Below, one piece after another: positions 1-6,462 of a stretch of DNA of 6,462 bases (within the stretch, counting starts at the first letter, position 1; every line of letters begins with the position of its first letter). The notes under the pieces were generated by a model. The model was not told where the DNA came from and searched no databases. It saw only the letters and a program-made list of their open reading frames with translations. The position numbers were made by a program, and so were the translations under genes. This DNA comes from a virus. Location: the IMG/VR virus record IMGVR_UViG_3300000359_000035, positions 1 to 6,462 of that record. One strand, written 5' to 3'.

Positions 1-54
1 TCTATCCATGTATCCTGCTCCGATACCCGAACTCGCTAATACAATTTGTTTGAA
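1..54. repeat. Terminal direct repeat, exact copy of 6409-6462 (assembly circularisation overlap); circular genome unit = 6408 nt
   Basis: Read directly: bases 1-54 (tctatccatgtatcctgctccgatacccgaactcgctaatacaatttgtttgaa) are identical to 6409-6462. Joining the ends restores a single intact Rep ORF. Confidence 0.95.
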
Positions 55-597
55 TGTAGGGTGTTTGATATCTACTTTGAGCATATATTTTGTTATGTAA
101 TTTACGCTTTTTGAGCTGCAATATCCCCCTATAAATACAAATCCATATTTCCAGTGTTTTTTTATTAGGGCCGCTGATTTTTGTCCGAAAAATATACCAT
201 GTAAATGAATTCTGTCGTTTTGCTCTCCCAGCTCTGTAACGCACCAGTGTCTTATACTTTTCCCTGTATCTTTCCTTGCCCGTTCTAAAAACAATCTTAA
301 CGCTTTTGAGGCTATTTCGTTTGGGTTCTCTTTCCATTTTAAGCCTGTGTCTTCTTCGAGTTTCTTTATGTGATTTTCGTCTATTGTCAATGTAGTAAAG
401 TATCCGAAACTCGAGCGTAACTCCTCTTCTAATCTTACTCTCCATTCTCTTTGTTTCTCTTTTCGACATTCAATACAGCACCCGCACTTTACAGGAATGT
501 AAAGGAGCCTCCTATCTTTACAAACAGGAGGTTTTCCTTTGTTCTTTTTGTTGGGTTTATATTTTGGATTTTTGACAAAAGTAGGATATAAACACAT
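1..597 (-). CDS. Replication initiator (rolling-circle HUH endonuclease, microvirus VP4 / gene A-like), N-terminal 196 aa; the gene continues across the circular junction into 6417..5875
   Basis: Manual translation of the minus strand in the frame with codons at 597-595 ... 12-10. It reads MCLYPTFVKNPKYKPNKKNKGKPPVCKDRRLLYIPVKCGCCIECRKEKQREW...FGYFTTLTIDE...NDRIHLHGIFFGQ...VNYITKYMLKVD...ASSGIGAGY, followed by MDRLDY of the 5875..6417 ORF. It contains a Cys cluster (C-x12-C-G-C-C-x2-C) and HUH motifs I (FTTLT), II (HLHGIFF) and III (YxxKYxxK). The frame differs from the track ORF 2..469. ATG at 597 lies 1 nt after the VP2 stop (601-599). Confidence 0.88.
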   Translation of the reverse strand, partial: MCLYPTFVKNPKYKPNKKNKGKPPVCKDRRLLYIPVKCGCCIECRKEKQREWRVRLEEELRSSFGYFTTLTIDENHIKKLEEDTGLKWKENPNEIASKALRLFLERARKDTGKSIRHWCVTELGEQNDRIHLHGIFFGQKSAALIKKHWKYGFVFIGGYCSSKSVNYITKYMLKVDIKHPTFKQIVLASSGIGAGYMDR

Positions 598-598
598 G

Positions 599-1732
599 CT
601 AATATGATTCTGTGTACGTTTCAGTTGTCGCGGTTTTGCCTCTTCTCTCAGATACAGTTCTTGTTCTAGATTTTTTCCTGCGGGCCTTGAGTAACATATT
701 TACGATATTTTCTCCGAATTCTAAGCCTAAACCAAGTCTTTCATTAAAGGTTTGTTCTTCCCATCTATCGAGCATACCTTCTACTTGCTTGCGATAGGTT
801 TCTTTATCCCAATCATGTTTATCGGCAAGGGCTTCTAATTCTTCGATAGACGCTTGAAGATGTTTTATTTGCTTCTCATTCACTTCTTTATCGCTCATAT
901 ATTTTGCTGCTAGCGCAATAGCTACTGCGTTATTATAGTTTGCGGAGTCAACTCTATCTTGATAAGTGTCTTTTAAGTATTGGTTCTGGATTCTTTCATT
1001 CTCTTTTCGCCAATATTCTGTATGAGCTTCTTCACTATATTTTGTAGCTGCGGCGAATGCTTCGCTTATTTGGGCCTTTGTTAGCCCTTCTTGCATTTCT
1101 CTGAGCGATTTTAGGGCCTCAGTAGCTTCTTTTTCTGCTTTCGATAATTGAGTCAAGGCCTCTTTATAATTACCTTCCTTCAAATTAAGTTCTATTTGAG
1201 AGGCTAGCCCTTCAATTCGTTTTAAAGTTTCTTGTGTATCTACACCTCCAATTTTCTTGGCTTCTTCATTTGCCTTACTTGCTTGTGCTTCCGCCAGCGC
1301 TATTTGGGCGTCGTTCATTCTCCTTTGCTGTTCAATTTGTTGTACTTGTAATGCCATACCTACTGGATTCCCTTGCGGTTGTTCTGGAGCTGATTGATGA
1401 GCTCCACCACTTGCACCCATACCTCCTGCTCCGCTTTGTCCATACATTAATCCGACATTTAGTCCGGCGTTTTTTAGATGTCTAACTTGATTTTCCGCAT
1501 TGGTATAATCCCAGAAGTCTTTTGCATATTGTTGAGATTGAGAGGCTGCTTCTTTTTGATATTTGTTTTGTAGTGCCATGATGTTTTTGTTATATTTCCA
1601 TTGTTCATTCATAGCTCTTTGTGGGGACCAGCTTAGTCCGAATGCTTGACTTAATGCATTTCCAGCGAATCCTATTCCTTGACTTGCTGCCGCGGATCCC
1701 AATCCACTTATAAATGATGTTCCAAATCCCAT
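599..1732 (-). CDS. Minor capsid / DNA pilot protein (microvirus VP2, phiX174 H-like)
   Basis: 377-aa ORF immediately upstream of Rep. N-terminal Gly/Ala/Ser-rich segment (GLNVGLMYGQSGAGGMGASGG) followed by a long heptad-like K/E/A/L/Q-rich helical region, as in coiled-coil DNA-translocating pilot proteins. Position between MCP and Rep is typical. No SD. Confidence 0.65.
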   Translation of the reverse strand: MGFGTSFISGLGSAAASQGIGFAGNALSQAFGLSWSPQRAMNEQWKYNKNIMALQNKYQKEAASQSQQYAKDFWDYTNAENQVRHLKNAGLNVGLMYGQSGAGGMGASGGAHQSAPEQPQGNPVGMALQVQQIEQQRRMNDAQIALAEAQASKANEEAKKIGGVDTQETLKRIEGLASQIELNLKEGNYKEALTQLSKAEKEATEALKSLREMQEGLTKAQISEAFAAATKYSEEAHTEYWRKENERIQNQYLKDTYQDRVDSANYNNAVAIALAAKYMSDKEVNEKQIKHLQASIEELEALADKHDWDKETYRKQVEGMLDRWEEQTFNERLGLGLEFGENIVNMLLKARRKKSRTRTVSERRGKTATTETYTESY

Positions 1733-1756
1733 GTTGTTCTATTTGTTTGATTTTTC

Positions 1757-1778
1757 GCCCTTGTAATCTTACAAGGGC
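1757..1778. promoter_or_regulatory. Perfect 22-nt palindrome (10-bp arms GCCCTTGTAA / TTACAAGGGC, 2-nt spacer) 24 nt upstream of the VP2 start codon
   Basis: Read directly from sequence; every arm position pairs. No U-tract follows on either strand. Possible operator-like dimer-binding site or mRNA 5' stem-loop. Confidence 0.4.
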
Positions 1779-1824
1779 TATACATATTACTAGATAATAT
1801 ATGCTACATGCGTACCATTTTGTG

Positions 1825-1861
1825 AAAAATGGAGGGAGTAGAGACTAAGTCTCTATCTCCC
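1825..1861 (-). terminator. Intrinsic terminator/attenuator-like hairpin + U-tract between ORF111 and VP2
   Basis: Minus-strand RNA reads GGGAGAUAGAGAC-UUA-GUCUCUACUCCC (12-bp stem, one bulge) followed by UCCAUUUUUCACA. It lies 19 nt after the ORF111 stop. The plus strand also shows a hairpin followed by TTTTA. Confidence 0.45.
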
Positions 1862-1880
1862 AGCCTTTTAGATGTGCGGT

Positions 1881-2216
1881 TTATCCCGCCGATTCCTGTT
1901 GCGAAGAATTATCTCCTATTTCTTTCGAATCGAGGGCATTTTGTTCTTGTTGTTCGATTTTCCCGTAGTTTTTCGATTTTGCGAGATTTGCCTGGTTGAC
2001 CGCGTCCATTGCTTGTTGTGCAATATCCCATCTGTCAGTTCTGATGTTATAAGCCGGTAATACTCCGTCATCTCTATTTGTGTAAATGATTGGTGCTCCA
2101 TCTGTAATTGGTTCATTGTTCTCGGTAACTCGTTTGACTTTTGTTTCAATGCTTTCTCCATCTTGAAATTCATAGTTTGTTTTTGGAGGTCTTGAATATA
2201 ATTTTGGTTTAATCAT
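1881..2216 (-). CDS. Hypothetical protein (111 aa) between major capsid and pilot genes
   Basis: ATG at 2216 lies 11 nt after the VP1 stop (2230-2228) and is followed 19 nt downstream by a terminator-like hairpin. No recognisable motif. A nested 85-aa alternative frame exists. Confidence 0.45.
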   Translation of the reverse strand: MIKPKLYSRPPKTNYEFQDGESIETKVKRVTENNEPITDGAPIIYTNRDDGVLPAYNIRTDRWDIAQQAMDAVNQANLAKSKNYGKIEQQEQNALDSKEIGDNSSQQESAG

Positions 2217-2227
2217 AATTGTAAGTT

Positions 2228-4306
2228 TTAAATGTTAGGAATTACTTTTGCTGACATTACTCGTCTTGGATTGACATTAAATGCTATTTGTATCCAAAAA
2301 TTTTGCGCGGTTATGTCTGTATCGGCGAAGATATTGTTGTAGAGGTGTGGAAATATGTAAGTAGTGTAGGTTTTTATATCTCCAAATATCCTATTTAAAC
2401 ACATCCAGCCCTCATTTTCGACAAGCGCAAAGTTCCCATATGTTTTATTAACATTTGTCATGTATTCAATCCATGCAGGTTGTTTACCGATTGATTTACC
2501 CGACATTGCGTAAGGTGTATTTGCGTTTACGCTTCGGTATAATCTGTCTTGAAAGCCTATACCATCAAGTTGTGGTTTATGCAGATCGTCTAGTGTCAAT
2601 AAATAATTATCCCACTCGTTGCCTTGGAAATAATCAACTCTTGGAGTGAGAGATGTGATACAAAATATGTATCCGGGTTCGTCTGCCTTGAACACAATAT
2701 TCCCTCCCTTGTGATTGGTTGCTATGCCTCTACCGGCTAATGTTCCTAATGGTTGTTCTTCGGTTCCGCTGTTGTTTACAACTTCTTGGAATTCAACTTC
2801 AAGTGAGCTACCACCGAGATATAGAGGTGTTTCGATATGATTTAATCCTCCACTTGTGTAAACGGTCTGAATCCATGCATTATACGATCCGTCGGATACG
2901 GCAATTCTGTTGAGCATAGTGTACACTTTTTTTGCGAGGTTAAGAGTGTCCAGAGTGAAACTACCTCCGCTCGTATCGATTGCTGTAATAGCGTTGATTC
3001 CTGAATCTCCGTCTATCCATTCGGTATTTACCCAGTTTGTATTGATATCGCTTTGATATGTTTTAAGTGCTAAACCAACCATTGGTTGCGAACAGCTTGG
3101 CGCTACACCATTTTTTGTCTGTACAGGTTTAAAAATATCGACTATGAACGGATCTTGTGATATATATTGGGTTCTTCCTGCTGCGAGTATATTTTCTCGC
3201 ATATCGTCGATCGTACTTAAATCATAGCTATTATATCTCGCTTCTACACTTGTAGCGAGAGAAGGTTTGTCTACATAATAATATGTTCTAAAAGTTGCTT
3301 CGGTTGGATAGAATTCAGCTTCAAGCCTATAATACTCTACTCCGGTTACGGCGTTGCTTACAGATTTTGTAATGTCTGTTAAAACGCCTGTTTCTAAGAG
3401 ATTGTTTATAGTTCCATATATTTTAATTGCTTGTTTACCCCCTACATTTCCGCCACTTCCAAGTAACCAACCTGTTTGCATGTTAATGCTTACTTCTATT
3501 TGTCCTGAATTCTGATCTTGGGTGAATGGTTTTATAGCCAATACCCAAGTTTGATAGTCTGTGTTTTTTTTAGGGTATTCACCTGTAGAATTTGCGAAAT
3601 TTTGTACACCCGTAGCGACAACAGTCCATGACTTTTTATTATCGCTGCTATTTGCAACAGTTAAGCTCATTTGTCCCTCTCCGAGGGTGCTTGCCACTTG
3701 TTTATATAAATAGTAGGTATTTCCAGATATTACGTAAAATTTAGATTCTTGTTTGTTTGCATAATAATTTTTAAAGATGTCGTAATACATCATTATTTTA
3801 ATGCAGTTGAAAGTCTTCATCTTTGAACCGTAACCTTCTAAGGTCGAGAGAGCCCTTACCCCTGTATATGCAACTAGTGAACTGGGATTGACTTCATTGA
3901 GTAGAGAGTCATTACTTCCGTCCATTTTGCTCTTATCGGTATATAGATTGTAAGGTATTGGGTACATAGGGAATTTTACTTGTTTCATATTTAGTCCTAT
4001 ATTTAATGCATTATTATGCAGCATAGCATTGTACAGTCTAATAGGACAAAAGAAGAAGTCGTTTTGTTGCTTAAAACTTCCAAACAGAGGCCCAATTGTT
4101 GGGTGTGTTAGTGTGTGACACCTAGTTTGGATAGGAAAGGTATCTCCTGGTAATATTAAATGATATAATGTAGGAATTAGAGATCCTACGGCCGCTGATG
4201 TTCGACAAACACTACTAAGGTCGTGCGTACTACGGTTATAATTATTTAACCGCGTCATCATTTTTTTGCCACCTCCAAGGGTGTTCTTTCCAATACTGAC
4301 TTTCAT
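2228..4306 (-). CDS. Major capsid protein (microvirus VP1 / F-protein family), 692 aa
   Basis: Longest ORF in the window. N-terminal segment ...STHDLSSV...SLIPTLYHLILPGDTF resembles the conserved HDLS...EVLPGDTF start of Microviridae VP1. Size fits gokushovirus/Alpavirinae-type MCP with large insertion loops. ATG (4306-4304) overlaps the stop of the upstream ORF as ATGA. An alternative start is at MMTRL (aa 16/17). Confidence 0.88.
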   Translation of the reverse strand: MKVSIGKNTLGGGKKMMTRLNNYNRSTHDLSSVCRTSAAVGSLIPTLYHLILPGDTFPIQTRCHTLTHPTIGPLFGSFKQQNDFFFCPIRLYNAMLHNNALNIGLNMKQVKFPMYPIPYNLYTDKSKMDGSNDSLLNEVNPSSLVAYTGVRALSTLEGYGSKMKTFNCIKIMMYYDIFKNYYANKQESKFYVISGNTYYLYKQVASTLGEGQMSLTVANSSDNKKSWTVVATGVQNFANSTGEYPKKNTDYQTWVLAIKPFTQDQNSGQIEVSINMQTGWLLGSGGNVGGKQAIKIYGTINNLLETGVLTDITKSVSNAVTGVEYYRLEAEFYPTEATFRTYYYVDKPSLATSVEARYNSYDLSTIDDMRENILAAGRTQYISQDPFIVDIFKPVQTKNGVAPSCSQPMVGLALKTYQSDINTNWVNTEWIDGDSGINAITAIDTSGGSFTLDTLNLAKKVYTMLNRIAVSDGSYNAWIQTVYTSGGLNHIETPLYLGGSSLEVEFQEVVNNSGTEEQPLGTLAGRGIATNHKGGNIVFKADEPGYIFCITSLTPRVDYFQGNEWDNYLLTLDDLHKPQLDGIGFQDRLYRSVNANTPYAMSGKSIGKQPAWIEYMTNVNKTYGNFALVENEGWMCLNRIFGDIKTYTTYIFPHLYNNIFADTDITAQNFWIQIAFNVNPRRVMSAKVIPNI

Positions 4307-4566
4307 TTTGTTTCGTTTTTAAGTTGTTGTTTATTGAGTTCATTAAGTCTTTGACACATAGCTCCAATTATTGCTAAATCCATGTTTGTCAATTTGAAGT
4401 GTTCATCCAGATATTTCATTGCTTCTTCTTGTGTGTCGAACACGTGTGGAGTTGCTACGTATTCTCCTACTGCAAAGACAAATTTATCTTCTTCACCTCT
4501 GCGAATTGCGCGTACTTGTACTACGTCTTGGCCTTCCGCCCATTGTACTGCTTCTTGTTGGTCCAT
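4303..4566 (-). CDS. Small acidic hypothetical protein (87 aa), translationally coupled to VP1
   Basis: ORF rich in D/E (MDQQEAVQWAEGQDVV...EEDKF...DTQEEAMKYLDEHF). Its TGA (4305-4303) overlaps the VP1 ATG (4306-4304). Start lies 2 nt after the stop of the upstream ORF. Confidence 0.55.
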   Translation of the reverse strand: MDQQEAVQWAEGQDVVQVRAIRRGEEDKFVFAVGEYVATPHVFDTQEEAMKYLDEHFKLTNMDLAIIGAMCQRLNELNKQQLKNETK

Positions 4567-4568
4567 AA

Positions 4569-4847
4569 TTAAATGTTTTTAGTTGCTTCAATTTTTGTTA
4601 GTATAATTCTACTTTTACGTAATTCGTTTTCCAGTCGTTCTGCTTCTTTAAATAAGCAGCAATTCATGACAATTCTAAATCCTTTTACGCAACACCCTGT
4701 ATCCCATTCGAAGCCCTCCCACATGAGAGCATAACTTCCTTCGCTGAATGATTCAAAAGGTATTTTAGCTGATTTGAGCCACTCCTTTTTACGGAATTTG
4801 CCGTATTTCGTGATGGATGGTATCATTGTGATGTGAATTTGAATCAT
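4569..4847 (-). CDS. Hypothetical protein with CC-x12-CC motif (92 aa; start may be the internal Met at 4826)
   Basis: ORF contains DTGCCVKGFRIVMNCC. Its 5' 38-59 nt overlap the upstream ORF 4789..5007 in another frame. Ends 2 nt before the ORF87 start. Confidence 0.4.
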   Translation of the reverse strand: MIQIHITMIPSITKYGKFRKKEWLKSAKIPFESFSEGSYALMWEGFEWDTGCCVKGFRIVMNCCLFKEAERLENELRKSRIILTKIEATKNI

Positions 4848-5007
4848 TTTGACCTTTGTTATTTACATTTACAGTATTCCCTGATACTTTCCAAGTGCTT
4901 CCGCAACCCTCGAATATATAGGATATTGCTAATAATATAGCTGCACCTATAACACCTGCTACTGTCTTCCAGTTCTCTTTCAAAAATTGTTTGATTTCTT
5001 CTTTCAT
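4789..5007 (-). CDS. Small single-pass membrane protein (72 aa); candidate lysis / membrane-targeting protein
   Basis: One 18-20 aa hydrophobic helix (WKTVAGVIGAAILLAISYIF) after an amphipathic K/E N-terminus, then a polar N/S/H-rich tail. ATG at 5007 is 1 nt after the stop of the upstream paralog ORF (5011-5009). Confidence 0.5.
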   Translation of the reverse strand: MKEEIKQFLKENWKTVAGVIGAAILLAISYIFEGCGSTWKVSGNTVNVNNKGQNDSNSHHNDTIHHEIRQIP

Positions 5008-5008
5008 A

Positions 5009-5320
5009 CTAATAAAGTTTGATTATGTCTATTTTTAATGTGTTGTCGTATTCTTCTAGTTTTCTCTTCACAAATATAGCGACTCTTTTGCAACATAGCT
5101 TAATATTTGCCTCTAATTTTGAATTATTATCGGTATCTTTAACGTCCAGGAGATATCGGTGTCCAGAGTCTTTCTCAATAACACTAGTTATGATATCTGC
5201 AAAACTTCGGTAAAAAAGCATGTCTGTACGACTTATTTCATCTTCGTTTTTACCAGGTCCTCTCACGATAAATTTGTTGTCAAAATGGCGTTTTGCTATT
5301 ATTACGTGTCTTCTTTTCAT
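5009..5320 (-). CDS. Hypothetical small protein, paralog B of a tandem pair (104 aa from ATG 5320; the track's 119-aa version starts at 5368)
   Basis: Shares ordered motifs with ORF 5322..5630: KNEDE, SGHRY, a conserved Cys, and KRK...I.KLY at the C-terminus, with similar spacing. ATG at 5320-5318 sits 1 nt after the stop of paralog A (5324-5322), so the shorter start is favoured. Confidence 0.5.
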   Translation of the reverse strand: MKRRHVIIAKRHFDNKFIVRGPGKNEDEISRTDMLFYRSFADIITSVIEKDSGHRYLLDVKDTDNNSKLEANIKLCCKRVAIFVKRKLEEYDNTLKIDIIKLY

Positions 5321-5321
5321 T

Positions 5322-5630
5322 TTAGTAAAGTTTTTTAATAGTGAGTATATAATTAGAATTTGCCGCATTGATTTTTCGCTTTAAAAGCAATGATTCTTTT
5401 TTTGAATGACAAATAATATATTTTGAATATAATTTTCCTTGTTCGTCGAATTTGCTGTATTTTAATTCATACCTATGTCCGCTTCTTTTTCTTTCTCCTT
5501 CATAAATGATTTCCCATTCTTCCGAGCATGGAAAGTTACTCCACCAGTTAATGGATTCATCTTCGTTTTTGAAATTCATTGTTAAGATGGTTTTTTTCTC
5601 AATGTGTTTTAGTAGCATAATTGTTCTCAT
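5322..5630 (-). CDS. Hypothetical small protein, paralog A of a tandem pair (102 aa); first gene after the intergenic promoter
   Basis: MRTIMLLKHIEKK...FKNEDESINWW...KRSGHRYELKY...CHSKK...KRKINAANSNYILTIKKLY. Homologous over its length to ORF 5009..5320. Preceded by a TTTG / TAnnTTTG Bacteroidetes-like promoter. Confidence 0.5.
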   Translation of the reverse strand: MRTIMLLKHIEKKTILTMNFKNEDESINWWSNFPCSEEWEIIYEGERKRSGHRYELKYSKFDEQGKLYSKYIICHSKKESLLLKRKINAANSNYILTIKKLY

Positions 5631-5657
5631 GACTTTGCTTGTTTTATTGTTACACTA

Positions 5658-5689
5658 CAAAGATACCACAGAAATCCCCTTTTTCCAAA
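5658..5689 (-). promoter_or_regulatory. Candidate Bacteroidetes sigma-A-type promoter (-33 TTTG, -7 TATCTTTG) driving the ORF102-to-VP1 operon
   Basis: Minus strand: TTTG at 5689-5686 and TATCTTTG at 5665-5658 (a TAnnTTTG match), separated by 20 nt, about 28 nt upstream of the ORF102 ATG (5630). Sits in the only sizeable intergenic region with upstream A/T-rich TTAAC repeats. No SD sequences precede any gene, consistent with Bacteroidetes. Confidence 0.4.
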
Positions 5690-5755
5690 AAAATATCCCA
5701 TTTTAACTTATGTTATTAACATATTTAACTATTGCCCGATTCCCGCAGGGAATAC

Positions 5756-5768
5756 AGCGAAACGAGCT
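5756..5768. repeat. Direct repeat copy 1: AGCGAAACGAGCT (iteron-like)
   Basis: 12/13 identical to AGCGAAGCGAGCT at 5819-5831. The CGAGC pentamer recurs at 5763, 5817 and 5826. Confidence 0.45.
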
Positions 5769-5818
5769 CCGCCGTTGAGCGTACAGAAAGCATGTAATGC
5801 TTTCCCTTATACACCCCG

Positions 5819-5831
5819 AGCGAAGCGAGCT
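5819..5831. repeat. Direct repeat copy 2: AGCGAAGCGAGCT (iteron-like; overlaps the GCGAAGC mini-hairpin)
   Basis: See copy 1. Spacing is 63 bp. Confidence 0.45.
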
Positions 5832-5874
5832 TCTGTTCTCGGCCGAAGGCCGCCAATTACTGTCTGGTATTATT

Positions 5875-6417
5875 TTAAATTTTTACAGTCCCACCCAAAG
5901 ATTCGTAATGCTCTACCGTCGCGCGCCTCCTTACCCTTTCAAATATCCACATGTTGAATTTGATGTATTCTTCTATGGCACTGTCCCATTTTTGCTTTTT
6001 CTCTTGCATAGGAAAATCGGCCTGTGACGGCAACTCTGTTAGATTTTCCGTGCTGAATTTTTCAGCTAATTTTTTAGCTTCTGCAATAGCTCGTCGTTGT
6101 TTTTCCTCTTTCCTTCTAGTTTTCATAGCATTCCACGCAATAGGATTATCTCCCATTACCTCACGTCCGTATTTTTGCCAATATTCTCTAAGGTTGTCTA
6201 TTGTTTTCCAATCGTCTGCTTTCACTTTTTCTCCATATATCCATAGTATTCCTCTATTAAGGTTATTAATCCACATTTTCTCACGCTCTTTCTCGGTGAA
6301 TATTTTGTTTTTGTAGTATTTCGGCATAGCCATTTTTGTACCGTTTCGGAACGTATAGGTAGCTACGTTGATATTCTTATAATTCTGTTTTTGCCATAAA
6401 TAATCTAATCTATCCAT
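5875..6417 (-). CDS. Replication initiator VP4, C-terminal 180 aa of the same gene (Met at 6417 is internal; 6409-6417 duplicates 1-9)
   Basis: The open frame is continuous with 10..597 when the window is circularised. It contains MPKYYKNKIF and a basic/helical tail as in microvirus Rep C-termini. Stop TAA at 5877-5875. Total Rep = 376 aa. Confidence 0.88.
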   Translation of the reverse strand: MDRLDYLWQKQNYKNINVATYTFRNGTKMAMPKYYKNKIFTEKEREKMWINNLNRGILWIYGEKVKADDWKTIDNLREYWQKYGREVMGDNPIAWNAMKTRRKEEKQRRAIAEAKKLAEKFSTENLTELPSQADFPMQEKKQKWDSAIEEYIKFNMWIFERVRRRATVEHYESLGGTVKI

Positions 6418-6462
6418 GTATCCTGCTCCGATACCCGAACTCGCTAATACAATTTGTTTGAA
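6409..6462. repeat. Second copy of the 54-bp terminal direct repeat
   Basis: Identical to 1-54. Confidence 0.95.

Follow-up and report, generated by a model that had tools for sequence, protein, structure and literature searches.

Gene content and organization

The window, i.e., the whole stretch of 6,462 nt that was analyzed, carries the following features, with all real genes lying on its minus strand:

1..54: left copy of a 54-nt terminal redundancy, the assembly overlap of the circle; it codes for residues 182-199 of Rep (minus strand)
1..597, minus: N-terminal part of Rep (VP4), aa 1-199, ATG start at 597 (PF23343, 1.2e-13; phrog_942, 3.8e-36)
599..1732, minus: DNA pilot protein (VP2/H-like), 377 aa (phrog_8689, 3.9e-5)
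1733..1880, minus: E1, a conserved structured non-coding element of 148 nt between o111 and the pilot gene
1881..2216, minus: o111, conserved clade-wide, the fourth such gene
2228..4306, minus: major capsid protein VP1, 692 aa (PF02305, 2.6e-13; phrog_514, 1.2e-46)
4303..4566, minus: o87, small protein, ATGA overlap with VP1
4569..4847, minus: o92, Cys-rich small protein
4789..5007, minus: o72, small membrane protein (single transmembrane segment, aa 16-34)
5009..5320, minus: o119, accessory gene, paralogue type B, 103 aa if started at Met17 (5320)
5322..5630, minus: o102, accessory gene (paralogue type A) and the first one downstream of the main intergenic region
5631..5874, minus: E2, the main intergenic region, 244 nt
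5875..6462, minus: C-terminal part of Rep, aa 182-376, stop at 5875, joined to the N-terminal part via the circle (376 aa in total)
6409..6462: right copy of the redundancy, identical to 1..54

Since all genes share one strand, their packing is unidirectional, as stated in a preliminary description of this DNA. The gaps of 1-11 nt and ATGA overlaps that it also reported are largely found (gaps of 11, 1, 1, 1 and 2 nt, and one ATGA overlap, between o87 and VP1), but it missed a 59-nt overlap between o72 and o92, and its picture of tight packing left unmentioned the two true intergenic regions, E1 and E2. Around 94% of the 6,408-nt unit defined below is coding. VP1, the pilot gene and rep are confirmed, and coding constraint was detected on seven genes, including four additional small ones.

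The proposed core set of VP1, VP2 and VP4 is borne out by the Pfam and PHROG matches given above, as is the length of VP1. The latter matches 611 phage records, with microviruses throughout among the matches listed, as well as the major capsid protein 8des_A of the PDB (E 4e-13); it shares 57.7% identity with the capsid protein annotated in Dulem virus 224, and its N-terminus is conserved starting at residue 5. Rep displays a CGCCIEC cysteine cluster (aa 38-44), motif I (FTTLT, 67-71), the HUH motif HLH (131-133) and motif III (YITKY, 167-171) with two tyrosines, and is about 61-62% identical to its counterpart in a Phocaeicola provirus. Its C-terminal part shows a third-codon-position excess. 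Two ORFs at the window's ends were rejected as artefacts of the cut: the 180-aa ORF at 5875-6417 corresponds to the C-terminal part of Rep, and the 155-aa ORF at 2-469 is an alternative frame inside Rep. The latter lacks a coding signal and is interrupted by 2-5 stops in five of the eight relatives aligned. The pilot protein has a Gly/Ala-rich hydrophobic N-terminus, a long helical middle rich in Glu, Lys and Gln, and a basic C-terminus; it is 35-44% identical to the annotated pilot proteins of Dulem virus 224 (35%) and the Phocaeicola provirus.

Among the small genes, o111 has tblastn matches in 104 related loci and 76% of its changed codons are synonymous. It has no Pfam, PHROG or NCBIfam match and no significant similarity to gokushovirus VP3 by hhalign; its position makes it a candidate for internal scaffolding. 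o87, which is under coding constraint, has homologues in 40 loci; those in the Phocaeicola provirus and in Microvirus mar60 are weak. The product of o92, 84-98% identical in 35 loci, is better conserved than any other protein within the genus-level group; 87% of its changed codons are synonymous and it matches no Pfam, PHROG or NCBIfam family. o72, conserved in 36 loci and also under coding constraint, has a Kyte-Doolittle 19-residue maximum of 1.96; it may be a lysis or membrane protein. Finally, o119 and o102 are paralogues (30% identity, E 3e-9). The longest ORF of o119 begins at 5368, although Met17 is probably the actual start. Orthologues of o119 are found in L025-29, L034 and L042 (65-72%), and those of o102 in L048, L049, L031, L006-9 and other loci (52-68%); most relatives have a single type.

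A complete circular genome

Bases 1-54 are identical to bases 6409-6462, 6408 nt apart, as previously noted, and the exactness of this repeat makes a chance match impossible. The 376-aa rolling-circle Rep ORF is continuous only on the closed circle (597 to 1/6408 to 5875). Moreover, an ENA contig (L003; ERZ28578039 scaffold_3641) carries the same unit circularly permuted, without a single mismatch over 6,463 nt; its breakpoint sits in the pilot gene and it reads straight through the join, leaving Rep uninterrupted. As L003 and the window may go back to one set of reads, the two are perhaps not fully independent. Gapless collinearity across the join is also seen in eight aligned relatives that come from other contigs. 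Terminal repeats are also present in 33 of 51 related contigs (5.9-6.9 kb), with lengths of 30, 55, 77, 105 or 127 nt that are typical assembler k-mer sizes, and related contigs exceeding one unit in length wrap around the circle 1.4 times and contain no host DNA.

The repeats could otherwise be the attL and attR sites of an integrated prophage or excised fragment, since integrated relatives do have flanking direct repeats (19, 23 and 31 nt for proviruses L012, L016 and L017, respectively). These proviruses are however opened in the Rep-to-small-ORF intergenic region equivalent to E2, while the 54-nt repeat lies within the Rep coding sequence, where joining the ends restores a full-length protein. 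In addition, the window contains no host gene and a 54-nt repeat is compatible with an assembler k-mer overlap. With the join spanned by L003, the att-site explanation is already refuted in practice, and the preliminary description was right to dismiss a chromosomal fragment or att-flanked prophage.

A circle created by the assembly, through false joining of two co-occurring strains or through an incomplete or over-collapsed genome, is also very improbable. Strain chimeras do exist in this group: L004-L006 are 1.4-unit contigs with two different VP1 alleles, and L173 has a mid-gene junction with bacterial DNA. The 6,408-nt unit is also larger than those of the 33 circular relatives counted above (5,965-6,331 nt). 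This added length is nonetheless accounted for by one extra intact gene, o119, whose orthologues occupy the same place in L025-29, with circular units of 6,428-6,430 nt; all genes are intact and ordered as in relatives, and the L003 contig provides the identical sequence a second time.

The window is thus best read, with a probability of roughly 0.9, as the complete 6,408-nt circle of an uncultivated Microviridae phage, presented as the reverse complement and with a 54-nt assembly overlap, in agreement with the earlier proposal of a complete genome. From assembly logic and family membership, the molecule would be physically circular and single-stranded.

A phage of an already sampled kind

This phage is of an ordinary kind, sampled before. 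The nearest annotated phage is Dulem virus 224 (PP511397, from lemur faeces) which, like Microvirus mar60 (MZ089806, from marmot faeces), is circular, 6.0-6.5 kb long and has the same gene order as the window: VP1, small ORF, gap, pilot, Rep, gap, small ORFs. Identities to Dulem virus 224 and mar60 are 58% and 47% for VP1, 61% and 51% for Rep, and 72% and 57% for o111, respectively. In contrast, megablast finds no nucleotide-level match with either, and neither phage has a counterpart of o72, o92, o102 or o119, the window's accessory genes; the divergence is at least at the genus level.

Closer relatives are found in public metagenomes, where over 100 VP1 clusters at 85-95%, all without annotation, are present. 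The genus-level backbone (VP1 83-95%, Rep 80-88%, o92 84-98%) is shared by contigs from human-gut metagenomes and IMG/VR (e.g., L025-L031 and L042); most of these contigs are 6.0-6.3 kb long with only one of the o102 and o119 types, whereas the window carries both. A second metagenome group has the backbone in common with the window, but its VP1 is only 58-63% identical. Lastly, Bacteroidales proviruses (in a Phocaeicola MAG, D. macrotermitis and Dysgonomonas sp. 521) have the window's four conserved genes in the same order, within about 6.0-6.07 kb between flanking direct repeats.

Classification within the Microviridae

The preliminary description had called this phage Alpavirinae/gokushovirus-like, and this holds only in the loose 2012 sense of "Alpavirinae", defined by traits such as genome size, gut origin, a Bacteroidales host and VP1, VP2 and VP4 as the only recognisable proteins (Roux et al. 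2012; PMC3394797). Membership in the Alpavirinae in the strict sense, i.e., the BMV provirus clade corresponding to Kirchberger Family 5 ("Alpaviridae"), the family of provirus BMV1, would fit these same traits, as BMV1-7 also are about 6 kb long, are associated with the gut and Bacteroidales and show the circular order VP4-VP1-VP2. Furthermore, the Dysgonomonas relatives sit between dif-like repeats (AACATAA-TAGTAA-TTATGTAACA), as described for BMVs (PMC3091885), while the window has no such site above chance. The conserved proteins are however no closer to the Family-5 representative than to a gokushovirus: in this comparison, made with the single sequence MG945397, VP1 aligns at 24% over 251 aa with an E of 1e-7, equal to that with Chlamydia phage Chp2 (1.5e-7), and Rep, pilot and o111 have no match at E<=0.01. 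Rep is immediately upstream of VP1 in all BMVs, whereas five ORFs and 244 nt separate them in the window; accessory genes and the large intergenic region are found after VP2 in the strict-sense Alpavirinae. Seven of Kirchberger's families are Bacteroidetes-associated, and "Alpavirinae" has been reported to be polyphyletic (PMC9753089). Strict-sense membership is thus unlikely.

Similarity to Gokushovirinae (Chp2, phiMH2K; solved capsid 8DES) and phiX174 is remote at the sequence level, and the window's VP1 is 130-260 aa longer than their capsid proteins. They nonetheless have in common with the window the F/VP1 capsid fold family, a superfamily-I HUH Rep with two tyrosines, and a structured intergenic region downstream of the capsid gene. 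No homologues of VP3, VP5 or VP8, nor of G, D, J or E, were found in the window with Pfam and PHROG (and hhalign for VP3).

A conserved structured element and the main intergenic region

E1 is the genome's most conserved stretch (0.96), with a mean column identity of 92% in alignment A2. Within it, hairpin 1 (1861..1834) is followed by an invariant core, CACAAAATGGTACGCATGTAGCATATATTATCTAGTAATATG (about 1824..1782), and then by hairpin 2 (1777..1758). Hairpin 1 shows compensatory pairs; in the alignment, 94.8% of cells are paired, versus 44-59% in slid controls, double changes are seen in 31 of 40 pairs, and the ssDNA fold has a z of -5.8. A covariance model detects E1 in relatives whose Rep is only about 40% identical, and E1-like elements are present in Dulem virus 224 and in proviruses L012 and L016; there is no Rfam match. 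The core was found on 70 metagenome contigs, 69 of which are at most 8.8 kb long. By analogy with the hairpins downstream of the phiX174 capsid gene F, E1 is the best candidate for the replication origin; in phiX174, a primosome hairpin precedes gene G (PMC9865509). E1 possibly also holds a terminator; hairpin 1 and the TCCATTTTTC after it may be no more than a transcription terminator.

E2 has an indel-rich 5' half with GC-rich hairpins. Also located in this region are a hairpin with covariation (ATTCCC-TGC-GGGAAT, 5753..5739), a box of GTTAA repeats (5729..5700) and, at 5689..5658, a TTTG-N20-TATCTTTG resembling a promoter. The TTTG/TAnnTTTG promoter motif proposed earlier is indeed present: TTTG-N20-TAnnTTTG occurs once on the coding strand, 28 nt before o102, and its TAnnTTT(G/A) box is kept in 27 relatives, although the short motif by itself shows no enrichment (9 occurrences versus 8.4 expected). 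The reported lack of Shine-Dalgarno sequences was confirmed as well, with an SD-like 4-mer in none of nine genes against a 12% background.

Host and lifestyle

The host is most likely a gut Bacteroidales species, given the integrated relatives, the lack of SD motifs, the conserved Bacteroides-type promoter and the iPHoP prediction of Barnesiella as host of Dulem virus 224 (PMC11281440 supplement); the Bacteroidetes host suggested earlier is thereby supported, by inference from relatives at 33-55% VP1 identity rather than from the window's own genome. Such relatives are integrated in a Phocaeicola MAG (L012, CAZAUU010000012; VP1 55%), next to upp and PEPCK, and in Dysgonomonas macrotermitis DSM 27370 (L017, NZ_FQUC01000005), next to SOD, gyrA and secA, with flanks assigned by Pfam. 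Assemblies of Dysgonomonas sp. 521, Paludibacteraceae and Aphodosoma have contigs with more related loci. No integrated copy of a close relative was found, and the contigs of the 120 closest VP1 clusters all measure 9 kb or less. Together with the absence of a dif-like site above chance and the near restriction of the E1 core to short contigs, this makes a lytic lifestyle probable. The 18.8-kb contig L173, in which bacterial genes are joined to a 5'-truncated VP1, may be a real, defective integration.

A proposed life cycle

The steps proposed here mostly follow established microvirus biology. The packaged strand would be of mRNA sense, i.e., the window's minus strand; the pilot protein would guide its entry, after which host enzymes would make the complementary strand. 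Transcription would start from the Bacteroides-type promoter in E2 and proceed through the small accessory genes and on to VP1, o111, the pilot gene and rep, with translation presumably independent of Shine-Dalgarno pairing. Rep would then nick the plus-strand origin, for which E1 is the best candidate, allowing rolling-circle replication, and VP1 would form a T=1 capsid, with o111 perhaps acting as its internal scaffold. This phage of an ordinary kind thus carries a strongly conserved, folded non-coding element, E1, as a potential replication origin.

A complete circular genome

Positions 1-54 are identical to positions 6409-6462, a spacing of 6,408 nt, and the reading of the window in the preliminary description as a complete circular Microviridae genome with a 54-bp terminal redundancy is borne out by the gene that crosses the join. 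When one repeat copy is removed, a 376-aa ORF encoding Rep (VP4) can be read from its start at 597 across position 1 and on from 6408 to its stop at 5875, with residues 182-199 encoded by the 54-nt repeat; the 180-aa ORF of the linear window (5875-6417) is the C-terminus of this protein. That joining the ends is required for an intact Rep gene is the strongest internal evidence that the two repeat copies represent a circular overlap rather than att sites.

An exact-sequence look-up with the capsid protein VP1 led to an ENA assembly contig (ERZ28578039 scaffold_3641; 6,463 nt, 55-nt terminal repeat) that is the reverse complement of the 6,408-nt unit with 0 mismatches and has its breakpoint inside the pilot gene. 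As this scaffold possibly derives from the same reads as the window, it is supporting evidence rather than a fully independent replicate. In relatives from other samples, the breakpoints lie elsewhere again and the terminal repeats are 30, 55, 105 or 127 nt long, which are typical assembler k-mer sizes; repeats of such sizes are present in 33 of 51 related contigs (5.9-6.9 kb), and the join of the window is crossed without gaps in all eight aligned relatives. Contigs of 8.3-9 kb are 1.4-turn wrap-arounds through two VP1 alleles, without host DNA. Three longer contigs with near-identical VP1 (L004-L006) were considered as prophages and rejected, being wrap-around strain chimeras. With a 6,408-nt unit whose circularity is indicated by redundancy, ORF continuity and a permuted contig, the genome lies within the range of the Microviridae (about 4-7 kb, circular). 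It is an ordinary complete circular microvirus genome, unannotated copies of which are already in public assemblies.

Gene content and layout

All long ORFs of the window are on the minus strand (ORF listing), and the gene order is read on this strand, beginning after the main intergenic region, E2.

Features of the genome, in order of reading on the minus strand
o102: 5630..5322, minus strand, 102 aa; accessory gene, type A
o119: 5320..5009, minus strand, 103 aa counted from Met17; accessory gene, type B
o72: 5007..4789, minus strand, 72 aa; one transmembrane segment
o92: 4847..4569, minus strand, 92 aa; Cys-rich
o87: 4566..4303, minus strand, 87 aa
VP1: 4306..2228, minus strand, 692 aa; capsid protein
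o111: 2216..1881, minus strand, 111 aa
E1: 1880..1733, minus strand, 148 nt; non-coding
pilot (VP2/H-like): 1732..599, minus strand, 377 aa
Rep (VP4): 597..1 and 6408..5875, minus strand, 376 aa; across the join
E2: 5874..5631, minus strand, 244 nt; non-coding

The gaps of 1-11 nt or ATGA overlaps described previously are found at most junctions, but that account omits the two intergenic regions and a 59-nt overlap between o72 and o92. Alignments with relatives (eight genomes) show a strong third-position and synonymous excess, in the annotated frame only, for VP1, o111, pilot, Rep, o72, o92 and o87; these are real genes. A 155-aa ORF at 2-469 (minus strand) was discarded as a gene: it is an alternative frame within Rep and carries no coding signal, and of the eight relatives aligned, five have two to five stops in it.

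The core gene set VP1/VP2/VP4 proposed from the sequence is supported by Pfam and PHROG matches for VP1 and Rep, and by a weaker match and annotated homologues for the pilot protein. VP1 matches PF02305 (2.6e-13, cut-off passed), phrog_514 (1.2e-46) and the solved capsid protein PDB 8des_A (4e-13). Rep matches PF23343 (1.2e-13) and phrog_942 (3.8e-36) and contains motif I (FTTLT, 67-71), the HUH motif (HLH, 131-133) and motif III with two tyrosines (YITKY, 167-171). The pilot protein matches phrog_8689 only weakly (3.9e-5), is 35-44% identical to annotated pilot proteins and has the conserved position downstream of the capsid gene. The small proteins match no Pfam, PHROG or NCBIfam family (with NCBIfam, none of all nine proteins scored above the cut-off), hhalign of o111 with gokushovirus VP3 gave a probability of 0.6% with only a short AMDxV match, and tRNA and Rfam scans of the window returned no match.

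A conserved structured element between o111 and the pilot gene

Conservation is highest in a non-coding stretch, E1 (1733-1880, minus strand; 148 nt, between o111 and pilot), which has an identity of 0.96, against about 0.85 for the genes. It consists of a sequence-invariant core, GGTACGCATGTA...TATTATCWAGTAATA, framed by two covarying hairpins. In 29 distinct sequences, the core, about 50 nt long, is invariant, the inner stem of hairpin 1 has compensatory pairs, and in hairpin 2 the stem is preserved and the loop variable. A covariance model finds E1 always on the coding strand, between an o111-like gene and pilot, also where Rep identity is only about 40%, in free genomes as well as in proviruses. 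The model also finds it in the Phocaeicola provirus L012 and the Dysgonomonas provirus L016. In the combined alignment, which was fitted to the covariance model and hence favours the structure, 94.8% of cells pair, versus 44-59% with slid partners, and double changes occur in 31 of 40 pairs; none of 500 shuffles reached such values. The G-T wobble pairs, one of which is invariant, would be C-A mismatches on the opposite strand, which points to the coding-sense strand, i.e., the packaged ssDNA or the mRNA, as the one that folds. Folded as ssDNA, E1 has a z of -5.8; it has no match in Rfam.

The presence of E1 in relatives whose VP1 is only about 60% identical was considered as a sign of conservation far beyond that of the genome, a reading that was dropped: in this group, the backbone is shared as well (Rep 80-88%) and the difference lies mainly in VP1.

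On this comparative evidence, E1 may be a cis-acting element for replication that is found family-wide in the microviruses of Bacteroidales and has not been described before, a reading to which we give roughly one chance in three. It could then be the site of host-enzyme priming for the complementary strand, or of Rep nicking. E1 is a candidate origin, a candidate terminator or both; the terminator could be hairpin 1, which has TCCATTTTTC after it. The location of E1 is similar to that of a structured region in phiX174, downstream of the capsid gene, at which the primosome loads (PMC9865509). Conserved, covarying hairpins have been reported in other microvirus clades (PMC9865509), so that an element of this kind has precedent. 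E1 itself appears to be undescribed. To our knowledge, no origin has been mapped in this group.

The main intergenic region

A second covarying hairpin, ATTCCC-TGC-GGGAAT, is found in E2 (5739-5753, minus strand), with ATTCCT/AGGAAT and CAGCCT/AGGCTG as variants among relatives. In the Phocaeicola provirus L012, the 6.07-kb element lies between two copies of a 19-nt direct repeat, GTATTCGCGCCGAATACAG (3041-3059 and 9113-9131). This repeat is a palindrome and occupies the genomic position equivalent to that of the E2 hairpin, which is a possible candidate for an attachment or recombination site. E2 also contains a box kept in relatives, GTTAAAtatGTTAAtaacataaGTTAAAAT (5700-5729, minus strand), in which three GTTAA repeats surround a small palindrome. 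This box includes the 9-mer TTAATAACA, which also occurs in the phiX174 origin sequence, ATATTAATAACAC; the match may be due to chance.

Integrated relatives and host

Eight loci were obtained in a pattern scan that covered each bacterial species by one genome, and two of them were examined in their chromosomal context. The locus of an uncultured Phocaeicola MAG (44-kb contig; VP1 55%, Rep 62%) adjoins upp and PEPCK, and that of Dysgonomonas macrotermitis DSM 27370 (265-kb contig) adjoins SOD, a TonB receptor, gyrA and secA; contigs from Dysgonomonas sp. 521 and from two MAGs, one of Paludibacteraceae and one of Aphodosoma, contain other related loci. Three matches are whole short contigs labelled Acinetobacter, Faecalimonas and Clostridium, which we take to be free phage in the assembly or binning errors. 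One whole-contig microvirus of this Bacteroidales-associated clade (L013, NZ_JACWEU010000076; 5,673 nt, VP1 38%), from an Acinetobacter lwoffii isolate assembly, is likely assembly contamination rather than evidence for an Acinetobacter host.

The related proviruses measure about 6.0-6.07 kb between direct repeats. Those of Dysgonomonas are flanked by dif-like repeats, AACATAA-TAGTAA-TTATGTAACA and ...CATAA-TGGTAA-TTATATAACAAA, as are the proviruses of Krupovic and Forterre (PMC3091885).

Dif-like direct repeats flanking the Dysgonomonas proviruses
L016: 2665-2687 and 8667-8689
L017: 8667-8697 and 14724-14754

The right arm and spacer of these repeats are common to both, and the left arms differ. 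XerC/D-mediated integration would be expected to leave such a pattern, which is seen here in genomes of isolates that belong to neither Bacteroides nor Prevotella.

For Dulem virus 224, the nearest annotated phage, the published iPHoP prediction is Barnesiella (PMC11281440). The lack of Shine-Dalgarno sequences noted earlier is confirmed, with an SD-like 4-mer upstream of none of the nine genes (background 12%) and upstream regions that are 53% A. As to the proposed TTTG/TAnnTTTG promoter, TAnnTTTG alone is not enriched, but there is a single coding-strand match to TTTG-N17-23-TAnnTTTG, 28 nt upstream of o102, the gene that follows E2, and 27 relatives retain its TAnnTTT(G/A) box. Scans of the window for sigma-70 promoter and terminator consensus sequences gave counts at or below shuffle expectation. 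SD-independent translation initiation and promoters with TTTG at -33 and TAnnTTTG at -7 are typical of Bacteroidetes. Integrated relatives, the iPHoP prediction, the absence of SD sequences and the promoter box all agree with the Bacteroidetes host proposed initially; we infer a host among the Bacteroidales, with good support, rather than claim to demonstrate it.

Lifestyle

The search of host contigs for integrated copies, suggested in the preliminary description, found more distant relatives integrated but no integrated close relative. Among the best 120 of 6,963 VP1 matches, all 85-95% identical and on contigs of at most 9 kb, none is an integrated relative on a long contig; in the window, a dif-like attP is matched at chance level only. 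A metagenome-contig scan with 33 invariant E1 bases recovered 70 contigs, 69 of which are 8.8 kb or shorter. Taken together, these three observations suggest, with low confidence, that the lineage is probably lytic.

The exception among the 70 contigs that have the E1 core is L173 (ENA UEPJ01002486; 18.8 kb, human gut), with a junction region at 8100-8420. Its bacterial side encodes ZnuA, an ABC transporter and a TMEM260-like transferase, and also the first part of a gene whose product has an N-terminal TFDDGP motif and is presumably polysaccharide deacetylase-like. This gene is cut midway and runs into a VP1 that lacks about its first 160 residues, followed on the phage side by o111, E1, pilot and Rep. 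With a junction in the middle of both a bacterial gene and VP1, L173 was rejected as a clean provirus, and it looks like an assembly chimera or a defective illegitimate insertion or dead remnant.

Relatives and classification

At the nucleotide level, none of 50,697 phage records was matched when the genome was searched by megablast. A VP1 protein search matched 611 phage records, the best being Dulem virus 224 (lemur faeces; 57.7%) and then Microvirus mar60 (marmot; 47.5%), both with the same gene order as the window; in a large protein collection, the 6,963 VP1 matches were obtained at E<=1e-20, and further related genomes are present in IMG/VR. The protein matches fit the family proposed at the outset, with VP1 58% identical to an annotated microvirus capsid protein and Rep in PF23343/phrog_942. 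The phage has an F/VP1-family capsid protein, a superfamily-I HUH Rep with two motif III tyrosines, a pilot protein and a small circular genome, as expected for Microviridae.

The narrower label, Alpavirinae/gokushovirus-like, holds only for Alpavirinae in a loose sense, and neither Family 5, as represented by one genome, nor Gokushovirinae appears to accommodate the phage. The name Alpavirinae has changed in scope: Krupovic and Forterre described a group of seven proviruses with Rep abutting VP1 and an ORF of ~150 codons after VP1 (PMC3091885), Roux et al. widened it to three subgroups (PMC3394797), Kirchberger et al. restricted it to Family 5 and listed six further Bacteroidetes-associated families (PMC9239249), and Zucker et al. 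found the old subfamily to be polyphyletic (PMC9753089). VP1 aligns with that of the one Family-5 genome compared, MG945397 (listed as Family5 alongside BMV1; Kirchberger Table S3), at 24% over 251 aa (E 1e-7) and 30% over 71 aa, which is below the clustering criterion of at least 30% amino acid identity over at least 80% coverage (PMC9239249); this E value equals that against Chlamydia phage Chp2. Rep, pilot and o111 have no match in this Family-5 genome, and Family 12 (MG945894) is still more distant.

The layout differs as well, because accessory genes and a long intergenic region lie between Rep and VP1, whereas VP4 abuts VP1 in MG945397. Likewise, in the BMVs, the Bacteroidales proviruses that define Alpavirinae sensu stricto, Rep is directly upstream of the capsid gene (PMC3091885), whereas a 244-nt intergenic region and five ORFs intervene in the window; between VP1 and VP2, the BMV clade has an ORF of ~150 codons (putative VP3 scaffold) and the window a conserved one of 111 codons. 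Another BMV trait, Bacteroidales proviruses at dif-like sites, is seen in relatives at 33-55% VP1 identity, but for this genome neither a dif-like site above chance level nor an integrated close relative was found.

As for Gokushovirinae, no VP3 or VP5 was found by Pfam or PHROG among the small proteins, VP1 matches Chp2 only at E 1.5e-7 in short segments, and Rep has no gokushovirus match. For Bullavirinae, there are no matches to the families of spike G or external scaffold D, and VP1 matches phiX F at E 0.64. From these comparisons, we assign the phage to a distinct lineage of family rank among the microviruses of Bacteroidales, which may be Family 4 or 6 of Kirchberger, and to Alpavirinae in the loose sense only. 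Seven of the 19 families proposed by Kirchberger share its genome size, gut origin and Bacteroidales host, and these traits are insufficient for the label Alpavirinae.

Accessory genes and capsid types

The tandem genes o102 and o119 (5009-5630, minus strand) are paralogues (30% identity, E 3e-9). At this slot, most relatives have one type only, a truncated remnant of the other, or unrelated ORFs of 50-126 aa. In a second, weaker reading of the genome, the region from Rep to o72 appears to behave as an exchangeable accessory-gene cassette with two paralogue types, both present in the window, which would account for the roughly 300 nt by which this genome exceeds most relatives. Further along, o72 (4789-5007, minus strand) contains one strong transmembrane segment, at aa 16-34, and directly after it Cys-Gly-Ser; small phages have single-gene lysis proteins, and by analogy o72 could be a lysis or membrane protein. 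Among the proteins of the group, conservation is highest for the Cys-rich o92 (4569-4847, minus strand), with 84-98% aa identity, above Rep and VP1, and 87% of codon changes synonymous; o92 overlaps o72 by 59 nt and has no family match.

In a subset of IMG/VR genomes, VP1 is only 58-63% identical, yet Rep is 80-88% identical and o111 and o92 are close, which indicates one backbone with two divergent capsid types. These two VP1 types (about 60% aa identity; 2228-4306 in the window; loci L043-L053 and L004-L006), on a backbone 80-90% identical, co-occur within single samples and give rise to the 1.4-unit chimeric contigs. Two types on one backbone suggest capsid-gene exchange or strong diversifying selection.

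Significance

Thousands of gut microvirus genomes exist, and this one alone matters little, its exact sequence being already in an ENA assembly. Being complete and clean, it can nonetheless serve as a reference for a lineage that is abundant in the human gut and whose closest annotated GenBank relative is 58% identical in the capsid protein. The subfamily label Alpavirinae needs loosening. The only feature worth a follow-up experiment is E1, which would be a concrete, testable candidate origin and whose 33 invariant bases, having retrieved 70 metagenome contigs, make it a possible nucleotide marker.

Follow-up and report, generated by a model that had tools for sequence, protein, structure and literature searches.

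A reading frame nested within the gene for the replication initiator (Rep) of a faecal microvirus is kept open by selection in most relatives. From sequence comparison it is reasonably likely to represent an unannotated accessory gene of Bacteroidales-associated gut microviruses, overprinted on HUH motifs I–II of Rep, whose open frame is selected while its sequence drifts almost freely, and which has been lost repeatedly. The DNA analysed (the window, 6,462 nt) is a complete 6408-nt circular microvirus genome that has been opened within its replication gene. The Rep part of the finding is ordinary and the rejoining of Rep matters for annotation only; the nested ORF is the more interesting of the two.

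The circular form of the genome follows from the ends of the window, which on comparison proved to be an exact 54-nt direct terminal repeat, leaving a unit of 6408 nt. The window is the complement of the coding strand, and the genes lie on the minus strand (Table 1). Re-calling ORFs on the circle gave an unbroken Rep ORF, in line with the original prediction that the window boundary splits the gene for a single 376-aa protein. Reading the minus strand from 597 to 10 and onwards from 6417 to 5875 yields 376 residues and a TAA stop with no internal stop codons, and the junction falls between Y196 (12..10) and M197 (6417..6415). Linearisation of the circular genome inside the gene is the sole reason for the split. 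The Rep ATG (597..595) is situated one nucleotide past the stop codon of the pilot protein (601..599). The ORF list of the window instead contains a 155-aa ORF at 2..469 and a 180-aa ORF at 5875..6417; the latter starts at the internal Met197 and is, as had been recognised, the C-terminal fragment of Rep.

Table 1. Coordinates of the features discussed in the text (window numbering)
Feature	Position	Strand	Basis or remark
Terminal repeat, first copy	1..54	.	Exact identity of window ends
Terminal repeat, second copy	6409..6462	.	Exact identity of window ends
Rep 5' part, aa 1-196	10..597	minus	Translation, PF23343, PHROG 942; MCLYP N-terminus kept in all relatives
Rep 3' part, aa 197-376 and TAA stop (5877..5875)	5875..6417	minus	Full-length 376-aa homologues
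HUH motif I, FGYFTTLTIDE, aa 64-74	376..408	minus	F67 and T71 invariant; aligns with gpA FDTLTL
HUH motif II, RIHLHGIFFG, aa 129-138	184..213	minus	H131 and H133 invariant; aligns with gpA RLHFHAV
Motif III, NYITKYMLK, aa 166-174	76..102	minus	K170 and K174 invariant; aligns with gpA Y343-V-A-K-Y347
Cysteine cluster, C38-x2-C41-x2-C44	466..486	minus	Invariant, as is C2 (594..592), both in Chp2 ORF4 and in Reps as distant as 37% identity
Nested ORF, 155 aa, Rep frame +2 (= -1)	2..469	minus	ATG 469..467, TAG 4..2; overlaps Rep motifs I-III
Nested-ORF core, 109 codons	119..445	minus	From conserved ATG 445..443 to usual stop position in relatives
Block in Rep codons 313-336, ~70 nt	5998..6069	minus	Synonymous sites almost invariant
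GGTACGCATGTAGCATATATTATC motif	1793..1816	minus	One copy, restricted to the coding strand; intergenic, ahead of the pilot gene

Terminal overlaps of 54 nt are also produced by assemblers, and the join could in principle be an artefact, with the window a linear fragment, a concatemer or a piece of prophage and the two halves of Rep derived from different genes. This is extremely improbable. The same Rep ORF runs uninterrupted in the middle of 22 IMG/VR contigs, and more than 100 independent database proteins, mostly of 376 aa, match Rep at ~99% coverage and 81-88% identity, one of them (P0030) bearing the title 'Replication associated protein [Microviridae sp.]'. In all 25 relatives the alignment runs across the junction without a break, and the gene order closes to a standard microvirus circle. 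In tblastn, 872 phage records matched Rep, and residues 1-312 formed one continuous alignment to the annotated replication initiator of Dulem virus 224 at 61.5% identity. The join is thus far above what would be expected by chance.

Profile searches with the joined protein support, with high confidence, its assignment as a Microviridae replication initiator of the superfamily-I HUH rolling-circle type (VP4/gpA). Residues 66-174 matched Pfam PF23343 (REP_ORF2-G2P; E=1.2e-13, 51.6 bits against a cutoff of 27.8), and residues 1-327, a range spanning the junction, matched PHROG 942, 'replication initiation protein' (E=3.8e-36). The canonical motifs I, II and III were found where the original prediction had placed them, in the order and at the spacing seen in HUH Reps (FTTLT 67-71, HLH 131-133, YITKY 167-171). 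Pairwise hhalign comparisons with Chp2 ORF4, a gokushovirus VP4 (probability 97.5%, E=8e-12), and with phiX174 gpA (88.5%, E=2.7e-6) brought all three motifs into register. The predicted catalytic pair, Y167 (99..97) and Y171 (87..85), is separated by three residues and aligns with gpA Y343 and Y347, which the established literature gives as the catalytic tyrosines of that enzyme. Twelve positions, C2, C38, C41, C44, F67, T71, H131, H133, Y167, K170, Y171 and K174, are invariant among 18 diverse Reps. Of the cysteines at positions 2, 26, 38, 40, 41 and 44, four are thus invariant, and the N-terminal cluster that they form, likewise anticipated, is a putative metal-binding knuckle.

Nothing of weight was found against the assignment of Rep; structural comparison contributed no independent support. 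The AlphaFold model of Rep reached a pLDDT of 47, the underlying alignment of 31 sequences at 80-88% identity being too shallow for the model to be trusted. A Foldseek search of the PDB with this poor model returned no match at E<=0.001, although HUH Rep nuclease domains were over-represented among the weak matches. When the Rep sequence was compared with those in the PDB, nothing was returned, even at E<=10.

The remainder of the genome is that of a member of the Microviridae: a 6408-nt circle with a capsid gene (Phage_F/PHROG 514), a pilot gene (PHROG 8689) and Rep, all on the minus strand. The order of capsid, a ~110-aa protein, pilot, Rep and small ORFs is that of Dulem virus 224, mar60, Dulem virus 213 and Tortoise microvirus 13. 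Relatives of Rep also occur inside large Bacteroidales contigs, namely those of Phocaeicola (62% identity, 44-kb contig), Dysgonomonas isolates, Paludibacteraceae and Rikenellaceae, and sequence comparison places the virus in a faecal microvirus group with Rep relatives in Bacteroidales genomes. Alpavirinae are Bacteroidales-associated microviruses (Family 5 of Kirchberger et al. 2022), and it is the Rep relatives, rather than the window genome itself, that appear to share this host association. Among named records, the nearest carry no label more specific than Microviridae or Microvirus, and the virus is not filed in Alpavirinae. A megablast search of the whole genome against GenBank phages gave no match, and no known RNA family was detected by Rfam anywhere in the window.

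The 155-aa ORF is a complete ORF that lies within Rep (469..2), in another frame of the same strand. The original prediction had assigned it to the +2 frame; this holds as an offset relative to Rep (equivalent to -1), but the strand is minus, as for Rep. Both the start codon and the stop position are conserved. The internal ATG at 445..443 is present in 17 of 18 open sequences, with GTG in the remaining one (L014). The usual stop in relatives falls at Rep codon 160/161 (118..116 in the window) and is absent in the window, L007 and L008, which read on.

The ORF had been dismissed as an artefact frame, and a Lys/Glu/Arg-rich, T-poor coding region might indeed remain open by happenstance, giving a non-functional ORF. 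That the gene track lists this ORF at all is plausibly due solely to the window ending before the true Rep frame does. The verdict of an artefact frame, however, is contradicted by a region- and context-specific avoidance of T, which keeps the frame stop-free in most relatives. Over Rep codons 46-159 the nested frame is free of stops in 18 of 23 relatives, and no other gene or frame comes near the same extent (14-52 codons). A null distribution obtained by shuffling synonymous codons gave P ~2e-4, which excludes chance and composition. In the nested region T was found before the stop-forming AA, AG and GA in only 14 of 528 cases (2.7%), as compared to 48% before AC/AT and 22.5% before GC/GG/GT, and downstream, in codons 160-376, T occupies 30% of stop-forming contexts. 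The avoidance is limited to stop-forming contexts and to Rep codons 46-158. A site-level Fisher test gave P=4e-8. Avoidance of the dinucleotides TpA and TpG was considered as a cause of the absent stops and is ruled out by the T-context comparison. Phylogeny-aware simulation from an open ancestor predicted 0.66 open tips out of 23 (P(>=18)<5e-5), so ancestry does not account for the 18 observed. In combination, chance, composition, dinucleotide bias and shared ancestry fail to explain the open nested frame. At 64-69% identity, L051/L078 and L082 likewise have the frame open, and it ends at the same point. A scan of IMG/VR and metagenomes for an independent clade centred on the Phocaeicola-type Rep (L051) recovered almost only the clade of the window, and a further protein search, together with eight individual contigs, yielded single representatives of deeper branches and no second clade.

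The properties of the product, conversely, lend weight to a non-functional ORF. It has no homologues or domains: no Pfam or PHROG match was found, known overprinted microvirus proteins included, and a search of 5.8 billion proteins gave a single match, the same ORF as called on a contig fragment of 825 bp. Rep synonymous sites are unconstrained over the overlap (diversity 1.07x expected, i.e. not reduced), and the sequence of the nested product must consequently be barely constrained. Its mean identity is 55%, versus 85% for Rep, the excess of A (giving K/R) at the relevant nested sites is weak, and the amino-acid constraint by which overprinted genes are recognised was not found. dN/dS in the nested frame is uninformative, since nested synonymous sites are Rep second codon positions in a +2 overlap. 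The LRS of ~29% is typical of non-coding ORFs by the criterion of PMC9865509, but a published overprinted gene internal to Rep also has a high value, 36.8% (PMC9865509). Five of the 23 close relatives, dispersed over the tree, have the frame broken by 1-5 stops, and it is broken in many deeper lineages too; yet an accumulation of 1-5 stops is what neutrality looks like once the constraint is absent, and set off the lineages in which the frame is open. On balance, an ORF without function is unlikely.

A different possibility is that the nested frame is read by -1 slippage from Rep, which would fuse the Rep N-terminus with its cysteine cluster to ~110 basic residues. A -1 shift from Rep does enter exactly this frame, the stop-free stretch begins just past the cysteine cluster, and in L051, L013, L014 and L020 the open frame extends further upstream. 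Inspection of Rep codons 43-60, the stretch in which slippage would be required, revealed no canonical X XXY YYZ heptamer, however, and the one A AAA AAA site (codons 145-147) comes only towards the end of the nested ORF. The near-universal ATG, with GTG as the one substitute, fits independent initiation instead, and slippage is accordingly very unlikely.

The nested frame is held open by selection against stops, in most of the clade and in at least two deeper lineages. A selected open frame, a product without homologues, weak constraint and at least four losses among close lineages, plus several deeper ones, together point to an accessory overprinted gene, and we regard it as rather probable that the nested ORF is such a gene, with its own ATG and a very basic, weakly constrained product of ~109 aa. 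The product is usually of 109 aa, with a pI of 11-12, a net charge of +20 to +43, a K/R content of 30% and no TM segment, and in most genomes that carry it the nested ORF is the sole strongly basic ORF of >=100 aa. The basic composition is largely a free by-product of shifting the frame of a Lys/Glu/Arg-rich gene. Nucleic-acid binding is the leading guess for its function, held with low confidence. The single-sequence AlphaFold model of the product (pLDDT 39) was uninformative. The frame is broken in Dulem virus 224, mar60 and several intermediate lineages, and no replacement basic protein was found in lineages without the nested ORF. A role as an essential DNA-condensing or packaging protein was also considered, and was rejected because these lineages carry no substitute.

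For Rep itself, the join, family membership, motif register and genomic context are shown, and the chemistry, metal binding and origin may be sketched by analogy with phiX174 gpA. The His131-x-His133 pair would hold a divalent metal, and Tyr167 or Tyr171 would nick the viral strand of the double-stranded replicative form at the origin, becoming linked to the 5' phosphate. The 3' end would then be extended by the host replisome. After one round the second tyrosine would cut the regenerated origin, the first-bound end would be religated and a circular single strand released. C2, C38, C41 and C44 probably constitute a small metal-binding DNA-recognition module.

Two conserved DNA elements were noticed in passing. 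The GGTACGCATGTAGCATATATTATC motif lies where conservation of the genome's DNA is highest, and persists down to 43% Rep identity; it is a candidate for the Rep origin or another cis element. The block inside Rep is restricted to the clade of the window and includes a hairpin, GCTGAA-AAA-TTCAGC (6066..6052), with compensatory variants.

Some of the most abundant phages of the gut are microviruses that do not belong to the phiX174 group, while overprinted genes are classically known from Bullavirinae. To our knowledge, the overprinted genes of microviruses outside the phiX174 group are essentially uncharted, and gene callers miss them. In the genome maps of Kirchberger et al. 2022 overprinted genes were explicitly omitted. 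If the present reading is true, the nested ORF would be an overprinted gene that is young, or of use only under certain conditions, in a regime of gain and loss outside Bullavirinae. With very clean statistics, an overlap with the best-conserved part of an essential enzyme and repeated loss, it offers a useful case in which to study the origin, persistence and death of overprinted genes. It is also a concrete target for synthetic-genome work in Bacteroidales hosts, an approach already applied to gokushoviruses (PMC7062461). The intergenic motif, in turn, provides a candidate that can be tested as the replication origin of these phages, which is still to be mapped. On the practical side, genes should be called on circular phage contigs only after these have been circularised; if not, the key replication gene disappears from the annotation and is replaced by fragments or off-frame ORFs.

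Among known systems, the closest Reps are those of the unclassified faecal microviruses Dulem virus 224, mar60, Dulem virus 213 and Tortoise microvirus 13, together with metagenomic proteins such as P0030; they are homologous to the Rep of the window over nearly the full length, at 43-61.5% identity for the named viruses and 81-88% for the metagenomic proteins. All agree with the window in genome size and gene order, and have the MCLYP N-terminus, the cysteine cluster and motifs I-III in common with it. However, the C-terminal ~60 aa differ, and Dulem virus 224 and mar60 lack the open +2 frame. Chp2 ORF4 (Gokushovirinae VP4) aligns over Rep residues 25-204 and has in common C-x2-C-x2-C, motifs I-III and a GIG after motif III, albeit with only ~26% identity over the aligned core. 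Gokushoviruses have genomes of ~4.5 kb with VP3, VP5 and ORF8 genes, whereas such genes are unrecognisable in the window. The experimentally characterised HUH initiator phiX174 gpA matches Rep motif by motif (FTTLT/FDTLT, HLHG/HFHA and Y167-x3-Y171/Y343-x3-Y347, in Rep and gpA respectively), with the same spacing and the following Lys. It differs in its length of 513 aa, its long N-terminal extension and its lack of a cysteine cluster, and the identity is ~27% over 147 columns. The phiX174 origin lies inside gene A, whereas the most deeply conserved candidate element of the window is intergenic.

Gene A of phiX174 likewise carries an ORF in another frame. The nested product is strongly basic, as are the small DNA-binding proteins phiX174 J and those of the gokushovirus ORF8/VP5 type, a likeness that can serve as a functional guess only; it is ~3x the length of J and has no homology to it. 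The nested ORF has no sequence similarity (Pfam, PHROG) to phiX174 B and K or to the predicted OG63 of reekeekeeviruses (PMC9865509), and is patchy and repeatedly lost. B, K and OG63 are located in the less conserved C-terminal part of Rep, whereas the nested ORF covers the catalytic motifs I and II (and, in the window, III). Still, all of these are alternative-frame ORFs in Rep that gene callers have missed, and B, K, OG63 (PMC9865509) and the nested ORF alike are fast-evolving, biased in composition and apparently accessory.

The window opens and closes with the same 54 nt (1..54 = 6409..6462); the record thus represents a circle of 6408 nt that was linearised with its ends overlapping. Minus-strand 597..10 followed by 6417..5875 reads through 376 codons in a single frame up to a TAA stop, with the linearisation cut falling between Y196 and M197. 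The 54-nt repeat and this uninterrupted frame bear out the original prediction that the Rep gene is split by the window boundary. As the Rep frame exceeds the window end, it is absent from the mechanical ORF list, where the C-terminal fragment appears as an ORF called from an internal Met, again as predicted. The matches described below across the junction, the uninterrupted mid-contig Rep ORFs of 22 IMG/VR contigs and contiguous alignment over the junction in 25/25 close relatives establish that the join is real. Consequently, the two halves are one gene, divided only by the way the circle was linearised.

The joined protein has clear Rep-family matches: Pfam PF23343 (REP_ORF2-G2P) covers aa 66-174 with 51.6 bits (cutoff 27.8), and PHROG 942, 'replication initiation protein', covers aa 1-327 (E=3.8e-36), spanning the junction. 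By tblastn against GenBank phages, matches were obtained in 872 records, nearly all Microviridae, among them Dulem virus 224, whose annotated replication initiator aligns in one piece (61.5% identity over aa 1-312). In a collection of 5.8 billion proteins, more than 100 were 81-88% identical over ~99% of the query, most of exactly 376 aa. The three HUH motifs proposed from the sequence were all located (Table), and in an alignment of 18 Reps (37-80% identity) F67 and T71 of motif I, H131 and H133 of the HUH pair, and Y167, K170, Y171 and K174 of motif III are invariant. Profile comparison placed all three motifs in register with both Chlamydia phage 2 ORF4, a gokushovirus protein (probability 97.5%, E=8e-12), and phiX174 gpA (probability 88.5%, E=2.7e-6). 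Y167 and Y171 align, at identical spacing, with Y343 and Y347 of the gpA YVAKY sequence, which are established in the literature as its alternating catalytic tyrosines. By analogy with gpA, one Rep tyrosine would nick the viral strand in a metal-assisted step and leave a covalent 5' link, rolling-circle synthesis would then be driven by the host, and the second tyrosine would terminate the reaction. Rep has cysteines at positions 2, 26, 38, 40, 41 and 44, with C2, C38, C41 and C44 invariant in the same alignment. The C-x2-C-x2-C cluster, a putative small metal-binding module, is shared with the gokushovirus protein, whereas gpA lacks it. The AlphaFold model of Rep was poor (pLDDT 47); its Foldseek comparison with the PDB gave no significant match, the weak ones being enriched in HUH Rep nuclease domains, and a PDB sequence search with Rep gave no match.

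Coordinates of features in the window and in Rep
Feature	Position	Strand	Remarks
Capsid gene	4306..2228	minus	Phage_F / PHROG 514
111-aa protein gene	2216..1881	minus	
Pilot protein gene	1732..599	minus	PHROG 8689
155-aa ORF	2..469	minus	nested in Rep; mechanical ORF list
180-aa ORF	5875..6417	minus	Rep fragment starting at internal Met197; mechanical ORF list
Motif I	Rep aa 64-74		
Motif II	Rep aa 129-138		
Motif III	Rep aa 166-174		
Non-coding DNA after Rep	5631-5874		244 nt
Motif GGTACGCATGTAGCATATATTATC	1816..1793	minus (coding)	intergenic region before pilot gene
Rep-internal block	6069..5998	minus	~70 nt, Rep codons 313-336; synonymous sites nearly invariant

The split Rep is thus confirmed and ordinary: it adds one more member to a familiar family, near-identical proteins are already in public collections, and the nested frame is the only moderately interesting part of the region. 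The original prediction dismissed the 155-aa ORF as an artefact in the +2 frame; the label holds as an offset relative to Rep but not as a strand, the ORF being read from the same strand as Rep. Microviruses are the classic setting for overprinted genes, and the ORF was therefore put to the test. When the synonymous codons of Rep were shuffled, the longest open stretch in +2 came to 51 ± 14.5 codons, and the observed 155 codons were matched in 1/5000 shuffles. Among 23 Rep genes with 77-96% protein identity, +2 stops are frequent upstream of Rep codon 45 and past codon 160, while 18/23 have none in between. Every gene was scored in both alternative frames by its longest run free of stops in at least 75% of the sequences; Rep +2 reached 114 codons, all others 14-52.

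A +2 stop arises only where a Rep third position holds T and the next two bases are AA, AG or GA. Over all 23 sequences, third-position T in codons 46-158 is found at only 14/528 (2.7%) of these stop-forming sites, compared with 48% before AC or AT (TpA, non-stop), 22.5% before GC, GG or GT (TpG, non-stop), 27% where the next base is C or T, and 30% at stop-forming sites in codons 160-376. T is thus avoided only where it would create a stop, and only in this region. The stop-risk positions vary freely among A, C and G, and Rep third positions are near saturation. In 20,000 simulations on an NJ tree, starting from a fully open ancestor with T gained at the rate estimated from the region's own non-risk sites, a mean of 0.66/23 tips stayed open (maximum 7), and even a four-fold slower rate gave P=0.0017 for at least 18 open tips. 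In combination, the shuffles, the 18 open sequences, the T-avoidance and the simulation speak against the artefact claim, and the nested frame bears a clear sequence signature of selection to stay open.

An ATG at Rep E51/W52 (window 445..443) is present in 17/18 open sequences, with GTG in the remaining relative, L014. Most open sequences end the frame at Rep codon 160/161, giving a 109-aa product. This stop (window 116-118) is lost through Rep N161S plus TGC for C160 in the window and in two relatives (L007 and L008), where the product extends to 147-155 aa (stop at 2-4 in the window), gains 22-38 residues and reaches over Rep motif III as well. Among deeper lineages, L051/L078 (from a Phocaeicola contig; 69% identity over aa 1-200), L082 (64%) and L075 keep the frame open too and close it at the usual place.

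The nested product itself appears scarcely constrained, its mean identity across relatives being 55% versus 85% for Rep, and Rep synonymous diversity over the overlap is unreduced (1.07x). Selection acts on the open frame, and perhaps on charge: at the relevant four-fold sites 71% of the bases other than T are A, which yields K/R, versus 58% elsewhere, figures uncorrected for phylogeny. The product is predicted to be very basic (pI 11-12, net charge +20 to +43) with no TM segment; its AlphaFold model was uninformative, no Pfam or PHROG match was found, and the 5.8 billion proteins yielded a single match, the same ORF called on a contig of 825 bp. Five close relatives carry 1-5 stops in the frame, and their scattered tree positions imply at least four losses. 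It is also broken in Dulem 224, Microvirus mar60 and several intermediate lineages. A search of lineages lacking the frame for a substitute basic protein found none. Against the signature of selection, a pure artefact seems unlikely. A -1 frameshift product rather than an independent gene is a minor alternative, since no slippery site exists where the shift would be needed. The ORF is thus probably an accessory overprinted gene with its own initiation; nucleic-acid binding would be a guess at its role.

All genes lie on the minus strand, and the window is thus complementary to the coding (viral) strand. The order capsid, 111-aa protein, pilot, Rep, non-coding DNA and small ORFs is the same in Dulem 224, mar60, Dulem 213 and Tortoise microvirus 13. 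A single nucleotide separates the pilot stop (TAG, 601..599) from the Rep ATG (597..595), which suggests translational coupling. Rep relatives sit inside large contigs of Phocaeicola (62% identity), Dysgonomonas, Paludibacteraceae and Rikenellaceae, so the host is probably a gut member of the Bacteroidales. Such contigs include those of L051, L052, L054 and L082 (44 kb for Phocaeicola, 73 and 265 kb for Dysgonomonas). A bacterial CstA-family gene lies beside pilot and Rep in L082, pointing to integrated copies. Two hypervariable stretches are set in otherwise similar genomes: the small-ORF region after Rep (5009-5630; 13-40% of relatives identical per position) and the middle of the capsid gene (~3100-3900; 36-44%), the latter presumably encoding surface loops.

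The intergenic DNA between the 111-aa and pilot genes (1733-1910) is the most conserved of the genome, with up to 99.7% identity among 25 relatives at ~1770-1900. GGTACGCATGTAGCATATATTATC occurs there as a single copy, confined to the coding strand and to this gap, in 24/25 close relatives, in four named viruses whose Reps are 43-62% identical, and in the lineages L051, L078 and L079; no occurrence would be expected by chance. Strong single-strand hairpins flank it (fold z=-6.5). The region is a candidate replication origin or complementary-strand origin. The Rep-internal block, found only in the window's own clade, has a synonymous diversity of 0.26-0.58x and contains the hairpin GCTGAA-AAA-TTCAGC (6052-6066), with compensatory variants GCCGAA/TTCGGC (n=3) and GCTGAG/CTCAGC (n=1). 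Either element is a candidate nick site. Alternatively, by analogy with phiX174, where a hairpin is recognised for complementary-strand synthesis (PMC9865509), the hairpins could serve that step. The non-coding region after Rep, ~70% conserved among relatives, is unusually G+C-rich for the genome and as ssDNA forms several short perfect hairpins with 3-nt loops (GGCCT-TCG-..., GAAAGCAT-TAC-ATGCTTTC, ATTCCC-TGC-GGGAAT; z=-3.5). An Rfam search of the window gave no match.

Elsewhere in the genome, an 85-aa minus-strand ORF (1916-2173) lies in frame +1 of the 111-aa gene. Nowhere in the genome are off-frame stops sparser than in this frame (0.034 per codon), and only one conserved open stretch is longer than its 52 codons; the case is far weaker than that of Rep +2. 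In three distant Reps (40-50% identity), those of Dulem virus 213, Tortoise microvirus 13 and L047, the HUH domain is overlaid by a separate long +2 ORF in each (120, 143 and 155 codons; P<=0.0025 in shuffles), and overprinting on this domain may therefore be recurrent; most distant Reps have no long +2 ORF. A literature search found no description of the window's nested Rep ORF, and Kirchberger et al. 2022 map no such ORFs outside Bullavirinae (PMC9239249). The overprinted genes B and K of phiX174 lie inside Rep in its less conserved C-terminal part, as does the overprinted gene predicted within Rep of the reekeekeeviruses (PMC9865509).

Follow-up and report, generated by a model that had tools for sequence, protein, structure and literature searches.

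The GC-rich island that follows the Rep gene of a circular Bacteroidota microvirus is tentatively identified as the core of a modular cis-acting cassette that works as folded single-stranded DNA, most likely as a complementary-strand origin or SSO-like signal. This reading fits the evidence best and stops just short of probable. The island hairpins exist and their pairing is under selection, and the cassette is virus specific and has been exchanged between microviruses that are only distantly related. In the human gut virome, microviruses dominate the ssDNA fraction, and we know of no cultured member of the lineages described here. The window, which is the whole stretch of 6,462 nt that was analyzed, begins and ends with an exact 54-nt direct repeat (1-54 = 6409-6462) and is therefore a complete circular genome of 6408 nt. 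Its best GenBank capsid matches are uncultured faecal microviruses with no more than 58% identity. Every real gene is on the − strand, and the sole sizeable non-coding stretch (5631-5874, 244 nt) runs from the Rep stop codon (5875-5877, − strand) to the next ATG. Read on the gene-sense strand, this stretch contains, in this order, the AATAGTAYCAGACAGTAAT block, then the GC island, an AT-rich block in which GTTAA is repeated three times, and a promoter. The genes and the intergenic features are as follows.

− strand: five small ORFs
− strand: major capsid protein, 692 aa (Pfam Phage_F, phrog_514)
− strand: 111-aa ORF
− strand: pilot protein, 377 aa (phrog_8689)
− strand, start at 597 and across the circular junction, 3' part at 5875-6462: Rep, 376 aa (Pfam PF23343 REP_ORF2-G2P, E=1.2e-13; phrog_942, E=3.8e-36)
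5856-5874, − strand: non-coding block directly past the Rep stop, AATAATACCAGACAGTAAT, family consensus AATAGTAYCAGACAGTAAT(CAGACAGTA)
5840-5852, + strand: hairpin 1, CGGCC-GAA-GGCCG, which includes CCGAAGG
5805-5831, + strand: module B, CCTTATACACCCCGAGCGAAGCGAGCT, which includes d(GCGAAGC) at 5820-5826
5786-5804, + strand: hairpin C, GAAAGCAT-GTA-ATGCTTTC, 8-bp stem with a GTA triloop
5754-5783, read on the − strand: module E, TACGCTC-AA-CGGCGGAGC-TCGTT-TCGCTGT, conserved primary sequence
5739-5753, + strand: hairpin F, ATTCCC-GCA-GGGAAT, 6-bp stem with a GCA triloop
5703-5735, − strand: AT-rich block with GTTAA three times (9-13 nt spacing), the palindrome TATGTTAATAACATA, and GCAATAGT, which is the right-hand limit of the cassette common to the lineages described below
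5658-5693, − strand: putative sigma-ABfr-type promoter, TTTG, 20 nt, TATCTTTG, assigned from its sequence and its relatives

Rep carries the motifs FTTLTI, HLHGIFF, and YITKY, and its ATG overlaps the stop codon of the pilot protein gene (ATGA). The putative promoter at 5658-5693 would drive the gene block that starts at ATG 5630, and its −7 box is kept in nearly all relatives. The Bacteroidota sigma-ABfr consensus is TTTG / TAnnTTTG (PMC7366714), and the presence of a promoter of this type points to a Bacteroidota host.

The initial annotation, made from the letters alone, described a GC-rich island of GNA-triloop mini-hairpins and iteron-like repeats just after the Rep stop codon. All of the listed motifs are present at their positions when the + strand is read. 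The island (5739-5852) lies between the Rep stop and the sigma-ABfr-type promoter, 22 nt past the stop, and is a local GC peak (~0.45 compared to 0.30-0.39 in the surroundings). Four separate hairpins have G-N-A loops on the + strand with the middle base free, and d(GCGAAGC) is found once in the window, at 5820. The hairpin cluster is real. Three GNA-triloop hairpins with a stem of at least 4 bp exist on the + strand of the whole genome, all of them in the island, and none of 2000 dinucleotide-preserving shuffles of the 114-nt region reached three (mean 0.03). The occurrence of this cluster beyond chance is one of the reasons for the initiation-signal reading. Folding of 5700-5880 as ssDNA, a check that the annotation had proposed for the − strand, gave z-scores of -2.9 for the − strand and -2.6 for the + strand, both better than shuffles. 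Nearest-neighbour folding gave -28.3 kcal/mol for the sense strand compared to -24.2 kcal/mol for the GNA strand, with parameters that may not credit GNA loops; the predicted preference for the sense strand counts slightly against an initiation signal on the GNA strand. The + strand ORF at 5797-6027 was considered as a coding sequence and rejected because it starts in a subgroup-specific stem and the family indels are not multiples of three.

In DNA, GNA triloops and GCGNAGC mini-hairpins have exceptional stability, and they bind SSB poorly (PMC13037366). Hairpins of this type are located at the priming sites of G4, St-1, alpha3, and RSF1010 ssiA (PMC13037366), and the known occurrence of this loop class at ssDNA-phage priming sites supports the assignment of the island as an initiation signal. 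The GNA reading is true of the + strand only, and the gene-sense loops are TGC, TAC, TTC, and TTC. The annotation reasoned that the motifs form extraordinarily stable hairpins in the virion and named the − strand as the virion strand, yet the − strand loops are TNC, and this step of its argument does not hold. TNC loops have no special stability. Either the special loops are outside the virion or the lineage packages the antisense strand.

Relatives of the window (lineage A) were collected by a Rep-based scan of IMG/VR that found 25 genomes with a Rep that is 78-96% identical and 19 more distant genomes. The intergenic architecture is the same in all 25 close relatives. The module E decamer pattern ACGGCRGMRC matched in 24 of these 25 family members, and the 25th carries a variant. 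A strict pattern built from the invariant module E was then used to scan IMG/VR, metagenomes, and bacterial and archaeal genomes. It matched 24 IMG/VR contigs and 81 metagenome contigs that are mostly 6.1-6.4 kb and from the human gut. A comparison of ~85 distinct sequences shows the island to be mosaic and composed of modules, and ~100 related genomes keep the hairpins through compensatory changes. Among 15 distinct variants of hairpin F, compensatory double changes affect four of the six pairs and pairing is present in 98.9% of cells, a level of covariation reached by none of 500 shuffles. Five different stems occur and every one pairs, and the loop (TGC/GCA) is invariant but for one sequence. 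Hairpin C ranges from 6 to 12 bp in 31 distinct family sequences with 249 Watson-Crick pairs compared to six true mismatches; pairing is kept while the stem sequence and the tip vary freely. Pairing is also kept by compensatory change in the 5' extension hairpin of relatives. The compensatory pairing in hairpin F, hairpin C, and the 5' extension hairpin supports the initiation-signal reading. The annotation had held that a lack of conserved stems in related microviruses would speak against its proposal, and the stems are conserved. Of the functions that the annotation listed, a complementary-strand origin fits best.

Other parts of the island behave differently from the paired stems. The module E blocks TACGCTC, ACGGCGGAGC, and TCGCTGT are near-invariant in lineage A and in the two further lineages (B and C) described below. 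An ACGGCGG/TCGCTGT helix proposed by RNAalifold within module E was rejected because variants break the pairing without compensation. Conservation of the module E sequence without supported pairing counts against the initiation reading, since module E could equally be a protein-binding site on duplex DNA. The mini-hairpin motif GAGCGAAGCGA occurs in one or two copies per genome and is conserved in lineages A, B, and C, with a second copy in many lineage A genomes. The module B variants GCGTAGC, GTGAAGC, and GCGAAGT retain a GNA loop or a G•T pair on the + strand. Hairpin 1 is confined to the subgroup of the window (window, L001-L004, L018, L187, L190, and L197) and is invariant there. The two near-identical 13-nt direct repeats that were described as iteron-like are present, AGCGAAACGAGCT at 5756-5768 in module E and AGCGAAGCGAGCT at 5819-5831 in module B, and they are 92% identical. 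The pair matches only within the subgroup of the window, as the first copy belongs to a variable spacer and represents just one of its variants. The family-wide recurring unit is GAGCGAAGCGA, and the iteron interpretation is unsupported.

The annotation also offered stacked transcription terminators as a possible function. More broadly, the hairpins might act in RNA and end or stabilize the 3' end of a genome-length polycistronic transcript as terminators or exonuclease blocks, which we consider improbable. The lineage A island does lie between the last gene (Rep) and the only recognizable promoter. The intergenic hairpins of phiX174 double as terminators and provide a precedent, and canonical terminators with a GC stem and a T-run are present at the same place in distant relatives. 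However, none of the hairpins has a T-run after it on either strand, and a terminator scan of 5500-6000 on both strands returned zero terminator-like sites. Bacteroides uses canonical Rho-independent terminators (PMC7366714), and the island lacks this form. The cassettes of lineages B and C run opposite to the two co-oriented genes that enclose them, upstream of Rep. No rationale is known for the GNA loop rule in RNA, where the loops would read UNC, and an RNA function leaves the strong conservation of the module E primary sequence unexplained. The seven distant relatives inspected (L031, L032, L034-L036, L038, and L039) have unrelated GC-rich hairpin clusters in the first 260 nt after Rep, and some of these clusters resemble canonical terminators (CCCCCC...GGGGGGG and then TTTTT).

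The same cassette was found in two other microvirus lineages. Lineage B consists of the proviruses L198 and L229 and the free 6.3-kb forms L207 and L253, and lineage C consists of L225, L245, and L166. The lineage B Rep is 27% identical to the window Rep, and the lineage C Rep is 37-38% identical to that of B. The cassette is ~115 nt in the window and up to ~220 nt in relatives. A 193-222-nt version that spans GGGAGGTTTTAAC to GCGCGCAATAGT is common to lineages A, B, and C; it is 77-81% identical overall and near-identical outside a swapped hairpin C, and its long 5' hairpin is also present in part of lineage A. A blastn-short comparison of the island flanks with lineages B and C detected nothing in common beyond the cassette. 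In B and C the cassette is located between the pilot gene, which is followed by a 27-aa hydrophobic ORF, and Rep. It is thus upstream of Rep, and both its genome position and its orientation relative to the genes differ from lineage A, the orientation being inverted. The behavior of the cassette as an exchangeable SSO module among Reps that are 27-38% identical supports the initiation-signal reading.

A phiX-like nick-site core follows the cassette closely on its 3' side in lineages B and C, on the same strand. The conserved motif GAACTYGATATWTAT is on the sense strand, 100-260 nt 3' of the cassette and on the same strand as the GNA loops, inside or just before the 5' end of Rep. It shares the ten-base core AACTTGATAT, which includes the G/A cleavage site, with the phiX174 origin CAACTTGATATTAATAAC. 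The motif match makes GAACTYGATATWTAT a candidate nick site for Alpavirinae-like phages. Its positions are as follows.

L207: 4251
L253: 6002
L198: 6383, − strand
L225: 4941
L245: 5362, sense strand

The placement of the B and C cassette 100-260 nt 5' of GAACTYGATATWTAT on the GNA-loop strand is a further reason to read it as an initiation signal. In the proposed mechanism, the GNA-capped GC-rich hairpins and the d(GCGAAGC) mini-hairpin would stay folded in SSB-coated viral ssDNA. The folded hairpins and the invariant module E would mark the start site of the complementary strand, and a host priming factor (primase, a PriA-type primosome, or RNA polymerase) would recognize the cassette and start the complementary strand there. 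The cassette, being defined and conserved, is a concrete target for learning how Bacteroidota hosts prime viral ssDNA.

An alternative is that the cassette belongs to the Rep-dependent origin of the viral strand (dso). In that case, the supercoiled replicative form would extrude the hairpins, and these, module E, and the flanking repeats would jointly load Rep or position the nick. The cassette always adjoins the Rep gene, on its 3' side in lineage A and on its 5' side in B and C. Short repeats flank the island (CAGACAGTA twice and GTTAA three times), and module E is conserved as a primary sequence. AATAGT is present at both island borders and at the exact end of the inter-lineage homology, and illegitimate recombination that Rep mediates at nick sites is expected to leave breakpoints of this kind. 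A dso would also be expected to show the orientation relative to strand composition that is described below. Against these points, Reps that are only 27-38% identical would need a near-identical origin, and a phiX-like nick-site core is already present in lineages B and C, separate from the cassette and outside it. The hairpin C stem varies freely, which favors recognition of structure over sequence at that hairpin. We regard a dso function as unlikely, although less so than an RNA function.

A direct repeat of up to ~16 nt, AATAGTAYCAGnnAGT, flanks the island on both sides in L012, L010, L016, and others. The right-hand AATAGTAYCAGnnAGT-like copy occurs in many relatives after GCGCGC on the other side of the island, and the window is without a 12-nt part of this copy. 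These flanking repeats could be a recombination footprint or a pair of Rep sites.

The lineage B proviruses provide information on integration. Bacteroidales microvirus proviruses are known to be flanked by dif-like sites, 28-bp sequences at which their junctions fall (Krupovic and Forterre, PMC3091885). L198 and L229 are each integrated in a chromosome of Bacteroidales type, with SmpB/THUMP-like genes on one side and a TPR gene on the other, and their ends are the dif-like direct repeats CATrATACAAATTATAGGACAAAT, beside the 3' end of Rep. The precedent of dif-flanked proviruses (PMC3091885) and the loose resemblance of GCGCGCAATAGTTAAAAATGTTAAT beside the island to dif raise the idea that a XerCD/dif-like attachment site includes the cassette as an accessory region, with a fold like that of the CTX-phi attP. 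The junction repeats of L198 are at ~2150-2200 and ~8410-8440, whereas the cassette is internal at 3660-3870. Measured from the B cassettes, the two provirus ends are ~1.5 kb and ~4.6 kb away. These junction positions exclude a dif-accessory role for lineage B. We did not find an integrated lineage A genome in the bacterial and archaeal genomes and contigs that were searched. The dif-like reading of the AT-rich block adjacent to the island was rejected on its poor register and arm match and on the location of the B junctions elsewhere. An accessory attachment-site function is the least credible of the explanations considered and is very improbable.

The cassette might also be a selfish or hitch-hiking recombination module without a phage function, such as a mini-element that is mobilized by Rep or through site-specific recombination between the AATAGTAYCAG repeats on its flanks. 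Its mosaic structure, with modules present or absent depending on the genome, the direct repeats of up to ~16 nt on its flanks, and its presence at differing positions and orientations in distant lineages agree with this idea. Assemblies of co-occurring viruses also cross over at the cassette and give rise to chimeric contigs of 8.3-8.8 kb that carry two capsid genes. A search of 185,579 bacterial and archaeal genomes with the strict module E pattern gave no matches except two chance ones inside a duplicated coding sequence of a Weeksellaceae MAG. On this result a host-derived repeat or MITE was rejected as the source of the cassette, and it weighs against a selfish module. No Rep-found family member is without the cassette (24 of 25 by pattern plus the one variant), and compensatory change keeps the pairing over a long divergence. 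Universal presence and compensatory evolution make a purely selfish module unlikely, and we give it little credence. The Rfam 15 covariance models gave no matches at E<=1 in the window and only noise in the longer L198 version, and ARAGORN detected no tRNA or tmRNA in the window. The lack of the cassette in bacterial and archaeal genomes and of any Rfam or tRNA match supports the initiation-signal reading. The dso, terminator, dif, and selfish explanations are all weaker than an initiation signal.

Two capsid genes of differing identity are present on the 7.5-8.8-kb contigs L010, L011, L016, L018, L025, L201, L208, and L247. These contigs look like assembly chimeras of co-occurring microviruses that are joined at the cassette. 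The cassette is a marker of recombination between co-infecting microviruses, and it explains chimeric assemblies.

The island was compared with characterized initiation signals. Like the island, the primase-dependent origins of G4, St-1, phiK, and alpha3 and RSF1010 ssiA are non-coding elements of small ssDNA replicons that consist of a stable hairpin cluster with a GCGNAGC/GCGNNAGC-type mini-hairpin, and they are conserved more than the neighboring genes. The CCGAAGG heptamer is present in both RSF1010 ssiA (PMC13037366) and hairpin 1 of the window. The G4-type origins and ssi differ from the island in that there is no sequence homology, the island host belongs to the Bacteroidota, the island is a mosaic of optional modules, and its GNA strand is antisense in the window lineage. 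A search of 50,697 phage records for homology to a characterized origin returned only chance AT-rich matches, and only the GCGAAGC and CCGAAGG heptamers are shared with characterized origins. The phiX174 n' (PriA) site is also a microvirus intergenic hairpin region with d(GCGAAGC) on the viral strand; in NC_001422 the GCGAAGC is at 2358 in the F-G intergenic region. It differs from the cassette in sequence, length, and genome position, as it is a single hairpin region between the capsid and spike genes, whereas the cassette adjoins Rep.

Rolling-circle plasmid SSOs are host-factor-dependent folded ssDNA elements that are interchangeable cassettes among unrelated Rep/dso combinations and are located shortly upstream of the nick site. 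Like the plasmid ssoA, ssoU, ssoT, and ssoW, the cassette is one module common to replicons with distant Reps, and its placement 100-260 nt 5' of GAACTYGATATWTAT in B and C would be SSO-like, judged from the motif match. It differs from these SSOs in that the RSB and CS-6 consensus elements were not identified in it, the replicon is a virus, and the host phylum is another one. A further precedent is in the reekeekee- and roodoodoo-microviruses, which have Rep-adjacent hairpins with compensatory substitutions that were tentatively interpreted as negative-strand initiation sites (PMC9865509). This similar interpretation in other microvirus clades (PMC9865509) is an additional reason for the initiation-signal reading. 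These hairpins resemble the cassette in their location beside Rep, nucleotide conservation, and compensatory substitutions, but their sequences are unrelated, they are single or double hairpins, and neither cross-lineage sharing nor an orientation flip was reported for them (PMC9865509). The idea that intergenic hairpins of other microviruses are possible negative-strand origins is already known (PMC9865509), and the phiX/G4 precedents are classical. What is new is this cassette, the fact that three microvirus lineages have exchanged it, and a coupling between its orientation and the composition of the strands.

That coupling was examined through the strand that carries the GNA loops. For every lineage A gene, the GNA strand is the antisense strand. 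Lineages B and C show the canonical arrangement, in which the GNA strand is the T-rich sense strand and bears the phiX-like nick motif. The dominant family loops on the sense strand are TTC, TCC, TAC, and TGC, which differ only in the middle base. Stem mismatches on the lineage A sense strand are A•C (equal to G•T on the GNA strand) in ~8 cases compared to 1-2 of the reverse, counts that are small and not independent of mutational bias. The excess of A•C over the reverse is consistent with an initiation signal that is folded on the GNA strand. The textbook rule is that the virion strand is the mRNA sense, and Microviridae are regarded as uniformly positive-sense. Under this rule the GNA strand of lineage A, being antisense to all genes, is not packaged, which counts against the initiation reading.

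Third-position T excess is a recognized signature of ssDNA phages (PMC3278643). Base fractions were determined at four-fold-degenerate sites of the sense strand, and the composition survey covered the whole window, L001-L044, L207, L225, L245, L253, and L259-L262. The values are as follows.

phiX174: T 0.59, A 0.09
Chp2: T 0.50, A 0.25
SpV4: T 0.65, A 0.28
Lineage B: T 0.60-0.62, A 0.13
Lineage C: T 0.54, A 0.16-0.18
Lineage A: T 0.23-0.26, A 0.44-0.51
Distant Rep relatives of A: T 0.07-0.28, A 0.45-0.70
Host genes beside the B provirus: T 0.28, A 0.31 (unbiased)

Lineage A and its distant Rep relatives mirror the usual T excess, so that the antisense strand of A resembles the sense strand of Chp2. 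Polymorphism is mirrored as well. Capsid genes have 19 A/G compared to 8 C/T sites in lineage A and 34 C/T compared to 11 A/G sites in lineage B, and the lineage B Rep has 28 C/T compared to 3 A/G sites. The mirrored composition and polymorphism identify the GNA strand of the cassette as the T-rich strand in A, B, and C, and the cassette orientation follows the T-rich strand in all three lineages. A caution is that phiMH2K, a cultured Bdellovibrio gokushovirus, is likewise A-rich on its sense strand.

These data leave two options: either the cassette works in both orientations or lineage A packages the antisense strand. Three observations agree with antisense packaging, namely the inversion of the cassette, the strand of the GNA loops and G•T-tolerant stems, and the T-rich strand at four-fold sites. 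From them we infer, as a possibility that is still doubtful, that the window lineage and probably a wider A-rich clade package the strand complementary to their mRNAs and that the cassette marks the viral strand everywhere. No report of antisense packaging in the Microviridae or of negative-sense microviruses was retrieved by a literature search. If the cassette orientation does report the packaged strand, strand polarity is not fixed in the Microviridae and the window lineage is a negative-sense member of a family regarded as positive-sense. This would change genome annotation, the interpretation of codon bias in ssDNA phages, and the reading of strand-specific virome libraries.

A nick site was sought in lineage A on both strands, and none was located. 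A phiX-like origin inside the lineage A Rep (AAAGTCGATATTAAACAC) was rejected as a coding coincidence for KVDIKH with normal synonymous variation. Another phiX-like motif, TTGAATTTGATGTATTC, lies 3' of the island on the antisense strand and was rejected because it is not conserved across lineage A. The sense-strand family consensus GATGTTAATAACA beside the island (5703-5735) resembles the AT-rich spacer of the phiX174 origin and varies among relatives. From its sequence, the AT-rich block at 5703-5735 could be a Rep-binding or nick region. Should GATGTTAATAACA be the nick site, the viral strand would carry the island in inverted orientation, an arrangement that would count against the initiation-signal reading.

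Two additional features were observed in lineage B. The sequence TATGTTAAAT is directly after the Rep stop codon in the L198/L229-type provirus. The 27-aa hydrophobic ORF (MAIIIGVPFFMLWYACIRALWRWIRRK) is located at 3870-3953 of L198 (− strand) between the pilot gene and the cassette, and it could encode a small membrane or lysis peptide.
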